Assembly (NCBI GenBank): GCA_903944345.1
Contig: CAJARJ010000012.1
Span: 4,266 to 68,265 of the forward strand
Source: Candidatus Omnitrophota bacterium
GTDB taxonomy: Bacteria > Omnitrophota > Gorgyraeia > Zapsychrales > Fredricksoniimonadaceae
DNA length: 64,000 nucleotides
Direction of reading: 5' to 3'
Shown here: positions 1 to 64,000 of the stretch, piece by piece
Layout: the number at the start of each line of letters is the position of its first letter
Position numbering within the stretch: position 1 is the first letter of the stretch
Translations under genes and position numbers: made by a program
The notes under the pieces: generated by a model
What the model saw: the letters and a program-made list of their open reading frames with translations, nothing else
The model's database searches: none
What the model was told of the DNA's origin: nothing

Positions 1-1196
1 AATGCGGCACCGTTGTAAATATGCTCCAGGCCCTGCTCAATAAGACCATCCATCTGGAGCACCTCAATGCCTGCAGTTTTAAGAAAATCCATGGGTTTGC
101 TTCCTACAGCATTAACAAGAACGGCCCGGCAATCTTTAAAGGTGTCTGCCATCTGTTGCCAACGATCATCTCCCGCCCCTGCTGGCGGAGCCGGACGGCT
201 TTCAACCAACTCAAACCCTGAATCAGCCTGGGTAAAGACCAGAAATTCTTCTGCACGACCAAGATGCTGATTAACCAGAACGCCCTCCATGCTGGCCACT
301 GCCACATAGGGGCGCTTATCCTGCGGGTTAAGCGGAAGTCTTGCACACTCCTGCAGATCATTGACCGATTGCAAGTCCATTTCTCGTCCGATAATACCGA
401 CAGCATCTGCCCGACAACGGGCACAATGGCGCATCTGCGGCAGAAATTTGGCGGCCATGGCGCGCGCCGCCTCGTGAACAGCGGGCGAAGGCGCTGCCCG
501 TCCGCCAAACTCGGAACCCGGTGCCGGAATAAATGCCATGCAATTAAAGATATCTGCCCCCAAATCTGCAACAACCTTTGCAACGTCACCCGCGCTTTGA
601 TCGTTCACGCCAGGGATCAGAATAAAATTGATTTTAACAATCACTCCACGGGCTTTAAGCAGTTTTATGCCTTCAAGCTGTCGCTTGAGGAGAAGCTCGG
701 CACCCTCGGCACCCCGAAAGACTCGTTTTCCATCCCTGATCCATTGGTATATACCCGCACCAACCAGTGGATCAACCGCATTGACTGTTACAGTGACGTG
801 ACTTACCAGAAGATCGGCGATTCTATCTACATATTCTGGCAAAGCCAGTCCGTTGGTGGCCAGGCACAAAAGCATCTGCGGATAACGCTTGCGCACCAGC
901 TCCAGAGTGGTGAATGTTTCAACAGGATTGGCCAAAGGATCGCCGGGTCCGGCGATTCCTACAACAGAAAGATTATCCAATCGTGCGGTAACTCTTTCCA
1001 AATATGACAATGCCTGCCCTGGTGAAAGTACAACACTTGAGACTCCCGGGCGGCTTTCGTTGACACAATCATATTTACGGTCACAAAAATTGCACTGAAT
1101 GTTGCATTTGGGAGCAACGGGTAAATGCACCCGGCTGCTGGTATGTCGGGCGCTATCATCGAAGCAAGGGTGTCCTGCCCATGGTCTGGTCTTCAT
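1..1196 (-). CDS. nifB: Nitrogenase FeMo-cofactor biosynthesis radical-SAM protein NifB, 3' end (C-terminal NifX-like domain) runs off the window start
   Basis: Manual translation of the minus strand from the ATG at 1196 gives MKTRPWAGHPCFDDSARHTSSRVHLPVAPKCNIQCNFCDRKYDCVNESRPGVSSVVLSPGQA..., with the CxxxCxxC radical-SAM motif and a C-terminal MEG...VNQHLG NifX/NafY-like segment. The RBS AAAGGA lies upstream. The ORF is absent from the supplied track because it is open at position 1. Confidence 0.9.
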   Translation of the reverse strand, partial: MKTRPWAGHPCFDDSARHTSSRVHLPVAPKCNIQCNFCDRKYDCVNESRPGVSSVVLSPGQALSYLERVTARLDNLSVVGIAGPGDPLANPVETFTTLELVRKRYPQMLLCLATNGLALPEYVDRIADLLVSHVTVTVNAVDPLVGAGIYQWIRDGKRVFRGAEGAELLLKRQLEGIKLLKARGVIVKINFILIPGVNDQSAGDVAKVVADLGADIFNCMAFIPAPGSEFGGRAAPSPAVHEAARAMAAKFLPQMRHCARCRADAVGIIGREMDLQSVNDLQECARLPLNPQDKRPYVAVASMEGVLVNQHLGRAEEFLVFTQADSGFELVESRPAPPAGAGDDRWQQMADTFKDCRAVLVNAVGSKPMDFLKTAGIEVLQMDGLIEQGLEHIYNGAA

Positions 1197-1210
1197 TGGA
1201 TTATCCTTTC

Positions 1211-2581
1211 TTACAAGTAACTGTAGCCTACCTGTGAATCATCCTGCTTCTTGTCCAGGAGGGCGTTGACAATCCTGTCGTATAGTTCCAGCGCACCGCG
1301 GTATCCGTAATGAAGTATTCTTTGCGCCCCGATCCGGTCATGAACAGGAAATCCCACCCTGATCAAAGGCACATCAAGCTGCCGGGCGATATGATATCCC
1401 TTGCTGTTCCCTATCAGGATATCCGGACGCAGGCGTTTTGCTGATTCGGCGATACCGGCAAAGTCCTCATCATCAGCCGTTTCAATCCTGCCTTGCAGTT
1501 CAGGAATACGTTCCGCCAACAGCCGACGCAGATGACCGCTTTTCCCGCCCGAGGCACACAGAACAGGGATAATGCCAATTTCAGACAAAAAAGTCGCCAG
1601 CCCCAGAACCAGGTCTTCTTCACCGTAGACAAAAGCTTTCTTCTCGAATACATACTTGTGTCCGTCAACCATCGCATCTGTCAACCTGCCGCGTTCATAC
1701 AGATATTTTTCGGTAAGGGACGTACCGGAGATTTTTTCCAGCACACGCATAAATTCGTCTGTTTCACGGATTCCGACCGGCATTCCCAATGGGTGATGCG
1801 CCACCGCAGATCCATAACGCAGGAATTCTCCGGCTGTTTGCTCCTGGGCAACACAGGCTATCCGACCCAAAGTCAACGAGGCAGCAGACGAGCTCATGGA
1901 AGCAATCTCTTTAACAGAAGTACCTCCTGCGGGCAAAGCCCGGTATTCAGGCCACCCCGGGCCGTCCATGGTCTGGGAGTAATCGGGAAGAAAAACAGCG
2001 GAAAGACCAAAATCAGCAACAATCTCCTTTAAATACCGCAGGTCCGCGGGAGAACAAATACCAGGGAATATATTGATTTGATTCGGTCTTTCCGGAACAT
2101 TCTTTCTATCCGCCAGCCGCCTGACCACTGCGCGCGTTGCTGCCCAGAAACCTTCTGCATGAGATCCCGCATAGCTCGGTGTTGAAACATGCACCAGAAC
2201 AGGCGCACCGTTCAGAGAGTCTTCAGGAATGTTGCGCAGAATTCCAGCCATATCTTCACCGATTGTTTCCGAAAGACAAGTGGTCGCAATACCAATAACA
2301 TCGGGATGATACTGGGTTGCAATATTGGCAAGAGCTGCGGCAAGATTTTTCTCGCCGCCAAAGATAGCAGTCTCTTCGCTGAAGTTGGAAGAAGCGATAT
2401 CAACCGGTTCGCGAAAATGGCTTATAAGATATCGCCGGATGTAAGTCGAACAGCCCTGAGAACCATGTAAAAGAGGAACCGCGCCCTCAATACCTTTAAA
2501 CACAAGAGCGGCTCCCAGCGGAGCGCATAATTTGCACGGATTACGGGTAGAGACAAAATTTTTTCTCAGTGCGCCTTGCAT
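1211..2581 (-). CDS. nifN: Nitrogenase cofactor biosynthesis protein NifN
   Basis: 456 aa, with a NifK/NifN-family signature CAPLGAALVFKGIEGAVPLLHGSQGCSTYIRR. It sits between nifE and nifB, and its stop lies 14 nt from the nifB start. Confidence 0.9.
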   Translation of the reverse strand: MQGALRKNFVSTRNPCKLCAPLGAALVFKGIEGAVPLLHGSQGCSTYIRRYLISHFREPVDIASSNFSEETAIFGGEKNLAAALANIATQYHPDVIGIATTCLSETIGEDMAGILRNIPEDSLNGAPVLVHVSTPSYAGSHAEGFWAATRAVVRRLADRKNVPERPNQINIFPGICSPADLRYLKEIVADFGLSAVFLPDYSQTMDGPGWPEYRALPAGGTSVKEIASMSSSAASLTLGRIACVAQEQTAGEFLRYGSAVAHHPLGMPVGIRETDEFMRVLEKISGTSLTEKYLYERGRLTDAMVDGHKYVFEKKAFVYGEEDLVLGLATFLSEIGIIPVLCASGGKSGHLRRLLAERIPELQGRIETADDEDFAGIAESAKRLRPDILIGNSKGYHIARQLDVPLIRVGFPVHDRIGAQRILHYGYRGALELYDRIVNALLDKKQDDSQVGYSYL

Positions 2582-3960
2582 ACAACAGTCTCCCTGAAAG
2601 GAATATAGTCACCACCGCGACGAGATGAAAATCGCCAGACCGGACTCATCACCGATGAATAGACTTCCCGGGCAAAGTTTCTCATACCGACAAAACCGGC
2701 TAATGCTTCCTTGCGCTCATGATTGTGATCACAGAAGCCAACACCTACCTTGTAGGCAATGGGACGTTCCTTGACTCCGCCAATAAGCAGATCGACATCT
2801 TTTTCCTTAATAAATTTCGACAATTCCAGTGGATTGGCATCGTCAATGATCACAGTTCCCGGATCACATAGATCCTGCAGCTGAGCATAGTCTTTCGGAT
2901 TTCCGGTTTGCGAACCGGCCAGAACAGTTTTCATCCCCAGGAGTCTGAGCGCGCGAACCAGCGACACCGCCTTGAATGCTCCTCCGACATAAATTGCGGC
3001 TTTTTTCCCGTTCAAAGCCGTACGGTAAGCTCTGAGTTCCGGCATCAAAGCGGCCACTTCAGTTTGAACAATAACTTTAGCTTTTTCTAGAATTTGAGGA
3101 TACGCCGGGAAGAACTCTGCAACCTGGTAAAGGGCATCGGCCATATCTTCAATCCCAAAATAGGAAACCTTGATATAAGGTATTGAGTAGGTTTGTTTCA
3201 TGTGTTCTGCCAGCTTCGTCATTGATCCTGAGCACTGCACGACATTCAGCTTCGCACCATGCGCCTTGCGGATATCATCTACCCTGCCGTCGCCAGTGAT
3301 AGTAGAAACAACCTCGATGCCCATCTTCTGGTAGTATTCCTTGATCATCCAGATTTCGCCGGCCAGATTGAAATCTCCCAGAATATTGATCGAACAAGGC
3401 CCGACTCCCTGGGTTGATCCGGTTCCTGTCAGACGCGCAAGCGCATCACAGGCTGCCTGATAGCCGTCTTTCTTTGTGCCTCTGAACCCTTCTGAATGCA
3501 CCGGAAGAACAGTTATCCCTTTTTCCAGAGTGACTCTTTTACAAACCGCTTCAACATCATCACCAATCAGCCCGACAATACAGGTGGCATAAACAAAAGC
3601 TGCCTTGGGCTGATAGGTATCGATAAGCTCCACCAGAGCTGAATATAATTTGTCAGCACCGCCAAAAACAACGTCCCGTTCCTGCAGATCAGTCGAAAAA
3701 CTCATCCGATGCAACTGTCCGCCAGAGGATAAAGAACCTCGAATATCCCAGGTATAGGCCGCACACCCCACAGGGCCATGAACAAGATGGAGTGCATCGG
3801 CAATAGGATAAAGCACCACCCTTGAGCCACAAAAGACGCAAGCCCGCTGACTTACCGATCCGGCCAGGCTTTTTTTCTCGCAGAGAATCTTGAGTTCTTC
3901 TCCTGCGCTGACTTGACCAATCTGGCGCTCACGCTCTTTTAAAATACGCATTTCTGCCAT
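2566..3960 (-). CDS. nifE: Nitrogenase cofactor biosynthesis protein NifE
   Basis: 464 aa, with a NifD/NifE-family signature CVFCGSRVVLYPIADALHLVHGPVGCAAYTWDIRG. It overlaps the nifN start by 16 nt. Confidence 0.9.
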   Translation of the reverse strand: MAEMRILKERERQIGQVSAGEELKILCEKKSLAGSVSQRACVFCGSRVVLYPIADALHLVHGPVGCAAYTWDIRGSLSSGGQLHRMSFSTDLQERDVVFGGADKLYSALVELIDTYQPKAAFVYATCIVGLIGDDVEAVCKRVTLEKGITVLPVHSEGFRGTKKDGYQAACDALARLTGTGSTQGVGPCSINILGDFNLAGEIWMIKEYYQKMGIEVVSTITGDGRVDDIRKAHGAKLNVVQCSGSMTKLAEHMKQTYSIPYIKVSYFGIEDMADALYQVAEFFPAYPQILEKAKVIVQTEVAALMPELRAYRTALNGKKAAIYVGGAFKAVSLVRALRLLGMKTVLAGSQTGNPKDYAQLQDLCDPGTVIIDDANPLELSKFIKEKDVDLLIGGVKERPIAYKVGVGFCDHNHERKEALAGFVGMRNFAREVYSSVMSPVWRFSSRRGGDYIPFRETVVCKAH

Positions 3961-3976
3961 ACTTTTGTCTTCTTTC

Positions 3977-5356
3977 CTAGAACGTCAACTCAAACTTTTC
4001 CTCGGGAGCCTTACGATCGCGTTCATCAAGCAGGGCGTTCAGGAGTTTCTCAACCAGTCGTATTGCCCCCATGTAACCAACATTAGGGAAATAGGAATGT
4101 CCAACCCGGTCCATGATAGGAAAACCAAAACGAATCAAAGGTATGTTTTCGTCCCGGGAAATATATTTTCCCCAGGTATTACCAATAAGAAGATCAACCG
4201 GCTCATTCTTGATCCACTGGTGCAAAAGAAACATGTCGGCCTGGGCCCCCTGACGAAATTTAGCCCCGGGCACTCCTTTGAGAACCTCCGCCATCCGCTC
4301 ATCGAAATACTTCCCAGGGGTTCCGGTGACCACATAAACCGGCTGCATCCCGATATCCACCAGAAACTCGCAAAGCGGGACTAACTGATCCGGATCGCCG
4401 TACAACGCCACTCGCTTATTATAAAAATACTGCTCGTTATCAGTCAGAATGTCGACCAGTCGACCGCGCTCCCGTTCAATGCTCTCGGGGACAGCTACAC
4501 CGGCGGCTTCGCTTAAGGTTTTAATAAAACGATCTGTGGCCGCAAGGCCAACAGGAATATCCAATTCGTATAGTTTGACCTTGCACTTGGCGTTCAACAA
4601 TTCGCCGGCGGGGACAGAAGCGTCATGACCAAGAGCCAGAGTGGCCAGACTGTCACCTGTAGCCCGAAGCTCGTCAATAGTTGTTCCTCCGGTTCCATAC
4701 ATATCAAACTGGCCATTTTGCGGACGATCCATAGTCTCGGACGTATCCGGGAACATAATGCTGGCAACTCCCATTTCAACAGCCAGCCTTTTGATCTCCC
4801 GCATATCGGAGGGTTCTACCCAGCCCGGTATAATATTGACCTTGTTGTCCTTTACCCCGGTCGTGAGTGAAAAATATTTCACCATGCTTTTGACCATATT
4901 GGCAAAACCGGTCACATGCGAACCGATATAGCTGGGCGTATTGGCATGAATAATATATTTGTCAGCAGGGATCTTGCCCTCTTCGGCTGCTTTGGCAATG
5001 ATCTGAACAATATCATCCCCTATAGTTTCGGAAAGGCAGGTTGTATGGACTGCTATGACATCCGGTTTATAAAGCGAAAAGATGTTTTCGACCGAAGTCA
5101 GCAGGTTGGCCTGTCCGCCAAAAACCGCCGAACCCTCAGTAAAGGAGCTGGTCGTCGCCATAACCGGTTCTTTAAAATGCCGTGTCAGCATGCTGCGATG
5201 ATACGAACAGCATCCCTGCGAACCATGGCTGTGCGGCAAACAATTATGGATTCCCAACGCCGCATACATCGCCCCGATTGGCTGACAGGTTTTGGCAGGA
5301 TTAATAGTAAGCGCTTCGCGCTCTTTGATATCTTTTGGTGTATGTCGAAGCAACAT
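3977..5356 (-). CDS. nifK: Nitrogenase MoFe protein beta subunit NifK
   Basis: Signature CQPIGAMYAALGIHNCLPHSHGSQGCCSYHRSM. The start is set to the ATG at 5356 (MLLRHTPKD...), which is preceded by AGGAGG and lies 9 nt after the nifD stop, rather than the upstream ATG at 5416 that would overlap nifD by 52 nt. Confidence 0.9.
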   Translation of the reverse strand: MLLRHTPKDIKEREALTINPAKTCQPIGAMYAALGIHNCLPHSHGSQGCCSYHRSMLTRHFKEPVMATTSSFTEGSAVFGGQANLLTSVENIFSLYKPDVIAVHTTCLSETIGDDIVQIIAKAAEEGKIPADKYIIHANTPSYIGSHVTGFANMVKSMVKYFSLTTGVKDNKVNIIPGWVEPSDMREIKRLAVEMGVASIMFPDTSETMDRPQNGQFDMYGTGGTTIDELRATGDSLATLALGHDASVPAGELLNAKCKVKLYELDIPVGLAATDRFIKTLSEAAGVAVPESIERERGRLVDILTDNEQYFYNKRVALYGDPDQLVPLCEFLVDIGMQPVYVVTGTPGKYFDERMAEVLKGVPGAKFRQGAQADMFLLHQWIKNEPVDLLIGNTWGKYISRDENIPLIRFGFPIMDRVGHSYFPNVGYMGAIRLVEKLLNALLDERDRKAPEEKFELTF

Positions 5357-5364
5357 ATGCCCTC

Positions 5365-6999
5365 CTAATTCGTCTCGTTGATAAAGACTGCTGCCAAAGG
5401 TTCCTGTTTGTGCCACGGAGCACGGATATGCTTCCAGACGCGAGTATTTAACATCCGCTCGACATCGCGATAGAAATTGATTGCGCCTTCAAAGGAGGCA
5501 TAGGGTCCGCCATAATCATAGTTATGCAGTTGCTTTAACGGCATCCCCATTTTCTGAATGACGTATTTCTCCTTTATTCCGGCACAAAATATATCCGGTT
5601 TGTATTTTTCGATGATCAGCTCGGTCTCAAAGTGATTAATATCATCAATGACCAGCGTACCGGCATCCATCTCGGGCATCATGCCTTTATAATCCCTGAA
5701 CTCGAAGCCCTTGGCGGCCATGGCATCCAACTGCTCTTTTGTTTTCCGGGCACGAAACTCGCTGGGGTGAGGTTCGACATGCAATTCTTCAATATTGCGG
5801 CTGTCCGCATCGACCTTGATATCCGGAATGACGACTCGTCCCTCATAATCGTCACGATGCGCAAATTCATAACCGGCAGCGAGCACTTTCATGCCCATTT
5901 CCTTGAATAGTTCCTGATAATGATGTGCCCGTGACCCACCCACAAAAAGCATGGCTGTTTTGCCTTCCACTCTTGGTCTGATAACGGCCAGCTCTGCTTT
6001 GACCTTTTCCATCTCTTCGGCAATAACACGTTCAACTTTCTTTTTGAGCTCGGCATCTTCGAAGTAATCGGCTATCTTGCGCAGTGACTTGGCGCTAGCC
6101 TCTGCACCAATGAAGTTCACCTTGAACCAGGGCACCCCGTATTTCTTTTCGATCATATCGGCAACATAATTAATGGAACGGTGGCACATAACAACAACAA
6201 GATCAGCCAGATGTGCAGAGGCAAACTGCTCGTAAGTGGAGTTACCACTAAAAGTTGCTACCAAAGTAATACCGCATTTGGTAAACAGTTCTTCCAATGC
6301 AAAAGCATCGCCGCCGATGTTATATTCACCCAGCATCGCAACCTTGAACTTGCCTTTGGGACAGGTAGTCCCTTTCCCAACCACATGTTTAAAAAGCTGA
6401 TTATTGGCAATATGATGGCCTGCGGACTGACTTACTCCTTTGTACCCCTCGCAACTAAAACCAAAGACATTGGCCCCTGTTTTCTCGCTCATCTCTCTGG
6501 AAACGGCATGAACATCATCTCCGATCAGTCCGATAGGACAGGTGGAAAAAACGCCAACAGCCTTGGGATGGAAAATATCAACAGCCTCTTCGATTGCTTT
6601 TTTGAGTTTCTTCTCACCGCCAAAGATGATGTTTTCATCCTGCATATCAGTTGAAAGACAATAGGTCATGAAATTGTCATCAGTTTCACTCTCGGGACGG
6701 GTCTGGTTTCGTCTGGTCAGCCAGGAATAGAAACCGCAGCCGATCGGTCCATGCGTAATATTAAGAATATTACGCGTCGGGCCGAGCACCACGCCCTTGC
6801 AGCCGGCATAAGAGCATCCGCGCTGGGTGATAATGCCGGGCAAAGTGCGCACATTGGCCTGGATTTCCTGCCTGGGCTCCTGCTCGGGTTCATTAACGAC
6901 AAACTGCTTTTGTCTTTTGCGCGCCGTCTTTGTGGGATAAGCGCTCAGCATTTCGTCTTTTACCGACTGTGCTGACTTGATATCGTTTTGTGCCGACAT
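5365..6999 (-). CDS. nifD: Nitrogenase MoFe protein alpha subunit NifD (long, anaerobe-type)
   Basis: 544 aa, with signature IITQRGCSYAGCKGVVLGPTRNILNITHGPIGCGFYSW and DENIIFGGEKKL. Confidence 0.92.
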   Translation of the reverse strand: MSAQNDIKSAQSVKDEMLSAYPTKTARKRQKQFVVNEPEQEPRQEIQANVRTLPGIITQRGCSYAGCKGVVLGPTRNILNITHGPIGCGFYSWLTRRNQTRPESETDDNFMTYCLSTDMQDENIIFGGEKKLKKAIEEAVDIFHPKAVGVFSTCPIGLIGDDVHAVSREMSEKTGANVFGFSCEGYKGVSQSAGHHIANNQLFKHVVGKGTTCPKGKFKVAMLGEYNIGGDAFALEELFTKCGITLVATFSGNSTYEQFASAHLADLVVVMCHRSINYVADMIEKKYGVPWFKVNFIGAEASAKSLRKIADYFEDAELKKKVERVIAEEMEKVKAELAVIRPRVEGKTAMLFVGGSRAHHYQELFKEMGMKVLAAGYEFAHRDDYEGRVVIPDIKVDADSRNIEELHVEPHPSEFRARKTKEQLDAMAAKGFEFRDYKGMMPEMDAGTLVIDDINHFETELIIEKYKPDIFCAGIKEKYVIQKMGMPLKQLHNYDYGGPYASFEGAINFYRDVERMLNTRVWKHIRAPWHKQEPLAAVFINETN

Positions 7000-7051
7000 A
7001 GGTCACTCCTTCAGATCGTTTGATTCTCTGTTTACCCCGCAGCCCCAGGCC

Positions 7052-7435
7052 TTATTCATCCAGCACCTTGTCACCCGATTCGCCTGTTCGGACTCTGTAT
7101 GACTCCAGAATGGGAAGAACAAAAATCTTGCCGTCACCGGGTTTCCCGGTCTGATTAGCCTTGATGATGACGTCCACCGTCTTCTTGACCAGACTGTCCG
7201 GGACAACAACAGTTATAAGACGCTTGGGGATCAATCGCGGCCCGTTGGCATTCAGCTGGGAAATGGCTTCTTCCCGTCCCTCCTGTGCTCCGCTAAGAAT
7301 TCTGAAATCGACATTTCCTTTGCCGCGGCCTAAAACGCGGCCGGTCGCAGTCATCGAAGTGATCCCTGCCGCTTCCAGCGCCTTCTTGGTTTCATTCATC
7401 TTGTTAATACGAATGATCGCCATTATGTCTTTCAT
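7052..7435 (-). CDS. nifI2: PII-family nitrogenase regulatory protein NifI2 (GlnB-like)
   Basis: 127 aa PII fold (MKDIMAIIRINKMNETKKALEAAGITSMTATGRVLGRGKG...GDGKIFVLPI). It is the second of two PII genes between nifH and nifD. Confidence 0.85.
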   Translation of the reverse strand: MKDIMAIIRINKMNETKKALEAAGITSMTATGRVLGRGKGNVDFRILSGAQEGREEAISQLNANGPRLIPKRLITVVVPDSLVKKTVDVIIKANQTGKPGDGKIFVLPILESYRVRTGESGDKVLDE

Positions 7436-7447
7436 GTTTAGTCTCCG

Positions 7448-7786
7448 TTATTCATCTTTCTTGCCGGTACTGACGGTATAAACCTCTTCAACCGGAGAAA
7501 CGAATACTTTGCCATCACCGAAATTTCCCTTGGCTCCGGTCCGGGCCGCCTCCATGATGCGCTGGACAACAAATTCCTTGTCTGCCGCCGGAATAACTGT
7601 CATCAGAAGTTCTTTGGGCAGTTCGTCATAATGAATATCGCCAACCTTTAAACCTCTTTGTTTGCCGCGACCAAAAACTGAAACTTTGGTGACTGCCGGA
7701 TAACCTGCATCCAGCAAAGTTGCAAGCACCGCATCCGCCTTCTCGGGTCTTACAATAGAACGAACGAGTATATGTCCCATGACCAT
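7448..7786 (-). CDS. nifI1: PII-family nitrogenase regulatory protein NifI1 (GlnB-like)
   Basis: 112 aa PII fold (ILVRSIVRPEKADAVLATLLDAGYPAVTKVSVFGRGKQRG...GDGKVFVSPV), immediately downstream of nifH. Confidence 0.85.
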   Translation of the reverse strand: MVMGHILVRSIVRPEKADAVLATLLDAGYPAVTKVSVFGRGKQRGLKVGDIHYDELPKELLMTVIPAADKEFVVQRIMEAARTGAKGNFGDGKVFVSPVEEVYTVSTGKKDE

Positions 7787-7797
7787 CCCTCCTGTAT

Positions 7798-8739
<942 letters not shown>

Positions 8740-8875
8740 CTATGTCCTGTCTATTCTTTGCATTCAGCACAAAAGAATGACTCAAACCGAAACTGATGCT
8801 CTTTACGGCTTACACTGATACAAGTAGAAAAGATATGTTTTGGTAAGTGGTAAAGCGAAAAAAAGAGGATTATTT

Positions 8876-8892
8876 TGCTGTCGGGGCACCAG
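8876..8892 (-). promoter_or_regulatory. Candidate sigma-54 (-24/-12) promoter for the nif operon
   Basis: The minus strand reads CTGGTGCCCCGACAGCA, with GG and GC in the canonical TGGCAC-N5-TTGCA register (GG at 2-3, GC at 14-15). It lies about 240 nt upstream of the nifH ATG. No clean TGT-N10-ACA NifA UAS was found. Confidence 0.35.
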
Positions 8893-9099
8893 AGGAGCTG
8901 GATACTGCAATTTTGTTCCTGAAGTATACCCTTAGGAGGTTAATACCCCATACACCGCCACCAAGAAGAAGTGCGCCGCCCAGACCAGAAAGGCATCCGA
9001 CTGAAGGTCTTCCGCAGCAGGGACATACAGAAGAGGTAAGATAAAAAGACGAGGATATTACGCCCAACTGAACAGAGCTTTTATCAAAAAAATGCTGCT

Positions 9100-9912
9100 T
9101 CATTTCCGGCCTCGTATAAAAAAGACAACAATAAAGATCACAAAATTGGCACACACGATCGTAGCCCCTGAAGGAAGATTCCAAATATAGGAAACAAAAA
9201 TTCCCGTAATAACAGATACAACCGAAAAAACTGCCGCCAGCAAGATCGCCGCCCTGAAATTGGTAGCTACAAAAAGAGCGCTGACCGCAGGAAAAACAAT
9301 CAGGCTTGAGACCAGCATGGTTCCTACAACCTTGATCCCTAAAACAACTGTCAGAGCCGTAAGGACAATGAGTATTCTGTTAACCAGTCCCGTTCTGATC
9401 CCTGATACCTGTGCATGATCCTGATCAAAAGTCACAGCAAACAGATCGTGATAAAAGAATCTTACCAGGCCCATGATCACAAGAGAAAGAATTACCGACA
9501 GAATGACTTCTGTCTGACTGACAGAAAGAATATTCCCGAAAAGATAACTGAAAAGATCCACATTAAACCCTCCCGCCACACTGGCAATGAGAACCCCGAT
9601 GGCCACGCCCATCGCGGAAAGAAGGCCTATGGCAGCATCTCCATAAAGCAAGGATTTCTCGGTCAGTCGCAAGACCAGCAAGGCGGCCAAAACAACCAGC
9701 GGAAGTGATATAAAAATCGGGGTGACATGTACCAGAAGCCCAATGGCAATCGTTGCAAAACTTATATGCGCCAGGCCGTCTCCAATCAAGGCAAAACGCT
9801 TGAGAACAAGAAAGACGCCAAGGAATGCACAGCAAAGCGCCACAAAGCACCCGGCAATAAGGGCTCTCTGGATAAACGCGAATTGTAAAGCTTCCCGAAT
9901 ATCAGTGAACAT
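9100..9912 (-). CDS. znuB: Zinc/manganese ABC transporter permease (ZnuB family)
   Basis: Polytopic membrane protein of the ABC-3 family (FTDIREALQFAFIQRALIAGCF...). An ATG at 9912 directly follows the znuC stop in a TGATTATG arrangement. An alternative start lies at 9933. Confidence 0.8.
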   Translation of the reverse strand: MFTDIREALQFAFIQRALIAGCFVALCCAFLGVFLVLKRFALIGDGLAHISFATIAIGLLVHVTPIFISLPLVVLAALLVLRLTEKSLLYGDAAIGLLSAMGVAIGVLIASVAGGFNVDLFSYLFGNILSVSQTEVILSVILSLVIMGLVRFFYHDLFAVTFDQDHAQVSGIRTGLVNRILIVLTALTVVLGIKVVGTMLVSSLIVFPAVSALFVATNFRAAILLAAVFSVVSVITGIFVSYIWNLPSGATIVCANFVIFIVVFFIRGRK

Positions 9913-9914
9913 AA

Positions 9915-10667
9915 TCAACCGTGCCTGTGGCAAATCAGATGTTGTCCTGCACCGAAATAACGGGTCATGTCCGGGGAATGACAGAAATTATCAAACGATC
10001 CGAAAAAGACCACCTTCTTGTCCAGATAGAGAAGCTTGCTGGCGTATTTCCCCATAGTGACCGGATCGTGCGAAACAAAAAGGATGGTCGTCTTTTGTGT
10101 CTTGTTGATCTTTTGCAGCAATACGTAAAACATTTCTCGTGTTGCTGGATCAAGGGCAGTTGTAGGCTCATCCAGAAAAAGCAGTTCCGGAGCATGCACC
10201 AGCGCTCTGGCCAGCAGCACGCGTTGCTGCTGCCCTCCGGACAAGCGCCCGATCATGCGCGTGCGAAGATCCGCAATCCCCAGATCTTTTAGTATATCGG
10301 CCACACGATCCCGATCAGAAGATGTCATTTCTTTAGGATAAGGACGAGAAGCTATAAGCCCGGCCGCCACGACCTCATCGACATTGGCCGGAAAGCGCTG
10401 ATCCAGATGAGTAATACGTTGCGGAAGATACCCGATCTTTTTCCAATCTTTAAATTCCTGCTGCTCCTTGCCAAAAAGAACAACCTGACCGGAAGCCAGC
10501 GGCAAAAGACCCAGTACAGCGCGAACCAGTGTCGTTTTGCCTGATCCGTTGGGTCCGACAATACCGATGTAGTCGCCTGCATTGACCACAAGATCAATCT
10601 GGCTCAAGACTTCGGCCCCCTGATACATTACGCAAAGACTTTTAACATCGAGAGGAATTATTGACAC
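9915..10667 (-). CDS. znuC: Zinc ABC transporter ATP-binding protein (ZnuC family)
   Basis: Walker A GPNGSGKTT, ABC signature LSGGQQQR and Walker B LLFLDEPT. Confidence 0.85.
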   Translation of the reverse strand: MSIIPLDVKSLCVMYQGAEVLSQIDLVVNAGDYIGIVGPNGSGKTTLVRAVLGLLPLASGQVVLFGKEQQEFKDWKKIGYLPQRITHLDQRFPANVDEVVAAGLIASRPYPKEMTSSDRDRVADILKDLGIADLRTRMIGRLSGGQQQRVLLARALVHAPELLFLDEPTTALDPATREMFYVLLQKINKTQKTTILFVSHDPVTMGKYASKLLYLDKKVVFFGSFDNFCHSPDMTRYFGAGQHLICHRHG

Positions 10668-11617
10668 TCAAGCCCTTCCTTCAGTTTGGGCAGATTAGCT
10701 TCCATAATCTTCAGATAAGAAAGACTCGCTATTTTGTCCTTAGCAACATTGTGCGCTCCGTGGAGCAATTCAAGACGGGCGCCCGTTTCACCCGAGATCA
10801 TGCGCGCCACTTTGGGGTCGATCAACTCCTCATAATAAATCGTGTTAGAGCCAACAGACTTGATCGTATCAATGATCTCCTTGATGCTTTTAGGAGCCGG
10901 TTCCGCATCAGGGGAAAACCCTTTATAAGGAGAAACGTGGTCCAGATCGTAACGTTTAGCGAAGTAACCGAACGCAAAATGCCCGGCGTAAATGATCGTC
11001 CTGATCTGACACATGGATAAGGTTGCCGCGAAACGGGCATCCAGGTCTTTCAGCCTGGCCTTGTAGCTTTCAGCATTTGCCTGATAAAACGCGCTGTTGA
11101 GCGGATCTTTCTGAGAAAACGCCTGCGCGATCGTATCAACCATGGTCTGCGCCAACACCGGGTCAAGCCAGATGTGCGGGTCTTTCCCTTCATGACCATG
11201 ATGGGCATGCCCTTCTGGAGGCTCTTCTCCGTGCTCTTCTCCCTGCGCTTCTCCATGCTCTTCTTCATCCATCAAAGAGATCCCCGTGCTGGTATCAACC
11301 GCAACAAGCCCCTTGTTGGTCACACCTTTAAGCAGATCTGCGGCCCATGGCTCCATGAACTGGCCTGTATAAAGAAACACATCGGCCTTATTGAGCCTGA
11401 CAATATCCTGCGGTCTGGGTTCAAAAGTATGCGCTTCAACTCCCGGGGGCAACAGCATGCTTGCATCAATCCTGTCACCACCAACTTCCCGGGCAAAATC
11501 ATACAAAGGGAAAATCGTAGCGACAACCTTCAGCTTTTGATCAGCCGATGTGAAGGGAACAACAAATAGCAGGATAAACAGCGTGATGGACAACATTGCT
11601 GCAAACTGTTTCAACAT
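10658..11617 (-). CDS. znuA: Periplasmic zinc-binding protein ZnuA with a His/Glu-rich loop
   Basis: Signal peptide, cluster-9 solute-binding fold, and a flexible loop EEEHGEAQGEEHGEEPPEGHAHHGHEG typical of ZnuA. Confidence 0.85.
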   Translation of the reverse strand: MLKQFAAMLSITLFILLFVVPFTSADQKLKVVATIFPLYDFAREVGGDRIDASMLLPPGVEAHTFEPRPQDIVRLNKADVFLYTGQFMEPWAADLLKGVTNKGLVAVDTSTGISLMDEEEHGEAQGEEHGEEPPEGHAHHGHEGKDPHIWLDPVLAQTMVDTIAQAFSQKDPLNSAFYQANAESYKARLKDLDARFAATLSMCQIRTIIYAGHFAFGYFAKRYDLDHVSPYKGFSPDAEPAPKSIKEIIDTIKSVGSNTIYYEELIDPKVARMISGETGARLELLHGAHNVAKDKIASLSYLKIMEANLPKLKEGLECQ

Positions 11618-11621
11618 AAAC

Positions 11622-12056
11622 TCACCTCTTATTCTTTAAACAATCCGAGCATATTCCTTCAAGCTGAAAAAGATGGGTATCTATCCGGCAACCCAACTTT
11701 TTCTCAATAGTTTCCTGTGCACCAGCGATGCCGCAATAGTCCACATCTTCAACTCGTTGACAACTATGGCAAATAAAATGATGATGATGTTCCTGCGGTC
11801 TGCGGCAAAGCGCATACGATAAAAGCCTTTCGTCGGATAGCACAGGAATCAGAATGCCTGCCAGTGAAAACTCTTCAAGAATGCGGTAAACAGTAGGAAA
11901 TCCCAGAGGGTGTATCTGTTTTTCCAGTTGGCGATACACATCTCTGGGGGCAAGAATCCTGTTCTCTTGAAGGAAAAGTTCAATAACAGCCTTACGCTTG
12001 GGTGTAAGCTTGTAACCTTTGTTTTTAAGAATTGATAAATAAAGATCCGCAGACAT
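11622..12056 (-). CDS. zur: Fur-family metalloregulator, probably Zur
   Basis: 144 aa with Fur-family HHHHFICHSC and CxxC motifs. It is the first gene of the zur-znuACB cluster. Confidence 0.8.
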   Translation of the reverse strand: MSADLYLSILKNKGYKLTPKRKAVIELFLQENRILAPRDVYRQLEKQIHPLGFPTVYRILEEFSLAGILIPVLSDERLLSYALCRRPQEHHHHFICHSCQRVEDVDYCGIAGAQETIEKKLGCRIDTHLFQLEGICSDCLKNKR

Positions 12057-12085
12057 GATTTGAAACCGTATTTAGGAATTAGCAA

Positions 12086-12106
12086 ATGTTACTCAAATAC
12101 TAACAT
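12086..12106 (-). promoter_or_regulatory. Candidate Zur/Fur-type box upstream of zur
   Basis: A 21-bp palindrome ATGTTACTCAAATACTAACAT (outer 6 bp perfect), resembling the proteobacterial Zur box aATGTTATawtATAACATt. It lies 30 nt upstream of the zur ATG. Confidence 0.5.
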
Positions 12107-12149
12107 AAACAAGAAGGGCTGTAAATAGAACTTTTTCTATTTACAGCCC
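12100..12149 (-). terminator. Rho-independent terminator after the ferritin-like gene
   Basis: A perfect 15-bp stem GGGCTGTAAATAGAA / TTCTATTTACAGCCC with a 4-nt loop (12116-12149), followed on the minus strand by TTCTTGTTTATGTT. Confidence 0.75.
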
Positions 12150-12174
12150 GAAATACAAAAGTGAAACTTGTGTG

Positions 12175-12672
12175 TTAACGGTGCTTCATCACTATTTCCA
12201 GATCTTCCTGCAAGGACTGAAGGTCTTCCTCATGTTCAACCTCATCCTGAAGGATCTGCAAAACGATATTATACGTTACCTGATCCTTGTTGGCGGTTAA
12301 ATCCACCAAAGCCTTGTAAACACCAATCGCGCACTGCTCACCCTTGATATTTTGCTCAAGGAGTTTTTGCACAAAGGGATCTTCCGGGGCATCATAACCG
12401 CAATTGGAAAATTTGGGCCAGTCCTCAGGACGTAATACAGGCGTCCCGCCAAGTTGAATAATACGCAAAGTCAGCATATCGGCGTGACGCAATTCATCGG
12501 CCGCATGCTGAGTCAATTCGGCAATAACCGCATCTTTCATCGGGCCTTTGGCAAGTTTTGCCCCAAGCCAGTACTGGTAATAAGCCAGCCACTCGTCTGC
12601 ATAAGCCTTGTTAAGAAGCACAAGCAGCTTATCAACATCTATTCCTACAATTTCTCTTCCTCTTGTTCCCAT
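12175..12672 (-). CDS. Ferritin-like / Dps-like diiron protein
   Basis: 165 aa ferritin-like four-helix bundle (ELTQHAADELRHADMLTLRI, EDEVEHEEDL), preceded by the RBS GAGGAGG. Confidence 0.7.
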   Translation of the reverse strand: MGTRGREIVGIDVDKLLVLLNKAYADEWLAYYQYWLGAKLAKGPMKDAVIAELTQHAADELRHADMLTLRIIQLGGTPVLRPEDWPKFSNCGYDAPEDPFVQKLLEQNIKGEQCAIGVYKALVDLTANKDQVTYNIVLQILQDEVEHEEDLQSLQEDLEIVMKHR

Positions 12673-12695
12673 AACGCCTCCTCAAATATTCAAAA

Positions 12696-13313
12696 TTAAT
12701 AGTTCAACGCCCTGACCTCAAAAACAGCCTGTTGACGTTGACAGCTCGGGCAAGCAGCGGGTGCCTGTTTGGCTGTATGAATATGTCCGCACTCACGGCA
12801 TATCCAGACAATTTCCGCGTCTTTGGCAAAAACTTTACCGGATTTTACATTCTCGGCCAGTTTGCGGTAGCGGTCCTCATGTTCTTTTTCGATCTTGGCC
12901 ACCATACGAAACTGATTGGCGATTTTAATAAATCCTTCCTTCTGGGCGACATCAGCGAAATGCGGATACAATTCCATAAATTCTTCATGCTCCCCCTCGG
13001 CCGCGGCAAGAAGGTTCTCATGTGTTGTTCCGACCACGCCCGCAGGATAAGCGGCCACGATTTCTACCGGCCCACCCTCAAGAAATGCAAAGAAGATCTG
13101 CGCGTGATGGTCTTCATTATGGGCGGTTTCCTTGAAAATCGCAGATATCTGGTCAAACCCTTCTTCTTTGGCAGCTTCAGCAAACATCACATATCTGTTG
13201 CGCGCCTGGGATTCCCCGGCAAAAGCTTTGAGCAGGTTTTTTTCGGTTTCGGTTCCCTTAATCGACTTTCCCGCGCGATAAGACGCAAAACGTTCTCTTA
13301 ATTCTTTCTTCAT
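12696..13313 (-). CDS. rbr: Rubrerythrin
   Basis: Diiron ferritin-like domain (ExxH motifs) plus a C-terminal rubredoxin-like CRECG...CPSC. The start is set to the ATG at 13313, preceded by AAGGAG. Confidence 0.85.
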   Translation of the reverse strand: MKKELRERFASYRAGKSIKGTETEKNLLKAFAGESQARNRYVMFAEAAKEEGFDQISAIFKETAHNEDHHAQIFFAFLEGGPVEIVAAYPAGVVGTTHENLLAAAEGEHEEFMELYPHFADVAQKEGFIKIANQFRMVAKIEKEHEDRYRKLAENVKSGKVFAKDAEIVWICRECGHIHTAKQAPAACPSCQRQQAVFEVRALNY

Positions 13314-13379
13314 ATAAATCTCCTTTTGGTTAATAGAGTTATTGTTTAAAAGACTTGACCTGTAGAACAAAGAATAAAT

Positions 13380-13407
13380 ATTATATAACAAAACCTGTAC
13401 ATATCAA
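13380..13407 (-). promoter_or_regulatory. Candidate sigma-70 promoter with an AT-rich operator-like sequence for rubrerythrin
   Basis: Minus strand TTGATA-N16-TATAAT with an overlapping AT-rich near-palindrome (TTATATAATATTTATTC), in the position expected for PerR/Fur-type control. Confidence 0.35.
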
Positions 13408-13443
13408 AAGCTTACTCTTGACAACTGCAGCAGGGCGGGCCAG

Positions 13444-14235
13444 CTATCGGGGGCAGGATTTTTTTACTCTTCGCCGGAATTCAGCCCAGGAAAAGTTCTT
13501 GCCGGGGCATTCTGTACTGGCTCCATGAACCTGCCCATGACCATATACATGTCCATCAGGTATCCGATAGAACGTTTTTAGCTGGCAGACCAGATCCACC
13601 AGAGCATCCATCTGTCTGGCGGAAGGTCGTTCGTCGTTAAAATTCCCCACCAGACAAATCCCGATACCACGTTCATTCATTCCGTCTGCCTTGCAGTGGG
13701 CGCCAGGAAGTTGTTTGAGCCAGCGAGGAGAAACCTCGACCTGCCCGTCTTTACGGTCAAGGCTGCCATTATCTATGACAAAATGATAACCAATACCATC
13801 CCATCCCTTGTTCAAGTGAGCTTTATCAAAAAGCAGAGCATCCCCCTGATCGGTAGCACTGTGATGAACAATAATATGGGTCCAGCGTTTGGAAGGATAC
13901 AAAGAAATGACCGGTTGAACAGGGGCTGCATTCGGCACCCGGAGTTTCGAGCCTTTTTTAAGCAAGGGACTGTCGGAAAGCTTATTGGCACGCGCGATAG
14001 TCTTAGAGGGGACATCATACATCTTGCCGATACGCCAGAGAGTTTCACCCGGAGCTACAGTGTGCCAGATATCATGACGGGGTAAAAACTGCGAGGGCGG
14101 ACTGGTCAACTGTACCGGTGGTGGCAACGAATTGGGCGGTACTGTTCTAGAAGTTGAACAAGAGCTGAAAAAGAGAAGAAGAAAAAAGCACAATATATAA
14201 TTAAGATTGTTCCTTGATGCAGGGAATCCTGGCAT
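13444..14235 (-). CDS. LysM-domain N-acetylmuramoyl-L-alanine amidase lipoprotein (Amidase_2/PGRP type)
   Basis: Lipobox LFFSSC, a LysM segment (GETLWRIGKMYDVPSKTIARANKL) and an amidase_2 domain (WTHIIVHHSATD...GYHFVID...HCKADGMN). Confidence 0.75.
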   Translation of the reverse strand: MPGFPASRNNLNYILCFFLLLFFSSCSTSRTVPPNSLPPPVQLTSPPSQFLPRHDIWHTVAPGETLWRIGKMYDVPSKTIARANKLSDSPLLKKGSKLRVPNAAPVQPVISLYPSKRWTHIIVHHSATDQGDALLFDKAHLNKGWDGIGYHFVIDNGSLDRKDGQVEVSPRWLKQLPGAHCKADGMNERGIGICLVGNFNDERPSARQMDALVDLVCQLKTFYRIPDGHVYGHGQVHGASTECPGKNFSWAEFRRRVKKSCPR

Positions 14236-14472
14236 TCAGGCCTCCCGAACCATAATCTTGCAAGCCAGCTGGGCTCCGATAGCCAGGGTTGTGCCTTTAA
14301 GCACAATCATAACCGGCCCATGATCAGCATTATTAACAATCCGGAATTTCTCTCCCGGGACAAAACCCATATCCTGCAGACGCTTGACTGGACCGCCTCT
14401 GACCGTCACGAAAACAAGTGAGGCCGGATTTTTCACCGCACATAATGGCTTTAAATGTTGTTGCATGATCAC
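14236..14472 (-). CDS. feoA: FeoA-domain protein (orphan, no adjacent feoB)
   Basis: 78 aa SH3-like FeoA pattern (VKRLQDMGFVPGEKFRIVNNADHGPVMIVLKGTTLAIG). Confidence 0.6.
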   Translation of the reverse strand: MIMQQHLKPLCAVKNPASLVFVTVRGGPVKRLQDMGFVPGEKFRIVNNADHGPVMIVLKGTTLAIGAQLACKIMVREA

Positions 14473-14507
14473 ACCATAGACATAACAGACTCCAATTCCA
14501 GTGGAGT

Positions 14508-14882
14508 CTACAATAACTCGGCCAACCCCGCCCCGATCCTCAAAAGAACAAAACCGGCTCCCAGACTAAGCGCAATATTCCCGAAAGCGTAAAAATAGGA
14601 ATGACTCTTTAATAAATTGGATGACTCCAAAAGAAGCGTCGAAAAGGTGGTAAATGCGGCGCAAAATCCGCTTAGCAGTAGAACCCGGCCATTAGGGCCC
14701 AAGAAAAACTTTTTCTGCAAGAAAACGTCCAGAAAGCCAATAAGAAAGCACCCACAAAGATTGACGGCCACTGTCCCCCAGGGAAAAAATGTTCCTGCAC
14801 GCAGAGACAATGCTCCGGTTAAGAGGTAGCGTGCAAATGTTCCGGCCACTCCGCCTATCGCCAGATAAAGAAACTTTTGCAT
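14508..14882 (-). CDS. crcB: Fluoride ion channel CrcB/FluC
   Basis: 124 aa, four TM helices, CrcB-family motifs (GGVAGTFARY, FTTFSTL). Confidence 0.8.
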   Translation of the reverse strand: MQKFLYLAIGGVAGTFARYLLTGALSLRAGTFFPWGTVAVNLCGCFLIGFLDVFLQKKFFLGPNGRVLLLSGFCAAFTTFSTLLLESSNLLKSHSYFYAFGNIALSLGAGFVLLRIGAGLAELL

Positions 14883-14914
14883 TATGAATCTTTCCGCCAG
14901 AAAGAACTTTCAGT

Positions 14915-16768
14915 CTAGATCCGGGTAGCCTGTTCCATAATTTCGACCATCCGTTTGACATAATCTGCCTTGGAAGCAAGCTCCCCTTCCATCAACTGGG
15001 CACTTTCGTAAAGCTGCACAATACATTTTTGGGAAATATCATCCGATTTATTAGCCAGGAAACGACGCGAAAGATTCTGGATGACAGGATGCTCCATATT
15101 GAGTTCCATAATTTTTTTTGAAGCCGGAACCTCATGTCCCATCATTTTCATCATACGCTCCATCTGGCGATCCATACCGGAACTTCCGGTCACCAGAGTG
15201 ACCGGAGAATCAACCAAACGACGGGAGACCCGAACATCCTCGACTTGTTCCTTGAGAGATTCCTTAAAAAGAGCCAGCAAGGACTCTGAAAGCTCATCCT
15301 GATCCTTTTTCTGGGCCTGCTCAAGCTCGATATCGCCCTTGTCGATGGCCTTAAGTGCTTTTTTATCGTATTCATGAATTGAGGGGACAATGAAGATATC
15401 GACTGGCTCAACAAGTAACAGCACTTCAAGCTCATATTTGCGGAAATATTCGAGATTGGGACTGCTTTCAACCTGCAGACGAGTTTCACCGGTAATATAA
15501 TAAATCTCTTTCTGCCCTTCTTTCATCCGGCTGACATAATCACGCAAAGAAGACATTTCTCCTGCCTTGCGGGTCGAAGTCTCAAACCGCAACAATTCGA
15601 TAAGTTTGTCCCGATTGGCGAAATCAGTATTAATACCGGTCTTGACCAGTGGACCGAAATTCTTGTAGAAAGTAAGATACTTTTCTGTCTCTTTTGTGGC
15701 CAGTTTCTGCAGCCACTGAAGTATTTTAGCGGTCAAAGCTGTACGGATTTTGTTCATTGCAGCTGAAGCTTGCACCACTTCGCGCGACACATTCAGGGGC
15801 AAATCGCTTGTATCCACAATGCCGCGGATAAACTGCAGATATTCCGGCAGAATATCCTTGCAGTCATCCATAATCATAATCTTGTTTGTATAAAGCTGAA
15901 CGGTCTTCTGCTGTTGCACGCGCATCAGGTCAAAATGCGCCTTGGCAGGAATAAACAAAAGCGCCTTGAACTCTGCGCCCGCCCCTTCAACCGACAACTG
16001 CAGAAATGACAGCGGATCTTCATAATCATTGGTAACAAACTTGTAGAATTCGTTACGCTCCTCGTCCTTGACATCGGCCTCGCTCTTGCGCCAGAGAGCT
16101 TCTACTGTATTAACTTTTTCTTTGCCTATCAAAATAGGGAAATCAGCAAAATTGGAATACTTCCTGATGATCTGCCGTAATTTATTTTCGTCGGCAAATT
16201 CCTGGGCTGTTTCCTTGAATTTGAAACTGATCCGGGTTCCACGCGCCTGTCTATCGGTTTCCTCGATAGTAAAACTTGACTCACCAGATGATGTCCAGCG
16301 ATACCCCTTGGAATTGAGGTCAAAATGCCTGGTTTCAATTGTCACCTCGTCAGTAACCATAAAAACCGAATAAAAACCGACGCCAAATTGCCCGATCAGA
16401 TCCGAAACATTACTCTTCTCTTCCCTGAGTTTCTTGAGATACTCCAGAGTCCCCGAGCGGGCCACGGTCCCGATATTCTGGGTAAGATCCTCAAAGGTCA
16501 TCCCGATACCGTTGTCCTCAATGCTGAAAGTTTTCGCGGCTGCATCAACCGTAATCCTGATTTCCAGCTCCTTGCCGTGATCAAGAATCTGGTTATCAGT
16601 CAGTTGACGATAACGAATCTTGTTAAGAGCATCCGAAGCATTGGAAACCAGCTCCCGAAGATAAACTTCCGGGTGAGTATAAAGAGAATGAATAATCAGC
16701 TGAAGCAACTGCTTCATTTCTGCCTTGTATTCGAAAGTCTGAGGTGTTTTGGTCGTAGTCATATCCAT
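14915..16768 (-). CDS. htpG: Molecular chaperone HtpG (Hsp90)
   Basis: 617 aa with the LVSNASDALNKIRY GHKL ATPase motif and full-length Hsp90 architecture. Confidence 0.92.
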   Translation of the reverse strand: MDMTTTKTPQTFEYKAEMKQLLQLIIHSLYTHPEVYLRELVSNASDALNKIRYRQLTDNQILDHGKELEIRITVDAAAKTFSIEDNGIGMTFEDLTQNIGTVARSGTLEYLKKLREEKSNVSDLIGQFGVGFYSVFMVTDEVTIETRHFDLNSKGYRWTSSGESSFTIEETDRQARGTRISFKFKETAQEFADENKLRQIIRKYSNFADFPILIGKEKVNTVEALWRKSEADVKDEERNEFYKFVTNDYEDPLSFLQLSVEGAGAEFKALLFIPAKAHFDLMRVQQQKTVQLYTNKIMIMDDCKDILPEYLQFIRGIVDTSDLPLNVSREVVQASAAMNKIRTALTAKILQWLQKLATKETEKYLTFYKNFGPLVKTGINTDFANRDKLIELLRFETSTRKAGEMSSLRDYVSRMKEGQKEIYYITGETRLQVESSPNLEYFRKYELEVLLLVEPVDIFIVPSIHEYDKKALKAIDKGDIELEQAQKKDQDELSESLLALFKESLKEQVEDVRVSRRLVDSPVTLVTGSSGMDRQMERMMKMMGHEVPASKKIMELNMEHPVIQNLSRRFLANKSDDISQKCIVQLYESAQLMEGELASKADYVKRMVEIMEQATRI

Positions 16769-16907
16769 CTCTCCTGATTAGAACCCGGCAGGGCAAATTG
16801 TCACACACTATCTGGCCACACCAGAATAGCAGACACTTATCATACAACGAATGAAATAATTTTCCAGTACGGATCAATCCGTTATCTGGCAGACAGGCCG
16901 GAGCTTG

Positions 16908-18782
16908 TCAGTCCGGTTTTGAATCCTTGAAGAACAGCTCCTGAAAACAACGCACAACTTTTGAGGGGGATGTTTCGACCGGAGTCAGAAAAAGTCCATG
17001 TTTGCGGAAAAAAAGGCCTAAAGCAGGGTAACTGACAACAACCGAAATAGGCACAGCCAAAAGAAGAGGGAAAACAATGATCGAGACCCAGAAGAACAAG
17101 GTTTTATTGACCATAAAAGTTAACACCGCCCATAAAAATGCTCCAATCATTCCGGGGCCGTAAGCATGAAAAGCCTCGGCAAATGAGGTGCTTTGTGAAC
17201 GCCGCACCTGTGGTTTCCAGACCAGCTTTTGTCCAACAATATTCAAAACAACATACCAGCTGTGAAAAATCATTCTTAAAGGGGCCAACAAGGTCGAGAA
17301 AACAGTTTCCAGAATGACGCCCAGAGCCAGATTTCTAATCCCGCCGAAACGTTTGGCTTTCTCCGGCGAAAAAGCTAATAAAAGAACTCCAAGAAACTTG
17401 GGAAGAAGAAGAAAAGTTCCGGTAACCAGCAAAAGACGAAAGGAGAGCGCGTGATGCTGCACAGGCCACTGAGGAAACAGAACCTTCTCTGCACCCGGGA
17501 AATATACTATGTCCTGAAGAAAATTGGATACAGCATAAAGGGTCATCAGCAGTAAAAGAAGAAACCAGAGAAAAGATGAGAAATAGAACAGATTACCATT
17601 GAGAAAAAGAAGGCGATGGCCTACGGCGATCCCTTTCATGAATATAAGCCGCAGGTGCTGAATATTCCCCTGGCACCAGCGGCGATCCCTCTCCAGTTCT
17701 TCCAGGAGATTCGGGGGTAATTCCTCGTAACTTCCTTCAAGCTCGTAAGCAAGCCATACGCCCCATCCGGCTCGTCGCATCAAAGCGGCCTCTACAAAAT
17801 CATGACTTAAAATCTCACCTCCGAACGGAGGTCCTCCTGGAAGCTTGGGTAAGGCGCAGTACTGCATAAACGGGGCTACCCGAATGATGGCATTATGCCC
17901 CCAATATCCGGACTGATCAAGCTGCCAGTAGCGCAAACCGGAAAAAAACAAAGGGCCATAAACATGACTGGCAAACTGTTGTAAACGGGAAACCAGACTG
18001 CTCTGGTTCATGGCCACAGGAGCTGTTTGCAAGATACCGATATCATCCCTGGCTTCCATAACATTCACCATCTTGACCAGCAGCTCCCCCTCCATAAGGC
18101 TGTCAGCATCAAAAATGATCATGTATTTGTACTGACTGCCCCAGCGGCGGCAGAAATCACTCACATTCCCACTTTTCTTATGAATACGGTGTTTTCTGCG
18201 ACGATAGAAAATTCTCCCAAAACCATCGACGTCGCGGCAGAGCTCCGACCAGGCTGTTTCTTCCATAAGCACATACTCGCTCTGGACAGAATCGCTTAAT
18301 ATAAAAATATCAAACTTGTCCAGCTGTCCTGTTTCCCGGAGTGATTCATAGGTGCTTCTCAAGGAAGAATAGATGCGGGCCATTTCTTCATTATAGACCG
18401 GCATGATCAAGGCGGTCTTAGTCGCCGAGGAAACAGGCAGAGGGGAGTCTGGCAATACAAGCTCATTCTTTGCCCCACCTAATGAGGCCAGAAAACCAAA
18501 AATCACTGTCCAGAAATTAAACGATATCCAGGCAAAAAGAAAGATATAGATAGCAACAATAAAAATAGCCAGAATCGAGAACCCATGGGTGCCAATAATT
18601 GTGGCAAAGGCCGAACCGGCAATGAAAGTCGAAACGGCCACCAGAACAAAGAAGACGCTACGCCGGATAAACAAAAGAAGACTGTTGCCGGCAAGATCAT
18701 CACGGACAAAAACAGGCCGGGATAAAGGCCGATAGCCCATAGGTGTTCTGTGTAAAGGTGGCTGTTTTGCTGAGCGAATCAT
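16908..18782 (-). CDS. opgH: Glucans biosynthesis glucosyltransferase H (OpgH/MdoH)
   Basis: 624 aa polytopic GT2 protein with the OpgH-like motifs IMPVYNE and FDADSLM. Confidence 0.88.
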   Translation of the reverse strand: MIRSAKQPPLHRTPMGYRPLSRPVFVRDDLAGNSLLLFIRRSVFFVLVAVSTFIAGSAFATIIGTHGFSILAIFIVAIYIFLFAWISFNFWTVIFGFLASLGGAKNELVLPDSPLPVSSATKTALIMPVYNEEMARIYSSLRSTYESLRETGQLDKFDIFILSDSVQSEYVLMEETAWSELCRDVDGFGRIFYRRRKHRIHKKSGNVSDFCRRWGSQYKYMIIFDADSLMEGELLVKMVNVMEARDDIGILQTAPVAMNQSSLVSRLQQFASHVYGPLFFSGLRYWQLDQSGYWGHNAIIRVAPFMQYCALPKLPGGPPFGGEILSHDFVEAALMRRAGWGVWLAYELEGSYEELPPNLLEELERDRRWCQGNIQHLRLIFMKGIAVGHRLLFLNGNLFYFSSFLWFLLLLLMTLYAVSNFLQDIVYFPGAEKVLFPQWPVQHHALSFRLLLVTGTFLLLPKFLGVLLLAFSPEKAKRFGGIRNLALGVILETVFSTLLAPLRMIFHSWYVVLNIVGQKLVWKPQVRRSQSTSFAEAFHAYGPGMIGAFLWAVLTFMVNKTLFFWVSIIVFPLLLAVPISVVVSYPALGLFFRKHGLFLTPVETSPSKVVRCFQELFFKDSKPD

Positions 18783-20383
18783 GGAAAGTAAGTATAGCTC
18801 CAGGTTTCGGTCAGCGGACGACCATCACGCTTGAGAAAAGCGCGAAATTCAACAGCTGTTTTCTGGTACGGCAATACTTCCTCAATAAAATGCGGAGGAT
18901 CAAGAAGAACTCTTAAAACAAGACGTCTTCCTCCGGTAACATCATTCATGATAATCTGCGAGTTTGTGATTTGAGCTCCTTGAGCACACCAAACGTCCTC
19001 GACAAGCGTATTACCCCAAACATTATCTTTAGCCCCCTCCTTCTCAAAATCGATGAGAAAAAGAAGTTCCTTATCTTTACGAACCACCCTGGTTGCGGTG
19101 ACAATTCCTGTGGTGGGAGTTGCAGTCACTTCGCGAGTCTGCCATGAAAGGGTATACGCATAATTCACCGAATCTCCGCGCTCGAACACCTTTTCGGGAA
19201 CCCAGTAGGTCACAACATTATCATTGTATTCATTTTCAGTCGGGATTTGCACCAACTCCAGATGCCCCGCTCCCCAGTCCCCCTGCGGCGTCACCCATAC
19301 ACTGGGACGACGCTCATATCTGGCCTCCAGATCCTGATAATGATCAAAATGGCTGTCTCGCTGAAGAAGGCCAAAGCCTTGCGGCGTCCCCCCACTAAAA
19401 GAATTGATCAAGAGCCGTTGGGGATTAAGCAGCGGATGCCATATTCGTTCCCCGGAAGAAGCATGAAGCAGCAAGCCGTCCGAATCATGCACTTCAGGGC
19501 GAAAGTCACTGTTTCCCCGAAAACCCGAATCTTCACCGTAGAAAAACATTGATGTCAACGGAGCAATACCGAGTTTTTGTGACTGCCGCCGAAAGAACAA
19601 AAACATATTGACCTTCATCAAGGTCTTTTCACCTGGGATTACAGTAAATTCGTAGGCTCCGGTCAAGGTTGCACTGTCCAACAGAGCATATATGATAATC
19701 TGTTTGGCTTTGGCTGATGGCTTGACTAGCCAGAACTCACGAAAAACAGGAAATTCCTCACCATTCTCTGCGCCGGTATTGATTGCCAGACCTCTGGCCG
19801 ACAACCCATAACGAAGATTACGACCCAGTGCGCGAAAATATGAAGCTCCCAAAAACGAAAGCAATTCATCGGCATAAGCAGGAGTATTCAGAGGATAATG
19901 AAGGCGAAAACCGGCAAAACTATCATTTCCATCAGGCAAAAGCTCTTTGAGTCCAGGAGTGTCATAACGAAAGAGATCTGAAGAGAACGATATCGGATAA
20001 GTGCCCGTATTATCAACATAGTTAACCTGGACAGGATACTGATAAAGAAATCCCGGGTGAAAAAACTGGGCACTAAAGGACTCATTTCCCCACAATGCCT
20101 GGTCCGGACGATAACGGATCCCTCTCCATTGATCGTATCCCATGGTTCTGAAAGCCTCCGGGAGATCCGCAGACAGATCCTTATACGGAGTTGCAGCCAA
20201 CTGGCTGGCCTGCTCAATAATATCCTTGAAACGAACACGCGCAGAAGTACGGGCGGCAGACACATTCGAGACAGTAAAGTCAAAGAATACGCCAACAACC
20301 AACAAAGCCGTAACACATGTTCGGGCAATAAATGGAGAACGGAGAAAACCATAAGAAAAGCGTTGCCAACTTGCAGGGAACAT
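18779..20383 (-). CDS. opgG: Periplasmic glucans biosynthesis protein G (OpgG/MdoG)
   Basis: 534 aa with a signal peptide and the OpgG family pattern (FFHPGFLYQYP...RALGRNLRYGLSARGLAINTG). It overlaps the opgH start by 4 nt. Confidence 0.88.
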   Translation of the reverse strand: MFPASWQRFSYGFLRSPFIARTCVTALLVVGVFFDFTVSNVSAARTSARVRFKDIIEQASQLAATPYKDLSADLPEAFRTMGYDQWRGIRYRPDQALWGNESFSAQFFHPGFLYQYPVQVNYVDNTGTYPISFSSDLFRYDTPGLKELLPDGNDSFAGFRLHYPLNTPAYADELLSFLGASYFRALGRNLRYGLSARGLAINTGAENGEEFPVFREFWLVKPSAKAKQIIIYALLDSATLTGAYEFTVIPGEKTLMKVNMFLFFRRQSQKLGIAPLTSMFFYGEDSGFRGNSDFRPEVHDSDGLLLHASSGERIWHPLLNPQRLLINSFSGGTPQGFGLLQRDSHFDHYQDLEARYERRPSVWVTPQGDWGAGHLELVQIPTENEYNDNVVTYWVPEKVFERGDSVNYAYTLSWQTREVTATPTTGIVTATRVVRKDKELLFLIDFEKEGAKDNVWGNTLVEDVWCAQGAQITNSQIIMNDVTGGRRLVLRVLLDPPHFIEEVLPYQKTAVEFRAFLKRDGRPLTETWSYTYFP

Positions 20384-20479
20384 CCAGGCTACCCAGATAA
20401 ACTGTTAATGCATACACAAATGTATATAACAAAACGGAAAGTATCTTACTCCCGGCAAGCATTTTTGGAAAGAATTTGA

Positions 20480-21217
20480 TTAAAAAGTATAATTAACTCC
20501 AGCCAGCAACTGAATATCCGATTTCTTGCTGCCTTCAGAAGGGGCGGTGTTATAGTCGAGAATATATCGCAACTCGGTGCTTAAACGATCAGTCAAAGGG
20601 TTTGAAAAAACGGTTTCCGACCGTATAGTCGATGCCACCTGCGCTTCCAGGCCAGGATAAATAACAAAATCTTCCGATAAAAAAGCTTTGCTGAAAACTG
20701 TTTTCTTCATAAAGGTATGGACAATAGCAGTCGGGAAAACGTCGTCCTCTGAAGGATTCACTCGGTGACGCTCGAAACGAACACCGAAACCGGCATCAAC
20801 AGACCATTCCCACTCTTTCAGACGCGCCAGGTGATAACCAAAACCTGCACTGGGCGTCAGGCGGTAATGGATATCAGCAAAACGGTCATGATCCGCCAGG
20901 AATTGATAGAAAGTAAACCATTCGCCTTCCTGAATAAAGTCATAGGAGTACCGACCGAGCACATCCCATTTTTGTCCATCCATTAAATCGTTGTTGGACG
21001 AATAAGACATGCCGCCCTTTAAAGAGGCCGCATGTCGGCCAGATAACCTGCCTAAGTCCAGACGCATATTCGCCACACTCTTGTTAGTATTGCCATTGGA
21101 ACGGTTATAGCCGGCAAAAATACCGCCTGTCAACGGCGTGGACGTCTGACCGGCAGAAACAAGGTTGTTCGAAAAGAAGACCACCGACAAAATTCCGATA
21201 AACAAGACCGTCTTCAC
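20480..21217 (-). CDS. DUF481-family outer-membrane beta-barrel protein
   Basis: 245 aa with a signal peptide, alternating beta-strand pattern and C-terminal aromatic residue (YTF). GTG start. Confidence 0.6.
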   Translation of the reverse strand: MKTVLFIGILSVVFFSNNLVSAGQTSTPLTGGIFAGYNRSNGNTNKSVANMRLDLGRLSGRHAASLKGGMSYSSNNDLMDGQKWDVLGRYSYDFIQEGEWFTFYQFLADHDRFADIHYRLTPSAGFGYHLARLKEWEWSVDAGFGVRFERHRVNPSEDDVFPTAIVHTFMKKTVFSKAFLSEDFVIYPGLEAQVASTIRSETVFSNPLTDRLSTELRYILDYNTAPSEGSKKSDIQLLAGVNYTF

Positions 21218-23100
21218 TATTTATCTCCTTTCTGCAGGGATAGAAAAACCGCTGTCATAGGTGCCAAGGCAATCTGACCAGAGATGGCCGCAAGAGGTTC
21301 TTGCTGGCCTCCGGCATAGCGCACGCTGTCCGTAGTAAAAAGCAGCCGGTAATCCGCTGATAAAAATGGCAATGTCAGCGTAACCGGACGAGAAGAAAAT
21401 GAATAAATCGCCGCAAAACGCTGCCCGCGACCAACGACATACTCTGCTGCCAGCCATGCTTCAGAGTCAGGCTCAAACTGATCTGAAATAATCACTCTGA
21501 CAATACGCCGTTTTGCAGACAGATGTTTCTTCCGGAGCCTCAAAAGATCCTGATAAAGTCGCAAAAGCGCTTTATGTGAGGGCTGAGATGGCAACGTCCA
21601 GTCCAGCCTGGACGAGAGAAATGTTTGCTCGGCTTTGGGATCAGAAACGGACGTCCAGCCAAAATACAAGAAATCTCTTTGCCTGCCCTCTCGAACTGCT
21701 TGAACAAGCTGGGCATCCTCGTGGTCAATAAAGTACTGAAACGGGGCCTGCTCACCATATTCTTCCCCCATGAAAAGCAAAGGAGTATACGGTGAGAGTA
21801 AAAGGAGTGTCGCGGCAAGCTTGCGAGCCTCAAAAGACAAAAGAGAGCCAAAACGATCCCCCAAAGCACGGTTACCCACCTGATCATGGTTCTGTATGGC
21901 AACAACCAGTCTTTCGGTAGGCAAATCTTTAACCACATTCCCATGACAACGATTGCGCACTCCTGAGTAAATACCGTCATAAACAAAACCGTCTGTCAGC
22001 GCTTTAGCCAAGTTCTGAAGTGAGCCGAAATCCCGGTAATAACCTGTCGATTCTTTTGTCAACAAAGTATGGACAGAGTGATGGAAATCATCACTCCACT
22101 GGGCAGCCAGACCATAACCACCTTTATCAACCGGACGAATCAGACGAGAATCATTCAGATCGCTTTCCGCAACAACAAAGGTTTTGCGTCCATAACGTTC
22201 GCCTTCGCTTTCAACCGCGGCATTAATCTCTTCAAGAATATGACGAGCCCCGAAATCGTAGATTGCATGTACCGCATCCAGTCGCAGAGCATCAATATGG
22301 AATTCACGCACCCAGTATCTGGCATTCTCGACAAAGAATTTGCGTACCGGACCACTGCTCCAGCCGTCGAAATTGACAGCTTCGCCCCAGGGAACATGAT
22401 AACGGGAAGTAAAATATGGCCCAAACTCACGTAAATAATTTCCTTCCGGACCAAGATGGTTATAAACCACATCCAGGCAAACCGCGATTCCCTCGCGATG
22501 ACTGGCATCAACCAGCGCTTTGAGTCCCTCACTTCCGCCGTAACAAGGCTGTACAGCGAAAAGACCCGTTCCATCATAGCCCCAATTACGTTCGCCGGGG
22601 AATCTGGCCACAGGCATAATTTCCAGCACATTGACACCGAGGCTTTTGAGATATGGGAGTTTTGTGCTAACGGCAGCAAAAGTCCCCTCGGGAGTGAATG
22701 TCCCGACATGCACTTCGTAAAAGACTGCGCGGGAAAGCTGAATTCCTTTCCAATCGTGATCAGTCCATGTAAAAGAATACGGGTCAACTATTTCAGCCGG
22801 ACCGTGCGGACTAAGCGCCAGAGAACGGGCGGCGGGATCAGGGCGTTCTCTGGTTTTATCTAAAAGATAGTAATATTGCATCCCGGCTGTAGCCCTGTTG
22901 GTCTCTATCCAGAAATAACCCTCATCATCTTTGAGCATTGGCAATAAGACGTCTCCCTGGCGAGTCCGAAGTTTAAGATCCACCTCCCTGCATAAAGGAG
23001 CCCAAACTCTGAAAGAATATGTACCCTGCCCTTTATAATTGGCACCCAGATCAAAAGGTAATTCTTTAGTCAAGTGTTGTTTCATAGACGCATCCCTCAA
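21217..23100 (-). CDS. treZ: Malto-oligosyltrehalose trehalohydrolase (TreZ, GH13)
   Basis: 627 aa with GH13 catalytic regions (DVVYNH, GFRLDAVHAI, EESDLND, FIQNHD). Confidence 0.88.
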   Translation of the reverse strand: MRDASMKQHLTKELPFDLGANYKGQGTYSFRVWAPLCREVDLKLRTRQGDVLLPMLKDDEGYFWIETNRATAGMQYYYLLDKTRERPDPAARSLALSPHGPAEIVDPYSFTWTDHDWKGIQLSRAVFYEVHVGTFTPEGTFAAVSTKLPYLKSLGVNVLEIMPVARFPGERNWGYDGTGLFAVQPCYGGSEGLKALVDASHREGIAVCLDVVYNHLGPEGNYLREFGPYFTSRYHVPWGEAVNFDGWSSGPVRKFFVENARYWVREFHIDALRLDAVHAIYDFGARHILEEINAAVESEGERYGRKTFVVAESDLNDSRLIRPVDKGGYGLAAQWSDDFHHSVHTLLTKESTGYYRDFGSLQNLAKALTDGFVYDGIYSGVRNRCHGNVVKDLPTERLVVAIQNHDQVGNRALGDRFGSLLSFEARKLAATLLLLSPYTPLLFMGEEYGEQAPFQYFIDHEDAQLVQAVREGRQRDFLYFGWTSVSDPKAEQTFLSSRLDWTLPSQPSHKALLRLYQDLLRLRKKHLSAKRRIVRVIISDQFEPDSEAWLAAEYVVGRGQRFAAIYSFSSRPVTLTLPFLSADYRLLFTTDSVRYAGGQQEPLAAISGQIALAPMTAVFLSLQKGDK

Positions 23101-26100
23101 GAGTCCTCCTGACCGGACAAAAGGCCGGTGAAAATATGCCTGAACACGTCTTTGGCCATAACATAACTGCCTTCGGAAGAGCGCTGCACGGAAACTGTCT
23201 CCCCTGTTAAGACATCTTTAAGCAGAGAAGGATATCTGATCCCTTCAGGAAGAATTATTCTGGTTTCTTGCCATATTTGAGCGGAAGACCGATATCCCGC
23301 TTGAAGCGTAGTTAGTTCCGTAAAGAAACGGGCCGCAGCCGTCAAAACAATTTTACCAGCACGCAGACGAACAAAAGCCACTATGTTTCTTTTTTTCACA
23401 CCCTCACAGGAGGCAGGCAGATACTGCCCCCCGATAAAAAGTTCCTTGTTATCGCGGCGGAAGCGCAAAATCCTGGAAAGAAAGAAAAGTTTAAGTTTGT
23501 CCAGATCAACAATACCGGAAGCTGACATAGTATTGGACAGAAAACTTTCCGGGACATTTTCATTTCCAAGCTTTTCCCATAAATTCTGGCGATAATTAAA
23601 ATCCACCGGACGACGATTATCAGGATCAACCAGAGCGTAATTCCAGAGTTCATCCCCTTGGTAAATATCAACCACGCCTGGGGAGCATATCTTCAAAAGA
23701 ATAGCTGAAAATGAATTCAGCTTCCCGTAGAATGAAATTCTATTATGAAACATTTTAAAACTCTTTATAAAAGGATCTGTCTCAACCGGCTTGAGAAGAG
23801 AATCAGTAAAAGTTCTCACTGCTCCCTCATATCCCAAATCGGGCCTTATCCAGCTGGTATAAACCTTGGCCTCGCGTACCGATTTAAGGACGACCGTCCA
23901 CAATCTCTCGCGAAACGCAGGAAGGTCAGCAGCGGTTAGTCCCTGGTCGGGCCAGACTCCAAGCAAGGTTTGATAAATGGCATACTCCGTATTTCTGCGT
24001 GGCTCCAAAGTTCCCGCCAGGTCTGTTTTGCCGCTTTCGTTCATGAGAGCCCATTCGTTTATCAGGCACTGCCACTCCCCAGGGATTTCGCTCAGGACAT
24101 TAAGGCGCATGCGTACATCTTCACTCCGCTTAGTGTCATGTGTCGAAGACGCCAGGAGGCTGCACGTCCAGCATTTTGCAGCCTGGGAATTGCGAAGATG
24201 AAAATCCTCAACCGAGTACCCGAAATGCAGTGGGTCTCCCCCGACTTCATTCAGAGAGAGTAGACGGTTATAAACAAAAAAAGCAGTATCCTCGACGCCT
24301 TTAGCCATGATAGGGCCAGTCAGCTGCTGGAACCGCATCAGAAAATCCCGGAGCCTGACCTGACTATCGCTGTCTTCAGGGGAATAGGCTCGCAGCAAAA
24401 GAACATCCTGAAGAAAGTCATAAACAGCAGGATTAAGAGCCGGAGTTTTTTTCTTGGCCTTGCGAACTGCCATCTGAATATATTGAACATCTTTCTCTCC
24501 GAGCACCTGGGCTCCGGGCGAAACATAGGTTCTGTAAACGGGAAAACAGGCAATCACTTCACGGATAGCCAAAGTGAGGTCATTTCTGGTAAAGTCCCGG
24601 AAACGACGATTAGCCACAGTGATATGATCCAGCCGGTTGCCCAGGGCATTGATTTCACTGGCCATGTGCACCAGGGCAAAGAATTTCTTTTTGGAATAAA
24701 CCAGCTCCTCAAAATCAATCTTGTGACCGATAAAATCATCGTAAAGACGCGAAAAAGAACCTTCATTGTGCTGATTGACAAAAAGACCGTTGGCGGCGTT
24801 CATAAAATCGTAGCCGACAGTGCCGTGAATACTCCAGTCGCCGGGTAGTTGCTCCCGCCGGTCAAGAATTTTCTCTCCAACAACAAAGAATCCGGAGGCT
24901 ACACCTCCACCATCAAGAAGACGGTCAAGAACCTCACGCGCCGCTGCGACATCAAAAATATTACCTCCCTGCGTAAAGGCAGGATCCTGGTCACACTCTC
25001 CTAGAATCATATTCAGAAAACATTCCCGCTGAATCAACCTGAAATAGGCAGTCGGATCATAAAGACCGTCCGGATGATCAATGCGCAGGCCGGAAATTTT
25101 TCCCCGGCGAATAAGATCGAAAACATAAGCATGATAATGCAGAAAAACATTCTCGTTTTCTGTATGAATAGCCGCCAGATCATTGATATTAAAGAAACGT
25201 CTGTAGTTGATCTCCTGTGCAGCCACACTCCATAACCCCAGTCGGTACGCCTGGGCGTTAAGCAAGGCATCCAGCTGATCAAAACTGTGCTCATCCCCTT
25301 TACGACCGTTAAAGATTACAAGACGCGAGTGCACAAAGTCTCTGATTACCGGAGAAACAATTAAAAGACTGGCCAGCCGCCTTTTGGCAATTTCTTTCTC
25401 GCGATTACGCTCGGAAATTTTTTGAGGATCGGATTCACCGCGGGAAGGAAGATTCCTTAAAGCTGTGCTTATGCTCAGATATTCTTCAAGTTCTCTTTTG
25501 TCGCTCCCGAAAGAACCTATGAGATCCTGCAGCCCATATTCCAGAATCAAAGGATAAGTACGCGGATCGACCGGAAAGCAGCGTTCGTAATAATGGACTG
25601 AAAATCCTCCATCATTTAGAACCAGCCGGATCTCCTGGTTTTCCAGCACCCGTCCATAGAAGTCCCCCAGAACCGGCAAAAGAATTTTTCCGGAAAGTTT
25701 TCGGGTAGGCGGGTCCCAATCAATATCAAAAAAACCGGCATAAAGGGAACTCTGTCCATTCTCCAGAACATCCATCCACCAGCGGTTACTTTCGCCAAAT
25801 ATGCCCATATGATTGGGTACAACATCCAGAATTTGCCCCATTCCATGATCTGTCAAAACCGCACAAAAACGCTCATAATCCTCCGTGGAACCGATTTCGG
25901 GATTTAACCTGTTGGGATCAGTGACATCATAACCATGCAAACTGCCAGGAACCGCCTGAAAAAACGGCGAGCAATAAACAGCCTCAATACCAATCTCTTT
26001 TAAATACGGAATCAAAGCAAGCGCGTCGCTGAAAGTAAAATTCCTATTAAACTGGAGCCGATAAATCGAAGAAGGTATATAAAGAGAGCGAGCTTTCTTG

Positions 26101-26180
26101 ATAATCCAGGAGCTTAATTTCTCCTCACTCAAAACAATCCTGTTTTCTGCGATCACTTTATCGTTTAAATCCGCTACCAA
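23097..26180 (-). CDS. treY: Malto-oligosyltrehalose synthase (TreY)
   Basis: 1027 aa. The N terminus (YRLQFNRNFTFSDALALIPYLKEIGIEAVYCSPFFQA...GYDV) and overall length are GH13 TreY-like, with insertions. Confidence 0.85.
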   Translation of the reverse strand: MVADLNDKVIAENRIVLSEEKLSSWIIKKARSLYIPSSIYRLQFNRNFTFSDALALIPYLKEIGIEAVYCSPFFQAVPGSLHGYDVTDPNRLNPEIGSTEDYERFCAVLTDHGMGQILDVVPNHMGIFGESNRWWMDVLENGQSSLYAGFFDIDWDPPTRKLSGKILLPVLGDFYGRVLENQEIRLVLNDGGFSVHYYERCFPVDPRTYPLILEYGLQDLIGSFGSDKRELEEYLSISTALRNLPSRGESDPQKISERNREKEIAKRRLASLLIVSPVIRDFVHSRLVIFNGRKGDEHSFDQLDALLNAQAYRLGLWSVAAQEINYRRFFNINDLAAIHTENENVFLHYHAYVFDLIRRGKISGLRIDHPDGLYDPTAYFRLIQRECFLNMILGECDQDPAFTQGGNIFDVAAAREVLDRLLDGGGVASGFFVVGEKILDRREQLPGDWSIHGTVGYDFMNAANGLFVNQHNEGSFSRLYDDFIGHKIDFEELVYSKKKFFALVHMASEINALGNRLDHITVANRRFRDFTRNDLTLAIREVIACFPVYRTYVSPGAQVLGEKDVQYIQMAVRKAKKKTPALNPAVYDFLQDVLLLRAYSPEDSDSQVRLRDFLMRFQQLTGPIMAKGVEDTAFFVYNRLLSLNEVGGDPLHFGYSVEDFHLRNSQAAKCWTCSLLASSTHDTKRSEDVRMRLNVLSEIPGEWQCLINEWALMNESGKTDLAGTLEPRRNTEYAIYQTLLGVWPDQGLTAADLPAFRERLWTVVLKSVREAKVYTSWIRPDLGYEGAVRTFTDSLLKPVETDPFIKSFKMFHNRISFYGKLNSFSAILLKICSPGVVDIYQGDELWNYALVDPDNRRPVDFNYRQNLWEKLGNENVPESFLSNTMSASGIVDLDKLKLFFLSRILRFRRDNKELFIGGQYLPASCEGVKKRNIVAFVRLRAGKIVLTAAARFFTELTTLQAGYRSSAQIWQETRIILPEGIRYPSLLKDVLTGETVSVQRSSEGSYVMAKDVFRHIFTGLLSGQEDS

Positions 26181-26304
26181 AACAGCCTCCTTTGTTATCC
26201 CTGCGTCCTGACCAAAAACAATGCCAAAGATTTACCGGGAAAAGAAATTTCCGAATGTCTTTGTGGTCAGAAAAACGCTTATTGACCTGTCTTGAAGCTT
26301 ATAC

Positions 26305-27984
26305 TCACTGCCTCCGGAAACTTTGATTGAATCTGTTACAGGCGTGGCAATAGGCATTATTATTGCCCAGCTGAGTCCGGCCGGTTTCGTCACCGGCCAG
26401 TAACATCGGAACACCCTGAGATAAAATAAGTGTTGCCAGAAGATTGCGTTTTTGTTTTTCCCGTAAAGCTTTAATGGCAGGATCAGCTGTCGGGCCTTCC
26501 ACACCGCAATTCCAGCTTAAATTATCGTTTGTCCCGTCAATATTGTTATCACCATTGGCTTCATTATGTTTATGATTATAACTCACCTGATCATTAAGCG
26601 TGAAACCGTCATGGCATGTCACAAAATTAATGCTGGCTGACGGCCGACGACCGCTTGATTCATACAGATCACTGCTTCCGCTTAAACGGGTGGCAAACTC
26701 GCCCAAAGTACCTCCGTCATTCTTCCAGAAACGCCGGACTGCGTCTCGATACAAGCCATTCCACTCGGTCCAACCGACAGGAAAATTCCCAACCTGATAG
26801 CCGCCATGGCCCAAATCCCATGGTTCAGCAATCAGTTTGACCTGGGAGAGGACAGGATCCTGACAAATAACATCAAAGAAAGCACTTAACTTGTTAACTT
26901 CATACAGCTCGCGCGCCAGGGCACTGGCCAGATCAAAACGAAAACCGTCAACATGCATCTCCAGAACCCAATATCTAAGGCTGTCCATGATAAGTTGAAG
27001 AACACGCGGGTGCTGTAAGTTAAGGGTATTCCCACATCCGGTAAAATCTTCATAATAGCGGCGATTATTTCTGACCAGCCTGTAATAAGCCGCGTTATCC
27101 ACACCCCGGAAGGACAGTGTTGGCCCGAAATGATTACCCTCAGCCGTATGATTGTAAACTACATCCAGAATGACTTCAATCCCCACCAGATGAAATGAGC
27201 GGACCATCCGTTTAAACTCGTCAATGGCCCCCTGCTCAGTCCGGGAAGCCGCATAGCGCAGATCAGGAGCAAAGAAAGAAAGGGTGTTATACCCCCAGTA
27301 ATTACTTAGGCCTTTTGCCAGAAGATGACGATCATCAACAAAATGGTGCACAGGCATAAGCTCCAGCGTAGTTACACCCAGATCTTTTAGATAATGAATA
27401 ACGGCATCAGAAGATAATCCTTCATAGGTTCCCCTGAGATTCGGCGGCACCCGGGGATGTAATTTGGTAAACCCTTTCACATGCAGTTCATAAATCAGGG
27501 TACGGTGCCAGGCAACCCTGGGTGGACGATCATTTCCCCAGTCAAAATGCGGGTCAACAACCGCCGCAAGCGGAACATACGCCGCATTATCCCGCTCATC
27601 GTAAGAAAGGTCCCCCCGCGGATCTCCGATGCGATAAGCAAACAGTTCATCCTGCCATTCGAGCCTGCGGCCAATAGCCCTGGCGTAAGGATCAAGGACA
27701 ATTTTATTAGGATTAAAACGATGCCCAAGTTCCGGTTGATACGGGCCATGCACCCTGTAGCCGTAAAGAAATCCTGGCCAAGCTCCAGGCAGATAACAAT
27801 GCCAGACCTGATCGGTATGCTCCCGCATCTGAATACGGAGAACCTCTTTCGTTTTGTCTGCCGAATCAAAAAGACAAAGCTCAACCTTGGTAGCATTCTC
27901 GGAAAAAAGGGCAAAATTGACCCCTTGCTCATCGCGCGTTGCCCCTAAAGGATATGGACGTCCCGGTCAGATATTTATAGCCAT
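26305..27984 (-). pseudogene. glgX: Glycogen debranching enzyme GlgX/TreX homolog with an in-frame TGA at codon 6 and no C-terminal domain
   Basis: From the ATG at 27984 the translation reads [42 protein letters not shown]..., which then joins the track ORF ([15 protein letters not shown]... from 27828). The protein stops 13 aa after GNNNAYC, so about 100 aa of the isoamylase C-terminal domain are absent. Confidence 0.55.
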
Positions 27985-28381
27985 AAATTATTCTTTCAGT
28001 TCTTTTGTATAAAAAGCGTTTGAGTAGGATAAGCAAATTCTATCCCGCGCTTTCCGAATTCTTCCCTGATCGCAAGATTGATCTCTTGCTGGATATCCAT
28101 ATAAATATTGTAATCAGGACCCAGCACATAATAAACGATTTCAAAAACCAGACTGAAATCACCATAACTGGAAAAATGCGCGCGGTCAAAAACGCAGCCA
28201 TTTTTCCTGATAATGCTTTCCAGAACTCCCGGAATTTACTTGAATCTTTCAAGTTGCTCGCCGCCGGGCTGCGTAAGCGAGTTGCTTTAATGCCGATATA
28301 CTTGACCGTACCTATAATGAATAGCCGAGAAAGACAACGATACTGCGAGCTACCAGAAAAGCGATCGCTGCCAGCTGAACA

Positions 28382-28426
28382 GAACCCAAAAAGGCCGCCT
28401 CCGGTTAAAAAAACCAGATGGCGGCC
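28382..28426 (-). terminator. Rho-independent terminator after the ptsN-like gene
   Basis: Minus strand GGCCGCC-(20-nt loop with inner CCGGTT/AACCAG pairing)-GGCGGCC followed by TTTTTGGGTTC. Confidence 0.65.
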
Positions 28427-28480
28427 CGACCATCAATGCTCCCTCTGAAGGAAAAATTCTTCAGACCCCGTTTATCCGTT

Positions 28481-28972
28481 TCAGTCAAGAAAGAGCGCCG
28501 CAACCTCCTCAGCATTCACCGAAGCAAGAATCCGCATCCTGTTATCCTGATCCTTGACACTTCTTAGAATCTTGCCCAACAAATGAAGATATGACAACTG
28601 ATCATTCTGCGGACCGCCTATAAGAAAAACCAGATTAACCGGCTTCTGATCGGGAGCATCCCAGTTAACCGCAGAATCCACGATGGCGGTCAAAACAAAA
28701 AAACGGCTAATTCCCGAAAGACGGGCGTGCGGGATGGCAATACCATCACCAATAGCAGTACTGCAAATGCCTTCGCGGGCGTAAATCGCGGACTGAAATG
28801 AGCCAATGTCCTCAACAAGACCCAATTCGACTGCCTTTTGACACAAAGCGTCCAGCACTTCTTTCCTGGAATGCTCATACATAAAGAAAACGGTATTGCG
28901 ATTAACAAGCTGTTCTATATCCACAAGGATGCTACTCCCCTGATTTGTTTCGTTGCGGGTAACTGCCAGCAT
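28481..28972 (-). CDS. ptsN: PTS EIIA-type 2 domain protein (PtsN/EIIA-Ntr-like)
   Basis: EIIA_2 fold with the phosphorylatable His motif GDGIAIPHAR. A possible alternative start lies at 28882 (MYEHS...). Confidence 0.7.
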   Translation of the reverse strand: MLAVTRNETNQGSSILVDIEQLVNRNTVFFMYEHSRKEVLDALCQKAVELGLVEDIGSFQSAIYAREGICSTAIGDGIAIPHARLSGISRFFVLTAIVDSAVNWDAPDQKPVNLVFLIGGPQNDQLSYLHLLGKILRSVKDQDNRMRILASVNAEEVAALFLD

Positions 28973-30707
28973 AAATCAATTTCTCCTGTCCATCTAGTGT
29001 CACAATCTGGTCATCCTTAAGGTTAGACATTGCCTTAAAAGCTCCTGCCAGTGCGACCAATCTCGGGTTTATTGTAAAGATATCACTCCAACTCATCGAA
29101 GAAAACTCTTCAAGAATATAACCGCCAACTTTTTTCAAAACCGGTTCAAAGGACATATCAATATATTTCGTGAGCAGAATCTCTGTACCATCTCCGGTTA
29201 TTCTCTGCAGCGCTTCTTCCAAACCCGATACTTTGACAATACGGCCGGAAAAAGTTGAGCCATAGCCCCGCAATCCTTTACCGATAACATCCGCAACCAT
29301 GAAAACCCGGATATTGTTCACCATAATCGGTGAATCAATGGGGATGCCTGAAAGAATAACAACTTTGTCAAACGGCTTGATCACACCGTGCTGCTGACCG
29401 AGCGAAATCGCATTGGCCAAGACGGAATCCGAATCATTCTCCGTACTGGAAATAATCGGAATAACACCCCAATAAAGTAAAAGCTTGCGGCGCACATCTT
29501 CATAAGGTGTTACCGCCACAATATGCTGATCCGGACGGTACTTGCTGATCAGTTTGGGAGTATTTCCACGCAAAGTTGGCGTCACAATAGCATCGGCTTT
29601 GATATCCCTGGCCACCAGAAATGCCGAGCGGGCAACCGTATCGGCAATATTGATTTGTCTGGAATCACTAAAAAGATTTCGGGCCTTGGAATACTCTGCC
29701 GACCCCTCAATCTCAAGAGCAATCTTGTGCATCATCTGAACCGTCTGTATCGGATAAGACCCGCTGGCAGTCTCACCGGACAGCATAATAGCGTCAGTCC
29801 CGTCAAGAATAGCATTGGCCACATCCGTAATCTCGGCCCGTGTAGGCATAGGGTTGCGGATCATGGATTCAAGCATCTGGGTAGCGGTAATAACCGGTTT
29901 ATTGTTTCTGTTGCACTTCTGGATAATACGTTTCTGGGCCAGAGGGATTTCTTCAGGACGCAACTGCACCCCCAGATCCCCGCGCGCCACCATCACACCG
30001 TTCGAGACCCGGATAATCTCGTCGACATTCTGCAACCCTTCCTCATCCTCCACTTTCGCAATAATATCAACATTGCTGTCAGCGATATCAATCGCGGCAC
30101 GAATTTCCTTGATGTCGCTTGGCTTGCGGATAAAAGAAGCCGCAATAAAATCAACCCCCTGTGCTATCCCGAACATGAGGTCTTCCAGATCCTGTCCGGT
30201 GACCGCTGGCAAAGAGGTTCTGACGCCAATAACGTTGACATTTTTATAGCTTCCGATCCGGGCATCATTTTTAATCAGACAAAGGATCAGCTGACCTTCA
30301 ACTTTCTCGACTTCCAGGTTTACAAGCCCGTCCGCAATAAAGATCTGTTTGCCAGGAGAAACTTCAGTCGGCAAATTTTTGTATGAAATCCCGAGCAGCT
30401 CGGCTGTGCCTTCCACCTGCTCGGTCGTAAGCGTAATGTGTCTACCCTTGACCAGTTCGATCATTTCGTTATTTCTGGTCATGCCGGTCCGGATTTCGGG
30501 TCCCTTGGTGTCCAGAAGAAGGGCAACCGGAATTGAGGTCTTGCGACTTGCGTCCTTGACGATATCCATCCGTTCCTTATGCTGGGCATGATTGCCGTGA
30601 GAAAAATTAAACCTGGCAACATTCATCCCTGCATAAAGCAACCCCTTGACCGTCTCAATATCCTGACTCGCCGGGCCTATAGTGCAGATAATTTTTGTTT
30701 TGCGCAT
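28932..30707 (-). CDS. pyk: Pyruvate kinase with a C-terminal PEP-utilizer domain
   Basis: 591 aa, with MRKTKIICTIGPAS and the NFSHG and DTKGPEIRTG motifs. A C-terminal PEP-utilizing-enzyme-like extension (GGRTSHAA-like region) is present, as in long Pyk forms. Confidence 0.88.
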   Translation of the reverse strand: MRKTKIICTIGPASQDIETVKGLLYAGMNVARFNFSHGNHAQHKERMDIVKDASRKTSIPVALLLDTKGPEIRTGMTRNNEMIELVKGRHITLTTEQVEGTAELLGISYKNLPTEVSPGKQIFIADGLVNLEVEKVEGQLILCLIKNDARIGSYKNVNVIGVRTSLPAVTGQDLEDLMFGIAQGVDFIAASFIRKPSDIKEIRAAIDIADSNVDIIAKVEDEEGLQNVDEIIRVSNGVMVARGDLGVQLRPEEIPLAQKRIIQKCNRNNKPVITATQMLESMIRNPMPTRAEITDVANAILDGTDAIMLSGETASGSYPIQTVQMMHKIALEIEGSAEYSKARNLFSDSRQINIADTVARSAFLVARDIKADAIVTPTLRGNTPKLISKYRPDQHIVAVTPYEDVRRKLLLYWGVIPIISSTENDSDSVLANAISLGQQHGVIKPFDKVVILSGIPIDSPIMVNNIRVFMVADVIGKGLRGYGSTFSGRIVKVSGLEEALQRITGDGTEILLTKYIDMSFEPVLKKVGGYILEEFSSMSWSDIFTINPRLVALAGAFKAMSNLKDDQIVTLDGQEKLIYAGSYPQRNKSGE

Positions 30708-30715
30708 AAAATATT

Positions 30716-31411
30716 TTACCTTCCACGTTCCAGAGCATTCAACAAAGCGTTCATGACCCGGTTAATTTCCGTAAAGCGCGGGCCATCAGCCAGGATTTCT
30801 TTCTCGGCCTGGACATAGCAGGATGGAACAAGTTCCTGGCGACAATGACTGAGCATCAACCTCGCAGACTCGGGTGTTGTCTCCAGATGGAACTGTAATC
30901 CTACCACGCAACCAGCAAAAATAAAACCCTGATTTTTACAAGCATCGCTCGCGGCTATCGGCAGAGCCCCGTCAGGGATATCAAACGTGTCCCCGTGCCA
31001 GTGAAAAACCTTCAGCTTTTGCGGAAAGACAGCGTCCAAAGCCGTAGCTTCCAGTCCGGGCATACGACAGATATCAAACCATCCGATCTCGGGATATTTG
31101 TTCTTGTAAACCCTGGCGCCCAGAACTTCAGCCAGCAATTGCGCCCCCAGACAGATTCCCAGAATTGTTTTGCCCGAATCAATAGCCTTACGGATAAAAG
31201 ATTTCTCCTGCACCAGCCAGGGATACTCTTTCTCATCCCCGACGCTCATGGGGCCTCCCAACACTATCAACCAATCAACTTCCTCCAGTAAAGGCAAAGC
31301 ATCTCCCTCAAACATACGCGTACAGGATAGAGTGTGCCCTTTGCGCTCCAGTTCCGGTGCAATACTTCCCAACCCCTCAAAAGCAACATGCTGTAAATAA
31401 TGAACCCGCAT
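30716..31411 (-). CDS. Class I glutamine amidotransferase-like protein
   Basis: 231 aa GATase1 fold with ILGICLGAQLL (catalytic Cys) and FHWHGD (His). Confidence 0.75.
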   Translation of the reverse strand: MRVHYLQHVAFEGLGSIAPELERKGHTLSCTRMFEGDALPLLEEVDWLIVLGGPMSVGDEKEYPWLVQEKSFIRKAIDSGKTILGICLGAQLLAEVLGARVYKNKYPEIGWFDICRMPGLEATALDAVFPQKLKVFHWHGDTFDIPDGALPIAASDACKNQGFIFAGCVVGLQFHLETTPESARLMLSHCRQELVPSCYVQAEKEILADGPRFTEINRVMNALLNALERGR

Positions 31412-31467
31412 TCATTCCTCCTACTCGGATTTTTTGGGGAAATGGTGATCTGCTGCAAGCAGAAAAT

Positions 31468-31938
31468 CTACCAGGCAATGATCTGCTTTTCCTGCATAGC
31501 CTTTTTCTCTGGGGCCGCAGGATGCTTGCTGATAGTGACCCCCTCAGCAAACATATCTCTGGGCACAGCATCCTGGGCCTGTCTTGAAATACCAGAAGTA
31601 GCAGAAGCCTTTGCTCGTGACGAAGCCACCTCCGCCGTATTTATACCTGAAGCCGCAATTTCTTGAGAAGGCCTGGCAACAGGGTCTGGCTTGGTAATGG
31701 TGATCCCGGGCGCAGGAGAAACCGGAGCCGGATGCAACAAAGCTGGTTGTCCAGCATCCGACCTTTTTAAAGGCACCGACTGTTTATCGACTATGACCGC
31801 CGAATCAGGCATCAGTTCATGAGAGCCGGCTGGCAAAGACTCAACCTCGACTTTCTTGAAAGCGAAGTTGGTCAAGAAAGGAAGCAGTAAAGCAAAAACA
31901 AATAAAACAATAAGATATAACGGTTTCGGCCTGAACAC
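31468..31938 (-). CDS. Hypothetical membrane-anchored Pro/Ala-rich protein, last gene of the pilin-type cluster
   Basis: 156 aa with an N-terminal TM helix and a low-complexity periplasmic part. It directly follows the pilX-like gene with no gap. Confidence 0.45.
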   Translation of the reverse strand: MFRPKPLYLIVLFVFALLLPFLTNFAFKKVEVESLPAGSHELMPDSAVIVDKQSVPLKRSDAGQPALLHPAPVSPAPGITITKPDPVARPSQEIAASGINTAEVASSRAKASATSGISRQAQDAVPRDMFAEGVTISKHPAAPEKKAMQEKQIIAW

Positions 31939-33267
31939 TTAAATTTCCTCCCAGGAAAGCGTAATGTAGTCTCCAGTCGTCGGCATATATGGCGGTGGGG
32001 CACCAAGAAGCCGTGCGTCATAACCGTAATCCTTGGAATAACCCGTTGCTTTTGTTCCGGTACGACTGTCAAAAGTACCAACTGGTCCGCGTTCTTTCTG
32101 AATAATGCCTCCATAAACAGTCAAAGTCCCACGGGGAGATCCAAGCCAGTAATTTTCAAGGAGGAACGAGTCTCCCATAGACATAATACAGGAATTGATT
32201 TCCATATTTGTCGGAGCCGCATCGTCAATAACAACATCTCTTTCGGCAATAATTCCCAAAGTATCATCTGAAGCAGGATCCGTTCTGGGATCGTCTGCAT
32301 ATACCACACTGCTGGGAATAACCACGTCTTTCTGGGCTCCGACCGTAAGACGGCCATTAAGGGTTCCGGATATCGTTAAACTCCCCCCGTTACGGCAATT
32401 ACTCCCGTCGCAGACAACAAAAAGAGCACCATTGGCAGGAATAGGCATGTTCCTGTTTGTCCATCTGTTATAACTATTGGTGACATTCATTGTTCCGTTG
32501 GAGTTAAGCACAATGGTCGTATTCCCCCGCAAGGAAAGCCCTCCGCTGGAAGCAGCAGAACGCAGTCCCAAAGCCTGTGACGGCATCGTAGTGACTTCCG
32601 CGCCAAAAGTAAAGCCTTGCTGGAAATCCGGCTCGTCATTCGGGGCATTGGTAGTCTGTTGAAGATTGACTGCGGAGCCATTATTATAAAACTTGATGTA
32701 CGTATCAACCGACTGCGCCTGACTTTCAAAAACCGGATCCTGATTGATATTGAAATGCCCATTGGTGTGTGTCGGACCGTTAAGACGGTCGCCGGCGGTA
32801 AACCAGACATTCGTTCCTTCAAACAGTTCCTGATCGGTAAACCACAAATAACGGGCATAATTGTCAACCTGCAGATATTTGACGAGCACCCGGGAGGAAC
32901 CAGAATGTGTCCCGGTGGCAGTGACTTTATATCTGCGGATATTCCCGGTTGCTCCCACAAGACCAAGATCAGTGATTGTGGCACTATAAGTCCCGCCTCC
33001 CAGCGCCTGCGTTCCTCCCCATGGATTGGTATAATTTCCAGTTGGAGGTGCGGACTGAGCCCGCAACCAGACAACTGCTCGGGCAAGCCCGGATTCCGCC
33101 AAACTAAACGACTTGGCTCGTTGCGCGGAACTCATGGCCAAAAGATTCTGACTCACACCGGTGGCCAGAAAAGCCGCCCCGTAAACCACCAGAAGACTGG
33201 TGATAATCAGACTAAACGCCAGGGCGATTCCTCTGTTATTCCTAAGCCGGTGCTCAATACATCGCAT
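31939..33267 (-). CDS. pilX: PilX-like type IV pilus minor pilin/assembly protein (PilX_N domain)
   Basis: The N terminus MRCIEHRLRNNRGIALAFSLIITSLLVVYGAAFLATGVSQ matches the PilX N-terminal hydrophobic segment. 442 aa with a Gly/Thr/Asn-rich body. Confidence 0.65.
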   Translation of the reverse strand: MRCIEHRLRNNRGIALAFSLIITSLLVVYGAAFLATGVSQNLLAMSSAQRAKSFSLAESGLARAVVWLRAQSAPPTGNYTNPWGGTQALGGGTYSATITDLGLVGATGNIRRYKVTATGTHSGSSRVLVKYLQVDNYARYLWFTDQELFEGTNVWFTAGDRLNGPTHTNGHFNINQDPVFESQAQSVDTYIKFYNNGSAVNLQQTTNAPNDEPDFQQGFTFGAEVTTMPSQALGLRSAASSGGLSLRGNTTIVLNSNGTMNVTNSYNRWTNRNMPIPANGALFVVCDGSNCRNGGSLTISGTLNGRLTVGAQKDVVIPSSVVYADDPRTDPASDDTLGIIAERDVVIDDAAPTNMEINSCIMSMGDSFLLENYWLGSPRGTLTVYGGIIQKERGPVGTFDSRTGTKATGYSKDYGYDARLLGAPPPYMPTTGDYITLSWEEI

Positions 33268-33269
33268 AA

Positions 33270-33788
33270 CTAGTTCCTCATCCTTACCTTAAGCTGCGAA
33301 GAATCCTGCATGGTTCGGCCCGCATCGGAAATCTTGCTGGCTGTAATATCAATCTGCAAAATGTCGGCCGGGGAATTTGACCGGGTAAATTGCAGGCTCG
33401 AGATGTTTCGAGCCACAACCGAGGTTGTGCCGGCAAAAGTTCTGGTGATCTGACCTGAACCGTCGAGAGCATACACAATATCAGCAGACCACTCGATGTA
33501 ACCTGAAGCATCTAGAATAGTGCCATCATTATTGGTATCCTGAGGAATACGAAAGGTCAACGAATTCGAAGAGGCTCCGCTGCCGAGACTGATCTGGGCC
33601 GGGCGGGTCTTTTTAAGATCCAGTTCCATCCTGGAAAATGATCTGACCAGCTCCTGGCGCAACTGCACAGACACATCACTGGTCAGCCAGTTCTTGGCTC
33701 CGATATCCATAATCTGGAACGATCCAAGCATGAGGATAACCAGAATGGACAAGGAAAGCAGAAGTTCTACCAGCGTCATACCCTTCAT
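33270..33788 (-). CDS. Prepilin-type N-terminal cleavage/methylation domain protein (minor pilin or pseudopilin)
   Basis: MKG|MTLVELLLSLSILVILMLG is the class III signal and methylation motif. 172 aa. Confidence 0.7.
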   Translation of the reverse strand: MKGMTLVELLLSLSILVILMLGSFQIMDIGAKNWLTSDVSVQLRQELVRSFSRMELDLKKTRPAQISLGSGASSNSLTFRIPQDTNNDGTILDASGYIEWSADIVYALDGSGQITRTFAGTTSVVARNISSLQFTRSNSPADILQIDITASKISDAGRTMQDSSQLKVRMRN

Positions 33789-33791
33789 GTG

Positions 33792-34310
33792 TCATCCATT
33801 CGAAATCAGGGTTACAAGTTTTACCGGTGACTCAAGAATTCCGTCTGCATCAGCACGTTCTCCGGTATCCAGCCGGCCATTAAGATTGGTATCCCCGCCA
33901 ATAATTCTGTTCCCCTGCCGCCAGCTGAGAGTAATGGTGACCTTGACCAGCTCGGAATTGCTGTCATCTACAAACACCGCACCCCGGCTTTCAGGAATAT
34001 CGTTGAGAACAAAAGTTACCTGATCGTAGTTATCGACAAGATTGACAAATGAACTGGCCCGAATCTCTTCCATAAAAGAAGCAGCGGCATTGGCGGCTGT
34101 ATTGGTATTTCGGGCAATACTTATCAAGGCGGCACAGGAAATAAAGGCCCCGACAATAGCACAAAGGACGCCAGCCAGAATAGCAGTAGCTACAAGCACC
34201 TCGACAAGAGTGATTCCGCGACATGATGCTCGGCAAGATTTCTGAAAGAAGAAAAGGATGCTCACGGGGCCTCCATCGCACGAAGTCAGGAAAGTCGTAC
34301 GCGTGCACAA
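33792..34310 (-). CDS. Prepilin-type minor pilin or pseudopilin with an unusually long leader
   Basis: RG|ITLVEVLVATAILAGVL is the prepilin motif, preceded by a 32-aa leader if the ATG at 34310 is used. No closer in-frame ATG, GTG or TTG is present. Confidence 0.6.
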   Translation of the reverse strand: MCTRTTFLTSCDGGPVSILFFFQKSCRASCRGITLVEVLVATAILAGVLCAIVGAFISCAALISIARNTNTAANAAASFMEEIRASSFVNLVDNYDQVTFVLNDIPESRGAVFVDDSNSELVKVTITLSWRQGNRIIGGDTNLNGRLDTGERADADGILESPVKLVTLISNG

Positions 34311-34526
34311 GGATCCCGGCCCTGATTGCCTGACCCCTGCTACAAGTCTAGCTTCCGTTGCAAGGTAAAATCAAGGCTATTCTCATAAACTCGAATGGCG
34401 CCATAGCCGCTCAATAACCACGAAGCCGCTTGTACCAATAGATGGGCTTGAATTCAACTCAGCATACAACAATGTTAACGTCGAGGAAAGGTGTGATTCA
34501 GGCAGGATTTAACTCTCCCTGCACCT

Positions 34527-37349
34527 TTACAGGCCCAAGAACACAAACAATGTTGTATCGGCCGGGCGGATATCAATTATGAAGGGAGCAAGCCCTGCAG
34601 CGAAACGGATTGCCTGGGCTTTCACGGGATCAAACACGATACTATTGCCAACTTCTTGAGTCAGAATCTGCAAACCTGATCTGTCAGGGGCAAGATCAAT
34701 GCCGCCTTTCTGATCCGGAGAAATCTTGGACTCCTCGTGGAGATGCACTCCGGAATCATCCACACTTATCCATGTATAAGTCTGCTCTCCCGGAGTATCG
34801 TGGCGACCCCATTCATTGCAGTTTGACCATGTGCCGGAGTTGACATACTGCCAGGCAGTCTCCCCCTCAAGAAGCATCCCCAGAAAACCCTCCCCCGGCT
34901 TCTGGGGTTCATGAGTATGGCCATAAACAATATAACGCTTCCATTGCTCAACAGGAATGTCCTTAAACAAATCCGGGTAAAGATACGGCAGAAGCTCGTC
35001 CCATAACTCGCCCAACTGTCTGATCCTTTTCTTCTGGGCACTAACCAGAAACAGCTGGAACCCGGAAACATTCTTTATCATAAAGGTCATAAAAGGGAAA
35101 AACATATCATTCTCGACAAACTGATTTAGAGTCCCCCAATGACGGTTTGACAACGCACTCATGAAGTTATCAAGGACACTTCCCCCTGCCTGTTTATTAT
35201 TAAACTTGTCGGGAACATGTCCGTGTTCAAAGTGCAGGATCTGACCTGCGGCAGGACGGACAATAACCACATACCGGCTGATAATCATTCTGTCTTTCCG
35301 GTCTTTATTCACCACTTCAAGAAGTTTATGTCCGATATCATCATTGAGGTCCGCTATCATTTTCTGTACATACAACACAGCCTTCGCCAGGGGCATCGAA
35401 AGGACAGAGTCGTCAAACCAGACATATCCTTCTTTGTCCATAACCGGGCCATAAGGCAGCTTCGCCCGGGTAAGCCTGGCAATATCTTTGGCCTTGGCCG
35501 CCCGGATAATGTTCTGAAGTTGTTGCGTGCGGGCAAAATCGGTAATCTCCAGATTTTGAGCCATCTTGGCCAGATGACGCCTCTTTTTTGCGAGACGTTC
35601 CTTGAGGATAACATCATCGTGATTACCTGCAACATAAAACACCTTGTCACAACGGGCTAAAGCTTCAAAGAAAACCTGATAGGACTGATAGACATCGCCG
35701 TAGCGATTCTTCTGAAGCTCGAGGATATCGCCATTGAGCACAACCACCTGTTTCTCTTCTGCCGCAATGCGCAACAGGTCAAGCAATTCCGGTAAACGCC
35801 CGGCAAAAGCGTCATGCGAATCTCCTGCCCCCAGGTGAATATCAGAAAGATTCAGAACCTCCTGATCGGTTCTGTAAATAAAGGTTCTTTGCTTTTTGCT
35901 CCAGCGCTTTACCTCCTCAAGCAAGGCCTCCGCCCGCTTGGCAAGCCTGGGATGCCGCTTCATTCGTTTGCCGAAAAAAGCATCCACTTTCCCGTTATGA
36001 ATGGAGAACAATATGGACTCCTTCTTATACTTCTCCTGCCAGAACCAGCCACCCGCAATCGCCTGCTGAATAAAACGTACGACTTGCTTCTTCTTGTCAC
36101 CGGTAACCCCCAGCCACTGGTCTTGCGATCCGTTATGAAAAAGCATCAAAGGGTTCTTTTCGGCAACCTTGCGCCAGGCTCTGGCTGGCGAAGAAGATAG
36201 TGCCTCGTCTGGCTCTGCCGACTGCGAAAAATCAGCCCTGTCGTCCGGAACAATTTGCATGGCCGTGCGAATGATCATGGTTCGCCCGGAAAACCCGGGA
36301 AGGGATACATCCTCGGAAAAAGGGCGAATATCCATAGCGGCGTCCACTCCCAGATCAAATCCTCCGGAAAAATATTTTCTCGGCAGTGGCTGACCGCCAG
36401 AAGAATCCGGATCTTCTGCAATATGCGTATAGGCACCCGTATTAAATCCCTGAGCATACCGCTTCCATATGTCATGCGGTTCTTGCGGATTGGCAATACT
36501 TACTCCGGCAGTTTTGGCGCGATCTGCATACTCCTGTGACAACACAGACTGCTTCATTTTGATCTTGTACCAGGCGGCAAGAATCAGGGAATGATACACC
36601 TGACGTAATTGGGCAAAATAGCTGCCTTCATTAACCTCTTTTTCTATAACCGGGATAACGACCTCGCGTAAAACAGAAACAGCCATAGAGGAAATTTCAG
36701 AAGTGGTATCAACGCTCGCAGCGTTATAATCCCTGTCAAGGATCACTTCAAGCCGGGCTTCGGCCACATACGCCGCTCCGGCATTTTCATAGACCACAGC
36801 TTTGCGGGGAACAATCCAGACCTTATTGATCAGCTCTAATGGAATATCGGTGGTGCCGTACTTTTGCTGTGCCAAAGCATATATCTTTTGCCAGAACTTC
36901 TCACCAGTCTTGTCTTGCGGGAACAACAAGGCCGTCGTTAACTGTTTAAGCAGATAATCCTGGGCCAGAAGATCGCGTCCCATCTCCGTCAGGCCGAAAG
37001 TTGGAGGAATAACACGATTTTCTTCGTACGGGCTCAGGTTAACCCACAGATCATGCTCGGGAATGGTCAAAGCGGCCAAAAAGTACTTAAGCAAACGGGT
37101 GGAGTCAACCCTGATATCATTAAATGAAATATTGGCATCCCCTTTATCAAGAATGAAATCAAACCTTAAGGGTTCATCCGGATAAATTTTTATGCCTTGA
37201 AGAAGGGGGGGATTAAGTGCCTGGCTTGGGGCCGACACCTGGCCGGGAAAAAGGTCGACTCCTGCCTCAAGAGGAGACAAGTTAACAGACACAAATACCA
37301 ACAAAATGATAAAAGTTAAGAACTTCATCACAAAAACCGGGAATGCCAA
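34527..37349 (-). CDS. Large secreted protein, paralog 1: novel conserved N-terminal domain, calcineurin-like metallophosphoesterase module and conserved C-terminal tail
   Basis: 940 aa with a signal peptide MKFLTFIILLVFVSVNLSPLEA. The N-domain motifs LRFDFILDKGD, WVNLSPYE, TEMGRDLLAQDY, GTTDIP, LAAWYK and RKYFSGGFD are shared with the 851-aa and frameshifted paralogs. The metallophosphoesterase motifs are SDIHLG, NGDILE, GNHD, HFEHGH and GHTHEP. The tail is GGIDL...AGLAPFIIDIRP. Confidence 0.8.
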   Translation of the reverse strand: MAFPVFVMKFLTFIILLVFVSVNLSPLEAGVDLFPGQVSAPSQALNPPLLQGIKIYPDEPLRFDFILDKGDANISFNDIRVDSTRLLKYFLAALTIPEHDLWVNLSPYEENRVIPPTFGLTEMGRDLLAQDYLLKQLTTALLFPQDKTGEKFWQKIYALAQQKYGTTDIPLELINKVWIVPRKAVVYENAGAAYVAEARLEVILDRDYNAASVDTTSEISSMAVSVLREVVIPVIEKEVNEGSYFAQLRQVYHSLILAAWYKIKMKQSVLSQEYADRAKTAGVSIANPQEPHDIWKRYAQGFNTGAYTHIAEDPDSSGGQPLPRKYFSGGFDLGVDAAMDIRPFSEDVSLPGFSGRTMIIRTAMQIVPDDRADFSQSAEPDEALSSSPARAWRKVAEKNPLMLFHNGSQDQWLGVTGDKKKQVVRFIQQAIAGGWFWQEKYKKESILFSIHNGKVDAFFGKRMKRHPRLAKRAEALLEEVKRWSKKQRTFIYRTDQEVLNLSDIHLGAGDSHDAFAGRLPELLDLLRIAAEEKQVVVLNGDILELQKNRYGDVYQSYQVFFEALARCDKVFYVAGNHDDVILKERLAKKRRHLAKMAQNLEITDFARTQQLQNIIRAAKAKDIARLTRAKLPYGPVMDKEGYVWFDDSVLSMPLAKAVLYVQKMIADLNDDIGHKLLEVVNKDRKDRMIISRYVVIVRPAAGQILHFEHGHVPDKFNNKQAGGSVLDNFMSALSNRHWGTLNQFVENDMFFPFMTFMIKNVSGFQLFLVSAQKKRIRQLGELWDELLPYLYPDLFKDIPVEQWKRYIVYGHTHEPQKPGEGFLGMLLEGETAWQYVNSGTWSNCNEWGRHDTPGEQTYTWISVDDSGVHLHEESKISPDQKGGIDLAPDRSGLQILTQEVGNSIVFDPVKAQAIRFAAGLAPFIIDIRPADTTLFVFLGL

Positions 37350-37370
37350 ATTAAATAAAACTTACTACCT

Positions 37371-39926
37371 CTATTGGAAGATGGAAACAGCCGGATCAAC
37401 TATCCGGTCGATCCCGATAATCCGCGGTGAAAGTCCTGCTCTTACGGCCGGCAGAGTGGCTGAATCGATATTAAAATGAATCGGTCCACCATCATTAGCG
37501 ATATCCAGCTTCATATTGCGAGTGGACATATCAATACCACCCACCGGCTCAACCGCCTGACTCGCATCGGCTATTCTTTTATGCAAAACATCCTGACTCC
37601 AGTGATCCTTACTGTCTTTCACTGACCGATAATCGTTAGCGATGGCCTCAAGAGACTCTGCAATCGTTCTGTCCCACCCACCCCATGTGCCCGCAAACTC
37701 TGGAATCAATCCCCTTGAATATTTCAACGCCAGATCATACGGATTGGAATTTGCGTATTCAACAAGATCCGCATCGACAATCAAAACTTCCGGAGTCCCG
37801 TCCTGGGCGGACTGAAGAATAAAATTCGCAGCTCGGGGGTCATTTATCAGGATTCCTCTGCCTACAAGTGTACGGAACAGACGGATAAGAGCCTTGATAA
37901 TGTCCTCGTTCATTGTACCGGCGGCAATCACCTTATCCAGAGAGTCACCTGACATCCATTCCACAGCCAGAAGTTCTCTGCCATTGGTAGCCTTGATCAC
38001 TGCAACCCATGCCGGACCAACTCCCTCTTGTTCGACTATTCTGAAACCGTCTTTAATCTCCTTAAGAACAGTATCCATCCTGATCGGCGCCCGAATAGCC
38101 ATATGCTGGTTTTTATAGACATCATGGTTACCGCCAGATCCGACATATTCCTGCTGAACCCCTTTCATAATCAAGGTTTTTTCTCTTCCCTCAACCTGAA
38201 CGGGTTTCGACCGGCCCAGATGAATCAGCTGGGAGAACCGCTTGAGAGAAAAATTCATTAAAACACGCTGAAGCTGTCGTTCTAAAGAGGAATCATCTAT
38301 CTCCAGCACAACCTGATGAACACCAGGCCCCAGAGCAGGCAAAACCAGGTCATTAAGAAGAAGATAGTTCATCGGTTGTTGCCAATATTGACGCCAGAGT
38401 TCTTTATTGGTTATCTTCCTGATAATGATCATTTTCTCACCATACTGCCCGGCATACACGTCTTCGTTATCAGAAGACTTCAATAATCTGGTCTTCTCGA
38501 CATTATCTGTCACAAAACCACGTAAAAAACGCCGCCTTGTATTCTCAAGATCTTCATTAAAAGCAGCCACAGATGTCCCGAGCGAATCAAAAAAAGTCGC
38601 CATGCCCGGACTAGTGCGCTGATAAAGAAAGGTTTTAACAACTACCTGGCTTAACCTGAGAATATAATCCGGGGTAGCCTCTCTCCTTGAAATATCCGGT
38701 TTCTGCGCCATATCTGTCGATATATCCGAACGGCTGTCCTGAGGCTCTACCAAAACTCCTACTCTTATCAACCCTTGCGGATTATTAGCAAAAAGATTGC
38801 TGGAAATCTCCTGTAGGGATGCACGTTCCATCGCTTTATCGAAGTCCGGCGCAAACCCGCCCGAGAAATATTTGCGCAATAGCGGGTCACCCGAAAAAGG
38901 ATCCGCCTCTTCTTTGATATAACTAAAAACACCCTGCCTGAAAGCGGCCATGTATTGCTGGTAAATTTCATTAAGTACTTTGGGATCTCTAAGATTAACT
39001 CCATCCGTCTTGCCTTTGTCAACGTACTGATCGTACAAGATACCTTCCTTGACCTTGCGCTTGTACCATGCCGCCAACGCCATGGAGTAATAAATCTTGC
39101 GCAACAAGGCGAAACTTTCACCATCATTGATTTCTTTCTCGATAACAGGAAGAATAATTTCACGCAACCCGGGTTGAACCTGATTTTCTTCGGCCTCGTT
39201 ATGGACACTATTGCCAGATTGCACCTTCTCCGCCAGATAATCGCGCTCCAGCGCGACTTTCATCCTGGCATTCGCCAGCATGGCTATATTTCCATTCTCA
39301 TAAAACGCCGCTTTGTCCGGGCTGATCCAGACTTTATTGAAAACATCAAACGGAATATCAGTAGTTCCAAAGGCTTCCTGCGCACGCCGATAAACGTCAG
39401 TCCAGAATTTCTTCCCCAACGGTGCCTCGGGGTATACAAGAGAAGCCATAATCTGTTTGAGCATATAATCCTGAGCCAACAGGTCACGCCCCATCTCGGT
39501 ACGGGCAAAATTTTCACTAACAATCCGCTTATCTTCATAAGGAGAAAGGTTGACCCACTGCTCCTCTTCCGGAACAGTCATTGCTGCCAGAAAATATTTA
39601 ACCAGTCTCTCGGATTCAGCGGTCAGCGCCTCACCGGAAAGCAGCTCGTCTCCCTGATCCATAAAGAAATTAAAACGAAAAGGATTATTGATGTCCACCT
39701 GAATGCCAACCAGGCAAGCGGGCTTGAACCCGTGGCTGACATCAACCATAGATCCCGGCAACGGCAAGGCTACGCCTTCAATGGCATATACCGGCAAAGA
39801 ATTGATGAATAACACCTGAACAATAATAATATGAAATAGAATGCGAAACATCAGTTTCTCCCAAACATTCAAACTTTCAGAATTATGAAACTTACCACCC
39901 GATAATAAATATAATATATATATCAA
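37371..39926 (-). CDS. Large secreted protein, paralog 2: same N-terminal domain and C-terminal tail, with a putative kinase-like internal module
   Basis: 851 aa with a signal peptide. The N-domain is FRFNFFMDQGD, WVNLSPYEDKR, TEMGRDLLAQDYMLKQ, GTTDIP, LAAWYKRK and RKYFSGGFA. The internal region has a Gly-rich loop VGSGGNHDVY, ILINDPRAANFIL and LIVDADLV, which suggests a kinase-like fold. The tail is GGIDM...AGLSPRIIGIDR. Confidence 0.8.
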   Translation of the reverse strand: MIYILYLLSGGKFHNSESLNVWEKLMFRILFHIIIVQVLFINSLPVYAIEGVALPLPGSMVDVSHGFKPACLVGIQVDINNPFRFNFFMDQGDELLSGEALTAESERLVKYFLAAMTVPEEEQWVNLSPYEDKRIVSENFARTEMGRDLLAQDYMLKQIMASLVYPEAPLGKKFWTDVYRRAQEAFGTTDIPFDVFNKVWISPDKAAFYENGNIAMLANARMKVALERDYLAEKVQSGNSVHNEAEENQVQPGLREIILPVIEKEINDGESFALLRKIYYSMALAAWYKRKVKEGILYDQYVDKGKTDGVNLRDPKVLNEIYQQYMAAFRQGVFSYIKEEADPFSGDPLLRKYFSGGFAPDFDKAMERASLQEISSNLFANNPQGLIRVGVLVEPQDSRSDISTDMAQKPDISRREATPDYILRLSQVVVKTFLYQRTSPGMATFFDSLGTSVAAFNEDLENTRRRFLRGFVTDNVEKTRLLKSSDNEDVYAGQYGEKMIIIRKITNKELWRQYWQQPMNYLLLNDLVLPALGPGVHQVVLEIDDSSLERQLQRVLMNFSLKRFSQLIHLGRSKPVQVEGREKTLIMKGVQQEYVGSGGNHDVYKNQHMAIRAPIRMDTVLKEIKDGFRIVEQEGVGPAWVAVIKATNGRELLAVEWMSGDSLDKVIAAGTMNEDIIKALIRLFRTLVGRGILINDPRAANFILQSAQDGTPEVLIVDADLVEYANSNPYDLALKYSRGLIPEFAGTWGGWDRTIAESLEAIANDYRSVKDSKDHWSQDVLHKRIADASQAVEPVGGIDMSTRNMKLDIANDGGPIHFNIDSATLPAVRAGLSPRIIGIDRIVDPAVSIFQ

Positions 39927-40015
39927 TAAAATGAAAGGGAAGCGAATAAAACACTTCGAGTGTCATAATATGGCATAATCATGAATGATATGCGCTTAGG
40001 CGTCATTAATCGGAT

Positions 40016-40834
40016 TTACGATTGGCTTCCGGAAACAAACCAGCGGATTAGATCGGCAGAAAGTGATCGTCTTTGCGGGACTTTCGGCAAGGCATTGGCT
40101 TTAAACCATCCGGCTTCAGCTATCTCGACATTGTCTATCCGGATGGAACCGCTGAGATAATCTGCCGTAAAACCAATCATAAGACTATCAGGAAAGGGCC
40201 ACGGTTCACTTTTGAAATAACGAATATTCGTGAGCGTAATCCCCACCTCTTCCATCACCTCACGTCGGACTGCCTCTTCCAGCGACTCGCCCGGTTCGAC
40301 AAAGCCGGCCAGAACACTGTACATTTCTTTATCAGAGAAATTATGTGCCCGTGCCAGAAGGATCTGATCCTCCTTGACCACAGCCACGATCACTGCAGGG
40401 GATATTCTTGGATAATTGACAGAATGACACTGTGGACATTGGCGAGCATGCTCATCGGACAAAAATATTGTAGGAGTGCCGCAGCGTCCACAGAAACGAA
40501 AATTGCTTTCCCAGGAGGCAAGCTGCCGTGCGTACCCGGCAACACACGAAAGTTCGGCATCACTCTCCAGGTACACGTCTCTCAGGGCAGACCATTCGTA
40601 ACCATCTAGAGGAATCTTCTGCGTTGCAGTCGCACAATAACAAGGCTTATTGTCCAGAAAACCGATAAAGTATGCATCGCTGAAACCGGAAGCCGCAGCC
40701 TGCTGCGGAGTGAGCAGAGGAAAGGTTTTGAGTTCTCCCTCAAGACGAACAAGAACCTCTGCTTCGACAAAGCAAAAATACCAAGCCTGGTCAAACAACT
40801 GATCCGGCTTTTGCGTTGACTTGAGAAAGCGCAT
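40016..40834 (-). CDS. nudC: NADH pyrophosphatase NudC (Nudix plus zinc ribbon)
   Basis: 272 aa with a zinc ribbon CGRCG...CPQC and the Nudix box GFVEPGESLEEAVRREVMEEVGI. Confidence 0.85.
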   Translation of the reverse strand: MRFLKSTQKPDQLFDQAWYFCFVEAEVLVRLEGELKTFPLLTPQQAAASGFSDAYFIGFLDNKPCYCATATQKIPLDGYEWSALRDVYLESDAELSCVAGYARQLASWESNFRFCGRCGTPTIFLSDEHARQCPQCHSVNYPRISPAVIVAVVKEDQILLARAHNFSDKEMYSVLAGFVEPGESLEEAVRREVMEEVGITLTNIRYFKSEPWPFPDSLMIGFTADYLSGSIRIDNVEIAEAGWFKANALPKVPQRRSLSADLIRWFVSGSQS

Positions 40835-40875
40835 TTATTAAGTGTCCTCCTCTGTACGCACAAGGCAAGGAATGA

Positions 40876-41157
40876 TCAGCCTCTTTTGTTGATATAAATC
40901 AGATGGTACCCGAACTGTGTTTTGACCGGCCCCTGAACCTTGCCAACCTCGGCGGAAAACACAACCTGGTCAAACTCCGGGACCATCATGCCCTGGGAGA
41001 ACTCGCCCAGGTCTCCACCGTCTTTTCCTGAGGGGCAGAGAGAATGTTTTCTGGCTACTGCGGAGAAAAATGCCCCGGCTTCGATCTGCTGTTTGAGCTT
41101 GAGACACTCTTCTTCAGAATTGACGAGAATATGACTTGCGCTTGCGATGACCGCCAT
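40876..41157 (-). CDS. ppiC: Parvulin-type peptidyl-prolyl isomerase (PpiC)
   Basis: 93 aa parvulin fold (ASHILV, GGDLGEFSQGMMVPEFD, GYHLIYI). Confidence 0.85.
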   Translation of the reverse strand: MAVIASASHILVNSEEECLKLKQQIEAGAFFSAVARKHSLCPSGKDGGDLGEFSQGMMVPEFDQVVFSAEVGKVQGPVKTQFGYHLIYINKRG

Positions 41158-41250
41158 GTTGTCTCCTTTTTTTATCGGATAAAAACATAATTAATTTGGA
41201 CAGTTTGCCTAAATCCTGTGAACTTGTCAATATTTTTGAAACACACATCT

Positions 41251-41943
41251 TTAACCCGGATCTCCCAGAAGAATGACCGGATTCTGATCTGTCTCGAGCC
41301 AGTTGAGCAGTCGGCGCAATCGCCAGCGGTCCACGCCAACGCAACCAGAGGTCGGGGCACGCCCGCGGTCACGCCAGATATGCATAAAAATCGCACTGCC
41401 GTCACCCGGCACAACCGGACTGGTATTGTATTCAATAATCAACCCCATCTCGTACAAACCGTCCGGGCGAAGCATGTATTCAAATGACGCGGCAGTCACA
41501 GGCAGTTTGACCCAGCGATTATAATCAGCTGAAGCGGGATCGTCTATCCAGATATCATCTGCGTTTACCTGACGATAAGCCAAGCCGGTTGCAATAAGAT
41601 TGCGTTCACCAAAAGCGCCACCCAAAGCATAAACTCCGGAGGGAGTTCTCCCGTCGCCCTCCCTTTTGCTTCCCCGGGGAGCAAATCCGTTACGACCCAC
41701 CACTACAGGCCAGGGACCCAAAATCTTTCGCCAGGCATCCTGACGATAATCCCAGGCAGTTAGCACTGCCTGAAAAGGATGCACCCCGCCGGCAGGCCTG
41801 ACCTCGATAACCTGTCGACTAACTGCGGAATCGAACGAAAATGGCATCACCGGAACAGGACGAACACTGCCTGAAAGAGAGGTACACGCCGCACCCGTCG
41901 ATGTCAGAACCAGCAATAGAAACAAACGCCAAATATTTGTCAT
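41251..41943 (-). CDS. L,D-transpeptidase-family lipoprotein (YkuD domain)
   Basis: Signal peptide with lipobox (GAAC). The catalytic region FMHIW...SGCVGV matches the L,D-transpeptidase H..SHGC motif. Confidence 0.65.
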   Translation of the reverse strand: MTNIWRLFLLLVLTSTGAACTSLSGSVRPVPVMPFSFDSAVSRQVIEVRPAGGVHPFQAVLTAWDYRQDAWRKILGPWPVVVGRNGFAPRGSKREGDGRTPSGVYALGGAFGERNLIATGLAYRQVNADDIWIDDPASADYNRWVKLPVTAASFEYMLRPDGLYEMGLIIEYNTSPVVPGDGSAIFMHIWRDRGRAPTSGCVGVDRWRLRRLLNWLETDQNPVILLGDPG

Positions 41944-43145
41944 GAGACCGGCGGGTTTGCGGAGGAAAGCCAGTTAGAGCCATAAAGCTTGCGTGAAAGC
42001 AACGTACACGTCACATTGTCCCCAACCGCATTGATCATGGTTGCCGGAGGATCAATGATAGTTCCGATCATAGTGATCAACGGAAGGGCCTCCAGCGGAA
42101 AGCCATAAAGTGTCACAATAAGCAGCTCACCGATCATCCCTCCGGCTGGAATACCACTTATAACAGTTCCGGAAAGAACCGCTATCGCGATTGCCGTAAG
42201 CCAGACCTGCCAACCGGTAAACGGTATCTGAAAGATTCCGAACAAAAAAGCTATCTTGACTATAGCACCAAGGCATGAGCCTTCCATATGAATGGTAGCC
42301 CCCAGGGGAATAACAACATCCCGGATATCCTCCCTGACCCCAATCTTGCGGGCGGCTTCAAGATTAACCGGAATAGTCGCAACACTGCTGCCGGTTGCCA
42401 GGGCTGTCAGAGCTGTTGAAGGTATATTACGCCAGAACACTCGAAGTCCTTTAAGGGATGCCGCCCAATAAACATAAAGGGAAAAAGCGACAAAAAAATA
42501 AACTATGGCGACAGGATAATATACAACAAAAATCCGTGCATAAGAGCCCATAACCTGCGGCCCCATGGTGCCCACAAGATACGCCAGATAAGCTCCCAGG
42601 CCTATGGGCGCATAAAGCATGATAAATCCGATCACACGCCCCATCACGACGTTGGCCGAAACAAGAAACCGTGAAAACGCCGCACCTTTCTCACCTGAAG
42701 AGGCCGTGGCCATTCCCACCAGAAAAGCAAACAGGATCAAAGGCAACATGTTCTTTCTGGAAAGCAATCCCAGAAAATCCGGGGTGGTAAACGTCCTGAC
42801 CAAAGTATCGGCCGCACTTAAAGAGTCAAGCGCCGTCCGTTCCGGAAGATTCCAGGGCGTGCCCGCGAAGGGAGGGAATACCTGCACAGCAAAAATCATA
42901 ATAATCGAGGCCAATATCCCCGTCAGAACAAAAAAGAACAGCATCCAGCCCATAACCCGCGCGAGACGACGCGAGTCACCCATTGAGGCAATCGCAGAAG
43001 CTATGGAAAAAAAGACCAACGGAACCACTGCGGTAAAAAGGAGATTCAAAAAGATATCCCCCAGGGGCTTGAGTACCCCGGCCTTCGACCCAAAGAACAG
43101 CCCTGCCAACACACCAAAGCTAATTCCAATAATAATAGCTATCAT
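41940..43145 (-). CDS. Dicarboxylate/amino acid:cation symporter (DAACS/GltP-SstT family)
   Basis: 401 aa polytopic protein with SDF-family reentrant-loop motifs (ATGSSVATIP, GATIHMEG, DPPATMINAVGD). Confidence 0.8.
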   Translation of the reverse strand: MIAIIIGISFGVLAGLFFGSKAGVLKPLGDIFLNLLFTAVVPLVFFSIASAIASMGDSRRLARVMGWMLFFFVLTGILASIIMIFAVQVFPPFAGTPWNLPERTALDSLSAADTLVRTFTTPDFLGLLSRKNMLPLILFAFLVGMATASSGEKGAAFSRFLVSANVVMGRVIGFIMLYAPIGLGAYLAYLVGTMGPQVMGSYARIFVVYYPVAIVYFFVAFSLYVYWAASLKGLRVFWRNIPSTALTALATGSSVATIPVNLEAARKIGVREDIRDVVIPLGATIHMEGSCLGAIVKIAFLFGIFQIPFTGWQVWLTAIAIAVLSGTVISGIPAGGMIGELLIVTLYGFPLEALPLITMIGTIIDPPATMINAVGDNVTCTLLSRKLYGSNWLSSANPPVS

Positions 43146-43154
43146 GGCAAACGC

Positions 43155-43970
43155 TTATTCGTGCTTGTATAAATGGATATCTCTTTGCGGGAAAGGAATA
43201 ACAATCCCGGCCTTCTCCAAATCCAGTTTGGCCTGCTCGGTGACATCAAAAAGTACCTTCCAGTAGTCGTCCGGTTTGACCCAGGGACGGCAGACCAGAT
43301 TGACACTGCTCTCAGCCAATTCAGATACCGCCACAACAGGTTCGGGGTCTTTAAGGATACGGGGATCAGCAAGCAGGATATTCATCAACACCTCTTTGGC
43401 CTTTTTCATATCCGAAGTGTAGGAAATACCAAACACCATGTCGATACGCCTGCGGTCAATAGCCGAAAAATTGGTGACATTATCTCCGGTGATCTTCGAA
43501 TTGGGAACAATTTCCCTGCGATTATCAGGAGCATTCAGAATCGTATTAAAAATCTGAATCTCCTCAACCGTGCCCATAACACCGCCTGCTGATATAAAAT
43601 CTCCAACCTTGAACGGACGAAAAAGAATAATCATAACCCCGGCCGCAAAGTTGGAGAGCGATCCCTGCAGAGCCAGACCAACCGCAAGGCCGGCAGCACC
43701 CAGAAGAGCAATAAATGATGTTGTTTCAACCCCGATTTTGTTAAGAGCGGCCGTACAGACAAAAACAAACATAACCCAGTAAACAACATTTCTGATAAAT
43801 CTGGCGAGAGTCTTGTCGATATTGGCTTTATCCAGTGCCCTGGACACCAGATCGGAAAGCAGCCCTATCGCCCATCTGCCAATAAAAAATATGAGCAGTG
43901 CCGCCAGCAGATTAAAGGCATTTCTCATGCAGACTTCATAAACTTTATCCCACAAACCTTCCATAGACAT
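43155..43970 (-). CDS. mscS: Small-conductance mechanosensitive channel (MscS family)
   Basis: 271 aa with three TM helices, the conserved pore helix region (GAAGLAVGLALQGSLSNFAAGVMI) and an FRPFKVGD beta domain. Confidence 0.85.
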   Translation of the reverse strand: MSMEGLWDKVYEVCMRNAFNLLAALLIFFIGRWAIGLLSDLVSRALDKANIDKTLARFIRNVVYWVMFVFVCTAALNKIGVETTSFIALLGAAGLAVGLALQGSLSNFAAGVMIILFRPFKVGDFISAGGVMGTVEEIQIFNTILNAPDNRREIVPNSKITGDNVTNFSAIDRRRIDMVFGISYTSDMKKAKEVLMNILLADPRILKDPEPVVAVSELAESSVNLVCRPWVKPDDYWKVLFDVTEQAKLDLEKAGIVIPFPQRDIHLYKHE

Positions 43971-44255
43971 TTCCCCCTTTAGACAACAACAAACCCTTCT
44001 GGACGTTTAATACACAATAGACCTATTATACCGGCAGAAATAAAAAAGCCAGCCCTGATTGTATCAATTATTAAATCCGGATTTTTCTTCAGAAAAGTCA
44101 ATGATATGCATGATCGGACAGCGAAAAAGCACGGCATTCCTGACCGGATTCTCATCCGGGAAATCACTCTAATCCATGACCACAAGACGGGGCGTAATAA
44201 TCTGTCTATGATTATGCCCCACCGATAAAGCTACAGCGTTATTGCGGGCCAGGCG

Positions 44256-45302
44256 TCAAAAGCAGCGCTGCTTGTTTTTCTTCACGCAGTTTTTCTCACA
44301 GCGATAGCAAATTTCATTAGGAAGAAAACCTCCGCGCAGATAATCCTGAATATTATCCAACGTCGTGCGTGCAATACTTTCCATAGCATCCCTGGTGAAA
44401 AACGCCTGATGCGCCGTAATAATAACATTGGGAAAGGTCAGCAAGCGTGCCAGAACGTCATCAGCCACTACCTTGGAGGACAAGTCTTCAAAGAAATATT
44501 CACCTTCCTCCTCATAGACATCAAGTCCCGCAGCCCCCACCCGGCCGGACTTAAGGGCTCTTATCAGCGCACGGGTATCAAGTAACTCTCCACGTCCGGT
44601 GTTAATGAGCATGACGCCGTCACGCATCTGTTCAAAAGCCTGGTCGTTAACCAGATGCCTGGTCTGGGGAGTCAGCGGACAGTGCAAGGAAATAATCTGC
44701 GCCTCCCGGTAAATCGTAGGTAAATCCACATACGAAACGCCAGTCTCTGCGGCATAAGTCTGATCAGGAAAAGCGTCATAGGCCAGTATTTTCATACCGA
44801 ATCCCTTCAGAATGTTCACCAGACAACGGCCAATTCTTCCGGTTCCGATAATGCCGGCCGTACGCCCGTGGAGGTCATAACCAAGAAGTCCATCAAGCGT
44901 AAAATTACCGTCACGCACACGATTATAAGCACGATGTGTCTTGCGGTTAAGTGTAAGAACAAGAGCCGCGGCATGCTCGGCCACAGCATATGGCGAATAG
45001 GCAGGCACACGCACTACGTGCATGGCGCCATAGGCCGCCTTAAGATCCACATTATTGTACCCGGCACAACGCATGGCCACCAGCCCCACCTTGCTCTCCC
45101 GAAGAGCGGCAATTGTTTCACTGTCCACGGTATCGTTAACAAACACACACGCCGCCACACAGTCTTTAGCCATGCCCGCGGTATCGGCTGAAAGGTGCAC
45201 AGACAAAAACCTGATATCAAAAGGGTAATCTTTCAGAATGGCCGAGAAGAACTCGCGATCATAACTGCGGGTATCATAAAAAGCGATCACAGGCTTGCTC
45301 AT
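44256..45302 (-). CDS. ldhA: D-isomer-specific 2-hydroxyacid dehydrogenase (D-lactate dehydrogenase-like)
   Basis: 348 aa with the NAD-binding GIIGTGRIG, catalytic R...E...H (MLINTGRG, HQAF), and a Cys-rich C-terminal tail. Confidence 0.8.
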   Translation of the reverse strand: MSKPVIAFYDTRSYDREFFSAILKDYPFDIRFLSVHLSADTAGMAKDCVAACVFVNDTVDSETIAALRESKVGLVAMRCAGYNNVDLKAAYGAMHVVRVPAYSPYAVAEHAAALVLTLNRKTHRAYNRVRDGNFTLDGLLGYDLHGRTAGIIGTGRIGRCLVNILKGFGMKILAYDAFPDQTYAAETGVSYVDLPTIYREAQIISLHCPLTPQTRHLVNDQAFEQMRDGVMLINTGRGELLDTRALIRALKSGRVGAAGLDVYEEEGEYFFEDLSSKVVADDVLARLLTFPNVIITAHQAFFTRDAMESIARTTLDNIQDYLRGGFLPNEICYRCEKNCVKKNKQRCF

Positions 45303-45317
45303 AAGAACTCCTTTTTT

Positions 45318-46253
45318 CTAGAACAACGGTCCGGCCAGACGATTAACCAGAGCGATGAACACCGGTATAGTGACAATCGAAAAGACCGTACTGACAAAAA
45401 CACAGCGTGAAGCCAGGGCCGTATCAGAACCAAATTTCTCGGCAAAAGCCGCAGTATTGGCCGCCACAGGCATAGCCAGACTCAACACACAAACCCCCAG
45501 TGCCAGTCCGCGCACCCCGCAAACATACATTCCGCCCAAAGCTATCGCGGGGACTAAAAGCAGGCGAACAAAAGCGGCATAATAAACCTTCCTGTCGCCA
45601 ATAACCTCGCGAAAAGGCATCCCGGCCAGCATGGAGCCGATAAGGATCATGGACAAGGGCGTTGTCGTGGCTCCCAGCATATCAAACGCTTTCGCTACTG
45701 GAGAGGGCAAATGCCACGACAGAAAAAACATGACCAGTCCCGCCAGCACAGCAAGCAGTCCCGGATTAAAAAATACCTTTCCCCAGGACACCTTTTCTTT
45801 ATCACTTCGAAAGAGATATATCCCCAGGGTCCAGAGCGAAATAATAAACGGGACTGTAAAGACCGAACCATAGAAAACGCCGATCTTGCCATACAGACTG
45901 TACAGGACAGGATAGCCCATAAATGCACAATTGGAGAAAATCGCTGTAAATCGCAAAACCTGACGCTCTTGCCCCGAGTAGCGGCGAAAAAGGAAGCCGC
46001 CAAGATAGAAACTGAAAGTATGAAAGAAGGCGGAAAACAGGAATACCTTGAGCGCAGTAGCTGCCATGTCCGCGTCAAAGGCAATATTAAACGCACCAAG
46101 GATCATAAGGGGCATGGTAACATTCAACAGCAACTCTGCCAGCCCGCGGTTCATTCCGGGATCTATCAATCCGCGCCACCGAGCCAACGCCCCGACTGAA
46201 ATTAAAAGAAAAAGAATAAGCACCTCATTAACCACACCCATGAAACACTCCAT
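45318..46253 (-). CDS. AEC-family (auxin efflux carrier / malate permease-like) transporter
   Basis: 311 aa, 10 TM, AEC membrane transport fold. Confidence 0.75.
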   Translation of the reverse strand: MECFMGVVNEVLILFLLISVGALARWRGLIDPGMNRGLAELLLNVTMPLMILGAFNIAFDADMAATALKVFLFSAFFHTFSFYLGGFLFRRYSGQERQVLRFTAIFSNCAFMGYPVLYSLYGKIGVFYGSVFTVPFIISLWTLGIYLFRSDKEKVSWGKVFFNPGLLAVLAGLVMFFLSWHLPSPVAKAFDMLGATTTPLSMILIGSMLAGMPFREVIGDRKVYYAAFVRLLLVPAIALGGMYVCGVRGLALGVCVLSLAMPVAANTAAFAEKFGSDTALASRCVFVSTVFSIVTIPVFIALVNRLAGPLF

Positions 46254-46387
46254 TCATCGTTATGCCAGAAAAAATATCCCTGAAGATTGGTCGGTGGCAG
46301 GTTAAGTACCTGACGAGTATAATATATCCTACTCTATGTATTAACAAAGGCAAAAAGCCCATCCAGCAGTATGGACAGGCTTTGGAA

Positions 46388-48668
46388 TCAATAATTCTGT
46401 GTGTCACTAATTATTTTATACGGATCTATAGAGATAATAACCGGTGAGAATCCGGCAGCGTTCTGCATCTGCTGAAGCTGCTCAGAGGTCAGGTCTACCT
46501 CGATTGCAGTGCTATTATTCCGTGTCTCAAACTGGGCATTGTCGGGGTTCAGGTTAATACCACCGACTGCTTCCTGCCCAGGCAGAGAAGACAAGGGCTT
46601 TTCCATCAAAATTCCCCATTCTTCATTCATCCTCCGGGACAACTCCCAGGATTTCTGCAACAAACTTCCTCTATTGCGGCTCTTGAGCAGCGCAAGAACT
46701 TCTTCCGCATAAAATTGCTGATCCTTATCAAGAACAAGTGGTTTATACCCCAACATTCTATACAAAACAAAATTGGCTAATCCGTGAGGCAAAGTGCTGC
46801 CAATTACAAGAGAATCATAACCAGACTCGACTGCCAGTTCCTCGAGAGACTTAAGAATACTTTTAAATAATGCGCCCGCGTAAGGGAAAGATGGATACAT
46901 CTGTGACGGATACAACATGCGTTCCTCGTTTCGCAAGCGCTCCAGCAACAACTGCACGTTTGTATCATCGTCTTTCACCTTCAGAGCCGATTCAATTTGC
47001 GTTTGTCTCAGGCCCACGCTGGCCTCAGCAAAAGAAAGAAGAACTTTGCGATCCTGCCAGTCAAACTGCGGTAAAGCTTGCATAAACACGCCCTTTAACT
47101 GCTCCAAAACTTTCTCCAAATTACGCTTTCCCCACTCATCTGACCCCATCCAGATTTTCTGCGTCAGGATTACAGGTGACGAGGTGGTCATCTCCAGATG
47201 GGCCCGGCCGATGATTAACGAGTTGCGATCAAAACCACGACCATTCAATAAATTAAATTGGATAAAAACACCCTGATTATTCCTGTAGACAAGATCGTAA
47301 CTGTCGAAATCATCGGACTGGATTATCTCTCCCAGAAGCGTACGGGTTGTAAGCGTTCGCCCGGGGCCTCTTAAGATATCAACTTGCGGCTCATCATAAT
47401 ACTGCGACAATATCCCCTCCAGACGCTCTTTCTGACGTTCAATCAGCCGGCTAAACTGCTCTCTATCCGCTCTGGAACGTTTAACCTTCAGTTTGGGTAA
47501 AACAGACTCCTGAGCCGGATCTCCTGGCAGAACAGAGGTCTCTTCACGAACAATCACCAGTCTGTCAGCAGCACTCGGCCCCAGGTCAACCGGCCATACG
47601 TCCGATTTTACTGTCAGAGAACTATCCATTGCCCAATCAATACCGCCGGAAAAATATTTTCTGACCAACACTTCGTCAAACAATGCATCAGGTTCTTCCT
47701 TAATAAAATCATACGCGCCCTTGCGGAAGGAAACGACATAATCCTTCCAAATACGGTCCACTTCCCCGGGGTCTGGAATATTTATTCCGGCAACCTTATT
47801 CCGGTCAACGTAAACAGCGGACAATAATGATTGTCTGATCTTTCGTTTATACCAGGCGGCAAGAATCAAAGACTGATAAACCTGTCTGAGCGTCGCAAAG
47901 TTCTTACCTTCATTAACCTCTCGCTCCAGTTCAGGAATGACCATCGTACGTAAAGCTTCCTCCATCATCATATGATCCGGACTTGCGGTTTGGGGCACCG
48001 CACTTTTTTCTTGTGCCAGATAATCACTTTCCAGCTTAACCTCCAAGTGAGATTCGGTTACATAAGCCAGCCCCATCTCGCCATTCTCAAATACTACAGC
48101 TTTTCCAGGAACAATCCAAACCTTGTTCAACGTATCAAGCGGAATATCCGTAGTGCCATATTTTTCCAGGATCCGGGCGTAAATTCTCTTCCAGAATACT
48201 TTTCCAATCTCCCCTTCAGGGTTAAGAGTCTTTGCGGTGATTTGCTTGAGAAAATAATCCTGCACCAGTAAATCTCGCCCCATCACAGTCTGCCCAAAGG
48301 CTGGGGGAACGATGCGATTTCTTTCATATGGACTCAGGTTAACCCAGAGGTCATTTTCAGGAATTGTCAGGCTGGCAAAAAAAATATTTAATCAGACGGG
48401 TTGATTCACTTTTGATCTGGTCATTAGTAATTCTTTCATCGCCTTTATCAAGAATAAAATCAAACCTGAGCGGATTTCGAGGATATACCCTAATTCCTTT
48501 TAATACAGGCGGATTGAACGCCGGACTTAAAGACACCACCTGACCACCGGGAGGAGTCAAAATCGGCTCCCCGGCATACAGAATAACTGGGCTCAAAACA
48601 TGTGCCAGAACTATCCAAATGATGACAAATTTTCTTAGAAACATGAAGGAAAGATACCTGACCAACAC
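46388..48668 (-). pseudogene. Large secreted protein, paralog 3: frameshifted in an A8 homopolymer, with its 3' end overwritten by an element terminal repeat
   Basis: The N-terminal ORF 48357-48668 (signal peptide, then LRFDFILDKGDE...KYFFCQPDNS-stop) and the ORF 46388-48286 (MMGRDLLVQDY...) are joined by a +1 shift inside a run of 8 A (48377-48384). With 7 A the reading is KYFFASLTIPENDLWVNLSPYERNRIVPPAFGQTVMGRDLLVQDY, collinear with paralogs 1 and 2. The last 9 codons (KIISDTQNY-stop) are encoded by the element TIR at 46391-46415. Confidence 0.7.
46391..46415. repeat. Solo terminal inverted repeat of the 133-bp element (inverted left end)
   Basis: AATTCTGTGTGTCACTAATTA matches 21 of 21 of the reverse complement of the element's left end (AATTAATTAGTGACACACAGAATT). 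No internal element sequence follows. Confidence 0.6.
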
Positions 48669-48742
48669 CTGTTTTGCAAATATTTATAATACGAAGCCAA
48701 GTTGCAGTGATGCTGGAGGACATGTCTTATAGCGTAAAGCAA

Positions 48743-48775
48743 TGACACAGAATACAATAAAACAATTCTGCGTGA
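48743..48775. repeat. Collapsed mini-copy of the element: both TIR halves separated by 8 bp
   Basis: TGACACAGAAT-ACAATAAA-ACAATTCTGCGTG, about 70-110 nt upstream of the paralog 3 start. Confidence 0.5.
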
Positions 48776-48836
48776 TAATCATTAACAGAGCTTCCTCCCT
48801 TATGGAAAATTGCGGACGGTCTATGGGGGGGACTAA

Positions 48837-49175
48837 TTATTTAATGCTCAGAAAATTGTTCAGATTATCATCTCCAGCCAGAACGATTGCGATATCCCCC
48901 GCCGTCGTTATTTCCCGCACGGTATCTACCTCGCCCCTTAACGTCACAATCTCCCTTTCAACAGTAACATCAATGTTGTCCAGCACCCCAGACAAGGACG
49001 TTTCCCGACCTAAAGCATCTTGAATATCTATAGCCAGGTCATTATCGATTCCCGTTGTATTCATCCTTGATCCGTCTTTAAGGTCTGCCAGAATTTTTGC
49101 ATTCTGCGAATCTTCATTTAACTTTTCATTTCTCTCCAACGATAACCCTGTCAAAACTGCCTGGGAATTTAACAT
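48837..49175 (-). CDS. BON-domain (OsmY-like) protein
   Basis: 112 aa BON domain pattern (LADLKDGSRMNTTGIDNDLAIDI...GEVDTVRE), preceded by the RBS AAGGAGAA. Confidence 0.65.
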   Translation of the reverse strand: MLNSQAVLTGLSLERNEKLNEDSQNAKILADLKDGSRMNTTGIDNDLAIDIQDALGRETSLSGVLDNIDVTVEREIVTLRGEVDTVREITTAGDIAIVLAGDDNLNNFLSIK

Positions 49176-49226
49176 TGTATTCTCCTTGATAAAGTTGAAT
49201 AAAACCGGGACTCCCGCCTCTTAAGA

Positions 49227-49264
49227 CTATTCTAGGACGCAGCCGGAATGTATCAATTGTACCG
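49227..49264 (-). promoter_or_regulatory. Conserved promoter motif copy A (TTGATA-N16-TAGAAT with a conserved spacer), upstream of the BON gene
   Basis: Minus strand CGGTACAATTGATACATTCCGGCTGCGTCCTAGAATAG, identical at 32 of 38 positions to the motif at 53292-53329. Confidence 0.55.
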
Positions 49265-49299
49265 GGGTTTAACAAATGAAACCTGGACGCACCACCCCC

Positions 49300-49962
49300 T
49301 CAGGGCTGTTGAATCCTGCCATCCTTCAAAAGAATCTGTCGCCGGGCAAGTCTGGCAAAATCCGGCTCATGCGTCACTAACACAACCGTAGTCTTGTTCT
49401 TTAGATTGACATCGATAAATATTTTCATAACTATATCGCCATTGACACTGTCCAGGCTACCGGTCGGTTCATCGGCAAAAAGGTATTGCGGTTCCATCAC
49501 AAGCGCCCGGGCGATGGCTACCCGTTGCTGTTCCCCGCCCGAAAGCTGACGCGGCAAGCGGGCCATCTTCTCTTTGAGTCCGAACTGCTCCAACAACGAC
49601 TCCGCGGCAGGCCGCCGTTTTTCCTTCTGATGAAGTTTTACTGTAGGCATAAGTACATTCTCGAGCGCGGTTAACTCTGCGATCAGATAATGAAACTGAA
49701 AAACAAACCCCATATGCCGGTTACGAAAAAGGTGAAGATCGTCGGAATTCAATTTCTGCAAATCTTTCCCGGATATTTCAATCTTTCCTTCACTGGGTGT
49801 ATCCAGACTGCTTAAAAGGTACAAGAGCGTGCTTTTCCCCGATCCGGAGCGTCCGGTCAATGCAACAAATTCACCGTCCTGTATCTCCAAAGAAATATCG
49901 CTCAGAACCCGGCTTGGCGGAACACCTATCTCTTTCCCGGCATGTTGAACCACAATACTCAT
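49300..49962 (-). CDS. ABC transporter ATP-binding protein (LolD/MacB-ATPase type)
   Basis: 220 aa with Walker A GRSGSGKST, signature LSGGEQQR and Walker B LFADEPT. Confidence 0.85.
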   Translation of the reverse strand: MSIVVQHAGKEIGVPPSRVLSDISLEIQDGEFVALTGRSGSGKSTLLYLLSSLDTPSEGKIEISGKDLQKLNSDDLHLFRNRHMGFVFQFHYLIAELTALENVLMPTVKLHQKEKRRPAAESLLEQFGLKEKMARLPRQLSGGEQQRVAIARALVMEPQYLFADEPTGSLDSVNGDIVMKIFIDVNLKNKTTVVLVTHEPDFARLARRQILLKDGRIQQP

Positions 49963-51213
49963 CTAAGCTCCTGAGCGAATAATCTGAATAGGAGTAAATC
50001 TGCTGGCAGCGAGGGCCGGCAGGATGCTTGCAAAAGACGATGAAAAAAGCGACAAGAACAATGCCTGGACATAAATCCCGGGAGAGAGTGAAATTTGCAG
50101 GTGTGCCTGGGGATCATACGAACTACCGCCTGAGAAAGGAATAGTTTGCAAATACAGGCATAGAAAATACCCGCATACCAGCCCCAGCAGGCCACCACAA
50201 ATGCCAATAATAATCCCCTGTGAGAAAAACAGTACAACCACATCATATGTGTCATACCCCATTGAGCGCAAAATCGCAATGTCCTGCCTTTTCTGCGTAA
50301 CTGTCATGTTTAGAATATTGTAAATACCAAAACCCGCTACAATTATGACCGTCATTGTCATGGTCCAGCGCAGAATAGTTTGCAATCTGATAACCGAAAG
50401 AATGCTGGCATTCTGCTGGTCCCAACTTTCAGTGCGTTCCGGCGCAATTCTGGACCAGTTGGTGGCTATGGCGGCCGCCTGAGTGTAATCGCTCAGGCGC
50501 ACCCCGATCTCATTAACCTGATTGGGAGTCCCGTTCAGCTTCTGAACGTCATTTAAAGCCCCGTAAGCCTGCGTATCGCTCCCCCGATTTCCTGTCCGAA
50601 ATCGGCCCACAACTTTGAAAGGCACAGGCAAGCCGGTTTTAACCGCCACCAAGAGGGTCTGATCAATGCCGGCTCCAAGGCGTTTCATCAATTCATCTCC
50701 CAGAATAATCCGGTTCCCTCCCGCTCCAATATCGGAAAACTCGCCTTCAATCATGTAATTGGCAATACTTGTCACCTTGCCTTGCTGTTTCGGGTCACAA
50801 CCGACCAGATTGGCTGAAACAGAAACTTTAGCCAAGGTGAATAAAGCCGGAGCTGTCAATAACGGAGCAAAAGCCTCAACCCGCGGATCCGCCTTCAGTC
50901 GTTCATACCAGCTTTGAGGATTCTGAATCCCCAAATAACCGTGTACTCCTGATGGCGGAGATCTCCAGAAGACGTATCGGAACTCCTGGTTGTAAAATGC
51001 TTCGTCAAGTTGATGCTCAGTCAGATAATCTTGCCGGGCCTCGATATGTATCTGTGCCGAATTATTAACAAGCTGCTGAATCATGAATGTCTGAAAACCC
51101 GTAAAAAAACCGGTGACCGCGACATAAGCCAGAGCACCTAAAAAGACACCCAGCAACGTAAAGATCGTCTGCTTTCTGCGTTCCAGAAGATAGCGGATAG
51201 CCAGATAAATCAT
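49963..51213 (-). CDS. FtsX-family ABC transporter permease (LolCE/MacB-type, one periplasmic domain)
   Basis: 416 aa with four TM helices and a large periplasmic loop between TM1 and TM2, the FtsX/MacB-type permease architecture. Confidence 0.8.
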   Translation of the reverse strand: MIYLAIRYLLERRKQTIFTLLGVFLGALAYVAVTGFFTGFQTFMIQQLVNNSAQIHIEARQDYLTEHQLDEAFYNQEFRYVFWRSPPSGVHGYLGIQNPQSWYERLKADPRVEAFAPLLTAPALFTLAKVSVSANLVGCDPKQQGKVTSIANYMIEGEFSDIGAGGNRIILGDELMKRLGAGIDQTLLVAVKTGLPVPFKVVGRFRTGNRGSDTQAYGALNDVQKLNGTPNQVNEIGVRLSDYTQAAAIATNWSRIAPERTESWDQQNASILSVIRLQTILRWTMTMTVIIVAGFGIYNILNMTVTQKRQDIAILRSMGYDTYDVVVLFFSQGIIIGICGGLLGLVCGYFLCLYLQTIPFSGGSSYDPQAHLQISLSPGIYVQALFLSLFSSSFASILPALAASRFTPIQIIRSGA

Positions 51214-52022
51214 TTGTTAAGGTCTTTCCGCACAAGAACACGATCACCAACCCGAAGATCCCCGGAGACAATTTCACTCATAGCCTTGTCGATGATCCCT
51301 GTCTTGACTTCTGCTCGTCTGGGAATTTCATTCCCACGCTTTCGCCAAACATATTGTCCCTGCTCCAGCGCGGCAACCGGCACAAGCAGCACATCCGGAT
51401 GCGTTGCTATTTCGATAGCCACATCCCCGGTCATATCCGGTAATATTCTTAATGGCAAATCCGGAACGCTGATGCGAGCCAGAAAATTACTGTCATTGGG
51501 ATACACCGATTCGACAAGGCCGTTGTAACTCTGACTGCGAATCGTATCGAAACTGACCTTTACCTGCTGCCCTGCCTTGACCTGTAACGCTCCCTGTTGC
51601 TCCAGAGACACCATCAGATATCGTTCCCGCAAATCCACCAGAGAAAGGGCTGAACTCTGCGGATACACATTCTCGCCGACCTTATAAGGAAGAAATGTCA
51701 CGGTTCCGTCAAAGGGAGCCGAAAAAACATTCTCATCAAGATTTATCAGCGGATCACCTTTTTTTACGGCATCACCTTCTTTTACATACAAGGCCATAAC
51801 TGTGCAAATCAGCCCCGGGCGCAGCTGATAACTGTTGCGGGCGGTAACCGTGCCAATACCGTAAACCGACTCGACAATCGTTCCCTTTTGCAAAGGTTCG
51901 GACAAATCACCCGCTGATCGTGCCTTAACAATATTGAGCAGCCAAAACCCCGCCAACAGGAGCACCGCAAATAGCACACTCCAGAAACGATGCGTACTGA
52001 TCCAGATTAAAATAGCTCGCAA
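51210..52022 (-). CDS. Efflux transporter periplasmic adaptor (short HlyD/MacA-like membrane fusion protein)
   Basis: 270 aa with an N-terminal TM anchor, biotin-lipoyl-like and beta-barrel segments (YVKEGDAVKKGDPLINLD...), directly upstream of the FtsX permease and ATPase. Confidence 0.7.
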   Translation of the reverse strand: MRAILIWISTHRFWSVLFAVLLLAGFWLLNIVKARSAGDLSEPLQKGTIVESVYGIGTVTARNSYQLRPGLICTVMALYVKEGDAVKKGDPLINLDENVFSAPFDGTVTFLPYKVGENVYPQSSALSLVDLRERYLMVSLEQQGALQVKAGQQVKVSFDTIRSQSYNGLVESVYPNDSNFLARISVPDLPLRILPDMTGDVAIEIATHPDVLLVPVAALEQGQYVWRKRGNEIPRRAEVKTGIIDKAMSEIVSGDLRVGDRVLVRKDLNK

Positions 52023-52064
52023 TATTCCCGCCTCAAATTGACGTTATCCAGTCCGGCATACAAT

Positions 52065-52265
52065 TTAACAGCTGCATAAATACTTCCGGCCACCGTTATT
52101 GACCATATGCACATGTCCTTCTCTGACCAGCCAGCCGATGCCCATATCTGTCAGACCTTCCGCATTGTTCAAATGTGATCGCACCTCTTCAAGACTGACC
52201 GGACGTTTCTTTTGATCGATAAGATTCAGAATATCCCCGGAAGCAATACCAATTTGTGTCATCAT
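52065..52265 (-). CDS. Small hypothetical protein (possible winged-helix fold)
   Basis: 66 aa with no strong family signature. Weak confidence. Confidence 0.35.
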   Translation of the reverse strand: MMTQIGIASGDILNLIDQKKRPVSLEEVRSHLNNAEGLTDMGIGWLVREGHVHMVNNGGRKYLCSC

Positions 52266-52408
52266 CTTTCTCTCCGTTTCTTTATACCCTTATTAGTTGT
52301 CGTAGCAAAGAATCAGCACCATCCGGATCGGTCGACACCAGATGCATTAGTAATTCTAAAGCAGGAAAAAAAGAAGACAATTAGACCGGGGTATAACTGA
52401 GAAAACAC

Positions 52409-53197
52409 TTATCTACAACCACCGCGTGAATTCTTTTCCGGGGTTGCCGATGGTTTGCCATACCAATACGCCTGACGCTCATAATGTTTATGCAGTTGTT
52501 CCTCATAATCACGGGTAGGCAAAGACTCCGCCGTGTATTCCGGAGATTTCTTGATAGTCTCGACTGAAAGACTTATATAAACTTTCGACTCATCCCAACT
52601 CACGCGCTCGATCCATTGTGGCGCCACCAGAACTTTTTTCCCGTGCCACCAATTCTTTGTATCAACGACCAGATAACGAATTGCCCAGGACGCTTCATCA
52701 ATAATAAAATCATCGATATGGCCGATCTCTCCATCCATGGCCTGAATGTGATACCCGCTTACGCTTTGCGTGCTACGCAAATGCGGATCCCACCCTTTCC
52801 CGGTTTGCACAGACTTCTTCCATTGCGTCTGATCACGCACAATACCGGGATACCCGCCCCACATAAATGGACCTTCCCAGTACACAGGATATCCATAATA
52901 TTTATGATAAACATCCTCGAACTGTCGTGAAACAGGCTTGTCGCTATCGAGCGAGGGACTATCCTCAATCTGCTTTCTGCTAAGACCAACAACAATACAC
53001 TGCTCCTCCTCCATCACGGCGCCCAACGCATACGGGGAGATCAAAACCTGCCGGCCTACGAGCCAATTGCCTGTGTCCGCTACCAGATAGCGAATCGTCC
53101 AGTGCTGATCATCGAAATAGAATTCCTTGACCCTGCCAATCTCCTTGCCATCATTGTTTAATTTGAAACCGTTTAGTGTTTTGGCTTTATAGAGCAT
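52409..53197 (-). CDS. Tandem PRC-barrel domain protein
   Basis: 262 aa with two repeats of the PRC-barrel pattern (WTIRYLVADTGNWLVGRQVLISP and WAIRYLVVDTKNWWHGKKVLVAP). Confidence 0.7.
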   Translation of the reverse strand: MLYKAKTLNGFKLNNDGKEIGRVKEFYFDDQHWTIRYLVADTGNWLVGRQVLISPYALGAVMEEEQCIVVGLSRKQIEDSPSLDSDKPVSRQFEDVYHKYYGYPVYWEGPFMWGGYPGIVRDQTQWKKSVQTGKGWDPHLRSTQSVSGYHIQAMDGEIGHIDDFIIDEASWAIRYLVVDTKNWWHGKKVLVAPQWIERVSWDESKVYISLSVETIKKSPEYTAESLPTRDYEEQLHKHYERQAYWYGKPSATPEKNSRGGCR

Positions 53198-53291
53198 TCC
53201 GAACCTTTCTGTTATCCAATTTCCTCTGTGAGAGAATATACGAGCCGCCCAACAGAGCGGACGGGTTAGATCGAAACTTTCTCTCGTAATT

Positions 53292-53329
53292 CTATTCTAG
53301 GAAGGATCAGGAATGGTTCAATTGTACCG
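53292..53329 (-). promoter_or_regulatory. Conserved promoter motif copy B (TTGAAC-N16-TAGAAT), upstream of the PRC-barrel gene
   Basis: Minus strand CGGTACAATTGAACCATTCCTGATCCTTCCTAGAATAG, paralogous to the motif at 49227-49264. Confidence 0.55.
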
Positions 53330-53410
53330 AAGTATTACTGCGAAGAAACTGAACAAATGCCACTTTCAGAACGGGCTGATCGCCCCGGACAACAGCCAGC
53401 GTAAATCTAT

Positions 53411-54235
53411 TTAATTCTGTAACTGTTTCTGGATTAAATTCCTGATTTTCTCTGAAACAATCTCCCGGCCCATTTGAGGACTCTCAAGATCAACAACCAA
53501 AACCGTTTGGGGATCATCCCAATTAAACTTTTTGTCATTATTTATATCACGCACGATTTCAATAAAAAGCTTGCGAACTTTCTCGTCGAAATACCATGCT
53601 TTCATCTGGGCATTTTCCGGTGTAACCTGGGTCAGCTTCAAACCACCCAAAGCCGCGATAAATCCTGCTGAAGCGTCAATCTGATTAATGACACCATCAT
53701 TATTCGTATCGTACCGGGCCATTTCGATCAACATAAAAGTTGGCCGGACGGCGTCTTTTTCTTTGTTATAATTCTTTTCAGGAAAATAAATACTGGTAAT
53801 ATACCCATTATCAGCAAGAAGCGCCCTGGACTCACCTGTCAGCTTGTTAACAAAGATTAAATTGTAATATGGTCCACCGTAACCATAGGAATAGCTCCCC
53901 CGCCCCCAACTATCACCGTCGTAACTCTTTGATGCCGAGGCCCTTGAATAGAGACCTATTCTCTCTTCTCCATATTTTCTTTTCTCCAGCCTGACAGGGA
54001 CAATAAAATGATCCAATTCGCTTACCGATAAAGGTAAGCCGAATTCAACAGATAACTTCAACTCCTCATCGCTGCTGCGCGAATCGACTGCAAGCCCCTC
54101 AACGTGATGCCTTTTATGTCCAACAAACGAAAACAACATGCCGACGACCATAATTAGAAAGCCCGCAAGGAAAACAACTCCGACGGAAATACCCACAATT
54201 CTCCAGATCCGGGACAATATTTTATCAAAATCCAT
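53411..54235 (-). CDS. Hypothetical membrane-anchored protein with a Gly/Tyr/Ser-rich segment
   Basis: 274 aa with an N-terminal TM helix and a low-complexity SYSYGYGGPYY stretch. No family recognised. Confidence 0.45.
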   Translation of the reverse strand: MDFDKILSRIWRIVGISVGVVFLAGFLIMVVGMLFSFVGHKRHHVEGLAVDSRSSDEELKLSVEFGLPLSVSELDHFIVPVRLEKRKYGEERIGLYSRASASKSYDGDSWGRGSYSYGYGGPYYNLIFVNKLTGESRALLADNGYITSIYFPEKNYNKEKDAVRPTFMLIEMARYDTNNDGVINQIDASAGFIAALGGLKLTQVTPENAQMKAWYFDEKVRKLFIEIVRDINNDKKFNWDDPQTVLVVDLESPQMGREIVSEKIRNLIQKQLQN

Positions 54236-54366
54236 AACGACTTTCCTTTCGGGGCACCACTGATTTCAAACTTGTCCTGATTTCATGCGTGTTGAATTCT
54301 ACCGGCGCTTTTCAGCGTCATATATGCAACATAAACATAGCATATCAACGTTATTACATCAAAACG

Positions 54367-57300
54367 TTAGCATAACTGCCCCTTTGCACTCTCGGGAACA
54401 TAGCCGACGGCTTTGGCCAATCTTGTACCGACCCAAATTCTCAACCGATCGATATATGAGAACGTTGCCGGAACAACGATCAGAGTCAACAGAGTCGAAC
54501 TAATCAACCCGCCAATAATAGCCACTCCCATGCTTGTCCTTTGACTAGATGTCGCGCTTAAACCAACAGCAACAGGAATCATCCCGGCAATAAGCGCAAA
54601 TGAAGTCATCAAGATCGGCCTTAGCCGTATCTTGCAGGCCTGAACCGTTGCCTCTGGACGACTCAATCCTTCTCGCATTTTATGACAAATGTAATCGACG
54701 AGAAGAATCGAATTCTTACACGCCACACCCAGCAACATGATCATCCCCAGGAATGTAAACATACTCATCGACTGATGAGTTACCCAAAGGGCCACAAAAG
54801 CACCGCAAATAGCAAGCGGCAACGCCAGCATAATGGCAAACGGCATAATAAACGATTCGTACAAACTGGCCAACACCAAATAGATAAACAGGATTCCCAT
54901 CCCCACCGCTGTCATCATAGATCCCAGCATTTCCTGGTAACGTTCGGACTCTCCCCCATAGATGACCCGAACCCCTTCCGGCGGAGGCAATTCTTTTTTC
55001 ATCATAACATCCACATCTCTCATCACATCGCCCAGACCAACACCGGGATTCAATCCTGCTGTAACCTGAACATACCGACCACGATCCATGCGCTTGATAG
55101 ATGCGGCCCCTCGCTCTTGATTAATGTCGGCTACGTCGGTCAATTTGATGAGTCTGCCGTTAACATTGGGAACATAAATCTCGCCATAATTCTGGCTCAA
55201 ATCCCTCTGCTCCGGGAGCAACCGCACGCGGATGTCATACTCCTGCCCGTTTTCTCTGAACTTTGCCGGCTTATCTCCCTCAATCTGGGCATGAATCTCA
55301 TTGCCAAGCGTTTTGGTATTTATCCCATAAACCCTGGCCTTTTCCGCATTCAACTTGATCTGGATTTCCGGCTTACCCAACCGGGCATTGGAATCAACGT
55401 CTTTAAGCCGTTTATCTTCATTCAACTTTGCCAGAAGTTTTAAGACATATTCATCCAGCACCTTTGTGTTTGTCGAAACAAGATTCAACGTAAACGGCTG
55501 GTCTCCGCCCCCGCCAACCGGATCATAATTATTGACCTTCGGATTAGCTGAGGCCAAAACTTTTAATTTTTCACGGAGATCGACCTTGGTCTTCTCCGTT
55601 GAAGTCGAACGTGCTTTTCCCTCTTTAAGTTTGACATAAATGCTGGCTTTATACGGCTCGTTGTTGCTTCCGCCGATCTTTAATTCCGTCAACTCTACAT
55701 CGCTGTTCTGATGAATAATCTCATCTGCCTGTTTACCAACCCGGTTCATGGCATCGAGATTTATTCCCGGTGAAAGTTCCAAAGAGACTGTGAACTGTCC
55801 GTTATCAGCCGTCGGCATAAAGTTTAACGGAACCTTGGCCAGGGAGCTACATGCCACAATAAAAACCAGAAAACTGATCAGCAATGTTCGTTTGGGATAC
55901 TGCACAACCCAACGAAGAATGACTTCATAATACTTTTCAAGCCAGTCCTGAAAAGCGCTAAAGGCGGACAACAATCTGCCAACGGTCTTGTCCCATAAAG
56001 AAAGTTTATGCGCCCCTTCTTTCTTATTTGTACCGACAGCAAGGTAAGTTGACAGCATCGGGGCAATCGTCAATGAATCAAATAAGGAAATCAGCATAGC
56101 AAAACACACTGTTAAGCCGAACTGTCGCATAAAAGTCCCCATCATGCCACTCATAAGGCCAACAGGGGCAAAGGTCGAAAGGACAACCAATGTTGTCGCC
56201 ACAACCGCCAACTGAACCTCCTGTGTTCCTTTAATCGAAGCCTCCCTAGGACTCATTCCCCCTTCAATCTTCCTAAAAATATTTTCACGAACAACAATGG
56301 CATCATCTATTAAAAGGCCGACTGCCAGACTCAGCGCCAACAAACTTATCACATTGAGCGAAAACCCGGCAACAGCCATCAAAATAAATGAACCGATCAG
56401 GGAGTTTGGAAGGGCAAGTCCGGTAATTATAGTCGAGCGGCCATTTGCCAAGAAGAAATAGACAACGAAAATCGTAAGGAAGATACCGATGAGAATTGTT
56501 TCTTCAACGTCTTTAATATTATCCCGGATCTCTTCGCTGGAATCTTGCAAGACCTCAATCTTCGGCTTTCCGGCCATTAAATCGAGCGTCGGTTGAAGTT
56601 TCCTGATCTGCGACATAACGCCATCAGCCACCGAAACGGTATTGGTTCCCGACTGACGGTATACTTCGATCAACAAGGCTTTCTTGCCGTTAACATAAAC
56701 ACGGGATGTTTCATCCTGTAATGTGTCCTGGACTATCCCAAGGTCGGAAACTCTTGTTGCCACCTCATTGTTATAAAGAGTTACCATTGTTTTTCCAATA
56801 TCATCAACATTGGAAAACTCGCCAAGGCTACGAAAAGTCGTTTCATTGTCGCCCTGATTAACAGTACCTCCGGGGACGTTCTCTCCAGTTGACGACAAGC
56901 GAGCGGCTATATCTGTGACCGTCAATTCCCGGTCTTTCAGAATCTTTCGGTCAAGCGTGACATGGATTTCTCTCTTTCTGCCACCGATAATCTTGACCGA
57001 CCCCACGTTCTCCACCCGCTCCAATTCCGGTTTTATCGTCTGGTCGGCGACATCGTACAGCTTGCCATCATCCAGATCACCTGACACGACCAGCTGAAAA
57101 ATAGCCTGGCCTGCCGGATCCATCTTGGTGATCGTTGATTCATCCACACTATCGGGAAGTTGCGGCTTTACCTTGCTGACCTTGTCCCTGACCTTCTGCT
57201 CAATTAGCCGTGAATCAACGCTCATTTGAAACTCAGCTGTAACCTGACTTGTTCCTTCCATGCTCGTTGATGTGATCCGCTTGAGCCCCGCAATCGTGCT

Positions 57301-57513
57301 GATCTCATCTTCCAATGGTTTTGTAACCAACGTTTCAATTTCTGTTGGACCAGCTCCCGGATACGTTGTTGTAACCGTAACTGTTGGAAAACTTGTGTCC
57401 GGGAATTTATCGACACTCAACGTCTGAAAACAGTGAATACCGACTACAATCATGGCCAAGACAAGACAGGTTATAAAAACCGGCCGCTTGATAGCAAGTT
57501 CTGCAAGGCTCAT
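54367..57513 (-). CDS. RND efflux transporter permease (AcrB/HAE1 family)
   Basis: About 1048 aa with 12 TM and two large periplasmic loops, typical of AcrB. The start is set to the ATG at 57513, preceded by AGGAGA and overlapping the TolC-like stop as ATGA. Confidence 0.88.
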   Translation of the reverse strand: MSLAELAIKRPVFITCLVLAMIVVGIHCFQTLSVDKFPDTSFPTVTVTTTYPGAGPTEIETLVTKPLEDEISTIAGLKRITSTSMEGTSQVTAEFQMSVDSRLIEQKVRDKVSKVKPQLPDSVDESTITKMDPAGQAIFQLVVSGDLDDGKLYDVADQTIKPELERVENVGSVKIIGGRKREIHVTLDRKILKDRELTVTDIAARLSSTGENVPGGTVNQGDNETTFRSLGEFSNVDDIGKTMVTLYNNEVATRVSDLGIVQDTLQDETSRVYVNGKKALLIEVYRQSGTNTVSVADGVMSQIRKLQPTLDLMAGKPKIEVLQDSSEEIRDNIKDVEETILIGIFLTIFVVYFFLANGRSTIITGLALPNSLIGSFILMAVAGFSLNVISLLALSLAVGLLIDDAIVVRENIFRKIEGGMSPREASIKGTQEVQLAVVATTLVVLSTFAPVGLMSGMMGTFMRQFGLTVCFAMLISLFDSLTIAPMLSTYLAVGTNKKEGAHKLSLWDKTVGRLLSAFSAFQDWLEKYYEVILRWVVQYPKRTLLISFLVFIVACSSLAKVPLNFMPTADNGQFTVSLELSPGINLDAMNRVGKQADEIIHQNSDVELTELKIGGSNNEPYKASIYVKLKEGKARSTSTEKTKVDLREKLKVLASANPKVNNYDPVGGGGDQPFTLNLVSTNTKVLDEYVLKLLAKLNEDKRLKDVDSNARLGKPEIQIKLNAEKARVYGINTKTLGNEIHAQIEGDKPAKFRENGQEYDIRVRLLPEQRDLSQNYGEIYVPNVNGRLIKLTDVADINQERGAASIKRMDRGRYVQVTAGLNPGVGLGDVMRDVDVMMKKELPPPEGVRVIYGGESERYQEMLGSMMTAVGMGILFIYLVLASLYESFIMPFAIMLALPLAICGAFVALWVTHQSMSMFTFLGMIMLLGVACKNSILLVDYICHKMREGLSRPEATVQACKIRLRPILMTSFALIAGMIPVAVGLSATSSQRTSMGVAIIGGLISSTLLTLIVVPATFSYIDRLRIWVGTRLAKAVGYVPESAKGQLC

Positions 57514-58967
57514 ATTTTTTCTCCTGTCTTTGCAATAGACCAATGGGCCGGATCATTCCGATACAAATTAATCTGCGCCACAAGGTTCAAGACTTCATAC
57601 CCGGCACTTGCGCGAGAATACTCGGCATCAAGATAATCCTTCTCGAATTGCAAAACCTGATAAGTCGTCGTTCTCCCCCGTTTCAAACGTTCCCTTTCAT
57701 ACTCCAATTTTTCTTTCTGTGCTGACTCAATAGTAAAGGTCATTTCAAAACGCTCCCGTGCGTTCTTCAGCTTCTCTTTCAAATCACGCCAATCACTTTC
57801 CTGATCACGTAATTTCTGTTGATACGCCAATCCTGCCGCATCAGCCTTCTTTCGAGCCCCCGCACGGACACTGCCGGAAGCCCCCAGATTTAGAGGGACT
57901 GAAAACTTGAGACCTACTGTCGTTGTCGGATCTTCAGAAGAGAACGAATTCGAAATTGCATCCGAAGACTGCGTTGCACCGCCATTCCAAGCGTAATCAA
58001 CATATAAATTCAATGAGGCTTTATTATCTTCTTCCTTCATCTTGGCATTTGCCGCCGTTGCCTTAGCCGCTGCCTCTGCCGCTTTAACATCTGCCCTTGC
58101 ATCAAAAGAATCTATTTCTACTGGCAAAATTACCTTAACCCTATCCCAATTGATCTGTTCAATGATTGGGCTGTCTTCAACGCTATTGCGATAAGCATTA
58201 AAACTTCGAAGCGCCGCACTTTCATTGTCTTTGGCAGTTTTAAAATCCAGCTTTTTGGATTCAAGATTGGCTTTGGCCTGTAAAACATCTGCCTTATCCT
58301 TTAAGTTCATTCCGGCCTGTTTGGCATCATAATCGTAAATCGCTTGCGAGGCTTCAACTCCACTCCTTTGAATCTCGACCAACTCCCGCATGACCGCCAG
58401 CTTCCAATAATTAATTTCCGCATTTACTAAAAGTATTCTACGGTCATTCTCGGCCTTCCATAGATCCTGTTGGGACTGTGCTCGGGTTGCTTCTTCATTA
58501 GCTCGGTCAGAACAACCAAATCCGTTCTTCCAAACGGGCAAAGAAAGCTCCACTACCGGACTGGCTTCTGAATATTTGTTGGAACCGGTTACAGAAGAAT
58601 ATTGAGTGTCATCAAAAGCATAATAAAGTTTACTCTGAAATCCGTAGCGGCTGGTTTGGCTGATACCAGAAGAGTACGTTTGACTTTCTGTTTTGTTATA
58701 AAGAGAACCGTAGCCCTGCTTCTCATCACTTTTCGCCTCAACATTCGTAAAAAAAGATGGACTGAAGATCAAATCAGCCTCCCTTCCAATCTGCTTAGAG
58801 GCTTCTCTTAATTCTACAGAGCTACGATAAGTGCCATTCTTGACCTGAACCTCTTGTAAATAATCAGGCAATGAAAGCACAGTGCTTGCAGGCGCTTCTC
58901 CCCAGGCTAATGCGGGCGTTACCAGAAGACCGATTCCCAGAAGTACTATCTGTATTTTATTGATCAT
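57510..58967 (-). CDS. TolC-family outer-membrane efflux protein
   Basis: 485 aa with a signal peptide and the two-repeat OEP architecture with long coiled-coil segments. Confidence 0.85.
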   Translation of the reverse strand: MINKIQIVLLGIGLLVTPALAWGEAPASTVLSLPDYLQEVQVKNGTYRSSVELREASKQIGREADLIFSPSFFTNVEAKSDEKQGYGSLYNKTESQTYSSGISQTSRYGFQSKLYYAFDDTQYSSVTGSNKYSEASPVVELSLPVWKNGFGCSDRANEEATRAQSQQDLWKAENDRRILLVNAEINYWKLAVMRELVEIQRSGVEASQAIYDYDAKQAGMNLKDKADVLQAKANLESKKLDFKTAKDNESAALRSFNAYRNSVEDSPIIEQINWDRVKVILPVEIDSFDARADVKAAEAAAKATAANAKMKEEDNKASLNLYVDYAWNGGATQSSDAISNSFSSEDPTTTVGLKFSVPLNLGASGSVRAGARKKADAAGLAYQQKLRDQESDWRDLKEKLKNARERFEMTFTIESAQKEKLEYERERLKRGRTTTYQVLQFEKDYLDAEYSRASAGYEVLNLVAQINLYRNDPAHWSIAKTGEKI

Positions 58968-59031
58968 ATACTATCTCCAATGCCACAAGTAATCGAACAC
59001 TTACTATAAGCATACGGCCCGTAGTTGCATT

Positions 59032-59059
59032 TGTCAAGTATGTACTCGATTACTTGACA
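59032..59059. promoter_or_regulatory. Candidate TetR operator palindromes in the tetR / tolC-RND divergent region
   Basis: TGTCAAGTA-N10-TACTTGACA is a perfect 9-bp inverted repeat. A second inverted pair CAAGTAATCGA (58986-58996) / TCGATTACTTG (59046-59056) lies nearby. Confidence 0.55.
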
Positions 59060-59103
59060 AGCTGATTATTTCAACATAAACTTACTTTCAAGGAGATCCC
59101 ATT

Positions 59104-59718
59104 ATGGATAATGCATTAACGCCCCGGCCAAAACAGAAACGCAATCGCGAAGACAGTAAACAACGCATTCTAAAAGCGGCTTTGGAGACTTTTTCTGAGG
59201 TCGGCTATGATGCGGCTACAACGAAAATGATTTCACTGCGGGCTGGATTAAACGAATCACTAATTCAGCGTTATTTTCAAAGCAAATTCAACTTGCTGGT
59301 AGAAGTGACCCATTCCTCTATGGAAGCCATGCGATTAAAGACACCCCCACCCCCTGCCGCCACACCGGAAGAGGAAATCTGTAACTTCCTGATTAACAAA
59401 CTAGAACACGATTCTCAAAATCAAGGATTCTTAAAGATTCTTTTTTCCAGGCTTCTCATTGACCCGGAGGTTCGAACTGAATTAAAGAAACGTCAGGGAG
59501 GAATGCCGCCAAACTTATTTTTAAAAGATCGCCTCGTAGCATTCCAAAAAAAAGGGCAAATAAGAAATGACATCAACATCGACACTTTAATACAATCTTT
59601 ATTAGCCCAGTCCATCTCTGCCGGTCTATTTGAACGAATATTCTTTGAGAAAGATATTGAAACCTGCAAAGAGCAGTTTCGACAATTTACAAAAAATATT
59701 GTTAAAGGGATTTGTTAG
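59104..59718 (+). CDS. TetR-family transcriptional regulator
   Basis: 204 aa with the N-terminal HTH (ILKAALETFSEVGYDAATTKMISLRAGLNESLIQRYFQSK), divergent from tolC-RND. Confidence 0.85.
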   Translation: MDNALTPRPKQKRNREDSKQRILKAALETFSEVGYDAATTKMISLRAGLNESLIQRYFQSKFNLLVEVTHSSMEAMRLKTPPPPAATPEEEICNFLINKLEHDSQNQGFLKILFSRLLIDPEVRTELKKRQGGMPPNLFLKDRLVAFQKKGQIRNDINIDTLIQSLLAQSISAGLFERIFFEKDIETCKEQFRQFTKNIVKGIC

Positions 59719-59745
59719 AAATACGACCGGAATTTCTTCTGACGG

Positions 59746-59878
59746 AATTAATTAGTGACACACAGAATTGTTTCTTGACATTCTTTACGACAATTAAACT
59801 TGTTGCAGGTCTGGATTTTTTCATTGCAATAGAATGTAACAGAATGTGATAGAACAATTCTGTGTGTCCCCGATTATT
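59746..59878. mobile_element. 133-bp MITE-like element, copy A, with 18-bp terminal inverted repeats
   Basis: AATTAATTA-GTGACACACAGAATTGTT...(about 100 bp)...AACAATTCTGTGTGTCCC-CGATTATT. It is 98% identical to copy B at 61822-61954 and lies between tetR and tacA. Confidence 0.7.
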
Positions 59879-59994
59879 TTTCTGTACGTAATCGATCCGG
59901 CCTCAAAGACGGCGGTGTTATGATCATAAATTATTTAGTGTGGACAAAGTGTGTACGGAATGGTATCCTTGAATCGTAAAAGAAAGGATCACCT

Positions 59995-60270
59995 ATGCCA
60001 GTTATACAAAAAGACACCCGCATTGACCTGAGGATCGAGAACTCCCAAAAGGACTTCCTGGTCTATGCCGCAGGTCTCAAAAACATGAAGCTCTCCGCTT
60101 TTGTATTAAACAGCGCGATCAAGGAAGCCGAGGATCTGGTGGCCAGCAAGACCCAGTTTGCACTGCCAGATGCCCAATGGAAGGCCTTTAGCGCGGCTTT
60201 GGACCGCCCTGCGCGCGAGAACCCCAAGCTCAAGAAACTCTTCAAGTCAGCCGATGTTTTCCATGGATAA
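59995..60270 (+). CDS. tacA: DUF1778/TacA-family ribbon-helix-helix antitoxin
   Basis: 91 aa (RIDLRIENSQKDFLVYAAGLKNMKLSAFVLNSAIKEA), preceded by the RBS AAGGA. Its stop overlaps the toxin start as ATGGATAA. Confidence 0.8.
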   Translation: MPVIQKDTRIDLRIENSQKDFLVYAAGLKNMKLSAFVLNSAIKEAEDLVASKTQFALPDAQWKAFSAALDRPARENPKLKKLFKSADVFHG

Positions 60271-60766
60271 GCTTAAAAACCCTGTCCTTCTGGACCAGCA
60301 CCATGATGTCGATGATTTCGACTGCGGTGCTGAGCCTTTAAACAATTACCTTAAGAACTTTGCTCTCACCAACAATCAGAACGGATCGGCCAGGACATAC
60401 ATTACGACCAGATCCGGTAAGGTTGTCGGCTACTATACATTGACCCCAGGCTCGGTCATCAAGGCCACAACACCGCAACGTGTCGGCAAAGGCCTCGCTA
60501 ACCACCCGGTACCCGTCATTGTCATCGCCCGTCTGGCCGTTGATAAGACTGAACAAGGCCACGGCATCGGTAAAGCGCTTGTCCGCGACGCACTGTTAAG
60601 GATCGTTGACGCCGCCGAAATTATTGGAGGCCGCGCCGTTCTCGTCAACGCAAAAGACGCACAGGCTAAACGTTTCTACGAGCAACTGGGCTTTGATCCA
60701 TCCCCCATCGACCCGCTTCATCTTTATTTACTCATCAAAGATATTCAGAAGACAATCGGACTTTAA
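60263..60766 (+). CDS. tacT: GNAT-family acetyltransferase toxin (TacT-like)
   Basis: 167 aa GNAT fold (VIVIARLAVDKTEQGHGIGKALVRDALLRI). The start is set to MDKLKNPVLL, overlapping the tacA stop. The track ORF extends further upstream, out of frame with tacA. Confidence 0.8.
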   Translation: MDKLKNPVLLDQHHDVDDFDCGAEPLNNYLKNFALTNNQNGSARTYITTRSGKVVGYYTLTPGSVIKATTPQRVGKGLANHPVPVIVIARLAVDKTEQGHGIGKALVRDALLRIVDAAEIIGGRAVLVNAKDAQAKRFYEQLGFDPSPIDPLHLYLLIKDIQKTIGL

Positions 60767-60909
60767 TTCTTTAAACTATTTGACGAATACCAACGGGCAT
60801 CTTTGACTTATCACCGACATTGGCGAAGGCTCAGGAAGCCCGTCAGCGGTGATCCTAGCTAATCAGAAAACCCGGCTTTGCTCCCGGATAGGCCGGAGCC
60901 TCGAGAACC

Positions 60910-61809
60910 TCACCGATTATATTCGTAGTGCACACTCCGTCCGCCGCCGGAGGCTTGCCGTAACAAGCCTTTTTCGACCATATCCGAGATCTCACGGAAC
61001 GCGGTCGCCCTGCTCGTGCTCCCAAGGCTCACATATTTCCGGGTCGTCAAACCACCGACAAATTCACCCGGCCCGGCATCCAGCATCCGATTAAGGATCT
61101 TCTTTTGACGCTCATTGAGCTGAACTTGCGCGTGCTCTGCCCAAAAATCCGCCTTCAAAAGGACCTTGCCCATTATCTTTTCCGACTTCCCGATGGCGCG
61201 CTGATAACACCCAAGGAACCACGAGAGCCAGCCTGTGAGGTCCAGATCAGCTGTCTTCGAGTTCTTCTCGAGGATCTTGTAATAGTCATCCCGCTCTTCC
61301 ATGATCTGGGATGAAAAGCTGTAGTATCTCACCTTGAGTTTCTCGTCCTGCGCGAGCGCCATATCAGTAAGGCTCCGGGCAATACGCCCATTGCCATCCT
61401 CAAAAGGATGGATCGTCAGAAAATAAAAATGCGCCACCCCCGCGCGCAGAAGCCCGTCCACACTGCCGTGGCTTTCCTTCCACCACTGAAGGAATCTTTT
61501 CATTTCACCATCGACCTCGTCCCCGGGAGGCGCCTCAAAATGGATACGTTCACGCCCCACTGGCCCCGAAACAACGCGCATAGGGTCGTCGTGGCCTCTC
61601 CATTGAGCGACGCGGATCTTATGAAGTCCCGAGTACCCTGTCGGAAAAAGAGCGCCATGCCATCCAAAAAGCCTCTGCTTATTCAAAGAAATATCGAATT
61701 TCCGGGTCGCGTCCAGAACAACCTCGACGAGCCCATCAACAGACCTGGATGAACCCCCGAGACCCGCTGTGGGAAGCCCCAGGTGCCTTGCCACTGAGGA
61801 GCGGACCAT
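60910..61809 (-). CDS. fic: Fic/DOC-family protein (AMPylator-type) with a C-terminal winged-helix domain
   Basis: Fic motif HPFEDGNGRIARSL. The first ATG is at 61809 (MVRSS...). The track uses a TTG at 61821 that abuts the element. Confidence 0.8.
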   Translation of the reverse strand: MVRSSVARHLGLPTAGLGGSSRSVDGLVEVVLDATRKFDISLNKQRLFGWHGALFPTGYSGLHKIRVAQWRGHDDPMRVVSGPVGRERIHFEAPPGDEVDGEMKRFLQWWKESHGSVDGLLRAGVAHFYFLTIHPFEDGNGRIARSLTDMALAQDEKLKVRYYSFSSQIMEERDDYYKILEKNSKTADLDLTGWLSWFLGCYQRAIGKSEKIMGKVLLKADFWAEHAQVQLNERQKKILNRMLDAGPGEFVGGLTTRKYVSLGSTSRATAFREISDMVEKGLLRQASGGGRSVHYEYNR

Positions 61810-61821
61810 CTGCAAATTCAA

Positions 61822-61954
61822 AATTAATTAGTGACACACAGAATTGTTTCTTGACATTCTTTACGACAATTAAACTTGTTGCGGGTCTGGATTTTTTCAT
61901 TGCAATAGAATGTAACAGAATGTGATAGAACAATTCTGTGTGTCACCGATTATT
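61822..61954. mobile_element. 133-bp MITE-like element, copy B, with perfect 18-bp TIRs
   Basis: Same sequence as copy A with 2 mismatches, and perfect TIRs GTGACACACAGAATTGTT / AACAATTCTGTGTGTCAC. It is followed by a tandem 11-bp duplication CCGATTATTCC x2 (61946-61967) that overlaps the stop of the Ank-RES gene. Confidence 0.7.
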
Positions 61955-61960
61955 CCCCGA

Positions 61961-63985
61961 TTATTCCACCGCCTCGCTCGACTGCTTCCAACGATCCCAC
62001 GATGAGCGCCTACCGCACTTTAGGCATTCGTGACCAGGGCCGATGTATGGCACGTCCAAAACATCCAAGAGGCGGAATACTCTCACAAGCTCAGAACTGC
62101 TATGCTGAAAGTACCGATAGCCACATTCCGGACATACCACTTCCACGTAGTTCGGATTTCGGTCGGAACCGCCCAACCGGTTGGCCGTGACGCCAGATGA
62201 CAGCAGATCCAAGTAGAGCACCTTCTCCTGACACTGAAGGGTAACTGTCATGATGGAATCCATGTAACGTATCGGCGACAACACCATGTGTTCTTTAGGC
62301 GGGGCGTAGTTCACCCTGCCGTCGGCTACCTCACTGAATGTCAGAATGCACTCTGCTTCAACAAGTTGCCCTTGCCCGTCCGTTTTGGTCACTCGAAACA
62401 CGTTGACGGCTGCAACCCCCAGCTTGCTATCCACCTCCTCTGGCTTTATTGCCAAGTTTTCGTATGCCACAGGCGAATCAGTTCTTCGGATCGATGGGTA
62501 TAAAAAGCCTGAATTGCCAGGAAAATCGAAGTAGGTGTCAATGATCTCATTGGTAAGCTTGTAATACTTCTCGTCAGTGCGCGTCAGAGTGAAAAGACCA
62601 TTGAGGAACTCATTGGTTCTCACAAGCGCACGCTTTCTCTCCTCGGTGACCGGGATGTCTGCTATTTCGGCCAGCATTTCGATGCCGATCGGCGCCACGG
62701 TGAGTGACATCCCGTCCCGAATAACGTAGGAAACCATAGTGAAAACTTCACCTATATGCATCTCGCCCACCTCAAAGATTGGTGCGATGGGATTTGTCGA
62801 CGCGTACAGCAAGGGTGCGTGCGGCCTGTTGCATCTGCCGTACGACTTGCATGACTGTGCAGGCGGATAAAAGAGATCAGCCACTTGGTGGAAGGCATCA
62901 ACCCCATGATTCTTCCTGATCCTGTAGAAACTCATCTGCCCCGGGGACACGTTAACACTGCCAGCAACTACTTCCGGCATGATCTCGACAAGAATCTCAC
63001 GGATCGTTGGCCATGGCTCCGCTCTATCAAGGCAGTCGTTGAAATCTGCGATTGCCACCTCTCTGCGCCGAACTGAAATTGGGAGTGGGAATTTCACATC
63101 CGCGCTCGCACCCGAACTGGCTAGAAGTTGTACTATTTCAGTATATCCGTTAAGAGTGGCAATCTTGAGCGCAGTAAAACCGTTATGGCAAGGCAGGTCT
63201 GGGTTTGCTCCAGCCTTCAATAGGAACGCGGCGACTTCGTACCGACCCCAGCAGCATGCGGTCATCAACGCTGTAGAACCCCTTTTATTCGTCGCATTCA
63301 GATACGCGCCGTTCTTGACGAGAAGTTCGACTACGCCGACATGCCCGAATTGAGAGGCAACGTGAAGAGCCGCGCTTTGGTTTTCTTTGGTCAGACGCCT
63401 GCCAACATCTGCACCATTACTCAGAAGAAGACGCACGACACTCTCTTGTCCGCCCTGCGATGCCATGAACAATGGGGTTGCACCGTCGTTCCGGAGTGAC
63501 AAGTCAACTTTGGCGCCGAGAGCAAGCAGGAGCTGTGCGGTCTCGAGTCTATTCTCCTGGCACGCTACGGAGAGAGGCGTTGCTGTGCCCATGTCAGGGT
63601 CTGCACCGGCTTCGACCAACATGCGGACCACTTCCGAATAGCCATTCTCGCTGGCGATATACAGCGCCGTTAGCATTGCTACACTTATCATCCGTATATT
63701 TGGGTCTACCTCCCGCTCGACGAGGTCCTTACGATATTGTGCTCCGTCTACTTCTGCCTCAATATATGAAAGACCGTTTGGATCAGCCCCGTTCCGGAGC
63801 AGGAGCGTTACGATCTCAGAGGAATTCGCCTGCGCGGCTGCATATAAGGGCAGAAATTTGCCGGAATGGGTTTCGTAGATTTCGTTGACAATCCCTGGAT
63901 TCAACGTAAGGGCAACACGCACGCCCGTGGGGTTCCCTTGGAGAATCGCTTTTATCAACGCGTCAGTGGCAAAACGTTTCATCAT
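61961..63985 (-). CDS. Ankyrin-repeat protein fused to a RES-domain (NAD-targeting toxin-like) module and a C-terminal zinc ribbon
   Basis: 674 aa with about 8 ankyrin repeats (TPLxxAxxxGHxxVVxLLLxxGAD pattern). It then has a RES-like core (SFYRIRKNHGVD...GRCNRPHAPLLYASTNPIAPIFEVGEM...YPSIRR) and ends in CPECGYRY...CLKCG. Confidence 0.7.
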   Translation of the reverse strand: MMKRFATDALIKAILQGNPTGVRVALTLNPGIVNEIYETHSGKFLPLYAAAQANSSEIVTLLLRNGADPNGLSYIEAEVDGAQYRKDLVEREVDPNIRMISVAMLTALYIASENGYSEVVRMLVEAGADPDMGTATPLSVACQENRLETAQLLLALGAKVDLSLRNDGATPLFMASQGGQESVVRLLLSNGADVGRRLTKENQSAALHVASQFGHVGVVELLVKNGAYLNATNKRGSTALMTACCWGRYEVAAFLLKAGANPDLPCHNGFTALKIATLNGYTEIVQLLASSGASADVKFPLPISVRRREVAIADFNDCLDRAEPWPTIREILVEIMPEVVAGSVNVSPGQMSFYRIRKNHGVDAFHQVADLFYPPAQSCKSYGRCNRPHAPLLYASTNPIAPIFEVGEMHIGEVFTMVSYVIRDGMSLTVAPIGIEMLAEIADIPVTEERKRALVRTNEFLNGLFTLTRTDEKYYKLTNEIIDTYFDFPGNSGFLYPSIRRTDSPVAYENLAIKPEEVDSKLGVAAVNVFRVTKTDGQGQLVEAECILTFSEVADGRVNYAPPKEHMVLSPIRYMDSIMTVTLQCQEKVLYLDLLSSGVTANRLGGSDRNPNYVEVVCPECGYRYFQHSSSELVRVFRLLDVLDVPYIGPGHECLKCGRRSSWDRWKQSSEAVE

Positions 63986-64000
63986 TATTGACCTTCTGTC

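Follow-up and report, generated by a model that had tools for sequence, protein, structure and literature searches.

Genes and mobile elements at the island end

The window analyzed here is the whole 64,000-nucleotide stretch of a contig from a Candidatus Omnitrophota bacterium. This bacterium is uncultivated. The last 4 kb of the window closes, on the right-hand side, a mosaic anti-phage defence island of ~12 kb, which is full of MITE and IS fragments and is bordered by recR on one side and by a TetR/RND efflux operon on the other. The first-pass annotation had described these 4 kb as an accessory, toxin-rich block, and the four ORFs that it listed, encoding TacA, a GNAT protein, a Fic protein and a 674-aa protein, were all present at their coordinates. 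The observation itself was thus confirmed, and its interpretation was supported in part. The GC content of the block was 51-55%, compared with 39-47% in its neighbours.

The block begins with a tacA-type antitoxin gene (59995..60270, plus strand; DUF1778, 91 aa), the product of which matched Pfam TacA1/DUF1778 (E 3.3e-21, 75.5 bits; cut-off 21). A promoter-like site lies nearby at 59941-59969, although such sites were not enriched compared with shuffled sequence. The tacT-type GNAT acetyltransferase toxin gene (60263..60766, plus strand; start ATG at 60263, 167 aa) overlaps tacA by 8 nt. TacT matched Pfam GNAT families (E 7e-11 to 6e-10), and its closest solved relatives were TacT (7ak7, 6g96, 5fvj), AtaT (6gts, 6ajn) and KacT (5zgn), with E values from 2e-34 to 5e-16. 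The DUF1778-GNAT module named in the first-pass annotation was borne out by these matches, and it agreed fully with TacAT, AtaRT and KacAT in domains, gene order and overlap, with no notable difference. Judged from its sequence, the pair is a standard tRNA-acetylating toxin-antitoxin pair and as such ordinary.

The Fic gene (60910..61809, minus strand; 299 aa from the ATG, with a TTG upstream at 61821) is of class II (DUF4172-type, SoFic-like). Its product matched Pfam Fic (E 7.7e-13) and carries the canonical HPFx(D/E)GN(G/K)R motif as HPFEDGNGR, encoded at 61384-61410, as had been noted for a Fic AMPylator; however, the gene is truncated at its 5' end, which had been overlooked. The PADLOC SoFic model was matched (E 2e-36) only over profile positions 141-351 of 361, and residues 2-297 aligned with residues 77-369 of 8cil_A. 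Relatives that are 91-97% identical are 371-380 aa long and have an extra N-terminus, and a full-length relative with DUF4172 and Fic was found in a different genomic context. Unlike these relatives, the window protein lacks the N-terminal 68-75 residues, which comprise the DUF4172 part and include the inhibitory TSEIEGE motif. The truncation point adjoins a MITE copy, and the loss of the DUF4172 part and the inhibitory glutamate motif at this boundary suggests that the gene is either a pseudogene or encodes a de-repressed enzyme.

Two MITE-like elements of 133 nt each are interleaved with the block, as previously noted. Copy A (59746..59878, plus strand) lies between the TetR gene and tacA, and copy B (61822..61954, plus strand) lies between the 5' end of the Fic gene and the stop codon of the gene for the 674-aa protein. 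The copies are 98% identical and in the same orientation (direct-repeat family D2), with terminal inverted repeats of 36-39 nt (the arms of copy A are at 59746-59784 and 59841-59879). Their terminal motif occurred five times in the window (0 expected), and more copies were located at 1795-1917 and ~9776-9866 of locus L001. Directly adjoining the start codon of the 674-aa protein, an IS3-type transposase remnant (an rve_2 C-terminal fragment; 63986..64000, minus strand) runs past the window end and is preceded by a short MITE variant (L001 9776-10000); the rve_2 fragment was also called in loci L003 and L006. The native upstream region of the gene has been replaced by this IS/MITE debris, and its expression is therefore uncertain.

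The block continues beyond base 64000, as had been stated, with AbiJ-like, CBASS and CapH/CapP-like genes followed by recR. In locus L001, a CapH/CapP-like pair, two CD-NTase cyclases with a 2TM effector, and AbiJ_NTD4/PDC-S32 lie upstream, and SoFic and TacAT lie on the downstream side. Thus, the sequence past the window holds defence-island markers rather than a conserved housekeeping operon, which favours a role in defence or abortive infection over a housekeeping role, although support from genomic location is circumstantial. As noted previously for the window, no Xre/DUF2384 (Xre/ParS-type) antitoxin gene adjoins the gene for the 674-aa protein, and this also holds for the 10 kb beyond.

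The ankyrin-RES-ribbon protein

The gene for the 674-aa protein (61961..63985, minus strand) is an intact ORF of 2,025 nt, and the identical protein is encoded by at least 14 metagenome contigs, which derive from several samples. Residues 1-296 (63098..63985, minus strand) form an ankyrin module (Pfam Ank E 1.6e-47, Ank_2 E 9.4e-46) that consists of an N-terminal cap and seven canonical repeats, the first of which is followed by ~30 inserted residues; the earlier count of about eight repeats was therefore fair. A helical linker and a divergent "long" RES (ADP-ribosyltransferase-like) core follow at residues 299-563 (62297..63091, minus strand), as judged from homologues and fold. A low-confidence linker (residues 575-610; 62156-62263, minus strand) precedes a C-terminal CPEC-32-CLKC putative zinc ribbon (residues 612-674; 61964..62152, minus strand). 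The cysteine pairs that had been noted in this ribbon, C618/C621 and C654/C657, are invariant in all four proteins with the tail (the window protein, P0001, P0157 and P0003), and the Cys4 arrangement may bind zinc. The ribbon had no significant Pfam family match, a homology search with the tail alone recovered only the protein's own cluster, and its AlphaFold2 pLDDT was 54-76.

The central domain had been assigned to RES, and this assignment held at the level of the family and fold, although it could not be called by Pfam from the window protein alone. RES was not detected in a Pfam scan of the full-length protein, and when the C-terminal part was scanned alone the match was below threshold (E 0.0057, 17.1 bits; cut-off 23.2). 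An exhaustive HMMER search yielded 337 cluster representatives homologous to the RES part; Pfam RES was matched by 42 of 61 homologues (best E 7.7e-12), and hhalign against a PF08808-positive set gave a probability of 92.8% (E 4e-7). Solved RES toxins were reached by sequence profiles only marginally (E 0.7-1.6); for the A2 family profile, the RES structure matched was that of ParT, and the alignment paired the GRxN...Y...E and PS...N motifs. In the AlphaFold2 model (pLDDT 81, pTM 0.73; RES core mostly pLDDT 88-97), the best solved structure found by Foldseek was the RES toxin of P. putida (6gw6_A; E 9e-4, probability 1.0), with a modest TM-score of 0.52 (target-normalised) and a high rmsd, and the next-best matches were ADP-ribosylating toxins.

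Alignment identified the conserved residues R355 (62921-62923), R384 (62834-62836), Y394 (62804-62806), E405 (62771-62773), S498 (62492-62494) and N510 (62456-62458), all encoded on the minus strand, and these positions were kept in 134-148 of 149 sequences. The catalytic-type Arg, Glu and Ser, the conservation of which had been proposed as a check, are thus retained. By motif spacing and alignments with ParT and 8gug, the conserved residues correspond to those reported for MbcT (R27, R47, Y58, E69 and S126; PMC6436930) and NatT (R23, R82, Y93, S184 and N193; PMC11535050). Zhang et al. (2012; PMC3482391) also listed RES, characterized by two Arg, one Glu and one Ser, as a toxin domain of conflict systems. 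Assignment of the central domain to a divergent "long RES" subfamily is thus supported by the Pfam RES matches of 42 of the 61 homologues, by the conserved pocket residues and by the RES toxin of P. putida as the closest solved fold.

Split and fused relatives

In loci L007-L010 (17 contigs), the ankyrin module (294 aa) and the RES-ribbon part (381 aa) are encoded by separate genes. The ankyrin gene comes first, in the position of an antitoxin, and overlaps the RES-ribbon gene by 4 nt (ATGA). Each of the split halves is 77-78% identical to the fused protein, and purifying selection acts on both (dN/dS 0.24 and 0.41). Given this arrangement, the ankyrin module probably stands in for the antitoxin, although the split could have arisen recently by a frameshift and need not be the ancestral state. 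The first-pass annotation had considered the locus not to be a classic two-gene toxin-antitoxin system; this is correct in that an Xre partner is absent, but a two-gene logic is present in the split relative.

Nine neighbourhoods of the RES subfamily were inspected, none of which contained an Xre/DUF2384 neighbour. The gene for P0157, a relative with the fused architecture, is flanked by GmrSD on one side and by a PLD-DUF1998-helicase-methylase (DISARM-like) cluster on the other, and other members are fused to TPR or DUF5677. Stand-alone members are located near PIN toxin-antitoxin pairs and a TNT toxin, near NERD/methylase/HNH/nSTAND3 genes, and near CTD12-MC8-DUF2326, DpnII-MboI and ToxN/AbiQ.

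The window protein belongs to the same enzyme superfamily as the toxins of RES-Xre type II systems (COG5654-COG5642: MbcTA, P. putida Xre-RES, NatRT and ParST/PrsT), with which it shares the NAD+-pocket residues (two Arg, Tyr, Glu, Ser and Asn) and a predicted ADP-ribosyltransferase-like fold; further, the partner gene of the split orthologue is upstream of the toxin gene and overlaps it, as in those systems. In contrast, a covalently fused ankyrin solenoid of ~295 residues takes the place of the Xre/DUF2384 antitoxin. The core is also longer (~265 residues versus 145-190 in canonical toxins), is extended by helices at its N-terminus, contains a helical insertion and ends in a beta subdomain, falls below the Pfam RES threshold and is followed by the extra Cys4 ribbon. 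Finally, the gene belongs to a defence island and not to the core genome. The ankyrin-RES fusion is rare.

Possible modes of action

We consider it about an even chance that ankyrin-RES is a fused toxin-antitoxin-like or sensor-effector defence protein that attacks NAD+, with the ankyrin module as inhibitor or sensor. When free, the RES enzyme would stop growth, either by destroying NAD+ or by ADP-ribosylating a target with it. Gene order and the fusion/split relationship lead us to guess that the ankyrin solenoid keeps the enzyme inactive, replacing the Xre/DUF2384 antitoxin; immunity proteins made of ankyrin repeats (Imm-ank) and RES toxin domains are both on record in conflict systems (PMC3482391). 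The solenoid would probably also be the surface that recognizes a trigger, most likely a phage protein, and the four-cysteine ribbon would be an accessory module.

The same architecture might serve a different chemistry, in which a ParT-like mono-ADP-ribosyltransferase modifies a protein substrate that the ankyrin module recruits, as a targeting module rather than an inhibitor. ParT/PrsT has the RES fold, yet it modifies Prs by ADP-ribosylation instead of depleting NAD+, and the A2 profile alignment and next-best fold matches described above point the same way. However, most characterized RES toxins (MbcT, NatT, the P. luminescens RES toxin, SlvT and VPA0770) degrade NAD+, sequence cannot tell the two reactions apart, and a constitutively targeted toxin lacking an antitoxin would kill its host; we regard this explanation as unlikely. 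We give similarly low credence to a toxin-antitoxin module of the addiction type that plays no part in immunity, in which the ankyrin part is an unusual fused proteinaceous antitoxin and the gene persists selfishly or stabilizes the mobile island, as has been proposed for many chromosomal RES-Xre loci. The antitoxin-first, overlapping layout of the split orthologue is classic for such modules, the block with its elevated GC content lies between MITE/IS remnants, and no link between RES toxin-antitoxin systems and phage defence has so far been reported, NatT having no phage phenotype (PMC11535050). Against this, addiction normally requires degradation of the antitoxin on its own, which a covalent fusion does not allow, both fused members seen lie among recognized defence systems, and the sibling TPR and DUF5677 fusions resemble sensor-effector proteins.

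The first-pass annotation had suggested either a targeted effector or a function in abortive infection and defence, and the island markers agree with the latter. Omnitrophota include host-dependent nanobacteria, and ankyrin repeats are typical of secreted effectors. In a delivered effector, the ankyrin module would target a protein of a host or prey cell, whether eukaryotic or prokaryotic, and RES would intoxicate that cell. Partial NCBIfam matches to Legionella Dot/Icm Ank effectors were found, all far under the cut-offs, but they represent generic ankyrin similarity. RES domains and ankyrin repeats are both known from polymorphic toxin systems, in which ankyrin-repeat immunity proteins (Imm-ank) neutralize toxins; these are, however, paired with nucleases or deaminases (e.g., Tox-AHH) rather than RES, and the toxins carry secretion or trafficking domains (PMC3482391). 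The 674-aa protein yielded only Ank and RES in Pfam and has no signal peptide or PAAR, Rhs, LXG, MIX or TPS domain. Its toxin domain is internal, not C-terminal, its neighbours are all intracellular defence or toxin-antitoxin genes, and no secretion-system or downstream immunity gene was found within 10 kb on either side. A delivered effector is therefore improbable. Still less credible is a decaying, functionless remnant like the adjoining truncated Fic gene: the transposase fragment at the start codon and the flanking MITE copies would fit such decay, but the ORF is uninterrupted, neither the conserved RES residues nor the four cysteines have been lost, dN/dS relative to the orthologue is 0.24-0.41, and identical copies recur across contigs and samples.

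A fused toxin-antitoxin sensor is exemplified by CapRel(SJ46), a single polypeptide that has two-gene homologues and whose antitoxin-like domain also senses phage. We propose the same sensor logic for ankyrin-RES, with toxin and neutralizing module in one chain and two-gene homologues. The folds and chemistry are unrelated (NAD+-targeting RES versus a RelA/SpoT-like tRNA pyrophosphokinase), and the domain order is reversed, the presumed antitoxin being N-terminal; neutralization and triggering in ankyrin-RES are a proposal. According to published surveys, TIR and SIR2 are the only domains employed by known NAD-targeting immune systems (PMC11535050). With the SIR2/TIR systems (DSR2, Thoeris and prokaryotic Argonaute-associated SIR2/TIR), ankyrin-RES would share a sensor-plus-NADase architecture and a location in a defence island, but its catalytic fold is RES rather than SIR2 or TIR. 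Activation of ankyrin-RES, putatively by phage, would likewise be predicted to deplete NAD+ and lead to abortive infection.

Anatomy of the 674-aa protein and its RES domain

The 674-aa protein is encoded by an intact ORF (61961-63985, minus strand), and the identical protein was predicted on 14 or more metagenome contigs that derive from several samples. Residues 1-296 comprise an N-terminal cap and seven canonical ankyrin repeats, each ended by LLxxGA, in fair agreement with the approximately eight repeats counted in the first-pass annotation; ~30 residues are inserted after repeat 1. At the other end of the protein, a low-confidence linker (residues 575-610) precedes the CxxC...CxxC tail, in which CPEC (618-621) and CLKC (654-657) are separated by 32 residues. 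The tail cysteines C618, C621, C654 and C657 were invariant in all four sequences that have the tail. The tail had no significant Pfam family match, and a search using the tail alone detected nothing beyond the protein's own cluster. From its cysteine motif, this C-terminal Cys4 ribbon probably binds zinc.

When the full-length protein was scanned against Pfam, only ankyrin families were matched, and the gathering score of the RES family (PF08808) was not reached. PADLOC and NCBIfam matches to PDC-M72A, MzaA and Legionella Ank effectors covered only the ankyrin repeats and fell far below the family cut-offs; they were rejected as generic repeat similarity. When residues 299-674 were scanned alone, Pfam RES scored 17.1 bits (E 0.0057; gathering score 23.2), and the fused relative P0157 scored 18.7 bits. 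Because the C-terminal match was below the threshold, the RES call of the first-pass annotation could not rest on Pfam alone.

A word-indexed homology search detected only one relative of the protein. An exhaustive HMMER search of 1.84 billion cluster representatives detected 337 proteins at E <= 1e-3, most of which were stand-alone proteins of 260-320 aa aligned to residues ~350-550. The 1,820-aa protein P0024, which was returned by the representative search, was rejected as a spurious match driven by repeats. Pfam RES was matched by 42 of the 61 aligned homologues (E <= 0.01; best 7.7e-12), and one homologue, P0006, exceeded the PF08808 cut-off with 26.3 bits. Further, hhalign comparison of the window protein and its closest orthologue with a PF08808-positive set gave a probability of 92.8% (E 4e-7).

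Among 149 aligned sequences, R355 (147 sequences), R384 (148), N386 (146), Y394 (148) and E405 (148) were near-invariant, as were Y475 (143), Y496 (140), S498 (134) and N510 (140). The window protein possesses the polar set of RES enzymes, namely two Arg, one Glu and one Ser (PMC3482391), together with the NAD-binding Tyr and Asn. The pattern and spacing of these residues correspond to the active-site residues R27, R47, Y58, E69 and S126 of MbcT (PMC6436930) and to R23, R82, Y93, S184 and N193 of NatT (PMC11535050). The first-pass annotation had proposed examining the catalytic Arg, Glu and Ser; R355, R384, Y394, E405, S498 and N510 are kept, and no loss was seen. Comparison of three sequence profiles (A1, A2 and A4) with PDB sequences yielded marginal RES matches (E 0.7-1.6) that lay among chance matches and served for motif registration only. 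In the marginal profile alignments to ParT (6d0i) and to 8gug, the GRxN...Y...E and PS...N motifs were in register.

An AlphaFold2 model built from two sequences (pLDDT 33.6) was replaced with one built from the 149-sequence alignment (pLDDT 81.3, pTM 0.73; core mostly 88-97). The predicted fold is ADP-ribosyltransferase-like and resembles solved RES toxins; among solved structures, Foldseek ranked 6gw6_A, the RES toxin of P. putida, first (E 9.2e-4, probability 1.00, target-normalised TM 0.52). The homologues, profiles, residues and fold together led us to assign residues ~299-563 to the RES superfamily, as a divergent, long member whose catalytic-type pocket is intact, although its own Pfam score is sub-threshold.

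A Foldseek search of BFVD with the model of residues 299-674 returned uncharacterised giant-virus proteins of ~345 aa from Yasminevirus, Terrestrivirus and Hokovirus. Since these fold matches had probabilities of 0.99-1.0, relatives of the RES-like fold may exist in Klosneuvirinae-like viruses.

Fused and split forms of the gene

The modules that form one polypeptide in the window protein are encoded by separate, adjacent genes elsewhere. P0001, a 381-aa protein 78% identical to the RES-ribbon part, is encoded directly 3' of a gene for a 294-aa ankyrin protein, 77% identical to residues 1-296, on 17 contigs (loci L007-L010), and the two genes overlap by ATGA. P0157 (675 aa, 70% identical) is a second fused protein. 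In the split form, the ankyrin gene lies upstream and is translationally coupled, which is the antitoxin position of RES-Xre and most type II systems. This position of the ankyrin gene is our chief ground for suspecting that the ankyrin module binds to the RES enzyme and keeps it under control. Ankyrin-repeat immunity proteins (Imm-ank) provide a precedent (PMC3482391). In sibling proteins, a TPR (P0052) or DUF5677 (P0164) module takes the place of the ankyrin repeats.

The fused and split forms make up a rare clade that accounts for three or four of the clusters in a set of 5.8 billion proteins; the orphan "long RES" subfamily, to which the RES part belongs, is wider, at ~337 clusters. A full-length query of 185,579 species-representative genomes (GTDB) matched 20 loci through the ankyrin part only, and thus the fusion was found in no cultured or species-representative genome. 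Phage records contained no match to the protein. Plasmid records likewise lacked the fused/split clade; the matches there were all weak and came from Listeria plasmids. Existing annotations call the subfamily no more than "hypothetical" or "ankyrin repeat protein", and its RES part escaped PADLOC. The defence-finding tools now in use would therefore overlook it.

As the first-pass annotation had noted within the window, no gene for an Xre/DUF2384 antitoxin adjoins the ankyrin-RES gene: upstream are an IS3 remnant and a MITE variant, followed by an AbiJ_NTD4 gene. The only HTH gene in the vicinity is CapH-like, lies 7.6 kb from the ankyrin-RES gene and is paired with an M78 peptidase gene. Further, no Xre partner was found in the contexts of nine homologues.

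In Gillisia sp. JM1 (AUKH01000010.1; loci L011 and L012), a segment of ~11 kb occurs twice on the contig and contains a stand-alone "long RES" gene. IS3-type transposases bound this segment, in which two DUF6364-PIN pairs and a gene for a TNT-domain protein are also found.

The defence island and its mobile elements

The first-pass annotation had described the toxin-rich block as continuing beyond the window. Over 12 kb, contig L001 shares 99.9% identity with the window, and it reaches 10 kb past base 64000; it is reverse-complemented relative to the window, and the gene order is given here from the far end of the island into the window. First in this order are dnaX and recR, then an HNH-like 118-aa ORF (L001 974-1330), the end of which is overlapped by a group I intron, and then a third MITE copy (L001 1795-1917). 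Next are a CapH-like HTH gene and a CapP-like M78 peptidase gene, a CBASS-type set (CD-NTase, 2TM effector and second CD-NTase), four genes without a family match (127, 242, 207 and 110 aa) and a gene for an AbiJ_NTD4/PDC-S32 protein. There follows a short variant of the MITE, and then an IS3 rve_2 remnant directly abuts the start codon of the ankyrin-RES gene, which is followed by a MITE, the truncated Fic gene, tacT-tacA and another MITE. Outside these lie a TetR gene and an RND efflux operon. This gene order, with defence markers (CBASS, CapH/CapP-like and AbiJ_NTD4 genes) past base 64000, led us to conclude that the 4-kb block is the end of a defence island of ~12 kb and does not belong to a housekeeping operon.

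The CBASS-like set, with the CapH/CapP-like genes before it, was mapped to L001 2031-6058, beyond the window, and one of the four genes without a family match that come after it gave a weak papain-like C92/NlpC signal. The group I catalytic intron (Rfam RF00028; L001 1275-1530, plus strand; 60.9 bits, E 1.9e-13) is located after recR and before the first MITE copy on this contig, ~8.5 kb past base 64000.

The GC content of the ankyrin-RES, Fic and TacAT genes was 51-55%, in contrast to 39-47% for the AbiJ-like, CBASS and TetR genes (window overall, 47.7%), suggesting that the former were acquired separately from the rest of the island. In contig L004, tacA is joined to the CapH-like gene (4301-4400). 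The reading of this join as a circular or excised island was rejected because it is a 100-N scaffold gap inside a MITE, that is, scaffolding through a repeat. Promoter and terminator scans performed no better than on shuffled sequence.

The MITEs are interleaved with the toxin genes, as first described. Copies A (59746-59878) and B (61822-61954) are 133 nt long, lie in the same orientation, are 98% identical, have terminal inverted repeats of 36-39 nt with the core GTGACACACAGAATTGTT, and bracket the TacAT-Fic segment. Further sites were a half-site at 46390-46410, the third copy on L001 and L001 ~9776-9866. Three copies in the same orientation mark the limits of the defence island, which coincide with them, and divide it internally. 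The shorter variant (~95 nt) adjoins the IS3 rve_2 remnant, and this remnant may itself be the parent element. A second direct-repeat family, unrelated to the MITE, is present as three 140-nt copies (36943-37082, 39454-39593 and 48243-48382) that are 70-73% identical.

Between copies A and B, the TacAT-type module proposed in the first-pass annotation was recognised. The product of tacA (59995-60270, plus strand) matched Pfam TacA1/DUF1778 with E 3.3e-21 (75.5 bits; cut-off 21). The tacT-type GNAT gene on the same strand starts at ATG 60263, overlaps tacA by 8 nt and ends at 60766, and the antitoxin gene is thus the first of an overlapping bicistron. In the PDB, the GNAT toxin matched TacT (7ak7, E 2e-34; 6g96, E 8e-27; 5fvj, E 2e-23), AtaT (6gts, E 1e-18; 6ajn) and KacT (5zgn, E 6e-16), and the acetyl-CoA motif Q-x-x-G-x-G can be read in its sequence as QGHGIG. 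By sequence, tacA-tacT is a standard DUF1778-GNAT toxin-antitoxin pair.

The Fic gene (60910-61809, minus strand, with a TTG at 61821) retains the Fic domain (Pfam Fic, E 7.7e-13; PADLOC SoFic, E 2e-36) and the motif HPFEDGNGR (residues 138-146 from the TTG start; 61384-61410), which fits the Fic active-site pattern HPFx(D/E)GN(G/K)R and for which it had been described as an AMPylator, but it has lost its N-terminal part. Relatives that are 91-97% identical have 371-380 aa and begin with 68 residues that are missing from the window copy. A full-length relative has a DUF4172+Fic architecture and an unrelated context. Residues 77-369 of 8cil_A, a relative of solved structure, align to Fic residues 2-297, and its residues 1-76 have no counterpart. 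The missing residues include TSEIEGE, and the window ORF starts directly after this position, exactly at the MITE boundary. The inhibitory motif of class II Fic proteins, as reportedly defined by Engel et al. 2012, reads (S/T)xxxE(G/N), which TSEIEGE fits. The missing 5' part was not found beyond the MITE, where the stop codon of the ankyrin-RES gene directly follows. Because the part with the putative inhibitory motif is gone, the window copy is either a pseudogene or, if expressed, an enzyme without the inhibitory glutamate. Further, the last ~6 residues (HYEYNR) differ from HYDILWP... in the relatives that are 91-97% identical, and the 3' end may thus have undergone a second rearrangement. 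Taken singly, the TacAT pair, the MITEs and the truncated Fic gene are unremarkable, and they illustrate how MITE and IS activity remodels defence islands.

Possible function of the ankyrin-RES-ribbon protein

In the mechanism that we consider most likely, the free RES domain would attack NAD+, the ankyrin solenoid would hold the RES domain off and sense a trigger, and the system would act as an abortive-infection-type defence. We regard this chain, taken as a whole, as about evenly balanced between right and wrong. More tentatively, and with somewhat less confidence, the ankyrin-RES-ribbon protein and the orphan "long RES" subfamily may constitute a previously unrecognised single-gene anti-phage system, in which a RES-fold NADase would be the effector of abortive infection and the ankyrin repeats (TPR or DUF5677 in the siblings) would be a built-in antitoxin and phage sensor.

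The neighbours of the homologues agree with a defence setting. P0157 is flanked by GmrSD on one side and by a DISARM-like PLD/DUF1998/helicase/methylase cluster on the other. One stand-alone "long RES" member lies near NERD, DUF2971, methylase, HNH and nSTAND3 genes, and others adjoin a CTD12-MC8-DUF2326 three-component system or a gene for a DpnII-MboI domain protein. Near another are PIN toxin-antitoxin pairs and a TNT toxin, a further member adjoins ToxN/AbiQ on a Listeria plasmid, and the context of P0162 contained nothing related to defence. We consider it unlikely that the protein is a purely selfish toxin-antitoxin module. The chemistry may also differ: ADP-ribosylating toxins ranked next after 6gw6_A in Foldseek, and a ParT-like ADP-ribosylation of a target recruited by the ankyrin repeats, which has a similarly small chance of being correct in our estimate, would be compatible with the defence reading. 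A delivered effector is improbable, since neither a secretion signal nor, within 10 kb on either side, a secretion apparatus or an immunity gene was found. Least probable is a decaying remnant; dN/dS between the window gene and its split orthologue was 0.24 (ankyrin part) and 0.41 (RES-ribbon part), indicating that both halves are maintained by selection.

In the proposed mechanism, the window protein would act as RES toxins do, but it does not form a RES-Xre system: it lacks the defining antitoxin, is a fusion of three modules and has a long, sub-threshold core. RES-Xre toxins are small, stand-alone proteins of ~145-190 aa, whereas the window protein has 674 aa and the stand-alone members of its subfamily have 260-320 aa. 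Its likeness to fused toxin-antitoxin and sensor-effector proteins, in which split and fused forms likewise occur, is a functional analogy only. We found no report of an ankyrin-RES fusion in the literature searched, although one may exist elsewhere.

According to a recent study, a link to immunity has been made for none of the RES toxin-antitoxin systems, and the known NAD-targeting defence enzymes are SIR2 and TIR only (PMC11535050). If the defence reading is true, the window protein would be the first RES-based immune effector beside these two. RES toxins form a large family, and debate over their physiological role continues. A RES subfamily that lacks Xre, resides in defence islands and is fused to repeats would bring a third enzyme fold into NAD+-depletion immunity, and the fusion/split pair would add the ankyrin solenoid to the short list of antitoxin and sensor modules.
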